Source: Flectonema sp. DT1601 | Taxonomy: Eukaryota | Assembly (NCBI GenBank): GCA_964019425.1 | Contig: OZ025795.1 | Span: forward strand, 1,240,001-1,304,000 | Direction of reading: 5' to 3' | Length of the DNA stretch: 64,000 bases | In this document: piece by piece, positions 1-64,000 of the stretch | How positions within the stretch are numbered: the stretch's first letter is position 1 | How the letters are laid out: each line of letters begins with the position of its first letter | Notes under the pieces: model-generated | Databases searched by the model: none | Seen by the model: only the letters and a program-made list of their open reading frames with translations | Told to the model about the DNA's origin: nothing | Made by a program: the position numbers and the translations under genes

Positions 1-2283
1 TTTTTCTTTCCTCCCCAAAAAAAAAAAATATTTTTATTTGATTGCAAAGCAACGATAACTTATTTGAATTGAGTCTTCTGTTTGCTGTGAGTTACCCTCC
101 TGGAGCACTTATAATATAGAGCAACAGAGATGTTTTAATAACTAAACCACACTAAGTCACTAGTTACACAACTCAATACAGTAACATGCTAAGAATATGG
201 AAAGAGTAAAGCTTTGAATACTTTCTGAGAGGCGGGCTGGGTGAAATCCAACCATTATTTGTTTGTTGTCCTACAATTTTTTGCATTTGATTTTCTTAGA
301 TGACTGATTACTATTAGTACTATGCAGGGGTGCCAGGCGCCGAGGGAAGCGTTTTTTATATTATGACAACACGGAAAAAGAGATGTTTATGCAGCTACGT
401 TAGAAACATTTATTATAAAGTAAAGTCTTCTACGTCATCTGCGGAGTGTTTGCCAATACTAACATTACCCTTTAGTAAACATGGATCATAACTAACGTTT
501 TATTTATTGTTAACTCTGGTACAATACAGATATTTAGTTCTTCATAAATATACTCAAAACATTCAACCCATCTTTTCTTTTCTGTTTGGTCAGGGAAATT
601 AATAATTATAACTTGTGAGATCTGCTGGATCTGTCCGCAGCATTGGAGAAGTTAAAACACTTCCAGGAAGTGTTAGTTCTGCTGTGTCGAAAGTTAATCT
701 GTTTTGTACACAGTGAATAAAGGAAGGTCTGTGAAGAGGGTTTCCGGTACAAAGCCACGCACTTGTACTATTTATACAAATATTATTATATTATATTAAT
801 GACCAAACTATCACCTTCATTTCTAAGGATACCTTCTTATTATCACAGCCTTGTAGTTGATTGCAACAACAACTCTTCTCGATCACTTTGTAATTAGAAC
901 ATCACTTTATTTAGTCAATATTGCTTTCTTTGTAAGAATCTAATAACATGGAGCATCCTTGTAGTATTCGATAACCAGACATTAGACAAATCAGGGATCG
1001 TATTTATAATTGTTTCCTCCCGCTTGGCGTTGAAACATTTCCACTTTTTTGCAGCCGTTTCAACACTTGTGAATAACACCTTCTTCTCCTTCAGGAAACT
1101 ACTCAAAACAACAATGCAGGTTTTTGTGACGTGTCCGGATTTGGGATTCCCCGCAGTGTCAGTCACGACTGGTGTTGATTCCCTTGTGAGCGAAGTGTTG
1201 ACGGCGGCGGCTGGGGAGTGGGATGTGGATCCGAACTGTCGTTCGCTGGTGACACGCTTTGCGAAAGTGAGCGACTAGCAGATTGTGGAGTGGTTGGAGA
1301 GAGCGAGTTGGAGATGTGGAAGAAGCGGTTTCGTATATTCAGTAAATGCTGGTTTGTTGATGATTCAAAACGGGAGAAGCTGCTTCGTTGGCTAAGAGAA
1401 CACAATGAGGAATACTTATGCCTTGACACCACAACATTCACAGAGGATGGTTGCCTCAGTATTAAGGGTGATTTGCTTCCTTCTGATGCCGAACGGATTT
1501 CTTTCCGCAATTCAAATCCCGACATCTCAGCCATCTCACAAGTTGTCACTATTGGAAATCGTTTCTTGTATCTTTGTTCACAAATCACTTCTCTTGATCT
1601 TTCAGGTCTTAGTAGTGTCACCACCATTGGAGATGGTTTCTTGCGTGGCTGTTCACAAATCACTTCTGTTGATCTTTCAGGTCTTAGTAGTGTCACCACC
1701 ATTGGAAATGCTTTCTTGCGTGGCTGTTCACAAATCACTTCTCTTGATCTTTCAGGTCTTTGTAGTGTCACCACTATTGGACATAGTTTCTTGTCTCATT
1801 GTTCACAAATCACTTCTCTTGACCTTTTACGTCTTAGTAGTGTCACCACTATTGGAAGTTTTTTCTTGTCTTCCTGCTCGCAAATCACTTCTCTTGATCT
1901 TTCACGTCTTAGTAGTGCCACCACTATTGGAGATGCATTCTTGTGTCACTGTTCACAAATCACTTCTCTTGATCTTTCAGGTCTTAGTAGTGTCACCACC
2001 ATTGGAGATGCTTTCTTGTCTTCCTGCTCGCAAATCACTTCTCTTGATCTTTCTGGTCTTAGTAGTGTCACCACCATTGGAAATGTTTTCTTATATCACT
2101 GTTCACAAATCACTTCTCTTGATCTTTCAAGTCTTAGTAGTGTCACCACTATTGGAAATAGTTTCTTGTCTCATTGTTCACAACAATATCACTGTTCACA
2201 AGTCACTTCTCTTGACCTCTCAGGTCTTGGTAGTGTTACCGCTGTTGGAAGTTTTTTCTTGTCTTCCTGTTTACAAATTACTT

Positions 2284-2356
2284 GGGTAACGAAACTCGGA
2301 CAGCGCGCCTCCTCGTGGTGTTGCCTGGATGCACCTTGTGTGTAACTAGAGTGCTG
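2284..2356 (+). ncRNA. HDV-like self-cleaving ribozyme at the element 5' end (copy 1)
   Basis: P1 GGGUAAC/GUUGCCU (G1-U wobble), P2 CAGCGC/GUGCUG, P3 GCC/GGU, L3 UCCUCGU, P1.1 CC/GG, P4 UGCAC/GUGUA, and J4/2 ACUAGA with candidate catalytic C2346. Confidence 0.85.
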
Positions 2357-2989
2357 ACGTATTGTTGTTGTTGCTGTGTATTCTTTTACCCCCGTTTTAT
2401 TTTCCGGTAGCCTAACCTTTAAAAAAAAAGGACAACATAGCAGAAGGTCAGGTGATCCGGCCCGGGATACTCAGGCACCCAGAGCTCACAGGGGCCACCG
2501 GGTTTTTATTTTTTCCTTAGTGGCATGATTTCCCTTTAACCCCATTTCCTTCAAACTTCCCCCGTTTAGTCTTTTCACGCATGGGGGGATTATAAGTTCA
2601 GGTCGCCTGAAATGTATTATGTTGTGTATCAGCCCCGCGAGTTACTCGGGGAGCTCCCATGCAATGTGTGGAGAAAGAGGCCATCCCTCCCCCTACCTCT
2701 CTGCTTTACTACGTCGTTTTTTGTGTGTGGCATTTCTTTTCTTATATTCTTTTCTTTTCAATCTTGTTCCTTCACACGCAGTTGTTCGAGCGGTTGTGAA
2801 CCACCTTGGGTCTCTTACGGTCTCCAAGCTACTGTTGTGCGAAGAAACAAATCTGTTGGTGCGGTGGCCTTCCGACGCCACCTGGACCGCAACTCGTTCA
2901 CAGTGCCCTACCCGGTTCTCCACCGGACCGCCTGAGCGACGGGATCCATGGGATTCAAACCCCTAAACACTGGTTAATTTTTTTTTTTT
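2284..2989 (+). mobile_element. Family A non-autonomous retroelement (SINE-like), copy 1
   Basis: Near-identical to 3544-4194 and 4290-4982. Flanked by the direct repeat ttcctgtttacaaattactt (2264-2283 and 2990-3009). 3' T run at 2978-2991. No long ORF. Confidence 0.9.
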
Positions 2990-3543
2990 TTCCTGTTTAC
3001 AAATTACTTCTCTTGACCTCTCAGGTCTTAGTAGTGTCACCACTATAGGAAATTATTTCTTGTTTAAGTGTACACAAATCACTTCTGTTGACCTTTCAGA
3101 TCTTAGTAGTGTGATTAAAATAGGCGATAGGTTCCTTGCTAATTGCAATGCACTTGAATCTGTTCAGCTGCCTGTAAATAATGGCGCTCTCTTTGAGGAG
3201 TCTGTGGAAGCAGCGATTAATCATTAAGTTTTGTTTTGTTAATTTTTTATTTAGCTTTCTTTCAATTTACGAGTTTTCTTATTATTTTTCATTCTTTCTA
3301 AAGTGTGTTGTATTTTTGTTTTGTTTGTGCTCTCGCTGCTGTGAAAGCTTAGGAATACTGAAGAATACTTATGCCTTGACACCACAACATTCACAGAGGA
3401 TGGTTGCCTCAGTATTAAGGGTGATTTGCTTTCTTCTGATGCCGAACGGATTTCTTTCCGCAATTCAAATTCCGACATCTCAGCCATCTCACAAGTTGTC
3501 ACTATTGGAAATCGTTTCTTGTCTAGCTGTTCACAAATCACTT

Positions 3544-3616
3544 GGGTAACGAAACTCGGACAGCGCGCCTCCTCGTGGTGTTGCCTGGATGCACCTTGTG
3601 TGTAACTAGAGTGCTG
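3544..3616 (+). ncRNA. HDV-like ribozyme (copy 2)
   Basis: Identical to 2284-2356. Confidence 0.85.
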
Positions 3617-4194
3617 AGGTAGCCTAACCTTTAAAAAAAAAAAAAAGGACAACATAGCAGAAGGTCAGGTGATCCGGCCCGGGATACTCAGGCACCCAGA
3701 GCTCACAGGGGCCACCGGGTTTTTATTTTTTCCTTAGTGGCATGATTTCCCTTTAACCCCATTTCCCTCAAACTTCCCCCGTTTAGTCTTTTCACGCATG
3801 GGGGGATTATAAGTTCAGGTCGCCTGAAATGTATTAACAGTATCAGCCCGCGAGTTACTCGGGGAGCTCCCATGCAATGTGTGGAGAAAGAGGCCATCCT
3901 TCCCCCTACCTCTCTGCTTTACTACGTCGTTTTTTGTGTGTGGCATTTCTTTTCTTATATTCTTTTCTTTTCAATCTTGTTCCTTCACACGCAGTTGTTC
4001 GAGCGGTTGTGAACCACCTTGGGTCTCTTACGGTCTCCAAGCTACTGTTGTGCGAAGAAACAAATCTGTTGGTGCGGTGGCCTTCCGACGCCACCTGGAC
4101 CGCAACTCGTTCACAGTGCCCTACCCGGTTCTCCACCGGACCGCCTGAGCGACGGGATCCATGGGATTCAAACCCCTAAACACTGGTTAATTTT
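3544..4194 (+). mobile_element. Family A retroelement, copy 2 (internal ~48-bp deletion just after the ribozyme)
   Basis: Same termini (gggtaacgaaac ... aacactggttaa + T run) and same insertion point in the LRR unit. Left and right flanks come from different repeat variants. Confidence 0.9.
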
Positions 4195-4289
4195 TTCCTG
4201 CTCGCAAATCACTTCTCTTGATCTTTCAGGTCTTGGTAGCGTCACCACCATAGGAGATTATTTCTCGTCTTCCTGTTCACAAATTACTT

Positions 4290-4362
4290 GGGTAACGAAA
4301 CTCGGATAGCGCGCCTCCTCGTGGTGTTGCCTGGATGCACCTTGTGTGTAATTAGAGTGCTG
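4290..4362 (+). ncRNA. HDV-like ribozyme (copy 3), candidate catalytic C changed to U
   Basis: Same fold as copy 1. The first P2 pair C-G becomes U-G, and J4/2 reads AUUAGA (T4352). Confidence 0.75.
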
Positions 4363-4982
4363 ACGTATTGTTGTTGCTGTGTATTCTTTTACCCCCGTTT
4401 TATTTTCCGGTAGCCTAACCTTTAAAAAAAAAAAGGACAACATAGCAGAAGGTCAGGTGATCCGGCCCGGGATACTCAGGCACCCAGAGCTCACAGGGGC
4501 CACCGGGTTTTTATTTTTTCCTTAGTGGCATGATTTCCCTTTACCCCCATTTCCTTCAAACTTCCCCCGTTTAGTCTTTTCACGCATGGGGGGATTATAA
4601 GTTCAGGTCGCCTGAAATGTATTAACAGTATCAGCCCGCGAGTTACTCGGGGAGCTCCCATGCAATGTGTGGAGAAAGAGGCCATCCTTCCCCCTACCTC
4701 TCTGCTTTACTACGTCGTTTTTTGTGTGTGGCATTTCTTTTTTTATATTCTTTTCTTTTCAATCTTGTTCCTTCACACGCAGTTGTTCGAGCGGTTGTGA
4801 ACCACCTTGGGTCTCTTACGGTCTCCAAGCCACTGTTGTGCGAAGAAACAAATCTGTTGGTGCGGTGGCCTTCCGACGCCACCTGGACCGCAACTCGTTC
4901 ACAGTGCCCTACCCGGTTCTCCACCGGACCGCCTGAGCGACGGGATCCATGGGATTCAAACCCCTAAACACTGGTTAATTTT
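4290..4982 (+). mobile_element. Family A retroelement, copy 3
   Basis: Direct repeat ttcctgttcacaaattactt at 4270-4289 and 4983-5002. T run at 4979-4984. Confidence 0.9.
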
Positions 4983-5319
4983 TTCCTGTTCACAAATTAC
5001 TTCTCTTGACCTTTCTGGTCTTAGTAGTGTCACCACTACTGGACAACGTTTCTTATATCACTGTTCACAAATCACTTCTGTTGACCTCTCAGGTCTTAGT
5101 AGTGTGATTAAAATAGGCAATAGGTTCCTTGGTAATTGCAATGCACTTGAATCTGTTCAGCTGCCTGTAAATAATGGCGCTCTCTTTGAGGAGTCTGTGG
5201 AAGCAGCGATTAATCATTAAGTTTTGTTTTGTTAATTTTTTAATTTTCTTTCTTTCAATTTGAGTTTTTTTTTCTTTCTTTCTTAATTCTTCTAAAGTGT
5301 GTAATTTATAAAGTTGAGA

Positions 5320-5640
5320 ACCTATTTTCTAGTGGTAAAATTTTCGGGTAAGCCCACAGTACAATCATAATGCTTTAGACAACTGGGGGGTGAACGAACC
5401 TCGGTACCGTTCCGCGGAGGTTTTCTATTATCTTTCATGGTAGGAGGGCATCTGGCACATATGGTCGTGTTATGGAGAGTAGAAGGATGCTTGATATGGA
5501 ATAAGAATGGTTTTTAATCTCTTTTCACCTTTCCTCCATATTTAATCATTGTATCAATTTACAATCAGGTAGGTTGTAACGGACTACAGAACATGGGACG
5601 CATCAGTCTGATAGTGTGGTCCCCGAATTTCCAGATTCGA
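5320..5640 (-). mobile_element. Decayed fragment of a restriction-like endonuclease (RLE) non-LTR retrotransposon ORF
   Basis: The minus strand, across stops and frameshifts, reads TDASHVL (zinc-knuckle end) ... N*YN (decayed RHN) ... RPYVPDALL ... HYDCTV. A related copy lies at 6130-6330. Confidence 0.55.
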
Positions 5641-6330
5641 CAACACCTTCTGATCAATAAGACAAAATTTTCTTTCCCCCTTTTTATGTTTTCTTTTTCT
5701 AAACGTACCTTTTATTTGATTAACAACTACAAATATTCTTTCAGTCAAGTTGATATTCATTTTGTTTTTAATATCTAAAGTTGTTACTGTTTTTTCATGT
5801 CAAAGTTTAACCCCCTCTTAGGTGTTTGTTTGCTATTGTTAAGTTTTGAAGACGTTTTAATTATTAATTTACATATTGTCATAGACGAGGTCTCCATACG
5901 ACTGGTCGGACTCCAAGCTTTCTGAATTACTTTCTCGGTTAAGGCGCCTCCTGCAGTGAAATCCCCTCGCAAGATTTTTATTGTCCTTTCCAAGACCCTT
6001 CAAAAGAAGAATTCCGGCGCAGTTATGACCTTAAACTGACTGTCATCTTACCTGATCCTTTTGGTTTTTATTTCTTGCTGAGTGATATGGCTATGTGCTG
6101 CCTAATTTTTTGTGGTACATTTCTAAAGCTTTTCGGTAAGCCCGCAGTACAATTGTAATGCTTTGGACAACTGGGGGTGAACGATCCTCGGTACTGTTCC
6201 GGGGTTTTCTATTTTCTTTCGTGGAGTGTGGGCATATGGCACATATGGTCGTATTATAAAGAAAGATGTATATGAAAGAAAGAAGATTTTTTATATTTTT
6301 CACCTTTCCCCCACTCCCAGGTCATTTCTC
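5640..6330 (-). mobile_element. Second decayed RLE-element fragment with putative 3' UTR
   Basis: 6130-6330 is homologous to 5340-5540. 5640-5820 is homologous to 46360-46525. Confidence 0.45.
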
Positions 6331-6493
6331 TTTTATTTTCTTTAGTTGTTTACAACCTGTTAGCCTCTGGGCAAGGTGGAGGCTGGAAGTCGATCACTTC
6401 CAGCCAATACTATGAAACTACAATCTTCGCGATTGGGTCCTTACTGATGCGGGCTACCCAGACCCCTCGTAGTCACCAGTTTGTATTTTGCTA
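6229..6493 (+). repeat. Dispersed repeat containing the family B structured module; followed by an A-rich run
   Basis: Near-identical to 7129-7392. The core 6415-6493 recurs at 7631-7710. Perfect hairpin ggctggaagt/acttccagcc at 6381-6405. Confidence 0.85.
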
Positions 6494-6532
6494 AAAAAAA
6501 GAAGAAAAAAAAAAAAATCCCATTGCGAGGTT

Positions 6533-6689
6533 CTTCACGAATCACTTCTCTTGATCTTTCTGGTCTTAGTAGTGTGATTAATTTTGGAGAGAACGTCCTT
6601 GTTGATTGCAATGCACTTAAATCTGTTCAGCTGCCTGTAAATAATGGAGCTCTCTTTGAAGAGTTTATGAAAGCAGTGATTATCATTAA
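6533..6689 (+). pseudogene. Isolated last LRR unit + C-terminal cap of the LRR gene family
   Basis: Encodes SRITSLDLSGLSSVINFG...CNALKSVQLPVNNGALFEE. Confidence 0.8.
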
Positions 6690-7128
6690 TTTGCCAGTCA
6701 ACTGTTTCACAACTGATGTTTATTTATTGTTAACTCTAGTACAATCTTTATTTATTTCTCGGTCATTATTAATACGAAAACCAACAGTGTAGCAGGATGG
6801 CTGCTTGTCCCTACCTAAGAAATGTTCATTTTTATTTTTTTATAAAGATTGTTTATTTCTTGACGAGACTATAGGCGAAACCTACACTCTGCCGTATTAC
6901 ATTATACCCTGGTTTTGGTTTCCCAGGGCTCACGATTAATTCGTAATTGAATAACTCGATTCCGTACTGCATGACAACACGGAATGATAAGTTAGAAACA
7001 TTAATTATAATGTAGAGCAAGTACGTCATTTGCAGAGTGTTAGCCTGTATTAACATTTTTAGTCACTGTGTCATGAGTTTTTTTAATTTTATTATTGAGC
7101 TTTGATACAATACGGAGATTTATATTCA

Positions 7129-7416
7129 TGGGCATATGGCACATGTGGTCGTATTATAAAGAAAGATGTATATGAAAGAAAGAAGATTTTTTATTTTTTT
7201 CACTTTCCCCCACTCCCAGATCATTTCTCTTTTATTTTCTTTTGTTGTTTACAACCTGTTAGCCTCTGGGCAAGGTGGAGGCTGGAAGTCGATCACTTCC
7301 AGCCAATACTATGAAACTACAATCTTCGCGATTGGGTCCTTACTGATGCGGGCTACCCAGACCCCTCGTAGTCATCAGTTTGTATTTTGCTAACTAAACT
7401 AAACTAAACTAAACTA
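7129..7416 (+). repeat. Family B copy 2 with (ACTAA)n tail
   Basis: Matches 6229-6493. Tail is taactaaactaaactaaactaaacta. Confidence 0.85.
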
Positions 7417-7630
7417 TATTCGTGTGAAAACAGTCTTTCCCCCGCCGGTGTCCCGCCGAACCGAATTGGGCCTGGCACAACCCCTACGCAGAAGTAATCT
7501 GCACCCTTTCATGGTGTAGTTAGTTCTTTGTTGGATACAATTCTGGTGTTTGTCTTTACCTTCAATCTTAACATATACTTATTTCTCAGGTGCATAAAGT
7601 GATGGAAAGCGAATTACTACCGAAGCTATA

Positions 7631-7717
7631 AAACTACAATCTTTGCGATTGGGTCCTTACTGATGTGGGCTACTTAGACCCCTCGTAGTCATCAGTTCTG
7701 TATTTTGCTAACTAAAA
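7631..7717 (+). repeat. Family B core, copy 3
   Basis: aaactacaatc...gattgggtccttactgatg...cgtagtcatcag...tattttgctaactaaa. Confidence 0.8.
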
Positions 7718-8157
7718 CGCGGGCTCGCTTAGGTCTAGCGGTGGCTCTGCTCTTGTGCGAAATTACTGCACCCTTGTGCCGAAAGATACGTCTTCGTACG
7801 TCAGGCGGTCCCCCGAGACTCGGAAACTTCTATAGAATTGAGCATGAGTGGAAACCTTTTTATTTTTTTATTATTCATCTCCCCCATAAACATAACTCAG
7901 CCCCACTCATTGTTAGTATCCTGCGTTCACTGATATTTATATAAGGGGACTGTGTTAAATGGTAAAAGAAATAACCATGTTGACTGTGGTCCCTTGGCTG
8001 AGAAGGGCAAACGCGTTGAGTAGGACAGGCCTGACACCGCAGTGTCCCCCTTGCTTTCTTCGCTGGAGAGGGCTAGGTAAGGGAAATGGTCCGGAGAAAG
8101 ATTTTTTAATTTTAGCCCGAAACCCAACCATTATTTATACAGTAACATACTAAGAAA

Positions 8158-8778
8158 ATGGAAAGAGTAAAACTCTACGAATCCAATGAAGAGAGGGAGA
8201 GATATGATGACACTGCTGACTTATTTAGTATAATAGTTGCCCTTGAAAGGGTTGATCGTGCATACATACGAGATCATATCGCTGCTGATGAATATACTCA
8301 ACTATGCCAGTCTCTGTTGTGTAAGTGTAAGGCTTCATATTCAAATCTAGGAATTGGAATTGAGGGACTGGATTCTTTCATGGCAGAGTACCAGCTCTCA
8401 CATGGAGCAAAATCAGCTGTATTAGCCAGAATAAGAAGCGGTGTACCCATGACTAAGGAACATGGAACTGGAGAAATATCTTCTGAAAATGGTCGATTGA
8501 TCTTAGAAGCAGGTCAGCACATGATTGCTTGTACAGATGCGTTAAAAATGGGTCACAATTCAGCTGATATATTACATCCTATTTTATCGGATATAGTCTC
8601 AACTGTTGTCAGATTATTTCCGAATCTCCCGGAATTAGAATCACTTCGAACCTGGCTCAGAGATATTAATCAGCTTAAAGCTGCTGAAGAATTAGACACC
8701 AACCAAACACGTCAACTTCAATTTGATATTGAATGTGCTTATGGAGCACTTCATAAAAAGCTTTCCGATCCAAACTAA
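8158..8778 (+). CDS. VPS28: ESCRT-I subunit Vps28
   Basis: 206 aa. VKLYESNEERERYDDTADLFSII...AYIRD...EY, and the C-terminal RQLQFDIECAY. Confidence 0.92.
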   Translation: MERVKLYESNEERERYDDTADLFSIIVALERVDRAYIRDHIAADEYTQLCQSLLCKCKASYSNLGIGIEGLDSFMAEYQLSHGAKSAVLARIRSGVPMTKEHGTGEISSENGRLILEAGQHMIACTDALKMGHNSADILHPILSDIVSTVVRLFPNLPELESLRTWLRDINQLKAAEELDTNQTRQLQFDIECAYGALHKKLSDPN

Positions 8779-9329
8779 TGACACTAATGATATCGATGAG
8801 GAGATTCTGGCCAACCTGTTCAACAAATCTCATGCACTAACTTCCCTGTGAGAGTCACATGCTGACATGTTGGGTACAGAAGTGTTGGACTCTGTCTTCC
8901 TTAAGTTCATTTTATGTTTTATAAGATAAAAAATAAAAAAAAATCTCTTTTTTTTTTTTTCTTTTGTACCGATAGTCAGAGAAGAAACTATCGTTCCAGG
9001 CAGTAGTTATCAGACTCGTGAGCTGAGCTAGTCACGGTAGTGGTCTGAAGACTACTCATCGTGCATGGTTTCATTACACCCGGCCTTGTGCTAGTGTATT
9101 AGAACCATCGAGGACAAATCTCTTTACGGATTCTCCGAAAGCAACTACTTTTTTAGCATTGCAGTTATTAAATACTTCTTCCACAATGATTCAGAACAAT
9201 TACTTCTTTTTTTTTTTTTTTTGAAAAGCATATTTCGAAGTAAGCCAACTACAGTACCTGAAGATGACTACTTTATTTATTTATTTATTTTATTTTCACT
9301 TATTACTTGCAGTGTTGGGTAGATAAGAA

Positions 9330-11126
9330 ATGTCTGACATCCCTCCAAGTGATGAAGAACAACAACCGAGTGCATCAGTTGTAGTTGAGGACTGTGGTGG
9401 TGAAGAAGAAAAATCATCATCAAGGCGGAAGACTATGAGAGGAGACGTAATGAATACTCTTCACCGACCGATATACACACATTGTGAAGATAATAAAGCA
9501 GCTCGCATTCTACCACAGAAAACTCTACCGACAGCATTGAAAGTCCACCCGAAAGGATTTCGAGTTCTGAGCGGCAGAAGTCCAATTGAGAGAGGGCTAA
9601 TGTCGTATTTCAGGCTACCAATGGCACCATCTGGACAGAGGCTCCGAGACATGAAACGGGTCAAGCGAATGCTTCACATGAAAGGCAGACGCAGCGAACG
9701 AAAAAAGTCCACCAAACTTGATGGATGGGCTTTACTACATGCATCAAATGTTGCCGATCCAGAAGATGCTACGGAAGCAGTAATGACAGATATTGGTATT
9801 AGAGGTGTGGTACAAGAAGAGATGTCGTTCTTTAACAAGTTGGAATATCTTGATATTGGTGAGAATGAAGTTCAATTCCACGAACTACAACAGCTCAGAA
9901 ACCTCGAAGAGCTTCATCTTCATTGCTCTCAATTAGCGACTTTAAAGTTTCCGGGTGATACTTTTCAGAATTTGGAAACACTTAATTTATCATACAACAG
10001 ATTTAGTGATCATTCTGTATTAGAAACACTTTGTCTGTTGCCTGTGTTATTTAGACTGGATTTGTCAGGCAATAGATTCACAACGTTACCAGAGACTCTA
10101 CCATTCAAATCACTTCAAAAATTAGCACTTGAAGGCAACTGTCTTTCAGGTAATACGGTCTTTGAATCTCTCGGTACTATACCCACATTGCAAGAGGTTA
10201 ACTTAAATGGCAATAATCTGACGAAAATTAAAAAAATTGAAGGGAGTTTCTTGTCGTTATCTGTCATTGGATTATCGCAAAACAATTTCAGCTATTTTGA
10301 AGATTTGTACCCTTTGGTTATGTTCCCTGAGTTAAAAAGGGCAGTTCTTTGGGGAAATCCGATTTCTCGCAGACACAAAGACACCAGCATTCTTCTATAT
10401 GAATTAAACAAAGTAAATATTCAGGTGTATCTGGAGGGACCAATTCCTAAGAATAGAAATTTGGGTGAATTTTATGTTGCTAATTGCAAAAATATGATTA
10501 GAGTATCAGAACTTCAGAGGGCATGTCTTCATAAAAAAGATTCTGAAATAGCTCCTGTGGTCGTTACTGAAGATGAACAGCAATCTCACACGTCTTTTTT
10601 TATGACCGAAACGGGAATCGATCCTAATCAACCTGCAAGCCCTAAAAAGACAACGGTCAAACAACAGCAGCCATCGAAGGTTAAAAAGTCACACAATTAC
10701 GATGCTGCTACTAGACCATGGTTTGCTCTTGATAGTGATAATGTAGAAAGAGAAGCTGTTGATGAATTGGGTACGGGAGGTGTTAATGTTCCGGTTGATT
10801 TATCTGTTGTAGATAATAATATGGAATCTGTTACTGTGCCAGTCTGTGATAGCAGAAATATCGAAGATCTGCTACAGCGAATTACATCACCTGCTCAATC
10901 AGAGGATCCCTCTCGTAGGAAACCATCGACACTTAAAGGTGCTTATCGAGAATTACGATTAGCTCTCAGGACTCCGTTAACTAATCCAGTTGGTACAAAA
11001 CTAATCAGACGAGGTCGTCCTCGACCTGGAAACTGTGTCAGTTATCTCGGTCAAAATACCACAACCGCAATACAACCAACACCTCCACCTTCAACTGGTG
11101 CTTCAAGGTTGCCTCCGTTGGAATAA
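9330..11126 (+). CDS. Leucine-rich repeat protein, XRRA1-like
   Basis: 598 aa. SDS22-type LRRs (LxxLxLSxN) are preceded by LDGWALLHAS...P, which resembles XRRA1. Disordered C-terminus. Confidence 0.75.
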   Translation: MSDIPPSDEEQQPSASVVVEDCGGEEEKSSSRRKTMRGDVMNTLHRPIYTHCEDNKAARILPQKTLPTALKVHPKGFRVLSGRSPIERGLMSYFRLPMAPSGQRLRDMKRVKRMLHMKGRRSERKKSTKLDGWALLHASNVADPEDATEAVMTDIGIRGVVQEEMSFFNKLEYLDIGENEVQFHELQQLRNLEELHLHCSQLATLKFPGDTFQNLETLNLSYNRFSDHSVLETLCLLPVLFRLDLSGNRFTTLPETLPFKSLQKLALEGNCLSGNTVFESLGTIPTLQEVNLNGNNLTKIKKIEGSFLSLSVIGLSQNNFSYFEDLYPLVMFPELKRAVLWGNPISRRHKDTSILLYELNKVNIQVYLEGPIPKNRNLGEFYVANCKNMIRVSELQRACLHKKDSEIAPVVVTEDEQQSHTSFFMTETGIDPNQPASPKKTTVKQQQPSKVKKSHNYDAATRPWFALDSDNVEREAVDELGTGGVNVPVDLSVVDNNMESVTVPVCDSRNIEDLLQRITSPAQSEDPSRRKPSTLKGAYRELRLALRTPLTNPVGTKLIRRGRPRPGNCVSYLGQNTTTAIQPTPPPSTGASRLPPLE

Positions 11127-11959
11127 TACTTTTTTTTCTTTCTCACTGCGTTCTTATTTTAAAAGGTTCTTTATGGTTGCGTTTACAGCTATTAAACTTT
11201 TCTGGTTTTTTATTATTCGTTCTTTTCTTTCTTCCCGTTATTCTAGTTTACACTGAAGACGGGTCTTCCAACTTTTTTTTTGTCAACGTTTCTGCAGACA
11301 CTGAGTCCAACTGTTTTCTCATTATGTTCTGTACTAATAACTATTTTATCCGACTTATCGTCCTTTTAAATTCTATTATCAATTCGGAACTGTAACCCAC
11401 ACGGAAAAGATCATTACGAACGTTCAAAAAAGTTTTAGATTCAATTTTTCTGTGGTTTGTTTCGTTGCCTGATCACAGCCTTGAGAAAAGGCTACGCTCT
11501 CCTTCTGTGTCAGGCCGCATGTCGTGTCTACAATGAAGTGTCAACTTGGAACTGTTACGAACAAGAGGAATCCAACTGGTTAATTAAACCACAGCATGTC
11601 GCTTCATCACAGCGGTGGCGAGTGGCATGTGACTTCTGCCCAGTTCCCTGAAGCATGTCTTGGAGCTGTTCCGAACTAAAGTTAGCCTATTGGATAATTG
11701 AGTTACATTTATGGCTCCATGGCAATTCACAGCAATAACTATCTTCTACACAAACGTTTTTTTAATTTTTTTTTTTTTTTAAGTTTCTAAAAAAAGACAA
11801 AGAGGCAGTAAAGGTTTTATTTTATTTTTTCCCAAAGTTTCAACAAACAAACTAAAAAGGTGTCACTACTGTTGCTTTTATATTATAGTGTTTTTGTTTA
11901 ATAAACATTTTGAATTAGATTTAGAATTTGCTAACACAGGAAAAAAAAATAAAATAATA

Positions 11960-12463
11960 ATGTTGAAATCTCTTGACTATAAGAAGATCAGTAAGAGCAC
12001 TCCAGGACATGTTCCGAGGTTAAATTTATCAAATGTTGCGAGCAGTGATAAGAAAAACAGAATACCTACCAGAACAATGAGTGGTATGAAGAGAGGTGGA
12101 GCTTCTGTGTCGATATCACCCAGAATCGATAAGGAAAGAATAAAGTTATTTACTAGAAAGACTCCTAGAGCTGAGATTATTGATGACTCCTCCATCGATA
12201 CGGAACTCTCGTCTCTTCAATCACAATTATCTGTTAGCAATGAGGCTAATAAAAAACTTGTCGATGAGCTGACTACTACCAAAGCAACAAACGAATTCCT
12301 CACTGACAAGGTTCGGCAACTTGAAACTTACCACTCTCAAGCAAAGTCGGAGTGGGCTGAGGAACGTATAATGATGCAACAGCTGATTATTAAATTACAA
12401 AAATCAACTTCTGAGCCATCAGATGCATCGCAACCGAACTACAAATGCGGACTAATGGGGTGA
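11960..12463 (+). CDS. Hypothetical coiled-coil protein
   Basis: ATG at 11960 follows an AG site. 167 aa with a heptad-rich C-terminal half. Confidence 0.7.
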   Translation: MLKSLDYKKISKSTPGHVPRLNLSNVASSDKKNRIPTRTMSGMKRGGASVSISPRIDKERIKLFTRKTPRAEIIDDSSIDTELSSLQSQLSVSNEANKKLVDELTTTKATNEFLTDKVRQLETYHSQAKSEWAEERIMMQQLIIKLQKSTSEPSDASQPNYKCGLMG

Positions 12464-12752
12464 TACTGTTGCGTTAGTGGTGCTCATTAAAACTCTTTTC
12501 TCTTATTTGCAATACGCTGTTGAAGTCTCATGCTCCGGAATGGAACGGAAATTTTGTTAATTTTTTTTTTTTTTTTTTTTTTGCATTTGACAAGTATTGT
12601 AAGAACGAAAAAAAGAATGTCGGGCGGCACACGTAAACCTCTTTTAGCATTATCAGTTTAAATCGGTTCACGGGGTTTTCGTGACACAAACAAAACATCA
12701 ACAAAGTGTTATATTACTATTTTCTGTATAGTTTTTAAGATAAAGCCAACTC

Positions 12753-12785
<33 letters not shown>

Positions 12786-13174
12786 ATTATACGGGTTGAG
12801 TGTTGTTTGAAACTGTTCAACACATCAACATAGAAAAAGAGGGGAAAAAAAAAGAAGGAAAAAAAAAAAAAAATAGAGGTCCGACTTTATAATTTCTCTC
12901 GAGAGGATTGTTCTTTTTTTGTGTTAAATATGATTCCACTAAATTGCTTATTTATGTATAGTTATTGTATAGTGGTAACCTTATATATCTTTATAGTTGC
13001 TTCCGTGTGAAACTTCTCAACCGTCAACTTCTTTACGTGGATTACCATACCCTAGCCTTTTTTTTTTTTTTCCTTTTTAAAAAAACATTTTTTTATCGCA
13101 CTTTCTTTTTGACGTTTTTTTCCATCGAGTGTGAAATGTTTTAATTTTGCTGACCTCCTGTTATTTAATATAGA

Positions 13175-13209
<35 letters not shown>

Positions 13210-14175
13210 TTGCTTTGCTTGACTCTCCCCTAATACATATATAAGGCAATGAAAAAAAAACCTTTTTTTTTTTTTTTTTTTTTCCTATTAGAATTTATCT
13301 TCTCCTTTTCACTTTTTTCAATTTTTCTGTTAACTATGTATGAAAAAAACATCATGCATTTATTGTTATTGCAAGGGACCTCTTCATGTTTCTGTGCGAA
13401 ATCTTCGGATATGGCTACGGATTGGGTCCTCTGTTACTGTGAGTTACCTAGCACTCATAATATACAGTAACGTTGGATTATATAACTAACTAACTAACTA
13501 ACTGTTAATTAATGATACTAACTGTGGAGTAGGCTTCCTTTTTCCCATCTTCTGATGGTTTGTTGACATGTGTAATTGTAGATTTTTTTTTATATATTTT
13601 TTATTTTTAATTCAATTTAGAGAAAATAACAGCTACTCAACACACTTTTGGTACCAACACACTGCTTGTTTCTCGCATGTTGATGACTGTTCTTTCTCTG
13701 ATTTTTTTTCGTTCTTTTTTTTTTTGCACCGACGAAGTCGGAGAAGAAACTATTCAGGTTAAACAGCCGTTTTCTTTATTATGTTTCAAAATGACAGATG
13801 TTGTGCGACAGTATTACTGTCTTCGGCCAAAAACCATCCGGATTAAGGTTTTCAATCTGAATAGTTTCTTCTCCGACTACGTCGGTACAACAAAAAAAGA
13901 TATAAGGCTTTGAATCCGAACCGGTTTTTTTTTTTTATTGTACGTTATATATTTCTTTTGCCTCTGCCTTTTTGTAATAACACTTTTATCTGTAAAAAAA
14001 AAAAAAGAAGAAGAAGAAAAAAAAAAAAATTGCCCTGCTAATTCTGTTGTTCAATATACTTTGAGCATATTATACAACAGAGTTTGTTGTCATGTCAGGT
14101 GGTATATAGTATCTCTTACCTGGAGTGATGTTACTTTATAAACCTTTTTTTTTTTTTCAGATACTGCGAAGAGAC

Positions 14176-15024
14176 ATGTTAACAGTCTTGGTTGGAACTA
14201 TATGTCTATCGGCGATATTTCCAACTGGATGCAGAATTGATTGTCCATCATCGTCAGGAGTATGTGGGTGTCGAAGTGGTGGATGTCAATGTGCAACTGG
14301 TAGTGGATGTGGTGATGATGGAATGTGCTACCCATGTTCTTACTGGGACTGTAGATCATTTCCACTCAATTCTGGATGCAAATGCGATGCTGGCACACTG
14401 TGCACAACTGCTGGAACTTGTTCGATATTAGAAAACCATAAATTAACAGGAGATCATCCAAACTGTGTTGGGTTCTCATGTAATAATTTAGGTTTCGCTG
14501 ATTTCATCGATGGACGTTGTACTTGTAAATGCACTTCAGGATACACTGGAGCTTCTTGTAATCAATGCAATGATGGTAAATCAGGATGGCCTCATTGTAC
14601 ATCTGTTGGAATTGATTGCCCAGCTGATTATTGCAATCATCATGGCATTCCTTATTACTCATCAGTAAGTAGATTATGTTTGTGTAGATGTAGTTCTGGA
14701 TTTTCAGGTGAACGATGCACATCATGCAGCTCAGGTGTTGGACTATACCCGGAGTGTTCTTCGAATATTACAATATCATCGGCTTCGACAGCATCAGCAG
14801 GTGAGGACTACCTCATTCCAACTGTTGTTGGTGTTTCTGTTTTGGTGTTAGTTCTGGTGGTTGGTCTTTGTGTTGTTTGGAGCTTTACAAGAAAAGATAA
14901 ATCGAAGAAAAATTCTTCCGATAAAGAAAACCCTGAAAGTGTACCACCACCACAACCAGATCCGTATGTTGTTAATGGACATCACCACCAGAACCCAATC
15001 GACAATTCATTCCCAGGTAAGTGA
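14176..15024 (+). CDS. Cys-rich EGF/laminin-EGF-like type I membrane protein
   Basis: Signal peptide MLTVLVGTICLSA, two CxCxxG(Y/F)xGxxC motifs and a TM helix (VVGVSVLVLVLVVGLCVVW). A GTAAGT just before the stop codon could be a splice donor extending the gene. Confidence 0.8.
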   Translation: MLTVLVGTICLSAIFPTGCRIDCPSSSGVCGCRSGGCQCATGSGCGDDGMCYPCSYWDCRSFPLNSGCKCDAGTLCTTAGTCSILENHKLTGDHPNCVGFSCNNLGFADFIDGRCTCKCTSGYTGASCNQCNDGKSGWPHCTSVGIDCPADYCNHHGIPYYSSVSRLCLCRCSSGFSGERCTSCSSGVGLYPECSSNITISSASTASAGEDYLIPTVVGVSVLVLVLVVGLCVVWSFTRKDKSKKNSSDKENPESVPPPQPDPYVVNGHHHQNPIDNSFPGK

Positions 15025-15405
15025 TTTGGTATCGGGGGAGTGAAAAAAAATTTTTTTTTTTCCCCCCCGATCTCCGCATAATCTCAAGTAGCACTATTTT
15101 CCTTTTAGAAACAAACTCATAATTTAGCTGTATTTAATGTGTCAAAAAAAAAAAAAAAAAAAACCCACACTCTGAAAAATACGATAATTAGAATCGTCGT
15201 TTTCGAGTACGTGTAATTACTAGAACTTTTAATGTACTTAAGTAAGTGATTGATGTTCGTTATTTGTTTTTGATTTACAGTTGGGAGAATATGATGCAGT
15301 CCGGAGAAAAACTTTCATCTGTTATAATTATGTTTTATTTAAATTTACTCAAACAGGGTGGCAGGGGGAGGAGGAGGAAGTGAGTTGTGGGGGGGGTTTT
15401 TTAAA

Positions 15406-18400
15406 ATGAGCGATTCTGACGATGATCAACTCGCAGAGATATTGGGTACAGACTTAAACAACTATCTACTAAACAGAGGTGATAGGAGAACTACTTTATC
15501 GTGTGGTGATTATGATGAAGCAGACTTAGACAGAATCTTAAACGAAGACGAAGGTAACAATGATTCAAGAACTCCAACCTTACCATCTGCTGGATCTTCC
15601 AGTGATGAAGATGAACGATTAATAGCTGAGCTCTACGCTATGGAAGGCATCATCGATGAAGCAAAGAAACCCACAACTGTTGAAGAAGAACAACAATCTC
15701 CTCCTCCAGTTGAAAATAACATCGCTCTTGTTCCCGAAATCGAAGAAGAAGCATTGTCTCCTACATCACTGTCTCCCGAACCAACGGTTTCCCCATCACC
15801 AAAGAATCAAAAGCGTGGATTCTTTTCAAGAGTTTCAAATTCAAACAGTGCTTCCCCAAGAAACAAGAGTAATAGTCCTCAAAAAGGTTGGTCATCAGTG
15901 ACAAATAAAATTCTTGGTGGATGTAAAGCTGAGAATACCCAAAGCTCAATTCTCGATGACGGAAGTACTTTAAAAGATGAAATCGAACTCTTGGAACAAA
16001 TAATAGCTGAGATAGAAGCTGATGATGAGAGTACTGTTAGTGATACGGATTTAGGTCTTAATGAAACAATAATAGACGTCGATACCATTTTAAAGAATGC
16101 TGAGCGGGCGGTAAATCGTCGAAACGGATCACAGTCTGAAGCACCTTCTCATCAGTATAGCACACTCGCAGCATCGAGTACGAATTTTGGTAAAATTCCT
16201 CTCTTAAAACACACAAACTATTCAGAAATTAGCGCAGAGCTGTACGAACGCCGTAACGACGCTGGTTTTCAAGTTGTTTCGGTTTCCGCTACTGCGGTCG
16301 CTACACCACTTGCTAAACGACGCAATATCAAAATATCATTCGCTGTAGGCACAGCTGATGGAGGAGTCATGTTGTTTACGGATGCAGGTCTGTAACTTTC
16401 TTTCTCACACGTCATAATTGGATGCTTAATTAAAAAAAAAAAAGATAATAAAAAATAGGAAAACGTTGCGACCATTTATCAGCCCCATCTGCATCTGCAG
16501 GGATGTGTACATGCATTGATTTGTTTCATACAGGAGAAGCAGTTGCTTGCGGATATCAAAACGGATCTGTCGTCCTGTTCGATACCGTGTCAAGAACAAT
16601 TATGAGAACTTTAGAAGGTGAATGGGGTGCACCCTTACACCGGGTTCAATGGATGCTAAGCACTGACCCACCTAATAAGATATGTGGACAATGTATTCAC
16701 GGAACTGTTAAGATTATAGCTTTACGAAAGATGCTTAAAATGACGCAGGTTCAGCTTGCTGCTGGAGTTGATAAAGAGATGTTAGAAATCTCAAATATTA
16801 CAATAAAACCACCTCATCGATTAGACTTAGAGGCTGTACCACTACTCGCAATGGCATCTCGTAAAGTCTTAACTCTGACTAAAGTAAAGTTTACGACCGC
16901 TTCGATATCAATACCAGAACCGTTTTATTCTTTTGATAATCCTCATGATGCTCCTCGTCCTGGAACTGAACGAGAAACTACTGCCGCAGACAGAGCCGCA
17001 CTCGCAAAGAAAGGAAAAGCATATTTCCAATCAGTTCGAAAAAAAGAAGCCGAAAGAAAATTACGCGAAGACCGTGCGATCGCATTCCCAACTCTGTCCT
17101 GGTTAACAAGAAGAGATCCAGAACTGGTTGTGTTGTGGCATGATTTCTTATTTGTTGTTCAAGTTGATAGTAATTCATTACTTGATAAAGACATGAGGCC
17201 AAGAATCATACCTGTAGCACAAGTGTTATTAAAATACGCTGCAGTCAGCTGTGTCTACATGTCTCAACGTGCTGTTACTGTTATTGACAGCAGAGGTACT
17301 ATTTTAGTAGTCGATCCGAGAGTGAGTCCAACCAGAGCAACTGTCGACGCTTCTGATATTAAATTAACCCTCGATGTGACAGTAGCATCTAGCGGTGGTC
17401 GTAAGAGTGTACGACAAGCTATTTGTGGATATGTCAACGACGGTACTGCATCCCTTCTAGCTCTCGGTAGAGCACCTGTGAGTCTTTTAAAATGGGAAAT
17501 ACTCAGATGGGATGACAGGTTACAATTATTAGGTCCAAGTATTGAAGCTTTAACTCTCGCAAAGCAAATGCGTCTCGGAGAAGCTGCAGCTGTTGTTGGT
17601 CTTCCTGAACAAGAAAGTAGTAGAAATTCACTTTTAGATGAATCGATCGAAAGAATGATCGCAGCATACCTGACAAGAGAAACAGAATCATCCAATACAA
17701 CATCAGCAGACATGTGGAGATCACTCGGGTTGTTCCTTTTTGAGTATTGCTGTTCTGTGGAGTTGCCTGGATTGTTATTCACTGGACTTTACAAAGCATT
17801 CTGTCAATATGGAATGACAAACATATGGGCGACACTTTTAGAACCTTGTATTAGAAGTAAAAAGGTTAGTGGGATGCCTAACTTCTTTGTTAACTTATTA
17901 GCTGAATGGCTATTAAAGGGAGCAGTGCTTTGCTATATATTTGAAGGTCCTCATGAATGTAATGGTTCACCTGATAAAGTAATTCAAATAGCTCATGATA
18001 GTAGTCATAATCCGAGAGTGTTCACCATAGATGTTTTTGTCAAACCAAGTACTTCATCAAAGCGCAATGTTCAAACACCAGTATCATCATTGTGCTATAA
18101 AACGAATTCTGGTTGGTCTTTCACTCTAACAGAAAATTCAATTTGGTCTCTCGAGCTTGGCACAGGTGATGACATAATCACTATGTCCGATACCAGTGAA
18201 AGGCCTGCGGAATCTTATTACCCAGAATGGACACGTTTAACGGCAGTTTACGCATCTGGTGAAGCAAATTTTTACATCAACAAACAACTGGTTGATTCCC
18301 AAGAAGTTTATTCTTTCATTCCGAATACTGGAAGCCCTCTCATTATTGGTGGGACTGTGAGAGAGAGTTCAGTCGGATCTGGAGTGGTGGACATTGAAAA

Positions 18401-21400
18401 GAGTTTCATTGGAGGAGTTAAAAATTTATTTATTTATAGTTCGACTCATTATCCTTTTGTTGAAGTTAGTGAAGACTATGAACAAATAGATCTTATTACT
18501 GATGATATTTATGCTCCTTCAGTTAGAGAGGAAGCCTCTACAATGCATCCAAGTGAACCAAACACGTTGTTTGCAGCAGATGATCTGCTGCCAGAAATTG
18601 CGAGCATTTCATCATCAGGTTCTGAAACTGGGTCACAGATAACAAGCAGCTCTCCTTTAAGTCGATTGGAAGCTTTACTGTTGAACTTGACACCTGAATC
18701 TATGGCGGAATTCTCAGGTAAATATAACGTAGTTCTGTCGGTCGCTTATAAATTTCATCTTTTTCGTTCGTTTACGTTTTATCACAATAAAGCCACAGCG
18801 GACGGATACATCACACCTTTAACTCTTTTATTCGGAATGCTTGGTAAGCCTGTTCCTGGATCTGTTGTTCGCCACACATCACAATCTGATTGTGGTACAG
18901 TCATTGAGTCTGAGCCACCTCACTTGGTAATAGACTTCTCTGGTGATATAAAAAAAATATCTGCCGGTGAGCTTACCGTAACCCAATCATCACCTCCAAA
19001 TAAATGGGTTCGAAGGGTGTTGTTGGAATATTTAAAACGCCTCTTCAGAGGTCGAACATTCAACATCGGTCATGAGGTACCCAAAGAACAGCTTCGCAGT
19101 ATAAAAAAAAATGCTTTGGATTTTTTATTTCATGAAGATTCTGGTAAAAAAGAATCAAAAATACATCACAGAAGCTATCCAGTGTTGGAAGAACTGATGA
19201 AACACGATGCTGAAGGAGTTATTCTCGCGATAATTGCATCGTTTAAGGATGACTCGGTAAGTTACTCACCTTGGAGAAAGATCTTAGCGCCGGGGGTTCG
19301 TCCATTGACGCTAATGGAAGCTCCGCAACCTTCAAGTCGTTTCAGACTCTCTCGAGATGAAGTGATCGCAGTTTTAATAACAAAATTGAACGTCTCTGAG
19401 TTCCAACCGTTCGAAGCAAGTAAGACTTTTCAAAGACCATGGCCTGCTAAGAAGGATGTTGTTTCACTGTTTTTACTAATTGCTGAATCAATATCGAGAG
19501 AAGTCATCCAACCAAAAAAATTCAACAAAGACATGATCAAAAGAGTAGTTACTCATTTAACACACGCATGTCCACCTGAGGAAACAATCGCAAGACAAAA
19601 GAAACTTGAAGCAATGTTGGAAGTAGCTTTACATCCAGAAAAAGGATGTTGGGGTGAAGCAGGTTTATCAGAAGAAGAAACAGCGCAGTTGTCTAGTTTG
19701 GTTCAAGCCGCAGGATTCGCTATGTTGCAGATCTATTTTTATAAAAGAGACAATGACTATATGGCTGTTCTTCGATCATATCTGCAGGCTCATCATGACC
19801 CTGACTGTTTGATTGAAGATGATGCAGTGTTTGTCTTCTTAGAAGAAACAATGGGTCGAGCATCACACGCTACTTCAGATAGACAATCAAAACTTCAAAA
19901 AGCCGTCGTTGAAAATTTTATGGACCTCGTAAAAGTAAATTCAACCAGAGCAGCTCAACTCGGTGTTAAATGCCTCCGTTCTGAACACAGTTTGATTCTC
20001 AAGCAGTTAGACGCTGATCCCAAAACTCAATATGGATATCTTCAATCACTTTATACGACAACAGCAACACAACCAGGTGACCCTGATGATGATGACTATA
20101 TTGATTTACCAAGTCTTTTTGATGCAGAAACAGTCATGAAGTTCATATCACTTCTATGTATGTTTGATGAGAGAACTCTATTAGACTTCCTTCGTAAGAA
20201 TGAGGGTGTCGTTGAAATACCTCGCATGCTTCACATAATAGAACGAACTGTTAGTCGTTCTGATGATCAGGAGGGTTATGGAGAAGGTCGTGACTCAGCC
20301 AAAGCATATTTATATTCAAAAACTGGTAGGTATGGTGAAGCGTTAAATCTTTTATTTAATGGTCTCCCAGCGAGAATGCAAGAAGTCAGGGCAAGAGTTG
20401 TTGATCGTGTCGCAAGAGAACAATACTACACAGCGTCACACGCATCAGGTGTGAGTTATGATATTTCATCACCAGCATTTGGATTTGGGACAACAAAAGC
20501 AAGCACAACCATACCTAGGACATTATCAGACACGTCTCACGCCATACTTGGGGATCTTACTATCGCACAGGAAATTCTTCAAACAAGAGAAGCTCGTGCC
20601 GTGTTTGAACTTATTGATATCGGAGCGTCTCTATGTACAGATGCTATGAATGGAGGAGGTCCTGACGATGACGGATCTCATGTTTGGTTTACTTTGTTAG
20701 ATAAGTTTATCAGACCGAAAAAAATACTTTCAGACGTCGAAAAAGAATCTTTTGAATGGTTTAAATTTGAAGCCGTCATTGGTGGTATCGCTATTGTCGC
20801 AACTACTTTAATTGAACTTCGGCTTTCTCGAAAGCAAACTATGAAGAAATTATCTTCACACGAACCTACTCAGGGATTGGAACGACGTAATAAAATTAGA
20901 GATCTTCGTCTTGGCAGTCGGATCTCAATTAGCGATTCAAATGTTGTCGATGAGCTTGCTGAAGTATCGGTATGTGTATTCTTCTCAAGTCTACAACTGT
21001 AGTACAGAATAGAAAGCGGAAGAAAAAACAAAACAAAAAAACAGGCGCGTGAACGTATCCGTACCAAGTACAATCCAAGTAGAAGGCTCCTCGTGTCTTC
21101 TTTCTCTCCACACTTATTCTCTGCAAACCAGAGAATGCAAGAGGTGTGTACTTTCAGTATCTCTGTAGTGTATCCAAACAAATATAAAAAAAAACAAAAT
21201 AAAATAACAGCTTTACACGCAATTCATTACACACATCCTTCTGCAGATGATGATAAAGATGCACAACTCTCAGGTATTAATAAAAAAAGGAAAACATATT
21301 TCAATCTTATAACTGGAACGCTAATAACAAAAAAAAAAAACATAACACAAAAAACAGGCAACGACAGAGCAAGAAGCACAAGAAATAAATGAATTGCGAA

Positions 21401-22227
21401 ACAAAGTAGAAGGATACCGACTACAAGCATGTGGACAACCAAAGACTCATATCAGTCATGATAGTTATAAAGAAATGAGAGTAATTCTGAATCAGAGAAC
21501 TCGTAGAGTGGAAGCAACAATTCTAGGAAAGATAATAAGTGAACATAATTACAGTACCTTTACAGAGTTTAGAGTTGTTTTACTCGGGATACTTGAGAAT
21601 GTTAGGTTTGAAAAGAGTCTTCAAAGAGCGTTTCACGACTGCCTAAACGCTGACATGCATCACCTGGAACGCAGATCACTGAAATGCGTCAAAGCCAGCA
21701 TGAGTACGAGAGTTGTTGGTCTTCCTCCTTGGACTCCAACATGTGCTATCTGTAAAACTAGATTAAGTGAATCACAAGAAGTAATGGCTTTCATGTGTGG
21801 ACATGCTTATCATTATTCATGTTTCAGAGCTAAGGCTAGTGAATTATCTGAGAAGTGTCCTCATTGTTTTCGTCGACCGAAATCAAAGGGAGAAAGTAAA
21901 GTAGACCCGAGTCCTGCAGCACCTCAGTCTCGAAAAGCACCTCAGTTCGATCGTCGGTTAGAAAGACGAATTAAATTATTAAACAGCAGGTTGTCATTTA
22001 AACCAGCTAGTCTAGCGCTATCTGATTCACAACTTCAACTAAAGCCTCCAATTGTTGACGATGAGGATCTATTTGAGTTACCAGACTCTGAATCGGATGA
22101 AATAAGTAAGGAAGAAAAGAGTTGTCCTGAAGATGCTATTTCTGGCATCTTACCTCCTGAAGCAGACTTTTATCACGAATGGTTTCATGAAGAGATGTAC
22201 TTTGAGGGGGAGGCTGATTTAAATTGA
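15406..22227 (+). CDS. VPS8: CORVET subunit Vps8-like protein (5 exons: 15406-16387, 16459-20969, 21045-21143, 21211-21273, 21358-22227)
   Basis: Acidic N-terminus, WD40-like segment, Vps8-like LLEPCI..K..GMP motif, clathrin-heavy-chain-like solenoid and a C-terminal RING-H2 (CAIC...CGHAYHYSC...CPHC). All four GT-AG joins keep the frame open. Confidence 0.8.
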
Positions 22228-22476
22228 TTTACCTATCCACCTTATACGAAGTAAACAGTTTTATTATACGAAACCGTTTCGAGTAAATACATACTTGTTT
22301 TTGAAGCATCTTGCTTGACTGACAGCCTATGAAATGTCTAAAAAAGAAACAAAAAAACATTACCCTATCCTATTCTAGTTGTGCAACTCATTGTAACAAA
22401 ACAACCTTTTTCTTCTTTTTTTCCCGCCTCTTCGTAATTCACAAGCCCAATTCTCATTTCAGAGTAGTTACATTAT

Positions 22477-23871
22477 ATGAGAGGACTCTTAAAGTTGGCG
22501 GCAGGGGCCGGTGTCGGTTATGGTTTTGGATTTTTTGATTTCTGCAATCCTCACTGGTCATTCTATCAAATGGGAACAGTGAAGGATGGATCAATTCTTG
22601 ACACATACTGGTTACAAACATCAAAAGAAAAGAACCCAGTATCTAGATCTTTAAAATGCTCTGGTGAAGTTGACGTCGTCATAGTTGGAGGAGGAATGGC
22701 TGGACTACACACAGCGCTATCACTATCAGAAAAAGGAAAAAGTGTTGTTGTTTTAGAAGCGAAGCAAATTGGATGGGGTGCGTCTGGGCTGTCTATGGGA
22801 ATGGCTGCAAAAGGAACAATGCTTGACGAGGATCAGTTATTAGAAATAACCAACCCAGAGCTTGCTTCTAAAGTAATGCATCTCACGGATGAGGCTGAAC
22901 ACCGTCTTCGTCATCTAATAAAGAAACACAATATTAAATGTGATCACCAAGACCTTAATAGTATTGAATTATCATCGAGACCAATCCCAACTGATGAAGA
23001 AGATATTATAACACATCCTAAACTTGAACAACTAATTGGATCTCAGAGATACAAATGGGGAACCAGTAACGAAACCTTATCAATTAATCCTCTCGCATTC
23101 ACATGGGGTTTAGCTAGGGCATGTTTGTCTAATTCGGTTCAACTTTTTGAGTATTCTCCAGTTTCTTCAATTGAAAAATCAAAATCCCGCCGTGATCGTT
23201 GGCTTGTCCACACTGAAAACGGTTCTGAAATATGTTCCAAAGATGTTGTTCTTTGTACTGGAAGTCACCTTTCTCCACAACTACATAGGAAATTAGCTCT
23301 TGCTACCGTACCAATACATACTTGGGTTGCTCAAACAGAACCTATTCCGAAGGATAAGATGCCTGTAAAAGAACTCCCAGGATCGTTCATTGATGACACA
23401 ACCTCAATCAGATACTGGAGAATAATGGATGATGGCGTTATGTTATTCGGAGGACTTGCCGATCCGTATCTGTACTCGAGGGATAGCGCTGAGAAAAGAC
23501 TTAGATCTCAACTTGAATGGCTGTACCCTTCTTTAAAAGATGTAAAATTTGAAAAAGTTTGGGGAGGAACTCTATCATTCACTCGAAACGCCTTTCCCCT
23601 AATAGGAAAAGACAGTACAGGAATATACTACGCCACAGCCTTTGGTGGTCATGGGATCGTACCATCTTGTATGGCTGGTACTATGATTGCTGATGCTATC
23701 AGTGATGGTGATGCCGTTAATTTGTCTCTTGTAGATGATAATTTCAAACCAAGTTATGCTGGATATCCGTTTTCTAAGTTCGGAGGTACTGTCATCACAT
23801 CTTTCTACGATGCCCTCGATTCCAGAGAATCCAACGGAAAATGGGTTCCACAAGTAAGTAGACCTTGGTAG
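22477..23871 (+). CDS. FAD-dependent oxidoreductase, DAO family (PuuB/OrdL-like)
   Basis: DVVIVGGGMAGL dinucleotide-binding motif, LEAKQIGWGASG, and WGG...PLIG...AFGGHGI. Confidence 0.88.
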   Translation: MRGLLKLAAGAGVGYGFGFFDFCNPHWSFYQMGTVKDGSILDTYWLQTSKEKNPVSRSLKCSGEVDVVIVGGGMAGLHTALSLSEKGKSVVVLEAKQIGWGASGLSMGMAAKGTMLDEDQLLEITNPELASKVMHLTDEAEHRLRHLIKKHNIKCDHQDLNSIELSSRPIPTDEEDIITHPKLEQLIGSQRYKWGTSNETLSINPLAFTWGLARACLSNSVQLFEYSPVSSIEKSKSRRDRWLVHTENGSEICSKDVVLCTGSHLSPQLHRKLALATVPIHTWVAQTEPIPKDKMPVKELPGSFIDDTTSIRYWRIMDDGVMLFGGLADPYLYSRDSAEKRLRSQLEWLYPSLKDVKFEKVWGGTLSFTRNAFPLIGKDSTGIYYATAFGGHGIVPSCMAGTMIADAISDGDAVNLSLVDDNFKPSYAGYPFSKFGGTVITSFYDALDSRESNGKWVPQVSRPW

Positions 23872-24141
23872 TACTTAATAAAAAAAAATATTTATTGATA
23901 ACCAGCTTACTGATTTAGAAACGATTGATATTCTTAGGAAGGTGATATCATTTTCTCTGATTGTCTTTTTTTTTATATAATTTTTTTTTAAAAAAAAAAA
24001 AACATCTTCCCTCCCCTTCCTTCAGGTTACACATTACAATTTTCGATACTTAAAAAATAATATCATCTTTTTGTGCATGTTTTTAAAAAACAAAATTATT
24101 TTTACATCAGGCTGAACTGCAGGGGGGAGTCCAGAAGCAAT

Positions 24142-25385
24142 ATGCCCCTCATAAGGACTCGTGTTCTGCTGATTGGACCTCGTAAGAGAAGACAGTCAAT
24201 CAGACATTGGGACTTAGTAAAGGATTTAATCGAACAAGATAGACAAATGGGTCAAGATCCAGTAGCTGTTGTAAAGCCTCCATGGCCATTGATACCTCCA
24301 TTTGAACTCGGAACAATAGAACAAGAATGGCTTAGATACCGTAATGTTCAGAAGTTAGTTGCATCTGGTGCGATTCAGCCTCCGCGTTGGTTTAAAGAAT
24401 CTCGTCTGGCACCACCTAACTCTGGACCATTCTGGGGAGATCCACCAGTTCACGGTATGGATCACAAACTACCACTTAGAAGACATATTTGGACTCATAA
24501 TTTAAAACCTCCTACGGAACTGATGAAGATGTTTTTATTAAGGAAAGAAGATAGAGTTTATGAAAAGAACTTTCGTCAAGTCATCGGGTTCACTCCACAA
24601 GAAAAGGTTCGACGAGGACTAAAAGAGAACATCCCGAATGCTGCGAGGGAAGGAAGAACCACTTTCAATTTCTTTTGGCAGAAAAAGTCATTAGAGAAAG
24701 TAGAAACGAGATACTCTCAATTAGTAGACGAGGGTGTCGCAGAAGTAGAAGCGAATCGAATAGTTGAGCGTGAATTTCAAACTGCTGTAGCTGTTAGAAA
24801 ACGTCAACAGGCTTTTGCTGCTGAAACAGCCCGCCGTTCAGGTAAAGCCGTCAGTGCATTCCAAGGTCATTGGGTATTGGATTTAATTGCTACTCTTCAA
24901 GAGCGTATGTTCTTCAATTTTCTCATTTATTATTTTTATATCACTCTCGTTGTTTAAAATTAGACAACAACACTTCCTACAGATGCCATCAACAGAGCAC
25001 TTACTGATAGCGCTGGAAATGATTTACGTGTCGTAGCTGCTCATCACACACCAGAAGTTAGACATGGGAAACGTATTGAAAGCGAAGAAGATGAAGACGA
25101 CACAGTTTCTAAAGAAACTATTCGTTATTTAGAGTATGCTGGTTTACAACCTGATATGTTGTCATTCGAGGTATGTTCCATGAAATAGTTTTATTATTAT
25201 AATTATTCATATTAAAGTACAATAATAACTAATCTCCCCCAACACAGGAACAAATTATTGGTCAGCACCGTCCGATGGCAGATCCTGAAACTGCGAGAAA
25301 ACTCGAAGCTGAGGATGCTATTGGTGGTGGACAGAGTCCAGAAGAGGTAGTGAACGACCAAGCAAAAGACAGACCTTCAGAATAA
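24142..25385 (+). CDS. Probable mitoribosomal small-subunit protein, mS23-like (exons 24142-24904, 24983-25170, 25248-25385)
   Basis: VQKLVASGAIQPPRWF...APP resembles the mS23/Rsm25 N-terminal motif. Two GTATGT...AG introns give an open frame. Confidence 0.55.
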
Positions 25386-25830
25386 AAGTAGTCTTTTATC
25401 TTGATTGGTTTTATCTCAAATGTGAATGCCGAACTGAGTGACAGGCGAATGGTGCTGTTGTCTTTAAGCTGTGCACTACTACTATTCAGTCTGTCTGTAT
25501 AATCTCGTGGGTTTTTGTGCATTATTTGTAGCAAAAATACCCACAATTAGGCATTGAAGCTCGAGGGAACGGATGCTTTATTTTTAAGTGTTGGAAAAAA
25601 AAAAAAAAAAAAAAATCCGTTACAAATTTGTTTTTTAAGGAACGCTTTCAGCACAGCGTAATTCGAAATCAGAAACTGTTGCTTTGAGTAAGAATAATGT
25701 AAAAAACTTTTTTTCGTTTTTTTCCCAGCGACAACTATTCTTATAACAATCCTAGGCTATGAAGTTAACCAGCCCCTGATCTGATTGATTTCCCTTTATA
25801 ATATCATTTCTACCTTCATCAGTTGACTTA

Positions 25831-27927
25831 ATGCCGCAAACTATTGAACATTTCATCCAACAAGAAGATGACTACCACAGATGTCGTATCGAATTAGTTC
25901 TGCGACCATTCTTTGGTGTTAATGAAACTACAATAGAAGAACCTGGACAAAAGGAATGGAATGTAGAAGAAGATCAGTTTATTGTAAATTGTTCAAATGC
26001 TCATGAAGATGATTGGGTTAAAGAATACAACGACCACTCGAGGGTTAATCCTCAACTATTTCCAAAAAAAAACATCACAACCAGAACATTAGAAATACGA
26101 TTAGAGACTCTACGTCGACACCTTCCTTGGAGATATAAACTGTTGAAAGCTGAAGCAGATAATTCACAACAACATACCTACCAACCTCTATTTGATGTGG
26201 TCCCAAAGAGGAGGAGATCTAAACCAGTCATTGATTCTGAGATCGTGTTTCATTGTGATGATGGGGAGGTCGCTGTTTCTTCTGCTGTTTTGTTGAAATT
26301 ATCGAAACGTATAAATGTAATGTTGTCGAACAAGCCTGTTTCGATTGATAACAAACACCATCTTAATTTTTCTTCCGAAGAGTTTTCAATGAAGACTACG
26401 GATACACACGAAGCATTCACAGTCAAATCGATAAAAAACTTTTTAAAAATATGTCAACAACCATCATGGAGTGATACGAAATTAAAATTAGAAAATTCAA
26501 TAAAACTACTTCTGAATGACAATAAAGATCTTTGGAACACATTAAAGCTCAGCAATGTTGAAAAAAGAACAACAGCAGTGAACCAAATCAAAGATGCACT
26601 TCAGCAAACACTTTACGATGTGGAAGAGAGAAGTAAAATCTGTTTGAAAAATGATATAGAAGCATTAACTGTTAATTATGAAAGAAATCTTAGAAAAGAA
26701 ATTAAAACAATAAATAAAAAGTATAATCAATTAGCTAGTGATGTTGACATGTACTATGATGCCGAAGACGAAAGGGTTTCGAACTTGGCATTGACTCACA
26801 ATACACGAGCGAGAGAGCTTTTAAAATATGAGGAACAAATCAATACTTTGGACGGTCTACTATCTGACCTACACGGCTCTAATGCTGATCCCTGTTGTAT
26901 TCCCAGAATGTTCATCTTGTCTGATGTGTTAGAATCTGACGTCATCAAAGACACAATTATCGAATTAATTTTAGAAAAACCTGTTTTATACTTTGAGACT
27001 GGGATCTTTGAAAGTAGATTACTGCAGTCGACGGGAATTTCTTATTTACTCTCTCGGATGTCTTCTGCACAAATATATTCGTTGGAGTCGGCGGCAATCA
27101 ATGGAACATGTGAGAAGTTAATATCAAAAGAATTAGCCTTTCGTATATCAGTCGCGAAGTCTGAATACAGAGAGATGGATACTGAACAATTAACATTATT
27201 AGCTAAGTCGTTACCATTTGATGAAGATTTAATTTTATTGGAACTTTCTAGCAGAGCAAGAGAAGGTTTCAATTTAAAAAAAAAGAGTTCTAATGTCGTA
27301 TCATTTCGACATGTTGGAGATTCTATTTGCTCACAATCAGATAAATCACTGACAGTAGCAATATCAGGTTCATATGTTACAGCGTTAGGTACACATGGGA
27401 GGTCATTCACTGATGTTGGAGTTTGGTTTTGGGAAGCTACAATAAATGAAAAAGACCCAGGAACAACAGTATGCTTTGGTTGGGAATCAGTGACGTCAAG
27501 TAGCTGCACACTCACATCTGATGTAATTCGTCAAATTCCATGTCGAGGAAAGGGACTCTACGGAAATCAGAAAATACCAGGTCTAACCCCTGGTGAGAAT
27601 GGTCTTCATGGACTTACTGTAACTAGTGATGGGGTTTTACATACTTTTGGTCATCCTGAAGATACTTTTGAGTTGTTTTCTAAGAATGATGTCATCGGTC
27701 TCTCACTCAACCAGCTTCGAGGAAGTTGCTCGTTCTACAAAAATGGTCATCCAATAACGAAAGCTACAGACATTGAACTGGACTCACCATCATGTTTTCA
27801 TGTTGTTCCTTGTATCACATTCTATACATGTGTTCCTCATCAACGATTAGTAGTTACACCTGACTTTTATGGTCCGTTTAAATATCCAATTCTAAATCAC
27901 ACGCCTTATGCGATGTTTTCTGTTTAG
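25831..27927 (+). CDS. BTB-like + coiled-coil + SPRY domain protein
   Basis: SEIVFHCDDGEVAVSSAVL (BTB-like), and GVWFWEATI...VCFGW...NDVIGLSLN...SFYKNG (SPRY). Confidence 0.78.
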   Translation: MPQTIEHFIQQEDDYHRCRIELVLRPFFGVNETTIEEPGQKEWNVEEDQFIVNCSNAHEDDWVKEYNDHSRVNPQLFPKKNITTRTLEIRLETLRRHLPWRYKLLKAEADNSQQHTYQPLFDVVPKRRRSKPVIDSEIVFHCDDGEVAVSSAVLLKLSKRINVMLSNKPVSIDNKHHLNFSSEEFSMKTTDTHEAFTVKSIKNFLKICQQPSWSDTKLKLENSIKLLLNDNKDLWNTLKLSNVEKRTTAVNQIKDALQQTLYDVEERSKICLKNDIEALTVNYERNLRKEIKTINKKYNQLASDVDMYYDAEDERVSNLALTHNTRARELLKYEEQINTLDGLLSDLHGSNADPCCIPRMFILSDVLESDVIKDTIIELILEKPVLYFETGIFESRLLQSTGISYLLSRMSSAQIYSLESAAINGTCEKLISKELAFRISVAKSEYREMDTEQLTLLAKSLPFDEDLILLELSSRAREGFNLKKKSSNVVSFRHVGDSICSQSDKSLTVAISGSYVTALGTHGRSFTDVGVWFWEATINEKDPGTTVCFGWESVTSSSCTLTSDVIRQIPCRGKGLYGNQKIPGLTPGENGLHGLTVTSDGVLHTFGHPEDTFELFSKNDVIGLSLNQLRGSCSFYKNGHPITKATDIELDSPSCFHVVPCITFYTCVPHQRLVVTPDFYGPFKYPILNHTPYAMFSV

Positions 27928-28087
27928 GTTGTAATAATTAATCAGTTGTCACTTACACAAGAACTTTTGATTGGTTTCTTTTTGAGGTAGACTTGGGCTA
28001 TTAATCTTATTTATAACAGAAAAAAAAAAAAGAAAAAAAAAAAAAACTGACCCAACATCAACAGTATCACAACCAATATGAAATTAG

Positions 28088-30840
28088 ATGCGTGATGTTA
28101 GGATTTTTGACTCACTGAAAGAGATTCAGTCAGATTCGGAGTCTTCATGTGGAAGAACAAGTACAACAGAGAGAGGATCCGTTAGGGATAGCGTCACCTA
28201 CGATGAGCTTATCAGAGGTACACAAACTGATCTAATGTCTGAAAGAGAGAGTCGAACTTTATATGTACTAAGAACTCGTTACAAGGACCGGATGAGATCA
28301 TATTTAAAAAAACTACTCGTCGATCGATATCTTGCAAGATGGAAGAAATGGACAAACAAAATAAGAAATAAACGACAAGACGACCTCCGTCAAGAAGAGT
28401 TAGACATGTATTCATTAAACAGATTTCTAATAGATTCTCGTGAAGCTGATGAGAACATCGTATGGATTGGTCATTCAGGTGAGAAACAATCGTTTTTGTT
28501 TGCTCACTTTCCTCCGCCTGGTAAGTATCTCGCACCCGACACGTGGTACTGGAAACAACTTCAAAAAGTCGCAAGTATGCTTTTACTGACCGGAGAAGGT
28601 CTTTACACCCTACCAGAACGACGAGGTGGTGTTATTCTTTATGAAATACCATTCTCACAAATATCAGCTATGGATTACAGCAATGGGCTAACTACAGATG
28701 GAAGATGGGCTGTTGAAACGAAAGTAATTTGGAAAAGAAATTTTCCAAGTGCCAAAGCAATGTGTGATTTTATAAAAGGAAAAGTAATGCCACCAGCGAT
28801 AGTAGTTCTCGCTGGAGTTGTCGCAGCTACGATTAGTTTAGGAAGGGCATCACATCCGTTGTTGATGACGTGTTTTGAGTATCCAGCAGACCCTATTGAG
28901 TTACCTTGGAGTATTGGATTTCTTGTAGACTCTTCGAGTGAGGATGAAAACCCGGATTCGTTAGAAGTATCTAGTCACAGTTATACTCATCGATACCCAC
29001 ATAAGTATCTTAAAATGTGTGTTCAAGTTGCATCAGCCAGCTCAGGATTACCACCATCACCTGAACCGTTACCTCTACCACCACGCAGCTATACTAATGA
29101 TTGTATTGCTGAAAGTCCTACTCATTGCTTTCCATCTCATTCTCTTGAGTGTCAACCAATCCGCACAAATATGTTAGTAACTTATTTTAATGATAGCGCT
29201 GCTGCGAGATTGCCACAAGCATTATGGTCAGTCTTACAAAAAAAAGAAAACAGCAGAGAACTAAAGCTAATTGAATCAGGTATGCCTAGCTGGGCAATGT
29301 TCTTACCACAGAGAAGGATTTACTACAGAACTTGGATTCGAATAGTAGTTCAGACAATCGCAATCATTTGGCCTATTGTAACTCTAATAGCAGCGCTAAT
29401 AGATTTGTATAGATCTTTTGAAGCCATTCGCTCGATAGCACATGTTGTATCAAATTTCTTCAACTATCTGGGTCAGGGGTTTTGGTATTGCGTTGCATGT
29501 TTCAGGGAAGCTTTGTGGTCGATGTCTCGACCAGTTTTAGAAGGTATTCTCGATACTCTCGGTGATTGGTGGTCAGTTGTAGTATTAGAAATTTGGGGCT
29601 ATCTCAAAGGAACGGCAGATTTTATAATAAACATCGTGTACTTAGTGGTCGAGTGTATAACAGCGTTTCCGGTATTCTCGTATGTATTTTGCTTCTTGTC
29701 TTGTAAGTTTTACTGGAGGAAAAAAAAAAAAAAAAAAATCACAAAACACACAGGGCACTAGCCGAGACCAAGGCATATTTTGTTTCCATGTTACTACCAT
29801 ACGGTGCTGACTTAATGGTAGCAATTATGACAGCACTAAAAGTATGGGCGCAAGTCATAGCTTCGCTGTGGAAGATTGTGACGGGTTCGACAGTGGCAGC
29901 ATTTAAAGTAGTTTATGGTATATTAGGAGTTCCGAAGGGTGTTGTTCAAGTCTTGAGAAATTTCGCTGCTTATTCACAAGCAATTTATAACAGAGTAGAA
30001 CCTGTTGCTAGGCATCTGTTTGCTTTTAAACAGGTGAATATTCAAACAGCAGCTGACCAAGCGACGAAATGGAACAAACTGAACATAGCAAGACATTCCG
30101 TTTCGAATATATTTGCAAGAACTTGGAACTTAACGATTTGGGTCGGAACAGAAATTAGCAAACACTACTACACCTGGATAATAAGACCAACTACTGTGTT
30201 GTGGGATCAGCTAGCAGAACACTGGGGATTTATAATAAACGGGTTCATATCATTATTACCTTATGGGTTGTTTTCGTACCTCTTAAATGATGATACTCAA
30301 ACAACGTGGTTAACTGTAGTCCAAGATTTATTACTTTACATTTTATCATACGTCTTGGTCTCTCTTATTGTTCCCAGAGTTAATTTCAGTGATTTATATA
30401 GTCAGAATATAAGAATTGTTCACGGTATAGTTCTAACTGGTTTCTTTATTGCTGTTTGTTATGTTGAGTATACATGTCTACCTCAGGATGCAACCCTTCA
30501 GAGAAATATAGTGACTTTAGGAACACATTTGTTTTGTTGGCAATTAGTATATAGTTTTGTAACATCAGTAGTGTTGCGTCCAAAGAGGAGCAGACCTCCA
30601 CCTCTTAAGACAAAAGAAGCGATTCAACCGTTAGTTCTGCCACATGTAGTGTCTAGGAAGGTTTCTCCAATAATCAGACGACGGTTTTCCTCGATCAGAA
30701 ACATCCCTCGATTTCGGACGTTTGATGGTGAGCTGGTAGGCGGTCACATATACCCAGCAACCCCTACCTCTGATCCAGGAGCTCCTATTTCACTACACAG
30801 TTTTGATTATGTACAGGGAGTCGGTAATAAGTCTTTCTAA
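28088..30840 (+). CDS. Hypothetical multi-pass membrane protein (exons 28088-29679, 29754-30840)
   Basis: Two long ORFs are joined in frame by the GTATGT...CAG intron at 29680-29753. Several hydrophobic helices. Confidence 0.75.
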
Positions 30841-32049
30841 AGTGAAAAGTTATTTTTATTTTTATATATTTTTTATTATTATTTATGTCCTCTTGTACTG
30901 ATCCTTTTAAGTGTTTGTACAGATGTAACTAACCTCAGGTTACAAGGTGTTCCTTAGAGGGAATTCGTAAAAAAACACAAAAGAAAAAAAAAAAAAAAAG
31001 AGAGAATGGAGTGGGAACAAACCAACCCAACTGCAATGATATGTCGCTGGTGAATATTTATTACATCACCTCCCTCTGGTGTTAGACAGGAGCTCATAAG
31101 CTCTTGTGAATATTCTACGCTTTTTTTTTTTTTTCTTTTTTTTTTTTCTCACTCCCCGTTTACTCTGTCTACTACTAACTTCTTTGTTTATTTCTGTAAC
31201 AACAGTAGTAATGTGCTTGTTTTTTTTTTCTCTTTTTTTTTCTTTCTTTCTTTCTATTATTTGATTTCTCGTGTAAGCGTTGTTCAGCTGGTTCTCTTCT
31301 AACTCCGGCTGACTGTCATTACAAGTGGCCTCTTTTTTACTTGTTGAGGGAGAATATCTTTTTTTAAATTCTTGCTGACATTCACGAATTAACTACAAGA
31401 GGGTTATATAAGGATTGTTGACTGACATCGATCCAAGGGGATTATGTAAGTGAAGTAGAGTAGCAAAGAAAGAGGTTAGTTGTTGCTTTCATGGCTGGTT
31501 AATAAAAAAAATATATGGCACACCAGTATAATTCAGCTGACAAAAAAAAAAAAAAAAAAAAAAAAGTTGGAAAAATAAAATCTAAAAGTCTCTCATTAGA
31601 TATTGTTGCTGTCAAATGATTAGTGTGATAGGTTTGTTATTTTTTTTTATGAAAACCAAAAAAAAAAATTTAAAAAAAAAAAAAATTGCGATGTAGCTGA
31701 TTAATATCCCTTCTACATGGCAATTGTTTGTTTTGTACTTCACTGACATCGCAGAAAAAGAAAATTTTAATATTCCCTCATTTTTTAGGTTCTGTCCTTT
31801 TTCTTTTTTGCCATTGCTTAGGTTATTTGAGGTTTTTTTTTTATATTACATTATTATTATTATTTTTTTTTTTTTTTGGTTTTTTGATCGTATTCAAGTC
31901 TGTTTTTTTCATTATTATTATTTCGACTTAATCACAGGTATTCAAAAAAAAAAAAAAAAAATTCCTCCTCCTCCTCCTCCTCCTTTTTTTTTTTTTTTTC
32001 TCCCTTCACATACATTAACTAATATTTTAACATATTTACCCTTAACAGT

Positions 32050-33147
32050 ATGCTTAGGCGTTCATTACTTCTTATGGCTGGTGCTCGAAAGAGGCAATCT
32101 GATACTAAATGTGTAGGACTGCTGAAGAAGTCTTCAAGTTGCTCAGATAAACCTATCCATCCAATGTTTATCAAGAAAGAAGGGTCGATAAGTAGTAATT
32201 CATTGTTAAGCAGTGAATCTGAATTGGGAAGGATCGACAGTGATGTAAGTATGACAACCACTGCTTCATCCTTGACTGAAGAAGCCAGTAGCTCTGATTT
32301 AGATTTATCTGAGGAAGATTTAGAAAAACTAATTGACAACTCGGTAGCTGAACTTTGGAATCAACTAACGGATTCTGGTTGGAAAGAAGCACTCTCAGAG
32401 GAAAAGGATAAAGATTATTTCAGAGACCTTGCGTATTTTGTTCAAAAGGAACGTAAATCCAAAAAGGTATTTCCACAAAGTGAAGATGTTTTCACCGCCT
32501 TCAACACAACTCCTTATGATTCAATAAAGGTTATAATCATAGGACAAGATCCCTACCATGGGGATGGTCAGGCTCATGGATTATGTTTTTCTGTAATGCC
32601 TGGCGTAAAGACTCCACCGAGTCTTAGAAACATATACAAAGAACTAGTTCAGGACGTTGAAGGTTTTGAGACACCAGAACACGGATATCTACTTCCATGG
32701 GCTGAGCAAGGTATTCTAATGTTAAATGCTACACTCACTGTACAAGCGCATAAGGCTAATAGTCATGCGAAAAGTGGTTGGCAGAAGTTTACAGACGCAG
32801 CCATACTTAAATTGTCGGAATCAAAAAAGGATTTATTATTTTTACTTTGGGGAGGATTTGCTCACAAGAAAGGGAAGCATATCTGTCGTGACTCTCATTC
32901 TGTTATTGAAACTTTTCATCCGTCTCCGTTGAGCGTAACAAAATGGAGAAACTGTCGAGTGTTTAGCAGAGCTAATAAAAAACTTATTAAATTAGGTAAA
33001 GATCCTATCAACTGGAGACTATCAAAGGATCCAACAAAGAGACACAAACGAACAAAAGCACAATTGCTGTACGATCAGCAAGAAGATGACTCTGAAATTA
33101 CATCTGAAGACGAAGAGACATCATCAGCAACGTCTTCCAGCAGGTAA
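32050..33147 (+). CDS. UNG: Uracil-DNA glycosylase, family 1
   Basis: GQDPYH, GQAHGLCFSV, PPSLRNIYKEL, LMLNATLTV and HPSPLS motifs. Confidence 0.97.
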   Translation: MLRRSLLLMAGARKRQSDTKCVGLLKKSSSCSDKPIHPMFIKKEGSISSNSLLSSESELGRIDSDVSMTTTASSLTEEASSSDLDLSEEDLEKLIDNSVAELWNQLTDSGWKEALSEEKDKDYFRDLAYFVQKERKSKKVFPQSEDVFTAFNTTPYDSIKVIIIGQDPYHGDGQAHGLCFSVMPGVKTPPSLRNIYKELVQDVEGFETPEHGYLLPWAEQGILMLNATLTVQAHKANSHAKSGWQKFTDAAILKLSESKKDLLFLLWGGFAHKKGKHICRDSHSVIETFHPSPLSVTKWRNCRVFSRANKKLIKLGKDPINWRLSKDPTKRHKRTKAQLLYDQQEDDSEITSEDEETSSATSSSR

Positions 33148-33485
33148 TTTCCCTTTGATTCTATGTAAGGTGACGTCGACTCCCCATCCGCGAGTTTTTT
33201 CTTATATTTTTCAAAACTAATTTACCAAACGCGGAGGTGGGGGAAGGTCTGATTTCTTATTTTTGTCAGCGATCAGTTTTTTTCAAAACTGATCATTTTG
33301 TTGTAAAGAAGTACAAGAAGAATGTTGTTACGGACATGCTATCCTTCGTTAGGTCGAAAAGTTGTCCTCGGTTTTTGGTTTAGTTCTTTTTTTTTCTTTT
33401 TGTTTTTGTTTCACACAGTAATCTCTTCCTCCTCTTTCCCCCTTTATATCCCTTTAGTTCAAAAGTACAAAGTAAATTGTTTAAG

Positions 33486-35125
33486 ATGGCGACACAGGAT
33501 GATCATCAGATTTTAGAATCGAAATTTAAACTCCTTGAAACCGGGAGAAAGATGTATTTTGAAGATTCTCAAAGCCAGTTGAAAGCAGCAAAAGAAGCAG
33601 TCAACGTTTTAAGAAGAGAGAATAAGGAATATAAAAAGAATTTGAGAGCGATTCAAGATGAGAAAAAATCTGAAAAAGAATGTGTCCAAGGTCACATCCA
33701 AGATAAAGAACTAAGTCAACTGGATCAACGAATAATACAGTTAAGAAAATCTCTTGATGAGTGTAAGGTGTGAATAGATAAATCTCTTTTTTTAAAATAT
33801 TCTTTTATAAACATAACAAAAACAACAAAAACCAGCATCACAATGATGTCAGACAGCAACAGATCGATTCCCTGAGAGAACAACTCCGCGCAATAGAATT
33901 GGTCAAGCCAGACGTTCTGGATATGGATCCAGGACTCTCTCGTAAAATCCGTATGCTTGAAAACAGACTTGACAAGTCTATGATCAAATATAACGAAGCC
34001 CAAGCAATTAGGAAAACTTATGAACAGATTGTAAAAAGATTAAAAGAAGAGAGGATTGGATTTGACAATCAACTCGCGGCAATAGAAAGAACATTAAAAG
34101 CAAAAGATCATGACTACCAAGAGTTACTTAGTATGAGTCACGATGCTATTCATGCGAATGCAATATCAAAAGCAGAACTTGCTCAGTTTAGAGCTGCTTA
34201 TGAAGAAGAAAGAAGACAAAAAGATATCGAATTATCAGAACGAAAACAAGCAGTTCAAAAACGAATTGATCAAACGCAGAGACTAGAGCGTAAAGAAAAA
34301 CATTCCAAACAACGAGAAGTTGAAGCTGCTGCTCCAAAACAAGAAGAAGAACATCCAAAACAACAAACAATCGAACCTGCTCCAGAAGAACAAGAAAAAC
34401 TTCGCCAATACGAAGAAGCATTTGCTAAAATAAAAGAAGCAACCGGAGTGACTGACGTACAAGAAGTTATTCAGAAATTTATAACTCAAGAAGACACCCA
34501 TCGCAACCTTTTAGAAATGAAAGAAACGACACAAGCAAAGATCGATTCAATTAATATCGAAAGAGCCAACTTGAAAGCTAAATTAGAAGAACTGAAATAC
34601 AGCGGATCTGGTCAACTTGGGAGCCGACGTATAGTCGATGAGTTCGAAGCACACTTACAAGAAGCGAGACATCAATGTGAAAAGAATTGTCTAAAATATG
34701 AACGTGCTGCTAAACTATTAATAAATGTTAAGGCTGGAGTAGAACATTTATCTGAGAAGCTAATTGATTATAAACCAAAAGGTGAGGGTGAGGCTGATGA
34801 TCTTAATAAACTGCAAGTAAAGGAAGACAACATAATCCAAGTAATGGAACATTGCAGAGCTAAGCTTCACATGCTAACTGATGAAGCTGGCCCAACAATG
34901 GGAGAATTAGACCTCAGCATACCATTCGAACATTCAGGTGTCCTCCCAGTTACGAATCGAAGAATTAAATTACCAACATCCGATGAGGAAGATAATGGAG
35001 AAGATGACGACGACGATGAAGAAGAGGACGTTCTCGACAGAGAAACAGTAAAGAAATTAGCAAACCTTGCAGTTGAACGAGAGAAGAAAAAGAGCAAGAA
35101 ACGAGGCAAGAAAAACAAAGAGTAA
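33486..35125 (+). CDS. CCDC151: Outer dynein arm docking complex coiled-coil protein, CCDC151/ODAD3-like (exons 33486-33767, 33836-35125)
   Basis: IRMLENRLDKSMIKYNEAQAIRKTYEQI...L..ER and FAKIKEATGVTD motifs. Phase-0 GT-AG intron. Confidence 0.8.
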
Positions 35126-35827
35126 TCGATATACTATATTCTACGGCTGGTTACATATCCTCTGTTTCCCCGTGTTTGGTGAGGAAACCTTTTATTAAAA
35201 GTTTCATAATAGTAATTATTTTCATTTTTTATTGTTGTTTGTGTGATATAGAACTTATGGGGGATCTTCTTCTCCTTCTCCTTCTTCTGTCGTATAAAAA
35301 GAATTGCGCCAGGTAAGGCGAATGATTGAAGCTTTTCGAAAAGCTGAATAGCGCCACTCTGATTGCGACTTATTCCCAGCGGGTTCCATCTTGCTGTTTA
35401 TTGCTCTGAAAAGAGCTGATATGTACTTCCTTTTTTTTTTTTTTTTTGTCCCTTGAAAATGTTATTTCCCCCCATTTAGTTGTTTTATTTTATTTTTTTT
35501 TATATTAGTTCTGTCTTTTAACAAAAAAAAAAAAAAAAAAAAAAAAAAGTTTGGGATATTCTCTATCAACCAGATTAAAATAATCATATTGCTCACACAG
35601 ATAAATACCTTACTATGTTACGAATAGGTTAGTATTGCAAAGGGTTTTTAAAAAGAAGAACCACAAAAAATTTGGATACTACGAATATACCGGGAAAATC
35701 AACTTTTCTTTTTTATAATACGAACTGTACCTATGTGTCCGGAAGCAAAAGAAGCTGGTGTGTTAATTATTGACAGAATAGTGGAGTAGAATTATTTATA
35801 TTTTTATTTTATCAGGCTGTCTATGCA

Positions 35828-36799
35828 ATGAGTGACGAGCCGTGTCCCTTGGACACTAAGGGAAGTGCAGTGAGTAATTCAAATAAATATAAATATGGTA
35901 ATAGTGTGAAGCCAAAAGTTTGTCCATTTTGGGCAAGAGGATCCTGTGAAAAGGGAACTGATTGTAAGTATGCGCACTACGTTCCTTCTGAGAGAGAAAA
36001 ACAAAAACGATCACGTGAAGATGATAGAGACCACCCTTATGTGAAGAGAGCTCCTGGAGTGTGTCCATATTTTGCTAGCGGAAGATGTACTTATGGATCA
36101 ACCTGTAAATACTTGCACAGTGGGTATCCACAAGTTCTTCAAATATGCCCATATTTCCCTTTAGGTAGATGTACGAAGGGTACCGAATGTAGAATGTTAC
36201 ATCAACTCTCAACACAATCTCCGACAGTCAATCTTGCGTCAGACAACACGACAGCTCTCTTAACAAGTGTGTTGCAACAACTAACTAATCCACTAACACC
36301 AGAGTCAATTAGTACTCTTGCATCATTAGTAAGTCAATCTCAACATCAAGTACCTCAACAATATAACAACAGTAGTCATGGTGGTGGTAAAAGAGGACAG
36401 ACTCAGATATGTAAACATCATCAACTGGGAACATGTACTTGGGGTGCTGAGTGTAGATTTTCTCATGGAGGTCAATCAACAACAATCTGCCCATATTATC
36501 CTCTTGGTAGGTGTGCAAGAGGAGATGAATGTCGTATGATTCACGAGGGTAACATTCCACAAGATAGAGTTCCTCATCACTTGTCAACAAATGTTCAGCT
36601 TCCCGAAATTCAAATGCCACTTCCTGAATCAGACAGACCATCTGAAGAGGAAGTAGGCGAAGCAATTCCATTTCCCGACATGTCTCGACAACCAGAACCG
36701 GCATATCCAGAAGAGACAGTTGACGAGCCCGAACAAAACGAGCAGGTAGTCGATTTTAATCAGAACTTTCAACAAGATACGTCGTCGTTTACCATCTAA
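35828..36799 (+). CDS. CCCH zinc-finger RNA-binding protein (5 fingers)
   Basis: Five C-x7-C-x5-C-x3-H motifs. Confidence 0.9.
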   Translation: MSDEPCPLDTKGSAVSNSNKYKYGNSVKPKVCPFWARGSCEKGTDCKYAHYVPSEREKQKRSREDDRDHPYVKRAPGVCPYFASGRCTYGSTCKYLHSGYPQVLQICPYFPLGRCTKGTECRMLHQLSTQSPTVNLASDNTTALLTSVLQQLTNPLTPESISTLASLVSQSQHQVPQQYNNSSHGGGKRGQTQICKHHQLGTCTWGAECRFSHGGQSTTICPYYPLGRCARGDECRMIHEGNIPQDRVPHHLSTNVQLPEIQMPLPESDRPSEEEVGEAIPFPDMSRQPEPAYPEETVDEPEQNEQVVDFNQNFQQDTSSFTI

Positions 36800-38302
36800 G
36801 GGTGTTAATGTCACTGCGTGTGACGTTGTTATTTTATGACCAGCGTAAACGACAATTGCTATTATTATTATTATAATTATTACTTTTTTTTTCTCCCCTC
36901 CTCTTTTTTTTGACCACCGCGCTGAAAAAAAAAGATGAGAGGGAACGGAGGGGGAAAAAAAAAAAAAAAAAAAACATTTTTCCCCTTCCGTCTCTCTCGT
37001 TTTTTGATTAATAATTTGCAATTGTACCACTGCACGGAGAATCCTTCCATGAGGGCGGGAGCTGTACGGAATTGATGATGCTTTTTCATGTTGTTGTTGT
37101 TGTTTATTTTTTGTTTATTTTTTTTAAAACAAGGGGGAGACGTAATCGGTGGTAGTTTCCCTCGGAGGGGGAAAAAAAAAAAAAAAATAACGGAAAAAAC
37201 TTTTTTTTTTCTCTTGCTGAGAAAACCAACCATTTTATTTCCGAATAGAAGGAAATTGAATACCATTAAAGCACCTCGTCTGTGCAATAACTAAAAATAA
37301 CCTGCAACCTATTCCCCTTCTTTTTTTTTTGTTTTTGTTTTTGTTTTTTTGTTTCTTCATTTCCGAGTGCCCACCATAGATAGATACAAAAATAACCAGA
37401 AGAATAACTCGGGGAAGAAAAAAAAAAGACGACGGGAAAAAAAAAAAAAAGAAACCAGAAAAAGGTGCAAATATAAAGAAAAATCTGCGTCTTTTTTGTT
37501 TCCTTAATCACATACTTCATCCTAGTAACAAAAGAAATAAAAAAAAAAAAAAATCAGTGCTAAATAAAAAACGCAAACATTTTTGCATACCCGTTCATTA
37601 CCTTTTTTTCTTTCTTTTTTCCCAATCCCTTCCCCTATAGATTGACAATAAGTTTGTAGTTTCTGGAGAGCAAAAAAAAAAAAAAAAAAAAAACAATCAT
37701 ATTCTATGTGGAATCCATAGCAAGAGAGAGAGAAAAAACCAGCAACACTGATACTCATAAAAAAGAAATTGTACTCTGAAAAAAGTGTTGACGAGGTTCG
37801 ATGTTTTATTACGAATTTAACACTTTTTGAGAATTTTCTTTTTCTTCTCCTGTTGTTTCTTTATCTTGTTTTTCTTGGGAAAAAAAAAAAAAAAAAAAAA
37901 AAAAAAAACAACGTCGTTAGAGGTGACTGCAATAAATAAAAAATAATTTCACACTTTGATTAAATTGTGAATATCAACAATAGGGGGAAGAAAAAAAAAA
38001 AAAAAAAAAAAAAAAAAATAAGACTTCGAGCGGAACATATTTTTTTTTCTTTTCAAAAAAAAAAAAAAAGAAAACACTTGGGAGTATCCTACTTGCTTTC
38101 ATGTCTTTATTAAAAAAAAAAAAAAAAAAAAAGGAAGACTCAGATTCTGTTGGCTGTGATCATTTAATATAATCTACCTTAATTTACTGTATTCAGGTGT
38201 AGTCATTCAAAATAAGATACTGCTGGAGGAGTTGCATATTTATCATTCTCGGATCTGAAATATTTCAAAAACAATTGAATTACCCCCCTCGCAGACAAAC
38301 TT

Positions 38303-39577
38303 ATGTCTTATTCACTTGAATCGCTGAAAGCAGCTGGCGACCGCATAGGAGCTCCAGCCACGGGTTTCGGACGCGGTACGTTTGAACCTCGCTTTGATGA
38401 ACCTGTACTGAACAGCTGTCAGGTTGATAGAAAAGAGTTGCGAGAGGGTGTTCCCGTTGTTAGCTTTAAGACAATGAGATCTACTGCAGTAAATCCTGTA
38501 GGAACAGAGTCAAAGACAAATCTATCTTCGAAATGCTTTGCTGACATGACGGGGATAAGTAAACCACCGATAATAAACAAGGCATACGGATTAAATAACA
38601 TTAGTGATGTAAGTTATGGTCATTCTAACCTAGCATGGTATGTTTACACTTGCTGGGCAAAGGAAATGTGTACTGTTTTACGACCAGACATGTTTTGGTT
38701 TACGATTGTCAACGAGATTGCTAGGGAAGTTCGATTATTTCCAGAAAGATATCGTTCTCTGTTTACCGACAGTAAGGAGAAGAAGACCCTTGAAGTTCCG
38801 GCATCAAGTGCAACAGAACTACCCATGGATATTCTCGACTCACTTCTTTCAGACTCTGTACCAGACAAAGTTCTAAAAGATTGCATTGTTGATGTACCTT
38901 TTGTTACTAAACCTTCTGAAGGATTTAAACAAGTTATAATGTCTGCTTTCGCTCATATGGCTGCTCCTTTTTATGACTACACTACTTGTCGGTGTGGAAT
39001 TCCCGAAGTCGCGGTTGAAGGAAGGTCCGAGGATTGGGTTGCGATGATTCAAAGTTGTTCAGTTCTAAGAAAGAGATTTCCTGAGGAATCAAGATTAAAT
39101 AATTATGTTGAGCGTGTTGGGAAATTATTACAAGAGATTCATGATAACACATTTTGTGACTTATCAAACAGCGAATCTAGAGTGGCAAGCGAGTCGTTCT
39201 TTTCATCCATCTTTTGGGCAACTAGCAACTGCGGTTCAGGTTCACCTTATTATTGCAAAGGATGGATTATTGGATTATACAACAGAAGTGTTAGTAGTGA
39301 ACGCTATGCTGATGAGTCTTCGTGGGCGTCCAAAGGAAATAATTTTCTCTCAAAAATAAGGAATTCCTCCATTGAAAACATTTTGGAGTTTCCACCACAC
39401 GTCTCGTGTGTAGAATGGCAACATACCGACACTGAAAGGATGTTCACGCAGATTTCTGGGTTATTTTATTCAAAGGCTGAAGGAAGATTCCTCATTCCGT
39501 ATTATGGTACAGCAACTTATGAATTATCAAAAAAAGAATTCGAATCGATGAAACATCCTAAGAAGACTGCCATATAA
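38303..39577 (+). CDS. DUF4419-family protein
   Basis: LRPDMFWFTI...RSLF...KKTLEV and Y.Y...CGIPEVAVEGRSEDW match my recollection of DUF4419 motifs. Confidence 0.75.
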   Translation: MSYSLESLKAAGDRIGAPATGFGRGTFEPRFDEPVLNSCQVDRKELREGVPVVSFKTMRSTAVNPVGTESKTNLSSKCFADMTGISKPPIINKAYGLNNISDVSYGHSNLAWYVYTCWAKEMCTVLRPDMFWFTIVNEIAREVRLFPERYRSLFTDSKEKKTLEVPASSATELPMDILDSLLSDSVPDKVLKDCIVDVPFVTKPSEGFKQVIMSAFAHMAAPFYDYTTCRCGIPEVAVEGRSEDWVAMIQSCSVLRKRFPEESRLNNYVERVGKLLQEIHDNTFCDLSNSESRVASESFFSSIFWATSNCGSGSPYYCKGWIIGLYNRSVSSERYADESSWASKGNNFLSKIRNSSIENILEFPPHVSCVEWQHTDTERMFTQISGLFYSKAEGRFLIPYYGTATYELSKKEFESMKHPKKTAI

Positions 39578-40402
39578 CATATTGATGTAAGTACCAAACA
39601 TTTGTGTGTTCGGTTACTGTTGAATTTCTTTTTTCTTTTTTTCTTCTAATTGTCTCCTTTACACGCAAAAAAAAGAAAAAGTGTTGTGCGATTTAGTGAG
39701 CACTCAGGTGTCGAAAGAAGCATTTTCTGCTTCTGGAAGTGCCACGAAACTCAACACATCTTACGAATACAGTTGAGTATGAGCGGAATTCTTTTGTTAT
39801 TTAACCCTTGCTGGGTTAAGGGAAATTTCTTCATAAATATACTCAAAACATTCAACCCATCTTTTCTTTTCTGTTTGGTCAGGGAAATTAATAATTATAA
39901 CTTGTGAGATCTGCTGGATCTGTCCGCAGCATTGGAGAAGTTAAAACACTTCCAGGAAGTGTTAGTTCTGCTGTGTCGAAAGTTAATCTGGTTTGTACAC
40001 AGTGAATAAAGGAAGGTCTGTGAAGAGGGTTTCCAGTACAAAGCCACGCACTTGTACTATTTATACAAATATTATTATATTATATTAATGACCAAACTAT
40101 CACCTTCATTTCTAAAGATACCTTCTTATTATCGCAGCCTTGTAGTTGATTGCAACAACAACTCTTCTCGATCACTTTGTAATTAGAACATCACTTTATT
40201 TAGTCAATATTGCTTTCTTTGTAAGAATCTAATAACATGGAGCATCCTTGTAGTATTCGATAACCAGACATTAGACAAATCAGGGATCGTATTTATAATT
40301 GTTTCCTCCCGCTTGGCGTTGAAACATTTCCACTTTTTTGCAGCCGTTTCAACACTTGTGAATAACACCTTCTTCTCCTTCAGGAAACTACTCAAAACAA
40401 CA

Positions 40403-42907
40403 ATGCAGGTTTTTGTGACGTGTCCGGATTTGGGATTCCCCGCAGTGTCATTCACGACTGGTGTTGATTCTCTTGTGAGCGAAGTGTTGACGGCGGCGGC
40501 TGGGGAGTGGGATGTGGATCCGGAGGAAGTTGAACTGTCGTTCGCTGGTGACACGCTTTGCGAAAGTGAGCGACTAGCAGATCGTGGAGTTGTTGGAGAG
40601 AGCGAGTTGGAGATGTGGAAGAAGCGGTTTCGTATATTCAGTAAATGCTGGTTTGTTGATGATTCAAAACGGGAGAAGCTGCTTCGTTGGCTAAGAGAAC
40701 ACAATGAGGAATACTTATGCCTTGACACCACAACATTCACAGAGGATGGTTGCCTCAGTATTAAGGGTGATTTGCTTCCTTCTGATGCCGAACGGATTTC
40801 TTTCCGCAATTCAAATCCCGACATCTCAGCCATCTCACAAGCTGTCACTATTGGAAATCGTTTCTTGTATCTTTGTTCACAAATCACTTCTCTTGATCTT
40901 TCACGTCTTAGTAGTGTCACCACTATTGGAGATGATTTCTTGCGTGGCTGTTCACAAATCACTTCTCTTGATCTTTCAGGTCTTAGTAGTGTCACCACTA
41001 TTGGAGATGATTTCTTGCGTGGCTGTTCACAAATCACTTCTCTTGATCTTTCAGGTCTTAGTAGTGTCACCACTATTGGACGTAGTTTCTTGTCTCATTG
41101 TTCACAAATCACTTCTCTTGATCTTTCAGGTCTTAGTAGTGTCATCACTATTGGAAGTCTTTTCTTGTCTTCCTGCTCACAAATCACTTCTCTTGATCTT
41201 TCAGGTCTTAGTAGTGTCACCACTATTGGAGATGATTTCTTGCGTGGCTGTTCACAAATCACTTCTCTTGATCTTTCAGGTCTTAGTAGTGTCACCACTA
41301 TTGGACGTAGTTTCTTGTCTCGTTGTTCACAAATCACTTCTCTTGATCTTTCAGGTCTTAGTAGTGTCACCACTATTGGAGATGATTTCTTGCGTGGCTG
41401 TTCACAAATCACTTCTCTTGATCTTTCAGGTCTTAGTAGTGTCACTACTATTGGACGTAGTTTCTTGTCTCGTTATTCACAAATCACTTCTCTTGATCTT
41501 TCAGGTCTTAGTAGTGTCATCACTATTGGAAGTCTTTTCTTGTCTTCCTGCTCACAAATCACTTCTCTTGATCTTTCAGGTCTTAGTAGTGTCACCACTA
41601 TTGGAGATGATTTCTTGCGTGGCTGTTCACAAATCACTTCTCTTGATCTTTCAGGTCTTAGTAGTGTCACCACTATTGGAGATGATTTCTTGCGTGGCTG
41701 TTCACAAATCACTTCTCTTGATCTTTCAGGTCTTAGTAGTATCACCACTATTGGACGTAGTTTCTTGTCTCATTGTTCACAAATCACTTCTCTTGATCTT
41801 TCAGGTCTTAGTAGTGTCATCACTATTGGAAGTCTTTTCTTGTCTTCCTGCTCACAAATCACTTCTCTTGATCTTTCAGGTCTTAGTAGTATCACCACTA
41901 TTGGACGTAGTTTCTTGTCTCATTGTTCACAAATCACTTCTCTTGATCTTTCAGGTCTTAGTAGTGTCACCACTATTGGAGATGATTTCTTGCGTGGCTG
42001 TTCACAAATCACTTCTCTTGATCTTTCAGGTCTTAGTAGTGTCACCACTATTGGAGATGATTTCTTGCGTGGCTGTTCACAAATCACTTCTCTTGATCTT
42101 TCAGGTCTTAGTAGTATCACCACTATTGGACGTAGTTTCTTGTCTCATTGTTCACAAATCACTTCTCTTGATCTTTCAGGTCTTAGTAGTGTCATCACTA
42201 TTGGAAGTCTTTTCTTGTCTTCCTGCTCACAAATCACTTCTCTTGATCTTTCAGGTCTTAGTAGTGTCACCACTATTGGAGATGATTTCTTGCGTGGCTG
42301 TTCACAAATCACTTCTCTTGACCTTTTACGTCTTAGTAGTGTCACCACTATTGGACGTAGTTTCTTGTCTCGTTATTCACAAATCACTTCTCTTGATCTT
42401 TCAGGTCTTAGTAGTGTCACCACTATTGGAGATGATTTCTTGCGTGGCTGTTCACAAATCACTTCTCTTGATCTTTCAGGTCTTAGTAGTGTCACCACTA
42501 TTGGACGTAGTTTCTTGTCTCATTGTTCACAAATCACTTCTCTTGATCTTTCAGGTCTTAGTAGTGTCATCACTATTGGAAGTCTTTTCTTGTCTTCCTG
42601 CTCACAAATCACTTCTCTTGATCTTTCAGGTCTTAGTAGTGTCACCACTATTGGACATAGTTTCTTGTCTCATTGTTCACAAATCACTTCTCTTGACCTC
42701 TCACGTCTTAGTAGTGTCACCACTATTGGAAGTCATTTCTTGTCTTCCTGCTCACAAATCACTTCTCTTGATCTTTCTGGTCTTAGTAGTGTGATTAAAA
42801 TAGGCGATAGGTTCCTTGCTAATAGCAATGCACTTGAATCTGTTCAGCTGCCTGTAAATAATGGCGCTCTCTTTGAGAAGTCAGTGGAAGCAGCGATTAA
42901 TCATTAA
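40403..42907 (+). CDS. Ubiquitin-like domain + 26 x 25-aa BspA/TpLRR-type leucine-rich repeat protein
   Basis: ATG at 40403 follows ttcttctccttcag. The N-terminal ~75 aa has a ubiquitin-like pattern (MQVFV...VELSFAGDTL...LAD.GV...ELEM). Repeats are CSQITSLDLSGLSSVTTIGxxFLxx. Confidence 0.92.
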   Translation: MQVFVTCPDLGFPAVSFTTGVDSLVSEVLTAAAGEWDVDPEEVELSFAGDTLCESERLADRGVVGESELEMWKKRFRIFSKCWFVDDSKREKLLRWLREHNEEYLCLDTTTFTEDGCLSIKGDLLPSDAERISFRNSNPDISAISQAVTIGNRFLYLCSQITSLDLSRLSSVTTIGDDFLRGCSQITSLDLSGLSSVTTIGDDFLRGCSQITSLDLSGLSSVTTIGRSFLSHCSQITSLDLSGLSSVITIGSLFLSSCSQITSLDLSGLSSVTTIGDDFLRGCSQITSLDLSGLSSVTTIGRSFLSRCSQITSLDLSGLSSVTTIGDDFLRGCSQITSLDLSGLSSVTTIGRSFLSRYSQITSLDLSGLSSVITIGSLFLSSCSQITSLDLSGLSSVTTIGDDFLRGCSQITSLDLSGLSSVTTIGDDFLRGCSQITSLDLSGLSSITTIGRSFLSHCSQITSLDLSGLSSVITIGSLFLSSCSQITSLDLSGLSSITTIGRSFLSHCSQITSLDLSGLSSVTTIGDDFLRGCSQITSLDLSGLSSVTTIGDDFLRGCSQITSLDLSGLSSITTIGRSFLSHCSQITSLDLSGLSSVITIGSLFLSSCSQITSLDLSGLSSVTTIGDDFLRGCSQITSLDLLRLSSVTTIGRSFLSRYSQITSLDLSGLSSVTTIGDDFLRGCSQITSLDLSGLSSVTTIGRSFLSHCSQITSLDLSGLSSVITIGSLFLSSCSQITSLDLSGLSSVTTIGHSFLSHCSQITSLDLSRLSSVTTIGSHFLSSCSQITSLDLSGLSSVIKIGDRFLANSNALESVQLPVNNGALFEKSVEAAINH
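40874..42823 (+). repeat. Tandem array of 26 x 75-bp coding repeats
   Basis: 1950 bp = 26 x 75. Unit tgttcacaaatcacttctcttgatctttcaggtcttagtagtgtcaccactattggaNNNNNtttcttgNNNNNN. Confidence 0.97.
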
Positions 42908-43886
42908 GTTTTGTTTTGTTAATTTTTTATTTAGCTTTCTTTCAATTTACGAGTTTTCTTAGTATTTTTCATTCTTTCTAAAGTGTGTTGTATTTTTGTT
43001 TTGTTTGTGCTCTCGCTGCTGTGAAAGCTTCAATCCAATTTATTCTATGAACCTCTTCACGGAGTAGAATTAATTTAAATATAAAATTTCTGTTCAAATA
43101 TTGTTCGAATTGTAGTTCCAGGTGTTGCTTTGTAATGAACTTATTGAGTACTGGCTTTGTGGGAATCTAATAACACCTTCTTGTCCTTCAGCGAATTACT
43201 GAAAACAACAATGCAAAATTTTTTGTTTTAATGATGACGTTTTCCATTCGTCCTGATGATTTTGCAATGAGATAATTCTTTTTTTAGTAAAAGCAGGACT
43301 TCCTTTTTTGAGTTACAAAAAATTATTTATCGTTTTGGTTTCTCGGGGCTCACTACTTTCATTTATTTTATTTTATTTATTCATTTGTTTTCTTTTCTTT
43401 TCTCTATAGTTATCCTCATATCATTTTCTGACAACAATCGGACAAGGTGGAAAGCTGACAATAGGCATATTGTGTTCATTATGCCCCGTCAGCCGAAGCT
43501 ATAATAAAACAATCCTAATAAGATTGAGTCTAATTACGTTGCTGTTGTCCTCGTAGCTCTATTGGAGTTAACCCGATGCTCTTTAGTTTGCTGTCTATCA
43601 GCGATGCACAGTACGCAATGTATTGGACTTCCTTATTCTAAAGATACCTTCTTATTATCGCAGCCTTGTAGTTGATTGTAGTAAACCATATTTCATTCCT
43701 AAGGTGATGCAATGCTGTGGGTCACGGTGTGAACTGTTCAAGATGATAATGGTAGTGTTGGTTTTTGTAATCAAGAGTTAGACGACGACTTCTTTATTGA
43801 AGCTGTCAGTCCGTGGGTTTTCTTGTTGATATATGTTTTATGTGATTGTTTTTCTTTATCTTAATTTATCTATCAGAATAAATAAT

Positions 43887-44594
43887 ATGGCTGGTTATCC
43901 ACCACCACCGGGAGCTGGAGGCTACCCACCAGCTCAGGGTGCACCGGGAGGCTACCCTCCTGCGCCGGGTGCACCGGGAGGTTACCCACAGGCAAGTGCT
44001 CCAGGATACCCACCAGCTCAGGGTGCACCGGGAGGCTACCCTCCTGCCCCGGGAGCTCCTGGAGGTTACCCACAGGCAAGTGCTCCAGGATACCCACCTG
44101 CGCCTGGTGGTGGTGCACCAGTTGGATATTCCCCGGATGGCGGAGCTTACCCACAAAGTGGTTACCCCCCACAGGGAGGTGCTCCTGGCTACCCTCCAGC
44201 TCAGGCAGGTTACCCACCGGGAGGGTACCCTGGTTCTACCCCTTCGGGTGGAATGGTCAGCCAGTGCGGACCTGGCGAGGAGTATGTCCTGGAAGATGCA
44301 AAGGGAAACCGAATCCCAATCAGCTACGAAGAAGTTTGCGCAGCCGGTGGAGAAGGCGCCTCATACCAGAAAGAAGTTCCTACCAACGGAGCTAAAAGAC
44401 GAGGTATTGGAAAAATTTTATTAGCGGCAGCAGCAGCAGGTGTAGCTCTCTACATGCTGAGTGGCATAATTAAAAAAGTTAGAAGAGGAAGCAGCGGCAA
44501 GAAAGGAAGGAAGCGTTCAGGCTCGTCGTCGTCATCATCATCTTCGTCATCGTCGTCATCGTCGTCGTCATCATCATCTTCATCATCTTCCTAA
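43887..44594 (+). CDS. Pro/Gly/Tyr-rich (GYPP repeat) single-TM protein with poly-Ser tail, paralogue 1
   Basis: ATG at 43887, GYPPA repeats, hydrophobic [15 protein letters not shown], then a basic patch and a Ser run. Confidence 0.85.
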
Positions 44595-45175
44595 GATGAA
44601 CGATGTGCTCAATTATTTGTTTTACTTGCTATTAAAGAACGCAGCTAAAGAACAGCTGACATATTTCTATACAAGCCGGTGCAATATACAACTAACCTCG
44701 CAGGTATAGTTCGATGATTTCGGAGACGACTTGTTTGAACTGGGAAGAGGCTGAAAGCTGACTGCTGATGTCTGCTGATGTATTCTATTTCCCTTTCATG
44801 TTCGCCTCCCCACCGCCCCGCACTCTAGGAACTTTTTTTTAAAAGCGTCACTGTGACCATACAAAAAGCCGTGCGTCTTCGGCAAAAAGAAGTCAGAGAT
44901 GCCGACAAGATCTCTTCCATGGGAAAATTGATGTTGGATTTTATAAACAGACAATGAACTTAATTTGATCTGAGGGCACAATACAGCTTCCCATCCGATT
45001 TATTAGAAAAGATTTGGACGACGACTTCTTTATTGAAGCTTTATGTATTCATGGTGTTGTTTTTACTTTTTCTTGCTCCGTTTACCTTTCGCGAGATCTT
45101 CTCGTAGGTCTCCTTGTTGATATGTTTTATGTGATTGTTTTTCTTTATCTTAATTTATCCATCAGAATATATAAC

Positions 45176-45871
45176 ATGGCTGGTTATCCACCACCACCGG
45201 GAGCTGGAGGCTACCCACCAGCTCAGGGTGCACCAGGAGGCTACCCTCCTGCGCCGGGTGCACCGGGAGGTTACCCACCTGCCCCGGGAGCTCCGGGAGG
45301 TTACCCACAGGCAAGTGCTCCGGGATACCCACCTGCACCTGGTGGGGGGTATCCGCCTCAGGGTGGTGCACCAGTTGGATATTCCCCGGATGGCGGAGCT
45401 TACCCACAAAGTGGTTACCCCCCACAGGGAGGTGCTCCTGGCTACCCTCCAGCTCAGGCAGGTTACCCACCGCAGGCTGGTTACCCAACAGGAGGATACC
45501 CTGGTGCAACCCCTTCGGGTGGAATGGTCAGTCAGTGCGGACCTGACGAGGAGTATGTTCTGGAAGATGAAAAGGGAAACCGAATCCCAATCAGCTACGA
45601 AGAAGTTTGCGCAGCCGGTGGAGAAGGCGCCTCATACCAGAAAGAAGTTCCTACCAACGGAGCTGTTGGAGATAGAGGTATTGGTAAGATTTTATTAGCG
45701 GCAGCAGCAGCAGGTGTAGCTCTCTACATGCTCAGAGGAATAATTAGAAAAGTAAGAAGAGGAAGCAGCGGCAAGAAAGGAAAAAAGGACAAGAAAGATA
45801 AAAAGAAGAAGAAGGACAAGAAGAAGAAGAAGAAGCGTTCAGGTTCGTCATCATCTTCTTCATCTTCCTAA
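45176..45871 (+). CDS. Pro/Gly/Tyr-rich single-TM protein with Lys/Asp-rich tail, paralogue 2
   Basis: Tandem duplicate of 43887-44594, including the upstream acceptor region and 3' flank. Confidence 0.85.
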   Translation: MAGYPPPPGAGGYPPAQGAPGGYPPAPGAPGGYPPAPGAPGGYPQASAPGYPPAPGGGYPPQGGAPVGYSPDGGAYPQSGYPPQGGAPGYPPAQAGYPPQAGYPTGGYPGATPSGGMVSQCGPDEEYVLEDEKGNRIPISYEEVCAAGGEGASYQKEVPTNGAVGDRGIGKILLAAAAAGVALYMLRGIIRKVRRGSSGKKGKKDKKDKKKKKDKKKKKKRSGSSSSSSSS

Positions 45872-46359
45872 GATGAGAGATGTGCTCAATTATTTGTTTC
45901 ACTCCATTAAAACGTAGTTAAGGAATGGCTGGCATGTTTATGTATTGCTTGTTGATGTTCTCTCATGTGTCATGAAAAATTAAAGCAAATTTGCTGCATA
46001 CTGCTGCTCTGCTGCGTGAGGGGAAAAAAAAAAACACAAAAGAAAAAAAAAAAAAAAAAAAGAGGTAAGATATTGATCGCGAAGAAAAAAAAAAAAAAAA
46101 ATGAAACAAACTGGCAGGCTACTTGAGCTTTCTGGTTCTTTCATTTGAAAAAAAAAAAAAAAAACTAAACAAAGCAAAACAAAACTAAAAGCGTTCGCTC
46201 TTTTTTTGACAGGTTCTCCCACTCTACCCCAAGTTACCGTTCCTTTTCTTTTCTCTTTTTTTGATTTTATCTTCGCAAACTCGAGAAAGTGGGAGGATCC
46301 TCCTTGCCTTATCTCATGATACTAGTCGAGAGCGTGATTATTTCCCCCTTTTTTTTTGA

Positions 46360-46900
46360 CAACATCTTCTGGTCAATAAGACAAAAAATATAGTTTTCTT
46401 TTTCTAAACGTAATTTTTCTTTGATTAACAGCTACAACTATTTTTTCAGTCAAGTACTTGATATTAATTTTGTTTTAATACCCCAAAGTTGTTACTGTTT
46501 TTACATTGTCAAAGTTTCGCCCCCCTTTTTTTTCTTGTACTTCGGGTATTAATTATTTAACTACTTATCGTCTATTAATCCATTCGTTTTTTCATCAGCT
46601 CGATTAACATGGAAGACAACACTTCACCGTAAACATACAGACCTGAAGCTACTACCCTTTGGTTAATATCTTTTACTTTTATATAATAAGACTTGTCAAA
46701 AGTATGGTACCATTCTCGTTCAACAGTTAACTGCGCAGGGATGTACAACGTAGTAATTGAGCCCCCAACCCTGTCTGAAACATGCCCCAAAAAAATTCAA
46801 TTTTAGGTATCTCGCTTTACAGAATTTGCTTGTGGCTACGGAGAAACCCAAACATAATCAGCCTTGCCAAAGGGTTCATCCCCTAAATCTGTATTCTAGT
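46360..46900 (-). mobile_element. Decayed retroelement 3' fragment related to 5640-5820
   Basis: 46360-46525 is homologous to 5640-5820. The adjacent minus-strand frames read FSVA..KARYLKL ... YIPAQLTVEREWY, which loosely resembles an RLE C-terminus. Confidence 0.4.
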
Positions 46901-47018
46901 GAAATAATAAATATTAGCGTGACGATTATTATAAAATTTTGTTTTACATTCGCTCTGTTATTTTATTTTTATTCAACCGATAGGCCTCGTAAATAATAAA
47001 AAAAGGAAACCCTTCAGG

Positions 47019-47049
<31 letters not shown>

Positions 47050-47068
47050 AAATCAATCTCTGCACAAA

Positions 47069-48166
47069 ATGTCTGAAAGTGTAGCCTCTCTAGATAATGA
47101 CATCTCTGTGGAATCGTTTATCGAGGATTTGACTCACTTTTGTCAGATAATTAGATCTATAGGCAAAGAGAACTCTGATTACTTAGTCAAACCTGTGATG
47201 CTGACAATGTCTACCATGGAAGCTTTAGAAAAAACATGGCTCGAAATAGAAACACTTACTGAGAAACACGATGATGATGAAACAGCCGTCACAGAAACAT
47301 ACCTATCCAAAGATGGAAAGCGATTCAGAGAACTCGCGGATTTAATATTACCGGACTTTCACAGAGCTTTGTTAAATTGGCATGTTGGGACTTTTTTTCA
47401 ACCGCTGTACGACAACTTCAGTGACGAGTACAAAGTGTATTGGGAAGCATTTTTAAGAAATTGCAGTATTGATTGGCAGACTACATTTATGCAACAGTTG
47501 GAAAAAGAATATTTTCTAAGTGCGTACACGTATTCTCATCGAATTAAGGGAGATAAGGTTAACTCAACGAGAATATCATACGGGGCTGCATCTCCACCCC
47601 CGGAATACCTCGTTAAGGCTGCGGAAGATGTTCTAAAAGCTGAAAAAGTTGAACTGCCGGAACCTTTCAACAACTTGCAAGGGAAGTTTAAGTTCTACGG
47701 ACTCGGATGGGACTACGCAACGTCGCATTTGAAAACTTATCACCATGGTGAATCAATAGACTTACCAGAAGAACTTAAAAAGAGCGCAGCATCTGGTCGA
47801 AAACTAGTAACAAACGATTATGATCCTCATTGTCTCGTAGCTTTTACGTACAATGGAAGTGAGATGCTGGAGCAAAAATTGTATCTGTACGCAACAGAGA
47901 TGGAACACATCAAAGAACCGTTACCTACTGGTACTTTGAACGCTGCTTGTGTCTTAACTGCGGGAGCACTAAACAGAGGAACGTTTTGGCAGTTAGATGT
48001 TACCCACACTCGGGGTCCGCAATTCGATTCACCTGAGTGGGTTCCAAGGTTTGGGGAAAAAGCATCCGAGATATATAAAAAATATTACAACACATCAATG
48101 AGACTCGATACTCTTGGTTATGCAGGTCCAGATGATCTGACCATGTATTTCCCTTTTGAACCTTAG
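47069..48166 (+). CDS. Hypothetical soluble protein (365 aa)
   Basis: Long ORF with normal composition. Family not confidently recognised. Confidence 0.8.
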   Translation: MSESVASLDNDISVESFIEDLTHFCQIIRSIGKENSDYLVKPVMLTMSTMEALEKTWLEIETLTEKHDDDETAVTETYLSKDGKRFRELADLILPDFHRALLNWHVGTFFQPLYDNFSDEYKVYWEAFLRNCSIDWQTTFMQQLEKEYFLSAYTYSHRIKGDKVNSTRISYGAASPPPEYLVKAAEDVLKAEKVELPEPFNNLQGKFKFYGLGWDYATSHLKTYHHGESIDLPEELKKSAASGRKLVTNDYDPHCLVAFTYNGSEMLEQKLYLYATEMEHIKEPLPTGTLNAACVLTAGALNRGTFWQLDVTHTRGPQFDSPEWVPRFGEKASEIYKKYYNTSMRLDTLGYAGPDDLTMYFPFEP

Positions 48167-48290
48167 GAAAAAAAAAAAAGAACATTACAAAAAAAAAAAA
48201 ACCCCCCAGAGTGAAAAGAAGATACGAATCTTTAAACAAAAATGTATCACCCACATTATTATAGTTTTATATTTCAATAGGAGGGGGAGG

Positions 48291-49532
48291 ATGAACAAGA
48301 TGATCGTTGGCGGGTCTGAGAGAGATCGTGAAGCCGATTCATCTGATAACCCAATCACTGAAAAGAAGAAGAAAATGAGAAGATCAGCAGGAGATATTCA
48401 ACAAGAGAATAAACAAGAGAGTGACGGTGAATCATTCAAAGAAAAAGAAATACGAACACCACCACTACCAACATCAGTTGGACCACAAACAAAACGACCT
48501 GTAAAATCATCTCGTGCGTCAAGGAGCAGAGGTAGCGTTTGGGGAAATGTTGGTGCCACACCTCTAATAAATAAATATGATGCTCACAGAGTTACATGTG
48601 TGGCTTGTTTAGCTGATCAATTTGATATGGAGGTGATGAAGAGAATTCTTCTTAATCACTTTCCAGAAGCTGCGACAACTGAATGCTCAGCCGATACTTC
48701 GATTATAAATTCTAGAATTCCGTTATCATCTCTCAGATCTGGACAACAATCAGCAAGAGATTGGGGGATAGACACCGAAATATTCATTTTTGAATATGGC
48801 GCATTAGCCTATTGGGGAGTAAACGAACAAAGTGTTTGGGATACACTAGTAGCCACACTACGACCTGGCTACCAACAGCCAGCGATTGATTATGATTGTG
48901 AATTGTGTACCTTTAGTTATACAAAAACAAAAGATTATCCGATGACTACGTCTGCTTCTGAAAGTGATTATCACACACAGCATTCTGATAATATAAGATA
49001 TTCTTGGCTTGATCAAGATCACTTTTATTTAGCAACTACTGAAGCTGATGTCAAACTCGCGTACAGTTTCGCAATCGCACAAAGTGAGAAATTATCCTAT
49101 TTCGAAGATAAGATTTCAACTCAAATTAACACCACTCGTAGATACCCAGAAGAGCTAGCTGACAAGGGACATGTTGGTCTAAGTGGTCGTGAAATCGCAA
49201 AGACAAAAGGAAAACTATTCTTACATAGAATGAATATAATATTACACACAGACTTGTTGGACACACCTGACTTCTTTTGGGAACGAACAGACTTAGAGCC
49301 TCTCTATGTACATGCTCGAAAATATTTTGAAATTTCGAGACGAGTTCGAGTTCTCAACACTCGCCTTGAAGTAGTTGCGGAACTATTTGATATGCTTCAC
49401 GATCAGCAAAAACAAAAACACTCTGACAGGTTGGAGTGGATTGTAATTTGGTTGATTATTGTCGAGGTGATCGTGGCGGCGTTTTCGATTTATTTAAAGA
49501 TAAGCGGAATAGACAACCGACAAGTACGGTGA
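48291..49532 (+). CDS. RMND1/Rmd1/YagE (DUF155) family protein
   Basis: IFIFEYGALAYWG, SFAIAQSEKLSYFE, LLDTPDFFWE, RVRVLNTRL and HSDRLEWIVIWLI. Confidence 0.92.
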   Translation: MNKMIVGGSERDREADSSDNPITEKKKKMRRSAGDIQQENKQESDGESFKEKEIRTPPLPTSVGPQTKRPVKSSRASRSRGSVWGNVGATPLINKYDAHRVTCVACLADQFDMEVMKRILLNHFPEAATTECSADTSIINSRIPLSSLRSGQQSARDWGIDTEIFIFEYGALAYWGVNEQSVWDTLVATLRPGYQQPAIDYDCELCTFSYTKTKDYPMTTSASESDYHTQHSDNIRYSWLDQDHFYLATTEADVKLAYSFAIAQSEKLSYFEDKISTQINTTRRYPEELADKGHVGLSGREIAKTKGKLFLHRMNIILHTDLLDTPDFFWERTDLEPLYVHARKYFEISRRVRVLNTRLEVVAELFDMLHDQQKQKHSDRLEWIVIWLIIVEVIVAAFSIYLKISGIDNRQVR

Positions 49533-50045
49533 AGTGGAATCCCGAAAAGACGACAGTCAACACTTTCTCAAATCAGTATATCTTATGAAATTTAATAGTA
49601 CGATTTCTGCCAATAAAAAGTCATCCTGTGAACGGACGCTCTATTCTAAGTAGCATGAAGTGAATTAATAGAAAGTACGGCTTTTAACAAAATCCACCCA
49701 CATGACCCGTAGCGTTCCTCTAGTAGTATCCAAGGTAGGGGAGGAGGGGGAAAAAAAAATTGGAAAGAGGAAAAACACAACACCATTATGAGGAGCACAC
49801 CTCTTTTTTAACACTTTCAGTTAAGTTATGACAGAAGTCTAATTGTTGTTATTATTTTGATGAAGTTTTTATCTACTATGTTTTGTCTTCTAGGGTTTCT
49901 CACAAAAATTTGAATTTAACTCGAAAAGTGATGTATTTAAGTTTTTTTTATTTTTATTTTTATTTTTTTTTAATTTGATTTTATTCTAAACGAAAGTAAA
50001 GAGTTCTTAAATGTAATAAGAAGACGAACAAAAACAAAACAAACA

Positions 50046-50957
50046 ATGAGATACAAGATAGCAGAGCTAATAGCGAGAGGAAGCGGGGGATCTGTTTTTA
50101 GAGCAACAGATGACGAAACGAGAACCACCGTAGCTGTGAAGAAGCCTCTAACAGAACAAGGAAGTGACGAAGTTGAGCTATCCACTTTAAGAGAAATAAA
50201 ACTACTCAAAGAACTTAAAGAGTTTAATAACAATAATATAATTAACTTGCTGGACGTGTTTGTTGGAGGAGGAGACATCTGTCTCGTATACGAATACGAA
50301 CCGTATAATTTAGCTCAATGTATAGCCAGTGCTAAGATCAGACTTGATCCCCAGCATATTAAGAATATCTCTAATCAATTGTTAAGCGGTATTTCATTCT
50401 TGCATTGTAACTTAATAATGCACAGGGATATTAAACCTGACAACATACTGCTATCAGGGAATGGAACGGTGAAGATATGTGACTTTGGATTATCGAAACC
50501 TTTAATTCAGGGAATCTGTAGTCTTGACACACCTGAAGTAGTAACACTTTGGTATCGACCACCGGAACTGTTATTTGGATCTTTTAAATACAGTGAAGTA
50601 ATAGACTGTTGGAGTGCTGGTTGTATTATCGCTGAATTGTGTACGAGAGTTGCCTTGTTTCCTGCGGCATCAGAACTTGAAGTTTTATCATTAATGGCTG
50701 CTGTTGTATCATTGGATTGGTCAGGTGCGGAACATCTTCCGAATTTCATTCGTTTTAAAAGATCTCCACAAACATCACTATCGAGTCTATTACCAACTGC
50801 TTCACAAGAATTACTTTCACTTGTTCAACATCTCCTCGAACCAAATCCATCTTGTCGGTTGTCTGCTACTGCAGCACTCTCACATCAATACTTCAGTGAG
50901 CAGCCTGATGCTGCATTTATTGATAGCACTATGCTTAGTACTTTATCTGGAGAATAG
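50046..50957 (+). CDS. Cyclin-dependent kinase, CDK7-like
   Basis: VAVKK, STLREIKLLKEL, HRDIKPDN, DFG and TPEVVTLWYRPPELLFG. Confidence 0.88.
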   Translation: MRYKIAELIARGSGGSVFRATDDETRTTVAVKKPLTEQGSDEVELSTLREIKLLKELKEFNNNNIINLLDVFVGGGDICLVYEYEPYNLAQCIASAKIRLDPQHIKNISNQLLSGISFLHCNLIMHRDIKPDNILLSGNGTVKICDFGLSKPLIQGICSLDTPEVVTLWYRPPELLFGSFKYSEVIDCWSAGCIIAELCTRVALFPAASELEVLSLMAAVVSLDWSGAEHLPNFIRFKRSPQTSLSSLLPTASQELLSLVQHLLEPNPSCRLSATAALSHQYFSEQPDAAFIDSTMLSTLSGE

Positions 50958-51147
50958 ATGTGCTTAATTATTCTGATTTTTGCATGTTATTGTGTAAAGC
51001 AGCATTTATTATCCCGATTTTATTTTACGGCTCTACTACCGATCGTAGGGTTTTTTTTTTTTTTTTTTTTTTTCCCCTTTTTTCTTTTTTTTAAAATATT
51101 TATAAATACTATTTCAACAGCCCCTGGGGCGCACGAGGGTAGTAAAT

Positions 51148-53205
51148 ATGGTTAAAAAAAAGAAAATGAAAAATGAAAACGGAGGGACAGACATTTTGGC
51201 AGAAGCAGCAAAGGACTGTTCTCGATGGATAAATCACTACAGAAGTTTGGAACCCATTAGTCGTACAAAACGTAAGAATCGATGTACTGAACGACAGTTT
51301 ATAGCACCTGCTTGGATAGAGACATCTTGTAAGCCAATCCTTATCCACATTCCTGTGAATGATAAGTTAGATAGTTGGGAAACAGATGGAAACGGTCTTC
51401 AAAGATCCTGGTATCCAAAATACACTTCGCTAATGGATTCAGCAGCGGTGGATGTTTTTGATTTTTTTAAGAATGAAAGTAAAAGTTATTCAACTGAGTC
51501 GAAACGTTTGGAAAATATAAGAACTAAAATATTCAGCGATATAGACATTAATTTCGCAGATTCCTATCGACGAGTTTTCTGGAGGAGTCGAATGTACTCT
51601 CCGTCGAACTTTATATGGAAAGGAAGAACAGAATGTAATGTAGTTCACGGTAGAATCCCTCAAAGTATTTTAATAATTGGATCTGATTTACATCCATGGT
51701 CAAAAAAGTTTAGTGGAGATAAAGTTTCCTGTACTCCGAGGGTTCAATTTAAAAATAAGAATTCACCAAACGACTGTAATCCCCTTTTAAAAAGGAAACA
51801 ATCCTTGATCGAGAAAACACCTGTTACAGCAGCTGAATATAGATCCGTCCTACCCGATGACAGTCATCCATTATTAAAACGGCAAAAGGAAATTTTCGGA
51901 AGAACTTCTGGTCCCGCTATTCTAACATCGCAGTATCAATCCGTGATTCCGGATTTTAATAAAAGGCCGTCAGTTGTCAATGTTCCCAACAACAGTCATC
52001 CTCTTTTAAAACAGCAAAAGGAAACTTTCGGAAGAACTTCTGCTGCCGCTATTCTAGCATCGCAGTGTCAATCCGTGATTCCGGATTTTAATAAAAAACC
52101 GTCGGTTGTCGATGTTCCCAACAACAATTACCCTCTTTTAGAACAGCAAAAGGAAATTTTCGGAAGAACTTCTGCTGCCGCTATTCTAACATCGCAGCGT
52201 CAATCCGTGATTCCGGATTTTAATAAAAAACCGTCGGTTGTCGGTGTTTCCAACAACAATTACCCTGTTTTAAAACAGCAAAAGCAAGCTTTCGGAAGAA
52301 CTCCTGCTGCCGCTATTCTAACATCGCAGTATCAATCCGTGATTCCGGATTTTAATAAAAAACCGTCAGTTGTCGATGTTCCCAACAACAATTACCCTTT
52401 ATTAAAAAAGCAAAAGGAAACTTTCGGAAGAACTTCTGCTGCCGCTATTCTAGCATCGCAGCGTCAATCCGTGATTCCGGATTTTAATAAAAGGCCGTCA
52501 GTTGTTGATGTTCCCAACAACAGTCATCCTCTTTTAAAACAACAAACTTTCAATGGGAATTCGGTCGCTGCTGTTCCTGCTCAAACTGGTGTGAAAAAGT
52601 ATCCTCTAGATCCAGCAGTTGTGAATACAGCTATTCCAGCATACCCGATACAACATGTTAATGATCATAGGTATCCTCATGTTGAAACTGCTCCTCCGCT
52701 TCCTTCGGGATTTCAAGCACCACCTATGCCGTACTACATGACCAATCATATGATTGAACAACAAATGGCAAATTGGCATGCACATTACAAATCACAGATG
52801 GATGCTTATCTTTACTTTCAGCGATCGCAATTAGCAAGTCAAATGCAAAGAGATACCCGGACGGTGATGGATTCATCTGCGAGAAGTGCTATGAGAAGTC
52901 AACTGTGTCAGCAAGAAAAGGAAATTGAAAAATCAAAATCGTCCAAACCCGAAATAGAAGTACTTCACACTAATGACGAAGTGATAACAATCGATTCGGA
53001 GGATGAGATTATTACGGTAGATGATGTTGAACCTTCTGTCGTGGCGAGTTACGTTCACATCCCACCTGTTCCTCAACGGGTGGATGTAGTCATTAATGAT
53101 AAAACACTCACGGTGACAGCACCAGTCAGTTCTCGGGGAAAACGAAAAGGAACTCGCGTCGGTATTCGATCTGGTGTTCAGGACACTAAACCAACAGAGA
53201 TTTGA
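51148..53205 (+). CDS. Hypothetical protein with 44-aa tandem repeats
   Basis: 685-aa ORF with a central repeat block. The exact start codon is uncertain. Confidence 0.75.
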   Translation: MVKKKKMKNENGGTDILAEAAKDCSRWINHYRSLEPISRTKRKNRCTERQFIAPAWIETSCKPILIHIPVNDKLDSWETDGNGLQRSWYPKYTSLMDSAAVDVFDFFKNESKSYSTESKRLENIRTKIFSDIDINFADSYRRVFWRSRMYSPSNFIWKGRTECNVVHGRIPQSILIIGSDLHPWSKKFSGDKVSCTPRVQFKNKNSPNDCNPLLKRKQSLIEKTPVTAAEYRSVLPDDSHPLLKRQKEIFGRTSGPAILTSQYQSVIPDFNKRPSVVNVPNNSHPLLKQQKETFGRTSAAAILASQCQSVIPDFNKKPSVVDVPNNNYPLLEQQKEIFGRTSAAAILTSQRQSVIPDFNKKPSVVGVSNNNYPVLKQQKQAFGRTPAAAILTSQYQSVIPDFNKKPSVVDVPNNNYPLLKKQKETFGRTSAAAILASQRQSVIPDFNKRPSVVDVPNNSHPLLKQQTFNGNSVAAVPAQTGVKKYPLDPAVVNTAIPAYPIQHVNDHRYPHVETAPPLPSGFQAPPMPYYMTNHMIEQQMANWHAHYKSQMDAYLYFQRSQLASQMQRDTRTVMDSSARSAMRSQLCQQEKEIEKSKSSKPEIEVLHTNDEVITIDSEDEIITVDDVEPSVVASYVHIPPVPQRVDVVINDKTLTVTAPVSSRGKRKGTRVGIRSGVQDTKPTEI
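51865..52548 (+). repeat. Five complete 132-bp coding tandem repeats plus a partial unit
   Basis: Units start at 51865, 51997, 52129, 52261, 52393 and 52525 (HPLLKQQKETFGRTSAAAILASQ.QSVIPDFNK.PSVVDVPNN). Confidence 0.92.
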
Positions 53206-53530
53206 TTTCTGTTTGATTTCTAAGAGAAAAAAAAAAAAAAAAAAAGAAAAGAGGTAAGAAAACTTTTCTTCCCAGAATTTTAAAAAACTAAAAAAAATCC
53301 TCAAAAAAAAAAAAAAAAAACCCTTTTTACCGTCTTTTTTTTATTGTGGTTTGTGCACAATTTCTTTGTTCAAAAAGACTTAGACTTTTCCTATTTTAAA
53401 AAGTAATACCAACAACCCTGAATTGCTACAAACAGACGTAAAGTACGATGCTTGAATAACTAAAAGTCACTACTACTTTATTCACATCAGACACTGTGTT
53501 TGCTAACATTATAATTATGTTTATTAATTT

Positions 53531-56500
53531 ATGAGTGAAATGCTGAGGTTGGAATCAGGTGACTCGTCAGGACCATCTCTTCATCTGCAAGAGTTGTCTG
53601 GACGACATAAAAGAAGACGAGCGAGTTGTATGTCATCACTGAGGTGGAATTCAATAAATTCAATCGCTTTAAAAACGTTATTGCAATCGAAGGTTGGGAG
53701 GTCTCCTGCGATGCTTGGATCAGATATAAAGATGTCGAGTAATCCACGATTTGTTGGTCTTCTGTCATACATGAAACAAACAACTTCTCCAATTTCTGGA
53801 GGCATAACTCACTTAGATCTGTCGGGATGTCCTCTTGGGACTCCTGACTTTGTTGTTCTAAAACCAATCTTATCAGCGCATCCGAGTATTTCATCGGTTG
53901 ATCTTTCTAATATAAATATTTCTAGTGTCGCAGCAAGAGATCTCATTGAGATTGTTACAGCGAACAATCAAATCATGGAAATAGATTTTAGTGATTCCAC
54001 CATCCCATCACGAGCTGCAGTAATAATAGATTCCCTACTCGGTAGGAATCGACTTCTTCATGAACGTCGATGCCACCAACTTCGAAAACGAGAATTTAAA
54101 AAAATCCAAAAACGTGAAAAATTATACCAAGATAAACATATTGAAATGATGACATCGGAAGCACAAGATGGCCTGAGCGAAATTAAAAAAGAAGAAAAAA
54201 TAATGAGACAGGAACTGACGGTCTTAGAGCAAATCGACTACAAGAAATCATCGAGGCAGACTCATAGAAGGATCCGTCGGATTAGAAAGGAAGAAGCCAT
54301 CTTATTACTCACAATAACTGAAGCAGAGCTGCGAGAAGAAATAAATCACTCTGAACTCATCGAACTCGTGTTGCTATCTGAGATTCAGGAAGATGCTCAA
54401 AGGAGACTTTGCTGTTTAATTAACGACACACTTGTTCATTTTTTAAAAAGAGGTGAACTTTCAGATTGGTCGAACTCGAAAAAATTAGAAAAAGTAAGAC
54501 GCCTATCGGAACAACAAAAACGAAGATCTGTTGAACAGGAATTTGAAAAATGTCGAATTAAAATAGAAGATGAATTCTTATCTATTCTTCAAACTGTTTT
54601 AAAAACAGAAGAAGCACTCGGAAGAGCTAATTCCCTCGAACTTCAGTCAGACAGAGAAGCAAAGGAAGCCAGAGAACTTTACATCAAAGAACGCGAAGCA
54701 AAAGAAATTCAAGAACGAGAGTTATGGGAACGGAAACAAGCTGAACTTGAAGCCAACAGAAAACGAGACCAACAACAAAAACAACGAGACCTAGTATCAT
54801 TTGAAGAAGACAAAACAAGAAAAGTAATCAACATTGATCACGACGCCCTCTTTGTAATTTATACAAACATGCAACGTGCTGACTTCACGGTAGTTCATTT
54901 ATCTGGCGATTTAAAAATCTTAGAAAGACAACGTTCTGAACTATTGTTGGTCAAACCGATTGTAGAGATTGACTTTAATATTGAGGCTGACAATTTTCAT
55001 CCCCGAACCTATTTCGTTAATACGATCGCACCGGTGCACGTCGTAAAGGAACCGAAGATAGAAATATCACTTCCGACGGGATTTGTTGAGAGTATATCTG
55101 CGGTTGAAAAAAAGATTAAAAATATGGTCAAAGACCTCAGAGAAGCCCACGATCACGCCAACAGAGAATGTCTTCGCATTCATGCCAAACATGAAAATGG
55201 AGTTCGAAATGTTTTATCTAGATACTTTAATGTTGTGTTACCAAAGGAAGTTCCTCCTCTGGAGGCTGCGACCGTGACGAGTGTGATTGTGCTGATCTCA
55301 TGTTCGGTGACTCCACTACCAGCATCGACAAAAAGAAGGAGGCTTAAAGACGCTGTTGGTAAAGCTCAGCAGAGAATAGTTAAGAATATATCATTGTATC
55401 CAGAAGTTCATCAGAGAGTTTTTAAACCAGTTGAGCTGCTCGCCTTAGAGAAGATCTCAATAACTGGAGGAAGTCTTGAAGTAGCAGCTACGGATGTTTG
55501 TGAGTTTGATCGTTTTTATTGCGATACGAAATGGGAATCAACAGCTCCAGGGACATTAGCTATAACGAGAGCAGTGCACCAATCTGGAGTGAAGACGAAT
55601 CTGTTAAAAAATAAGAAATCACAATACAGAATGAATAAGTTGGTTAATTTATTTTCAATAAGAATGAATCCACAGTCAAAACCACAAAGTAGCGGATCAC
55701 TGAACGCTCACAAAGCCGAAGGATGGATAGACGATGTTCCCGCAGTAAGCGACTCATCTGATTCAGAATCTTCAGATATGCATTTGAGCACTTTTGAACA
55801 GTCTCGAAGCAGTAAAGACACTAGACAAGCAACCCATTATGCAAGAATAACTTTCCCTGATGGAAACATAATTCCCCCAAGTGCTATTGTGGATTTGATT
55901 GAAAGTATTTCCTATAATATCAAACAATCACCTGAACTTGATGTGGGTGGTAATCTCCCTCAAGAACGAAGGTTTTTATTCGATTTTAAATTTAATTTTG
56001 GAGCAGCTGGTTCGGATGCTCCTCCCCAAACAGTAGTATCTCAGAAGTATTGTTTTATTATTTTAGAGAATCCACTTTTACATATACCGCAGTCAGAGAG
56101 ACATGTTGTGTATACTGAGGATACTCCACCAGATCTTTGTAAGTTGTTTGGTGGGATTGTGTTTACGGAACCGAGTGTCTGTCTTCATAGAGAGCCTTCA
56201 GTGTTAATTAACGAGTCTCAACAGCATAGTATCGTAAGCGGAACTTTTCATAACTACATCTTAAAACTTGAATTTATTGAGGGGTACACTTATGATGATG
56301 TTCTGTTGTTCTCATACAGCGATTCAATTCACCTTCGCTACGATGGCGATCCTGAAAATCAAAATACAACCAACGAACCTTGTATGACACTGTGGCTTGA
56401 AGATAAGGATCTTTCTGACAAACCTGTACCCATTGGTGTTGTAGTTAAGGGGATGGTGTTTTCAACCAGTAGACCACCTACTAAACCATATCCAGGTAAT

Positions 56501-59269
56501 AGTGCTTTATGGATTAAGTGGACCAATCCGAGAGTTGCTACTGCTGAACATGTTCGAAAAACACTAAAACGATTTAGGTTTGGGAATTTCAGCAGAGATC
56601 CCGTCCCTGGAGATCGAGTGTTACAAGTATCAATGGTTAACCCAAGAGGTGATTGTTCTTCTTCTAATATTAATATTGAGATTGTAGCTGAAGACAATCC
56701 GACAACAATGGAAATCGCTACTAATCGACTGCTCTTCAGACAGATGTGCGCAGCATCTCTTCCTCTTCAAAGACGAAAATACGTCTCTCTCCCCATCCTC
56801 CGACCTTGTCTTGGAGTCAAAGTCGACGACGTTGACACCGACAGGTTTGTTGGAGGATATATCGAATGTGTAATATCACCTTCATCAGGTATGCAAAAGG
56901 GAGATTTACTAGTTTGGGCATGTCCGGTAGCGACTACACGTGAACAAAGTAATTCAATGGACCCGTCAACAGTTCACGTCTTTATGAAAGATAATAGTGA
57001 GAAAGCTGTTATGTTTGAACACCGACAGGTAGCTTCAATAGTAAAAGGAATAGTACTTGACCATCCTGGAACCCAAAGAAGGGAAGCTCTTGAATCGTTG
57101 GTAGCGACAGTTGATGACGATGAGCTTGAGGCTGTCAGTTTATTATTCACTCAAGATGGTTCTGCATCGATAGCTTGCTGTTCTAAAGCTTTAGAAGCTG
57201 TTGGATGGACTAGCACGTTGTGGAGACCACGTGAAGGTGAGCGTCAAGTCGATATATTCCTACAACCTGGTCACAGTATTCCAAGGCAATCTGTCGACAC
57301 TTTCAAAAATAAAAATCTCGTGTCATTAATGAATAGCGACAGCACCAACAATAAACAACTAGACCCACCCTTAGAAGATAAAATCACTATAAGAATAACA
57401 CCTGAATTCTTTGAGGTTTCACAACTAACTTTACAATACAGAGAAGGTTCAGGAACCGTTAGACTTGCTCCGTTTGAACTTTTATCTGACACTTTAGGAT
57501 ATGAGTGTTCAGAATACTCAAGGGGTTTTATAATGCTGGAAATTATCGAAGGGGGTACTGTTCATGATAGTATTTGTATGAGAGACTCTTCTGATTTACG
57601 ATTAATAAAAAGAGATGAAAAAGATGACGTTGATAAGTCTGAAGAAAGTTGTACTCCAGGTAGCAGATTAAAGGCATCTGTTGCTGGTGTTATTGCTGTT
57701 CAAAAAACACGTCATTCCCTTGTTGGTTTCTTGGGTGATACTCCTCGTGCTGTTAAAATCGAACCGAAAGTATCATTCTGTGGTCCTCTTAGTACAAAGG
57801 AAAGGATTCAAACAAAAATATCACAACAAGCAAGAGCTAACTTAGCATTACGTGATTTCATAGTCACAAGTACACAGCAATCAGTGCTACAGAGACTGCA
57901 GTTAAAACGTCGTGAGACTCGAGAAAGAGAGAGACATGTCGCAGCAGCTGAATTGAGATCTGGCAGTTGGGAAGTTACGATTTCAGGTGTGCTGATTGGA
58001 ACACTGAGCGTGGCATCTGGCTGGTTGTGTTTACAATTTAGCTCTAAAAGTGTAAAGAGAAAAGATGTCGTTCAGGTTCTTCGCAGTCTCACATATTCAA
58101 ATGCCGGATCTAATGTAGATTCTCTAACTAAACTTTGTAAAGTAACAGTTAATGATGGTGGTCAGTGTTGGTCTGAATCAATTATTCAAATCGACATTCA
58201 AGAAGTTGACGACATAACTGAAATCATAATAAAGAATCCGAGAATAGTATTCCGTCTTCAAACTAGTAAACCTGATGAACAAAAAATATGTCCTCTCGCA
58301 CCATTTGGTTCAATTTGGTTAGAAGATGATGATACAGAGTGGTTCACAGGCGGTTTTGTTTCCATTGAACTTATTGCTGGACATTCAAAATACGATCAGT
58401 TAGCATTCATGTCTGTGTCGGATCAAATTATGATGAGGAAGGGAATCGAACAAGTTCACTCTTCGTATCCATTTGTACCAGAGGATATCCCTTTGTTGGA
58501 ACTTCGAGAAGATCGATCGATTGTAATTTATGAAAGTAATCCTCCTGTTGTTGTTGGGACCTTGTCTTTACCAAAAAGTGAGAATTGGGCACCTTCAAAT
58601 AATTTAAAAATTTCATTTTCAAAAACTCCAAAAATCGTATCTCTGCTAACAGCATCGTATTGCTTGAGTTGTATTTCGTATTTTAATAACTGTGACAGGG
58701 CTCAGGCTAATACACGAGTTTACCTAATTACTGTTTCTGACGGAGTAAACCCCGACTGTGGTAAAGGAAAGGTTTCCATTGATGTATACAGTCCTATTAT
58801 TACAAATACTTTATCTCCAAGTGTTTATAGTGAGGATGTTTTTGTTAAATCAGATGCGACAGCTTTACTCTGTTCCAAGATAAATGTTTGTTGGATAACA
58901 CAACCATTGTCTGCTCCGAATACAAAATCTGATAAGAAAGATGTTCTGCAATCGGGTCAAGTTTCACTCAACATTGTGAGTGGTAGAAACGAAGGTGATT
59001 TGTTGATCATTAAAAAAGAATTAACTCTAAAAGAGTCATCGTTTTATTTTCTAAGGGATTTCGCTGGAAAGGGTTTACTGTCTAGCGACAAATTTCAAAT
59101 TGAATTTTCATCTTCAACGAAATTAAAAGTAAAACAACTGATTGACATCCTAAAGACGATGTCTATAAAATTAGGACCTGGCGATGATCTGCGAGTTGTG
59201 AAAATTGCACTCGTGGATCAGGTTGGATCGTGTGAGGCTTTCGTCACCGTCCATCCGCTTGTGAAATAG
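53531..59269 (+). CDS. Large protein: RNI-like LRR + coiled coil + tandem beta-sandwich-like repeats
   Basis: 1912-aa single ORF. ITHLDLSGCPLG and ISSVDLSNINI LRRs, an E/K/R-rich coil, and repeated D.D...F.GG...L....Y.N.......V...DG motifs. Confidence 0.85.
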   Translation: MSEMLRLESGDSSGPSLHLQELSGRHKRRRASCMSSLRWNSINSIALKTLLQSKVGRSPAMLGSDIKMSSNPRFVGLLSYMKQTTSPISGGITHLDLSGCPLGTPDFVVLKPILSAHPSISSVDLSNINISSVAARDLIEIVTANNQIMEIDFSDSTIPSRAAVIIDSLLGRNRLLHERRCHQLRKREFKKIQKREKLYQDKHIEMMTSEAQDGLSEIKKEEKIMRQELTVLEQIDYKKSSRQTHRRIRRIRKEEAILLLTITEAELREEINHSELIELVLLSEIQEDAQRRLCCLINDTLVHFLKRGELSDWSNSKKLEKVRRLSEQQKRRSVEQEFEKCRIKIEDEFLSILQTVLKTEEALGRANSLELQSDREAKEARELYIKEREAKEIQERELWERKQAELEANRKRDQQQKQRDLVSFEEDKTRKVINIDHDALFVIYTNMQRADFTVVHLSGDLKILERQRSELLLVKPIVEIDFNIEADNFHPRTYFVNTIAPVHVVKEPKIEISLPTGFVESISAVEKKIKNMVKDLREAHDHANRECLRIHAKHENGVRNVLSRYFNVVLPKEVPPLEAATVTSVIVLISCSVTPLPASTKRRRLKDAVGKAQQRIVKNISLYPEVHQRVFKPVELLALEKISITGGSLEVAATDVCEFDRFYCDTKWESTAPGTLAITRAVHQSGVKTNLLKNKKSQYRMNKLVNLFSIRMNPQSKPQSSGSLNAHKAEGWIDDVPAVSDSSDSESSDMHLSTFEQSRSSKDTRQATHYARITFPDGNIIPPSAIVDLIESISYNIKQSPELDVGGNLPQERRFLFDFKFNFGAAGSDAPPQTVVSQKYCFIILENPLLHIPQSERHVVYTEDTPPDLCKLFGGIVFTEPSVCLHREPSVLINESQQHSIVSGTFHNYILKLEFIEGYTYDDVLLFSYSDSIHLRYDGDPENQNTTNEPCMTLWLEDKDLSDKPVPIGVVVKGMVFSTSRPPTKPYPGNSALWIKWTNPRVATAEHVRKTLKRFRFGNFSRDPVPGDRVLQVSMVNPRGDCSSSNINIEIVAEDNPTTMEIATNRLLFRQMCAASLPLQRRKYVSLPILRPCLGVKVDDVDTDRFVGGYIECVISPSSGMQKGDLLVWACPVATTREQSNSMDPSTVHVFMKDNSEKAVMFEHRQVASIVKGIVLDHPGTQRREALESLVATVDDDELEAVSLLFTQDGSASIACCSKALEAVGWTSTLWRPREGERQVDIFLQPGHSIPRQSVDTFKNKNLVSLMNSDSTNNKQLDPPLEDKITIRITPEFFEVSQLTLQYREGSGTVRLAPFELLSDTLGYECSEYSRGFIMLEIIEGGTVHDSICMRDSSDLRLIKRDEKDDVDKSEESCTPGSRLKASVAGVIAVQKTRHSLVGFLGDTPRAVKIEPKVSFCGPLSTKERIQTKISQQARANLALRDFIVTSTQQSVLQRLQLKRRETRERERHVAAAELRSGSWEVTISGVLIGTLSVASGWLCLQFSSKSVKRKDVVQVLRSLTYSNAGSNVDSLTKLCKVTVNDGGQCWSESIIQIDIQEVDDITEIIIKNPRIVFRLQTSKPDEQKICPLAPFGSIWLEDDDTEWFTGGFVSIELIAGHSKYDQLAFMSVSDQIMMRKGIEQVHSSYPFVPEDIPLLELREDRSIVIYESNPPVVVGTLSLPKSENWAPSNNLKISFSKTPKIVSLLTASYCLSCISYFNNCDRAQANTRVYLITVSDGVNPDCGKGKVSIDVYSPIITNTLSPSVYSEDVFVKSDATALLCSKINVCWITQPLSAPNTKSDKKDVLQSGQVSLNIVSGRNEGDLLIIKKELTLKESSFYFLRDFAGKGLLSSDKFQIEFSSSTKLKVKQLIDILKTMSIKLGPGDDLRVVKIALVDQVGSCEAFVTVHPLVK

Positions 59270-59450
59270 GTTATCTCTACGAAGGCATTGACTGTTAATT
59301 TGTTTTCTCTTGTAAAAAAAGAAAATAAATAATTCCAGTAGACGGTATCAGTTGGGTATCACATTTACTTTCTAAACCTCACACTCAAAACGAAACATTA
59401 AATAATTTCATCGTAGGAATAAGAACCGTTTACACGGTTGCTAAGTTCTA

Positions 59451-59481
<31 letters not shown>

Positions 59482-59538
59482 TCTTTTTTATTTATTTCTA
59501 AGAGTAAACATTATTCCTTTGTTCTGTTCAGGGAGAGG

Positions 59539-61037
59539 ATGAAAACATGGATTGGAGTAATATTGTTTATCCAGCTTGGTATCGTAGTGATGTGGGGGTT
59601 CACTAGTCATCCGAGTATGAATTCTTTAAAGGGAAGACAAGAATCTCTAAACAAACCTGGAATGGTTGTTCAAAGAAGTAAAATAAAAACACAATCATTT
59701 AACCTTGGTGAACGACCAATCCTAAGAGTTGACAAGAACGCAAACTCAGCAGAGAGCGAAGGACTAAACCCCGCTGGTCATTACACAAACGAATCTATCT
59801 TTGTAGCTTTAGCGTCATACGGAGACAGGGAATGTGCGCCGACAATAATAAGAGCCTTCCAGAGAGCGGCATATCCAGATAGAGTCTTCTTTGGTGTTTT
59901 TCAACAACACAATTGCAGTAATGGAATTGACGACTACTGCGTTGATTGTACAGCAGCTCTTCATGACATGTTGAACTGTCCTCATGATGTTCTGTGCAGC
60001 CGACTTTGGCAAGTACGAGTTTCTCGCCTACCTATGTCGAGCACTCAAGGAGTTACATACGGTAGGTACATGGCTGAAAAACAATACAGAGGTGAGACAT
60101 ACGTTATGAATATCGACTCTCACAGTCACTTCTCACGAGGATGGGATAGCGTTATTATTGATATGCATCACCGCATTGGAGATCCAATGGCAATCATCAC
60201 TACGTATCCTGTTCATTATGATGAAAACCATCTTGGTCATGATAAAGGTTTGTAGCATTTTATTTTGTATTTATTCTCTTTTGTTTTTAGTGGTCACAAA
60301 AACCAACAGATGACAACTATGCGTTCCCAAAGGGGACAGTAGACATGTGCATATGTAGGACAGAACAGGTAAAAGTTGTAGATACGCGAAGCTTCAAGCA
60401 CACGGTAGGTAGAGTATGTGATTATTAATATTAACCACCGATAGTATTGTATTCAGAATCTTGGGTTCTCTGGACTTCCTAATAAAAAAAATATAATAAA
60501 CTACTAAAAAAACAGATGGCTCGACCAAAAAAACCAATCAGAACTGCATTCTTAGCTGCTGGGTTTAACTTCGCACCAGCATCAAGACTTGAAAAAGTTC
60601 CGTATGATCCGAAAACTCCATTTTTATTTGATGGAGAAGAGATGTCTTTTGGTGTGAGGGCATGGACTCATGGATTTGACTTGTATCACCCAGACGTTCC
60701 TATATGTGCTCATCTTTATATTAGGGGAGGGTCGAAGTTGAGACCGGTATTTTGGACTGAGAATTGGGGAGTGAGATATAAGATTCAGTACAAGTCAACC
60801 ATGAGAGTTAATTACTTTCTAGGTCTTCATGATCTCTTTGATTCGAATGTACCACTTTCTGATATTGATATTAGCGAGGAATCAATTTACGGAGTGGGAA
60901 CTGTCAGAACAGTAAAACAATTCTTCGAATGGGCAACCATGACTGTAACCAAAGACAACATGAAACCTCCTGACTTGTGTCATATATACGAACAAGGTGG
61001 CATGCCTGCTATTCACAGACCGGGAATTGATCCTTAG
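59539..61037 (+). CDS. GT60-family GlcNAc transferase (Gnt1-like), type II membrane (exons 59539-60247, 60310-60413, 60516-61037)
   Basis: N-terminal TM, SIFVALASYGDREC, IDSHSHF, FLAAGFNF and YDP..PFLFDGEE...RAWTHGFDLY. The second donor could be 60405 or 60414 (both phase 0). Confidence 0.88.
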
Positions 61038-61127
61038 TACTGACGCATAGAACCTCCTGAAAAGTAGACCAAGAAATATCTATCACTGAATAGACAGATA
61101 ATCAAGTTATGATTCCTTGGGCCACGT

Positions 61128-61238
61128 TGACTGCCATGACTGCCATGACTGCCATGACTGCCATGACTGCCATGACTGCCATGACTGCCATGACTGCCAT
61201 GACTGCCATGACTGCCATGACTGCCATGACTGCCATGA
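61128..61238. repeat. Minisatellite (TGACTGCCA)x12
   Basis: Perfect 9-bp tandem repeat in intergenic DNA. Confidence 0.98.
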
Positions 61239-61565
61239 ATGGATTCAAACATTACTTTAATTACCTTCAAGAACTGTGTGAATTGCTTTTAGAAAGCTAA
61301 TATTCTTCTGCGCTAACTGTTACATACCAGGGATATGTTGTTTTGTCTCTTTTCATTAAATTTATTTTTTTTTTCTTCCACCCCTTCGTTTTTAAACAGC
61401 GTTCTCTCACACAAAAAGTGTTTTGCCAATGCGAAATGTTGGAACTGATTTTAAAGTCATTGTGAGTGTGTTCAGAAAACATACTTTTCCTCTTCCACAT
61501 AAAGAGAGAGACGTTACGAAACTGAGGGTTGAAATTAATTTTATTATTTTTAGCTCAAACAGTAC

Positions 61566-62309
61566 ATGTCAATTCTCCCATTGTTTGATACCCGTAAACC
61601 ACGTAGTAGGGGATCATGTCTTGACAATGCTATTGAGGCATTAGAAGGGATCAGTGAACCAAAACAGTCTTCGGAACAGTCACAAAACATATCCACTGGA
61701 GTGTTGTTGAAGAGGCATAAGATGATGTTGGAAAAGGAAAACAGAATAAAAGATCGACGTCAGCGGAAGAAGATGAAGGAAATCAGTAGACTGCATTGGG
61801 AGAATCACGAACGAGAGCGAATGGAAAATAAAAAGAAATCAAAAAATCTAATAAAACTTTGGATGGGTAGGAAACTCGAGCAGTTGGAATACCAAACCGA
61901 ATCCAGAGATGCGGAGTTAAGAGAACGCGAACACCGACATCAGTCAGCTCTTTCAAAAAGTCGTAAATTACGAGTTCTAAGACACGCTCTCTCTCTTCAA
62001 GATGAACGACTCTGTCGTCAAATATATTTAAAACATTGCTACTCAAAACATTCAAAGAAATCACAATCTCTTAAAGTAAAGGAAGCTTTAGAACATCAAA
62101 GTGCACAACTATTCGATCAACATGTTAAAGAACAGTCAAAGATGAATCAATCTTCAATTCAAATGATAACTGAACAATTAGGAAACTTAAAACATCTTCA
62201 GGTGTGTTATTGGTCTAAGAAATGAAACACCTCTCTCCCATTATAGTATTCAATATAGTAGACGAAGACAAGAAAACTCTTTGTACAACACATTCGGGGT
62301 TCATCTATA

Positions 62310-62340
<31 letters not shown>

Positions 62341-62990
62341 AGATTGCTGAGCATCACAGACAGCGTGTACGTAAAAAACATGCTCAGAATATGGCTGAGT
62401 GTAGCGCTCGTACTGAGTTGCTGAACCAAAGTCAGAGAATAAGACAACAGGAAAATCAAATGAGAAATTCCCAACACATTATAATTTCTTCTGAAGGATA
62501 TCATCGAAGCAAATTCATTCAGAAAGAATCACTTGAGAGAATTCGTTACAAAAAGCTACTGAGAAATACATTCAGCAGCGTCTGGTGTGATATAAAACCA
62601 TTAAGAACATCAGAAGAACAAAACACTAGAAACACACTCAAAGCACTACAAGGAGCTCTAATTTCGAATTACAGTCAGCAACAAAGTGATCATCGAATTC
62701 AAGAAAAGTCGATTAAAAATAATCAACGACAGCTTTTAATAAAAAAAAAAACAGATTCTAACAAACAGCAACGAGAACTTTTAAAAAAAGCTCTTCTTCA
62801 AGTGAGCGAAGAACAATCCCGACCGGTGTACAAATCACGGAGGATGCAGTACATCACATCACTTAAACAACAACAAAACAAAGAACAAACGAATCTTAAT
62901 TGGGAAGAGATTCTAAACTGCAATAATGAAAATAATTCTATTGAGGAATATAATGAACTTCTTAGAATGGAATTACCTTCTCCGAAATAA
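61566..62990 (+). CDS. Hypothetical coiled-coil protein (exons 61566-62201, 62343-62990)
   Basis: A phase-0 GT...AG intron joins two K/E/Q/R-rich ORFs. Confidence 0.72.
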
Positions 62991-63166
62991 GTAAACCACT
63001 TCTGTGGTTTTGTTATTTACACTTTTTTTTTTTTGGTATTGCCTGCTTCTTTAGTATTTATTTATTTTGATGTTTTAGATGTTACATTCTCACTCTCATT
63101 TCAGATAGGAAGCCATAGCAGAGATCTGGTCCGAAGGTGTTTTGGCATTAATAAAAAAAAAAAAAA

Positions 63167-63976
63167 ATGTCGTTTGCTATGCATCTTGAGAACAGAGGTC
63201 TACATGGAGCTCTTTTTGCAGCGATCTTATCTCTGTATGCTTTGAGGAAGGGTTCCTTAACTGTAACGGGTAGCATGGCAGCATGGGTTGTCGGGTTTTG
63301 TACGTATTTAGCAAGTGGTTGGCATGTAGCTGTATTGCTGATGTTTTTCTTTGGAGGTACGAAATTGACTAAAGTTGGTCCGGAAATGAAGGCTTTGCGT
63401 GAGGAAAACTACGCTAGTCACGGAGGAAGAGATCACTACCAAGTTCTTGCTAACGGTGGTTTGGGAACTGTGTTGAGTTTACTTTGGATAAACGACAAGT
63501 CAAACTCATGTTTACTAACGGCATTCTTAATCCAATACGCGGTAGTCGCAGGAGATACCTTCGCATCTGAAATAGGAATTCTAAATACGAGTAAGCCCAG
63601 ATTGATATTTGGCTTCAAAGAAGTCCCTCACGGTACTAACGGTGGAGTAACACTTCTTGGTACTGCTGCGAGTATTGTTGGAGGGTTTTCAATTGGAGCG
63701 ATAAGTCTAACTATACTTCCACCTGGACAACTATCAGTTCACCCGATCGTGTTGGGAGCTGTTGGTGGGTTTATTGGTTCTATTGTTGATAGTCTTCTTG
63801 GTCAGTTTTTAGAGTACTCTGGTTCTACTCCATCAGGAGTCGTAACAAATAATCCAACTTCTAAAGGATCTGTTCGTATTCCTGGAACTTGGTTAACAAT
63901 TCTAAATGGCAATCATGTTAACTTCCTCGCTTCTGTAATCACCACATCGTGTCTTACTTACATAACATGTGTGTAG
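63167..63976 (+). CDS. TMEM19: TMEM19/DUF92 family membrane protein
   Basis: GGRDHYQVLANGG, GDTFASEIG, VPHGTNGGVTLLG and GSIVDSLLG. Confidence 0.93.
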   Translation: MSFAMHLENRGLHGALFAAILSLYALRKGSLTVTGSMAAWVVGFCTYLASGWHVAVLLMFFFGGTKLTKVGPEMKALREENYASHGGRDHYQVLANGGLGTVLSLLWINDKSNSCLLTAFLIQYAVVAGDTFASEIGILNTSKPRLIFGFKEVPHGTNGGVTLLGTAASIVGGFSIGAISLTILPPGQLSVHPIVLGAVGGFIGSIVDSLLGQFLEYSGSTPSGVVTNNPTSKGSVRIPGTWLTILNGNHVNFLASVITTSCLTYITCV

Positions 63977-64000
63977 CTCTTATTTGAGATGTTTTTTTAT

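Follow-up and report, generated by a model that had tools for sequence, protein, structure and literature searches.

The window, a 64-kb stretch of DNA from a diplonemid near Flectonema, contains two neighboring genes of a BspA-type LRR family that are interrupted by a short element; all of the features described here lie on the plus strand. Host gene 1 (positions 1114 to 3227) encodes an N-terminal domain and BspA-type LRR, has a frameshift near position 1230, and is interrupted by copy 1 of the element. Host gene 2 (3359 to 5220) is a partial tandem LRR paralogue that begins mid-gene and is interrupted by copies 2 and 3. An intact paralogue (40403 to 42907; Pfam LRR_5) contains 26 empty target units. 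The LRR family may have a function at the cell surface or in defense.

The coordinates of copy 1 (2284 to 2991), copy 2 (3544 to 4196), and copy 3 (4290 to 4984) bear out the original prediction of three sense-strand copies at the same LRR base with T-run ends. All three begin directly after CAAAT[C/T]ACTT of the 75-bp LRR unit and end in runs of 14 (2978 to 2991), 6, and 6 T's, respectively; they differ from one another by 0.8 to 1.3% in substitutions, copy 2 has a 48-nt deletion just 3′ of the ribozyme described below, and there was no further copy in the 64 kb. The perfect target duplications claimed for copies 1 (2266 to 2283 and 2992 to 3009) and 3 (4272 to 4289 and 4985 to 5002) were recovered with 0 mismatches over 18 bp, or up to 20 bp if two T's are assigned to the target. 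Neither of these two 18-mers recurs elsewhere in the window's 44 LRR units, in which the chance that two random units share an 18-mer is 13%. The left and right 18-mers of copy 2 differ at 3 of 18 positions; this copy thus has no true target duplication and is probably a recombinant. The private variants had been taken as evidence of independent insertions, for which the window alone is insufficient: both copy 1 and copy 3 occupy the penultimate LRR unit, within a 1.1-kb block that is 93% identical, and have in common a rare AATT variant (4 of 44 window units), so that the window by itself leaves room for duplication. Between these two copies the element differs by 1.3%, the 75-nt flanks by 16 to 17%, and the 3′ untranslated regions by 10%.

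The short element has no coding capacity; its longest stop-free internal frame is 145 amino acids, and a Pfam scan found no family in any of the three frames scanned. A 36-nt internal motif (2787 to 2822), directly 3′ of a pyrimidine tract and CAG, is also present in short marine metatranscriptome contigs. DNA pattern searches gave 0 matches for this motif in viral contigs and 0 for the element head in metagenome contigs, and an 18-mer of the motif had 10 bacterial matches among genome contigs, approximately the chance expectation for 596 Gb. The folding stability of the 3′ 252 nt was not above that of shuffled sequences (z = −0.97).

The head of the element matched a descriptor for HDV-like ribozymes. 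In copy 1 (2284 to 2356), the predicted fold consists of P1 (2284-2290/2320-2326, with a G1-U wobble), P2 (2301-2306/2351-2356), P3 (2307-2309/2317-2319), L3 (2310-2316), a GG (2327-2328), a P4 region (2329-2345), and the predicted catalytic C (2346); with P1.1 and an L3 of the UCCNCGY type, this corresponds to a nested double pseudoknot. The descriptor, which was composed with the sequence already known to its author, had no match in the 64-kb window other than base 1 of copies 1 and 2 and gave 0 matches in 100 window shuffles and in 5,000 element shuffles. The predicted catalytic C in J4/2 (C2346) is kept in copy 2 and is a T in copy 3 (position 4352). Minimum-energy folding did not display the pseudoknot (z = 0.27 and 0.92), and an Rfam search at E values up to 10 returned no HDV-family model among 9 rows, the Rfam models not covering all retroelement ribozymes. 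The claim that the element is ribozyme headed holds as a prediction from sequence, with the predicted cut, before G1, coinciding with the 5′ junction.

Inserts were also found in many members of the LRR family. Among 66 LRR paralogue proteins, which probably come from the window's own assembly and hence do not represent an independent organism, 24 were interrupted, 20 by the short element and 4 by a longer, coding element. The probable common assembly is indicated by 7 of 8 window proteins, which map to an 825,223-nt contig of the paralogues' source. The junction was exactly the same in 22 of the 24, the two off-site cases being P0081 and P0092. Two additional proteins that end directly after QIT (P0050 and P0080) are outside this count; they were labeled as inserted in a 50-row tree and were not included in the clade test described below. 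The insertions fall at about LRR units 1 to 9 of genes whose N-terminal domains are 63 to 96% alike (17 interrupted genes). The 14-residue peptides upstream of the junction were all different in 20/20 in-frame junctions, and the last five residues, inside the duplicated 18 bp, occurred as 9 variants among 17 short-element junctions. Of 22 junction rows, which include two isoforms from a single Flectonema locus, all had Cys at −5 and 20 had Thr at −1. The inserted label required 13 changes on the 50-row tree, and a single clade for its 15 short-element genes was rejected (approximately unbiased [AU] test, P = 8.4e-5). While the protein junctions came from LRR queries or their clusters, three junctions free of that bias were found from the element side in sequencing runs (X1 5′, X1 3′, and X4 3′), and all three were in LRR units, in the same phase, with new variants. 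Runs X2, X3, and X6 yielded no junctions. The T tail was about 5 nt long in two runs, and a 34-nt match to positions 2423 to 2456 in X1 and X6 is probably due to chance; a comparison of the LRR gene with metagenome contigs gave one match at 27%. These junctions agree with the predicted sequence-specific, nonautonomous element in a multicopy coding repeat, and the sequences support many independent insertions, with different flanks among paralogues and a single origin rejected. The suggested preference for right junctions beginning with ttcctg (the Ser-Ser-Cys variant) proved local, as it recurred in 4 of 20 protein junctions elsewhere and one run junction begins with ACTG.

A longer element sharing both termini had been proposed as something to look for, and a candidate at the same base was found. 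The long coding element joins LRR at the same base as the short one; over 28 codons, two reading frames point to a single DNA sequence, which has the short-element junction. Its head, for which the DNA covered is the first ~80 nt only, contains an HDV-like core in which P1 and P2 are altered yet paired through compensatory changes; the short and long heads differ in P1 (7 bp versus 6 bp), P2, and P4. The long-family ORF1 is homologous to the N-terminal part of a 2,834-amino-acid protein with OTU, APE, and RT domains (hhalign, 99.6%, E = 3e-24; Pfam); the distant relative P0154 has an APE and no Pfam match to an RLE. Judged by these matches, the nearest pol-bearing relative of the family is a carrier of an APE-type endonuclease, and the earlier comparison with RLE elements (R2, R4, CRE, and NeSL) probably chose the wrong branch. 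A structural model of ORF1 (pLDDT, 85.5) has tandem RRM-like domains. Its best structural match (Z = 7.9, rmsd of 2.6 over 70 residues) is a lead only, as are the Atlas similarities of 0.77 to 0.82 to DUF4780 and PRE_C2HC clusters; the best Foldseek hit (E = 1.2e-3) was a tandem RRM, and an ORF1 profile found nothing under an E value of 0.05 among PDB sequences. ORF1 had no similarity to the window by tblastn and no related locus among viral contigs. A search for the partner pol with P0154 residues 1130 to 2000 (shorter proteins, E = 1e-20) found none among 7,990 scored, which was a poor test. The long-family sequences covered contained neither an RT nor an endonuclease ORF. A transcript of Flectonema neradi contains a relative of the long element (42% ORF1 identity) in the same phase of a divergent LRR, and a sister family occupies one codon of two cathepsin genes, its host ORFs comprising at least two unrelated kinds (cathepsin and a repeated ORF).

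The fixed 5′ junction, the 18-bp duplications, the diversity of the flanks, and the use of this base by a second, long family together form the basis for the conclusion that the short element very probably spread by sequence-specific retrotransposition. Against it are the two off-site junctions, the missing duplication of copy 2, and the missing predicted catalytic C of copy 3. The short element is likely a nonautonomous retroelement that uses the proteins of a longer LINE at the same base, and we consider the long family at the LRR base the probable mobilizer. The usual tail of LINE/SINE pairs is poly(A), which the T tail of the short element does not resemble.

In principle, unequal crossing over and gene conversion might have carried one or a few old insertions from paralogue to paralogue and unit to unit of the LRR family, with no sequence-specific enzyme involved. 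The common position, AATT variant, and 93%-identical block of copies 1 and 3 and the hybrid flanks of copy 2 would fit such a history, and recombination can also scatter the inserted label on a tree. However, the 18 bp adjoining the junction vary (the 9 variants in 17 noted above), each of copies 1 and 3 is bordered left and right by a variant of its own, and a second family of different sequence, along with a relative in another species, occupies the same base, making this explanation very unlikely. Still less credible is that the insert is an intron-like sequence whose removal leaves the LRR gene functional. The element does have a GT at base 3, a 3′ end rich in pyrimidines, and, at 2782, a CAG with a pyrimidine tract, but in copies 1 and 3 no donor in the first 10 nt can be paired with an AG close to the 3′ junction to keep the frame, and in-frame pairs arise only with donors upstream in the LRR, at the cost of 30 to 45 nt. 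On this basis, the intron reading was rejected.

Two other alternatives concern the enzyme, and we regard each as rather unlikely. In one, the specificity is only relative, the LRR unit being a hot spot that matches a loose endonuclease consensus, with many copies elsewhere. Ascertainment through LRR queries and the unrelated host ORFs of the sister family are compatible with this, and L1Tc/NARTc are described as having such relative specificity (PMC5814959). On the other side, LRR units hold 3/3 of the element-side junctions and 3/3 of the window copies, although these are small numbers, the 64 kb contains no additional copy, and the phase is kept in another species despite ORF1 identity of 42%. 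A hot spot is compatible with the retrotransposition mechanism that we favor, and the difference is one of degree. In the other alternative, a different autonomous family, for example of the RLE-bearing CRE/SLACS type, mobilizes the short element, and the long family's use of the site is independent. The negative tblastn result, the differing heads, and the SLACS-like RTs annotated in Diplonema papillatum (PMC10161547) point in that direction, whereas the identical 5′ junction base and the ribozyme core motif common to both families argue for a partnership.

If sequence-specific retrotransposition with the long family as partner is correct, the RNA of the LRR gene would include the short element as a cotranscribed part, and the predicted HDV-like ribozyme would cut just before G1, at the 5′ junction, and free the unit RNA. 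The partner endonuclease, probably of the APE type, may then nick both strands, once between codons ahead of the invariant Cys and once, about 18 bp away, within the codon that follows Thr. In target-primed reverse transcription, cDNA synthesis would be primed by the U-rich 3′ end, to which read-through LRR sequence may contribute, and recombination between copies could produce hybrids such as copy 2.

The known targets of sequence-specific retroelements are mostly RNA genes and simple repeats. The original prediction knew of no described case of a multicopy protein-coding target, a view that earlier reports do not sustain: trypanosome ingi and its nonautonomous partner RIME are described at a single site in the RHS genes, a multicopy protein-coding family, with insertions turning many family members into pseudogenes (PMC7563717), and TcTREZO is reported mostly in MASP pseudogenes (PMC5814959, PMC3155523). 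These RHS and MASP cases are hot spots of loosely specific elements, the site specificity of ingi/L1Tc being described as only relative. As described, RIME/ingi and NARTc/L1Tc resemble the diplonemid elements as euglenozoan short/long pairs with an HDV-like ribozyme at base 1 (PMC5814959) and a fixed site in a multicopy protein family. In contrast, the diplonemid target, a tandem coding repeat, offers many sites in each gene; the short element has 18-bp duplications and a T tail, where the tail of L1Tc is poly(A) (PMC5814959), and in the long element the RRM-like ORF1 is separate and terminates in a stop. The ingi/L1Tc hallmark of identical first ~77 nt (Pr77) in short and long elements is absent, the diplonemid heads, which were compared with each other and not with Pr77, being nonidentical. 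The short element has SINE/SIDE-like features, namely, an 18-bp duplication in 2/3 copies, no coding capacity, and a variable simple T tail. The R2 SIDEs and R2/R1 hybrid SIDEs of Drosophila are likewise described as short noncoding elements with a 5′ HDV-like ribozyme and a 3′ end, at a fixed site of a cotranscribed multicopy gene, the hybrids having a head from another element and 14-bp duplications (PMC3414825); their target is rDNA rather than a protein-coding LRR unit, and in the diplonemid pair, derivation of the short element from the long one is hypothetical. The Tx1 and R1 clades are reported to insert sequence specifically by an APE-type endonuclease, a likeness to the nearest pol-bearing relative, and the targets listed for specific APE LINEs in that account (rRNA, spliced leader, tRNA, transposons, microsatellites, and telomeric repeats; PMC4640811) include no protein-coding repeat. 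TcTREZO is similar as a short site-specific element mostly in a multigene protein family but is described as a composite of other genomic sequences, with no ribozyme or partner mentioned in the accessible parts of those accounts. A literature search, confined mostly to papers available without subscription and to sources other than Repbase/Dfam, found no earlier description of the short element.

The long elements may also bear on how their proteins are made. Their ORF1s share the reading frame of the host gene, in three families this frame is open from the junction onward, and a motif, N[KR]xAHxxNGN, lies 54 to 67 residues after the junction, before the first Met (92 to 289 residues); a Flectonema transcript contains an uncut host-ORF1 fusion. 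With its spacing kept, the motif resembles the NKxMHxxNGN cleavage motif described for IMNV/OmRV polyproteins (PMC7968656), but it has Ala for Met and lies in a retroelement ORF1, where cleavage is putative. We tentatively hypothesize, while thinking it somewhat doubtful, that a diplonemid LINE clade has members each specialized on a single codon in a family of multicopy protein genes (LRR, or cathepsins for the sister family) with the host gene as an expression cassette: uncut spliced-leader-capped host mRNA would be translated through the ribozyme into the in-frame ORF1, the viral-type motif would release the host half by cleavage, and RNA cut by the ribozyme would be the template also exploited by the short element. 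Against this, only in-frame fusions are visible as proteins, one related family (P0121) supplies a Met of its own within the ribozyme, and initiation at a non-AUG codon would account for the open ORF1 frame equally well.

The coding-repeat target has been kept across diplonemid species despite variation in most of the duplicated 18 bp, and the sister family has moved to cathepsin genes. The LRR/cathepsin series is thus a natural series for specificity change by a LINE endonuclease or by RNA-target pairing and is useful for targeted-insertion tools. A large part of the LRR family has been cut short by one element, and the many sites per gene drive recombination. If the fusion-and-cleavage reading is true, it would explain how an uncapped ribozyme-headed LINE produces protein in a trans-splicing organism.

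A BLASTN search of the 64-kb window with copy 1 of the short element as the query returned exactly three copies, all on the forward strand: copy 1 (2284-2991, T run of 14), copy 2 (3544-4196, T run of 6, without 48 nt after the head) and copy 3 (4290-4984, T run of 6), with 0.8 to 1.3% substitutions between them. All three begin directly after CAAAT[C/T]ACTT of the 75-bp LRR unit. The left and right 18-mers are identical in copies 1 and 3, each pair being private to its copy among 44 units, and those of copy 2 differ by three mismatches. BLASTN and the flank comparison confirm the three copies, fixed start, T-run ends and duplications at copies 1 and 3 that the original prediction had described in the window; the observation is real and larger than was noted. 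An intact paralogue (40403-42907, forward strand; BspA-type LRR protein, Pfam LRR_5, E 3e-76) has 26 empty units, among which (40846-42792) a few variants recur in a higher-order pattern. The N-terminal domain of LRR gene 1 is frameshifted relative to this paralogue (1200-1280), and a tandem-duplication junction at 3350-3360 leads from the 3' UTR of gene 1 into gene 2, midway through its N-terminal domain.

On window data alone, copies 1 and 3 may be related by plain duplication, as both lie in the penultimate unit and within a 93%-identical block and have in common a variant present in only 4 of 44 units. However, their 75-nt flanks differ by 16 to 17% and their 3' UTRs by 10%, whereas the elements differ by only 1.3%; the C-terminal coding part beside them differs by 3.7%. 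Across the LRR paralogues, the independent insertions that had been proposed are upheld. The LRR gene served as the query in two protein searches, which together with cluster look-ups gave 66 family proteins, the remaining matches (bacterial-type or unrelated LRR proteins) being excluded. Seven of eight window proteins are found on a single 825,223-nt contig of the protein collection, and the paralogues lie on long contigs from that source. They probably belong to the same assembly as the window, so the distribution shown is one within a single genome and not across organisms. Upstream 14-mers are all different at the 20 in-frame junctions, and the 17 short-element junctions carry nine variants of the five residues within the duplicated stretch. 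A tree was built from 50 N-terminal domains, with the window's intact gene added and 16 of the 66 proteins left out because the domain was absent or frameshifted. The insertion label needs 13 changes on it, 10 of them forced by well-supported branches, which is close to the mean of 16 for shuffled labels, and the AU test rejects a single clade for the 15 short-element genes (p 8.4e-5). The junction-adjacent variation is the stronger argument, since recombination could scatter the tree label too.

The gene calls of the paralogues continue uninterrupted through the element junctions. In 17 of the 66 proteins, the C-terminus is the first peptide of the short element, entered exactly at the junction. 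One further protein has the short-element peptide in a shifted frame, two have copies altered at the 5' end, four enter the long element (three in frame, one shifted), 31 have a normal C-terminal cap and nine have other ends. The remaining two (P0050 and P0080) end immediately after QIT, where the target codon lies, and are possibly variant insertions. Taken by itself, one of the two protein searches gives a count of 19 of 53; these figures do not estimate occupancy, because length limits favor truncated genes. Insertions span about units 1 to 9. Residue −5 is Cys in 22 of 22 rows and residue −1 is Thr in 20 of 22; the Ser-Ser-Cys variant, originally seen at all right junctions, is not general, occurring at only 4 of 20 protein junctions. 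In protein P0007, the N-terminal domain of the LRR family is fused to a WD40 propeller. Part of the short element was present in four of six listed sequencing runs, whose contigs supplied three junctions (X1 5', X1 3' and, from the marine metatranscriptome X4, 3'). All three place the LRR at the same phase as the window copies with new variants, each in a single contig of depth 2 to 3, and X1 is possibly related to the window's source.

An HDV-fold descriptor, composed after the sequence had been seen, matched the window only at base 1 of copy 1 and of copy 2, with G-U as the first pair, and had no match in 5,000 shuffles of the element or 100 of the window. In copy 3 the predicted catalytic C is replaced by T; in a silkmoth R2 ribozyme, C-to-U at that position abolished cleavage (PMC3774820). 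A 36-nt internal motif (2787-2822 and 4788-4823), directly after a pyrimidine tract and CAG, is a structured RNA: with 4 to 6 differences, it recurs in numerous short contigs from two marine metatranscriptomes, where long GC stems close it. It had no match in Rfam. Elsewhere in the window, a second, unrelated repeat family (5336-7700) is fragmented, with two to three copies per segment and ends in an A run or (AACTA)n, and one copy (6520-6692) adjoins an LRR 3' fragment. A Pro/Gly-rich gene forms two tandem copies, 82% alike, at 43812-45782, and a 132-bp coding repeat occurs five times in tandem at 51874-52546.

The long family inserts at the same base. Three proteins (P0003, P0010 and P0102) start in different LRR genes and cross over at the same Thr-Trp junction to an ORF that reaches 995 residues, and P0097 is another frame of the same DNA. 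Twenty-eight codons agree between the two frames, so the gene calls are unspliced in this region. The head thus fixed has the P3/L3 core of the short element, and its P1 (6 bp) and P2 differ in sequence with pairing retained. Among 1.84 billion representatives, 76 are relatives of the conserved part of the ORF, many of them matching a short C-terminal repeat only. The profile of this conserved part matched a 2,834-residue protein with OTU, APE-type endonuclease and RT regions over 291 columns (99.6%), the RT score of that protein being marginally below Pfam's cut-off. A structure model (pLDDT 85.5) contains two domains that match RRM folds (Z up to 7.9, graded middling by the tool). From the profile match and the model, we read the conserved ORF as ORF1 of a LINE. 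No ORF2 of the long family was seen in a weak protein search with residues 1130-2000 of P0154 or in a search of viral contigs with ORF1. P0154 and P0196-P0198 are single-ORF LINE-like proteins of 2,678 to 2,834 residues (ORF1-like, OTU, APE and RT) that also carry an NGN-type motif.

Sequence-specific retrotransposition of the short element is highly likely, and the long family is a reasonably good candidate for its mobilizing partner. The anatomy of the insertions and the account of R2 SIDEs in PMC3414825 suggest that the RNA template would be released by the predicted ribozyme and copied by target-primed reverse transcription with the long family's enzymes, at nicks about 18 bp apart. In PMC4640811, the targets listed for specific non-LTR elements are RNA genes, transposons and simple repeats. 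The statement that no target of this kind had been described does not hold, as RHS and MASP are protein-gene targets: ingi/RIME use a single site in RHS protein genes (PMC7563717), and TcTREZO lies mostly within MASP pseudogenes (PMC5814959, PMC3155523). L1Tc/NARTc begin with an HDV-like ribozyme (PMC5814959). The short element would work like RIME in RHS or like an R2/R1 SIDE, but it lacks the identical heads and the poly(A) of the ingi clade. The available text of the Diplonema genome paper (PMC10161547) names LINE and SLACS proteins and leaves their analysis for later. No prior description of the short element was found in the literature searched, Repbase and Dfam being outside that scope.

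Flectonema is a diplonemid genus, and the VPS28 protein of the window groups at 90% with Flectonema neradi. In a Flectonema neradi transcriptome, a divergent LRR runs at the same phase into a related ORF1 with 42% identity (P0122/P0200, two isoforms from a single locus). At one codon, a sister family (46%) is joined to two cathepsin paralogues that are 58% alike (P0124/P0204 and P0205), and it is also joined to a repeated ORF, in four copies on one contig; the cathepsin and repeated-ORF fusions together comprise P0124, P0204, P0205, P0201, P0202, P0206 and P0207. In all three families, the peptides at the junction are compatible with an HDV-like core that begins at that point, as are 10 of 19,290 control windows. 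The open frame of these families extends from the junction, with the first Met 92 to 289 residues downstream and an N[KR]xAHxxNGN motif 54 to 67 residues after the junction. Of 209 proteins fetched, 18 contain the motif pattern, which was composed after the motif had been seen; every one of the 18 is an ORF1 relative. In the totivirus-like IMNV and OmRV, capsid protein is freed by cleavage after NKxMHxxNGN (PMC7968656). By analogy, these features suggest, without proof, that ORF1 may be translated as a host fusion and then cut at the NGN-type motif. Non-AUG initiation is an alternative explanation of the open frame before the first Met; against the fusion reading, proteins reveal in-frame fusions only, and the database protein P0121 carries a Met of its own. 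The boldest reading, in which a clade aimed at protein gene families uses fusion to host genes followed by self-cleavage, is put forward tentatively, as a possibility that we hold to be somewhat doubtful.

Follow-up and report, generated by a model that had tools for sequence, protein, structure and literature searches.

In the 64,000-nt stretch of DNA analyzed here (the window), a complete HDV-like ribozyme fold was found on the + strand at positions 2284-2356, at the very start of a repeated element. We consider it likely that this fold opens a non-autonomous non-LTR retrotransposon of about 690 nt, the RNA of which is predicted to release itself from the host transcript. The fold, its coincidence with the element boundary, the 20-bp target duplications, the fixed target position, the sense orientation and the high identity between copies were all observed directly. 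Several results count against this reading: ribozyme scores below the Rfam thresholds, a long J4/2, competing folds, lesions in J4/2, a copy that lacks an exact duplication, a tail made of T, no partner element found, and no two-sided change in the helices.

HDV-like ribozymes have been described as nested double pseudoknots with a P1 of 6-7 bp, a P1.1 of 1-2 bp, a P2 of at least 5 bp, a P3 of 3 bp and an optional P4 (PMC3774820, PMC3185411), and each of these features is present at 2284-2356. A sequence-only reading had proposed such a structure, and its helices and loops were borne out by a base-by-base check. P1 (2284-2290/2320-2326) forms all seven pairs, including the wobbles G2284·U2326 and U2287·G2323; the former is the G1·U wobble of HDV-like ribozymes and lies at the predicted cut (2283/2284). 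J1/2 covers 2291-2300. P2 (2301-2306/2351-2356) has 6/6 pairs with one G·U, P3 (2307-2309/2317-2319) has 3/3 with one G·U, and P4 (2330-2334/2340-2344) has 5/5 with two G·U. P1.1 consists of C2311-G2328 and C2312-G2327. The 7-nt L3 (2310-2316) carries the conserved U and G of the reverse wobble (U2310 and G2315) together with the CC of P1.1 (C2311-C2312), as described for this class (PMC3774820). The segment 2308-2318 is identical to the 11-nt motif given as the most conserved in R2 ribozymes (PMC5035012). The catalytic C at the start of J4/2 (2345-2350) is C2346 in this copy and C3606 in the second. The presence of a real and complete HDV-like ribozyme fold at 2284-2356 is confirmed.

The ribozyme belongs to the first of three copies of the element, the motif of which starts at 2284, 3544, and 4290, always on the + strand. 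The body of copy 1 (2284-2977, 694 nt), in which no protein-coding capacity was found, is followed by 14 T (2978-2991), the last two of which may belong to the target duplication. Copy 2 (3544-4190, 647 nt) has a ribozyme (3544-3616) identical to that of copy 1, a 48-nt deletion directly after it, and left and right targets that differ. Copy 3 (4290-4978, 689 nt) has its ribozyme at 4290-4362. Copies 2 and 3 are each followed by a run of six T. The three copies are 98.7-99.2% identical at aligned bases, while the flanks of copies 1 and 3 are only 78-92% identical.

The fixed 3' end, the homopolymer tail (a T run, not poly(A)) and a 5'-truncated copy read from a peptide (P0136, see below) are features of non-LTR retrotransposons. 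No LTR, terminal inverted repeat or enzyme-coding frame was detected in the element, and no autonomous partner was found within the 64-kb window. The longest open reading frame (2529-2963, 145 aa) gave two matches and no protein family in a search against 1.84 billion representatives; the strong match (P0135) is another copy of the element, and the other (P0139) was dropped as weak (E 6e-4) and repetitive. Exact patterns for the ribozyme core and for the 3' end of the element gave no hits in JGI metagenome contigs. A DNA transposon was rejected for want of inverted ends, and the absence of a tRNA head and the internal T runs speak against a Pol III SINE. The element as a whole folds no more stably than shuffled sequences (z 0.24). 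These features make it likely that the element is a non-LTR retrotransposon of the non-autonomous type, headed by an HDV-like ribozyme at its 5' end. The 48-nt deletion of copy 2 was also considered as a spliced intron, and this was rejected since its ends do not match GT-AG removal. Two other segments of the element resemble splicing signals: 2359-2430 is intron-like (GT, CTAAC, A run, AG) and similar to host introns, and 2740-2781 is a pyrimidine tract with CAG at its end, a possible acceptor for trans-splicing. No copy has either of them removed.

The sequence-only reading had placed the predicted cut exactly at the 5' boundary of the element. The boundary holds: the left 20-bp duplication ends at 2283, and at this point all empty LRR units continue with CTC or CTG. 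Exact 20-bp duplications flank two of the three copies, copy 1 (2264-2283 and 2990-3009) and copy 3 (4270-4289 and 4983-5002), and a compatible one is seen in P0136, as is characteristic of retrotransposons. The duplications of copies 1 and 3 both start with TT and differ from each other by one base, which is the same on both sides of each copy. The first four bases of the duplication may be the 3' end of the element, which gives a safe range of 16-20 bp and leaves the 5' boundary unaffected. All three copies occupy the same point within the 75-nt unit of BspA-type LRRs (Pfam LRR_5).

The LRR frame continues into the element, and further copies could therefore be recognized in public gene calls. 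Sixty close LRR paralog proteins were considered (52 search matches and eight cluster members, with one distant JGI match and the weak matches P0060-P0126 excluded), and 17 of them end in a peptide encoded by the element. At every one of these 17 junctions the element is entered at the same position, directly after Cys-x-x-x-Thr. The proteins come from contigs of 12 different sizes, possibly not all of one assembly. In P0058 the junction codon encodes Gly instead of Trp; therefore 2283 belongs to the target and 2284 to the element. The predicted cut is thus the 5' edge of the element in the window and in all 17 read-through copies, and that part of the earlier claim stands, while cleavage itself is a prediction. 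No element peptide in the +1 frame or from the antisense end was seen in 64 proteins, the third frame being undetectable as it stops after one codon. Partial element peptides occur in three more of the 60 proteins. The DNA deduced from the peptide of P0136 leaves an LRR, enters the element at position 2881 and passes through the T run into a target that matches its own left flank; this would be a 5'-truncated copy at the same site, a mark of target-primed reverse transcription. Two LRR proteins, P0038 and P0049, end exactly at the insertion position, which could reflect a changed first or second base of the element, truncated copies, or another insert at the site. In a related organism (run X3, one contig, depth 2) the element occupies the same position in another LRR variant.

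It is possible, though we consider it unlikely, that the fold is an inherited relic of the 5' end of an ancestral LINE, now slow or dead, and that the RNA's 5' end is set by an internal promoter, as Pr77 is for L1Tc/NARTc, or by reverse transcription of read-through RNA simply stopping there. The structure of J4/2 bears on this question. The spacing from C2346 to P2 is five bases, compared with four in the Rfam drz-agam-1 consensus, so that J4/2 is one base longer. The conserved A of this junction would be either displaced by one inserted base or replaced by G. In the simplest fit, which follows HDV numbering, the extra base would sit at the looped-out position and A2350 would be the conserved A. 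The extra base speaks for a relic, but active ribozymes of the R2 and theta types have been reported to tolerate different lengths of J4/2 (PMC3774820, PMC10879173), although in the theta case the additional base stands at the end of the junction.

Competing folds also favor a relic. Nested folding of copy 1, in which pseudoknots are not scored, gave a pair probability below 0.1 for P1 and predicted two competitors: 2325-2328 pairs with 2346-2349, hiding the catalytic C, and a GUU-repeat tract on the + strand (2366-2378) pairs with the 5' strand of P1. The latter is a possible attenuator and is absent from copy 2; L1TcRz has been reported to possess an attenuator sequence downstream (PMC3383444). 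The element as a whole folds no more stably than shuffled sequences (z 0.24).

The variation among copies can be read on both sides. Two of the four copies read as DNA have no working J4/2. In copy 3 a T takes the place of the catalytic C (4352), a type of change reported to inactivate such ribozymes (PMC10879173), and the single X3 contig has lost 2340-2350, catalytic C included. A third lesion is probable in P0037, which, as read from its peptide, appears to lack about 2329-2347 and hence J4/2. Copies with the C-to-T change or the J4/2 deletion are predicted to be dead; the read-through peptides end before C2346 and are uninformative on the catalytic base. These lesions would suit a relic, as would reports that some well-folded SIDER ribozymes of trypanosomes are inactive in vitro (PMC4035085) and that Pr77 is promoter and ribozyme at once (PMC3383444). 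On the other hand, the variants that recur preserve or improve pairing. With C2301T the outer pair of P2 becomes U·G; this change is present in copy 3 (at 4307), in X3, and, by deduction, in the 13 of 17 proteins whose frame ends at that codon. With G2323A a wobble of P1 becomes U-A, in X3 and, again by deduction, in P0048 and P0037. No change that breaks P1, P2 or P3, the finding named beforehand as fatal to the proposal, was seen among the copies. Further against a relic, the start at G1 is exact at 17/17 intact junctions and in all three copies of the window, and every observed copy lies in sense, as expected if the element depends on host transcription.

Much less probable is a scenario in which one or a few insertions were carried to new places along with LRR genes, through segmental duplication, unequal crossing-over or gene conversion, the common position then reflecting ancestry and not a sequence-specific endonuclease. 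LRR arrays are prone to recombination. Copies 1 and 3 sit in corresponding units of two copies of the gene and have a rare target variant in common, and the mismatched flanks of copy 2, which has no exact duplication, suggest recombination. However, copies 1 and 3 each duplicate their own target variant, and the elements are more alike than their flanks. The 12-residue flanks of the 17 read-through proteins all differ (mean amino-acid identity 59%), and the number of LRR units before the junction varies from 0 to about 8. The 5'-truncated copy at the same site and yet another flank around the element in the related organism (X3) also argue against spread by recombination. Copy 2 (3544-4214) is flanked on the left by the initial LRR unit of a gene and on the right by an internal unit; this arrangement could have arisen either by recombination between two copies or by integration with loss of the intervening units. 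A Ser-Cys variant of the target is present at most right-hand junctions (2990, 4195 and 4983 in the window; P0051, P0135 and P0136), in 27% of 185 empty units, and at 3/17 left-hand protein junctions, numbers that are small and non-independent. The 3' end of the element may carry a few target-like bases.

Chance similarity to the ribozyme fold was assessed with a home-made HDV descriptor, composed after the site was known, so that chance is somewhat understated. On both strands of the 64-kb window it matched at 2284 and 3544 only, and it matched neither 300 dinucleotide shuffles of the window nor 20,000 shuffles of the element. A scan of 101 nt against 4,227 Rfam families gave two matches at E<=10, both to HDV-like ribozymes: drz-agam-1 (RF01787; 13.4 bits, cut-off 37) and HDV-F-prausnitzii (RF02682; 11.8 bits, cut-off 44). 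Both scores are about a third of the gathering cut-offs, and the matches point to a shared fold class and not to membership in those sequence families. No ribozyme was reported by Rfam over 12 kb in an E-value scan, and the whole window gave no match to any family at gathering score; the single match of the 12-kb scan, a snoRNA within the LRR, was judged to be chance. Among the copies, which are about 99% alike, helix variation consists of two one-sided changes, both compatible with pairing, and no two-sided change. Chance pairing at the 5' end of an ordinary repeat would accord with the sub-threshold scores and with the absence of covariation proper, but it can be practically dismissed given the lack of any match in the shuffles, a fold start that equals the element boundary to the base, and a core identical to the conserved R2 motif (PMC5035012).

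The retrotransposon with a self-releasing RNA would operate as follows. Host Pol II would read through the LRR gene into the element, and the ribozyme would cleave 5' of G2284 to produce a unit-length RNA that retains the ribozyme. The endonuclease of a putative autonomous element would nick the LRR unit with a stagger of about 20 nt, and the reverse transcriptase of this partner would copy the RNA from its U-rich 3' end by target-primed reverse transcription. In copies 1 and 3 the duplication starts with TT; the end of the nicked strand would accordingly be AA and could prime at the U-rich end. Full-length copies would start at G1, and incomplete ones would be 5'-truncated at the same site.

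The locus is compatible with this scheme. All 19 long open reading frames of the window are on the + strand, with the element in sense, and the element would therefore be co-transcribed. Release of its RNA from a host co-transcript would fit this orientation; R2 and L1Tc/NARTc are cases in which such release has been demonstrated or suggested (PMC3383444, PMC6765202). Diplonema genes have been described as likely co-transcribed in a paper the consulted part of which leaves ribozymes unmentioned (PMC10161547). No RNA contigs over 2100-2400 were found in either of two marine metatranscriptomes, which contain 10% and 5%, respectively, of the sequence words from 2200-3100; this result bears neither way on expression. 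A neighboring gene matched only mS23 from mitoribosome structures of kinetoplastid type. Host genes are split by short GT-AG introns, the 3' ends of which (20970-21044; near 16390-16460) are A-rich and not pyrimidine-rich. The mS23 match, the single coding strand and the introns suggest that the host is a cis-splicing euglenozoan, probably a diplonemid. No rRNA was detected in the window by Rfam at gathering score, and the LRR protein had no match in viral contigs.

Copy 1 interrupts a BspA-type LRR gene (1114-3227, + strand), and the read-through frame stops at 2343-2345, inside the ribozyme. The sequence before insertion is given by an intact paralog (40187-42907, + strand), which has a 906-aa open frame and 26 target sites without the element. 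Compared with this paralog, the interrupted gene has a 10-nt deletion near 1232 that shifts the frame upstream of the insertion. Severing of the host pre-mRNA would follow mechanically from cleavage, but it would matter little at 1114-3227 because the in-frame stop and the frameshift already disable the gene. An 18-nt in-frame duplication is also present in this gene near 2180. Copies 2 and 3 lie in a second, partial LRR gene copy (3359-5220, + strand). Other repeats were observed in the window. A second family (6229-6494, 7129-7393 and 7626-7717; copies 97.7% and about 90-93% identical) is possibly another short retroelement; the A run that closes its first copy lies close upstream of a C-terminal LRR fragment (6523-6692). 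Two tandem Gly/Pro-rich repeat genes (43830-44594 and 44969-45871) are 82% identical.

The ribozyme extends the list of HDV-like examples; its J4/2 is slightly long, and the natural variants with C-to-U or without the possible attenuator provide ready-made controls. The element matters more than the ribozyme. It seems to disable a large share of the LRR gene family, as 17 of the 60 proteins examined end in it. Discovery of the partner enzyme would add a new site-specific reverse transcriptase/endonuclease with a stagger of about 20 nt that tolerates much target variation. A bolder reading, which we offer tentatively and regard as improbable, is that the element is the passenger of a so far undescribed lineage of sequence-specific retrotransposons for which a protein-coding repeat serves as safe harbor. 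Its endonuclease would read the phase of the degenerate 75-nt LRR unit, priming would occur at the U-rich end and not at poly(A), roughly one in four members of the BspA-LRR family would be silenced or truncated by the ribozyme and the in-frame stop, and recombination between copies would alter repeat number. The element would then shape the LRR repertoire of its host.

Retroelements with 5' HDV-like ribozymes are already well known in the same phylum, and 5' ribozymes have been reported in six LINE clades (PMC5786205). Both Rfam families matched here, drz-agam-1 and HDV-F-prausnitzii, align over the whole model, with a matching P3/L3/P1.1 core. Webb et al. reportedly described an HDV-like ribozyme, drz-Dpap-1, from Diplonema papillatum in 2009; if so, HDV-like ribozymes in diplonemids are not new. 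The literature searched, with most subscription journals and Repbase outside its scope, yielded no relevant report on drz-Dpap or an HDV-like ribozyme of Diplonema, and no non-LTR element that combines site specificity with a T tail or with insertion in LRR sequences.

Strict site specificity is known in euglenozoans from CZAR, SLACS, and CRE (PMC5814959), and SLACS-type reverse transcriptases have been annotated in D. papillatum (PMC10161547). CZAR, SLACS, and CRE are autonomous, unlike the present element, and target spliced-leader RNA genes; this class is a candidate for the putative partner. Like the present element, they have longer target duplications. Retroelements that favor one site in the genes of a large protein-coding family, and so give rise to pseudogenes, are found in Trypanosoma at the RHS hot spot (ingi/RIME) and as TcTREZO in MASP pseudogenes (PMC7563717, PMC5814959). 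In those families there is one site per gene, whereas here every 75-nt LRR unit offers a site, and the consulted parts of these reports mention no ribozyme for TcTREZO (PMC5814959, PMC7563717).

The trypanosomatid elements L1Tc, NARTc, RIME, and SIDER have hosts in the same phylum, as far as the present host can be placed, and an HDV-like ribozyme (L1TcRz/Pr77) in their first ~75 nt that cuts 5' of +1 (PMC3185411, PMC3383444, PMC4035085). The L1Tc/NARTc/SIDER group also resembles our element in its non-autonomous short forms, in the proposed release from polycistronic Pol II transcripts and in a downstream attenuator (PMC3185411, PMC3383444, PMC4035085). The L1Tc/ingi clade, however, has duplications of about 12 bp, poly(A) and relative site specificity (PMC6765202, PMC3383444), in contrast to about 20 bp, a T run and one position here; the element was set apart from this clade on duplication length and tail. 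R2 and the R2/R2-R1 SIDEs of Drosophila are site-specific elements, the SIDEs non-autonomous, in which an HDV-like ribozyme at the 5' end detaches the RNA from a host co-transcript (PMC3414825, PMC3774820), and R2 ribozymes share the 11-nt core motif (PMC5035012). R2 resides in 28S rDNA (Pol I) of animals and many R2s cut upstream in the target sequence, whereas here the target is a protein-coding BspA LRR_5 repeat of a protist and P1 is entirely encoded by the element, which by its target is not an R2. The element is best understood as working in the manner of NARTc/SIDER and the R2 SIDEs; its strict LRR-codon target, duplication of about 20 bp and T tail make it a distinct variant.
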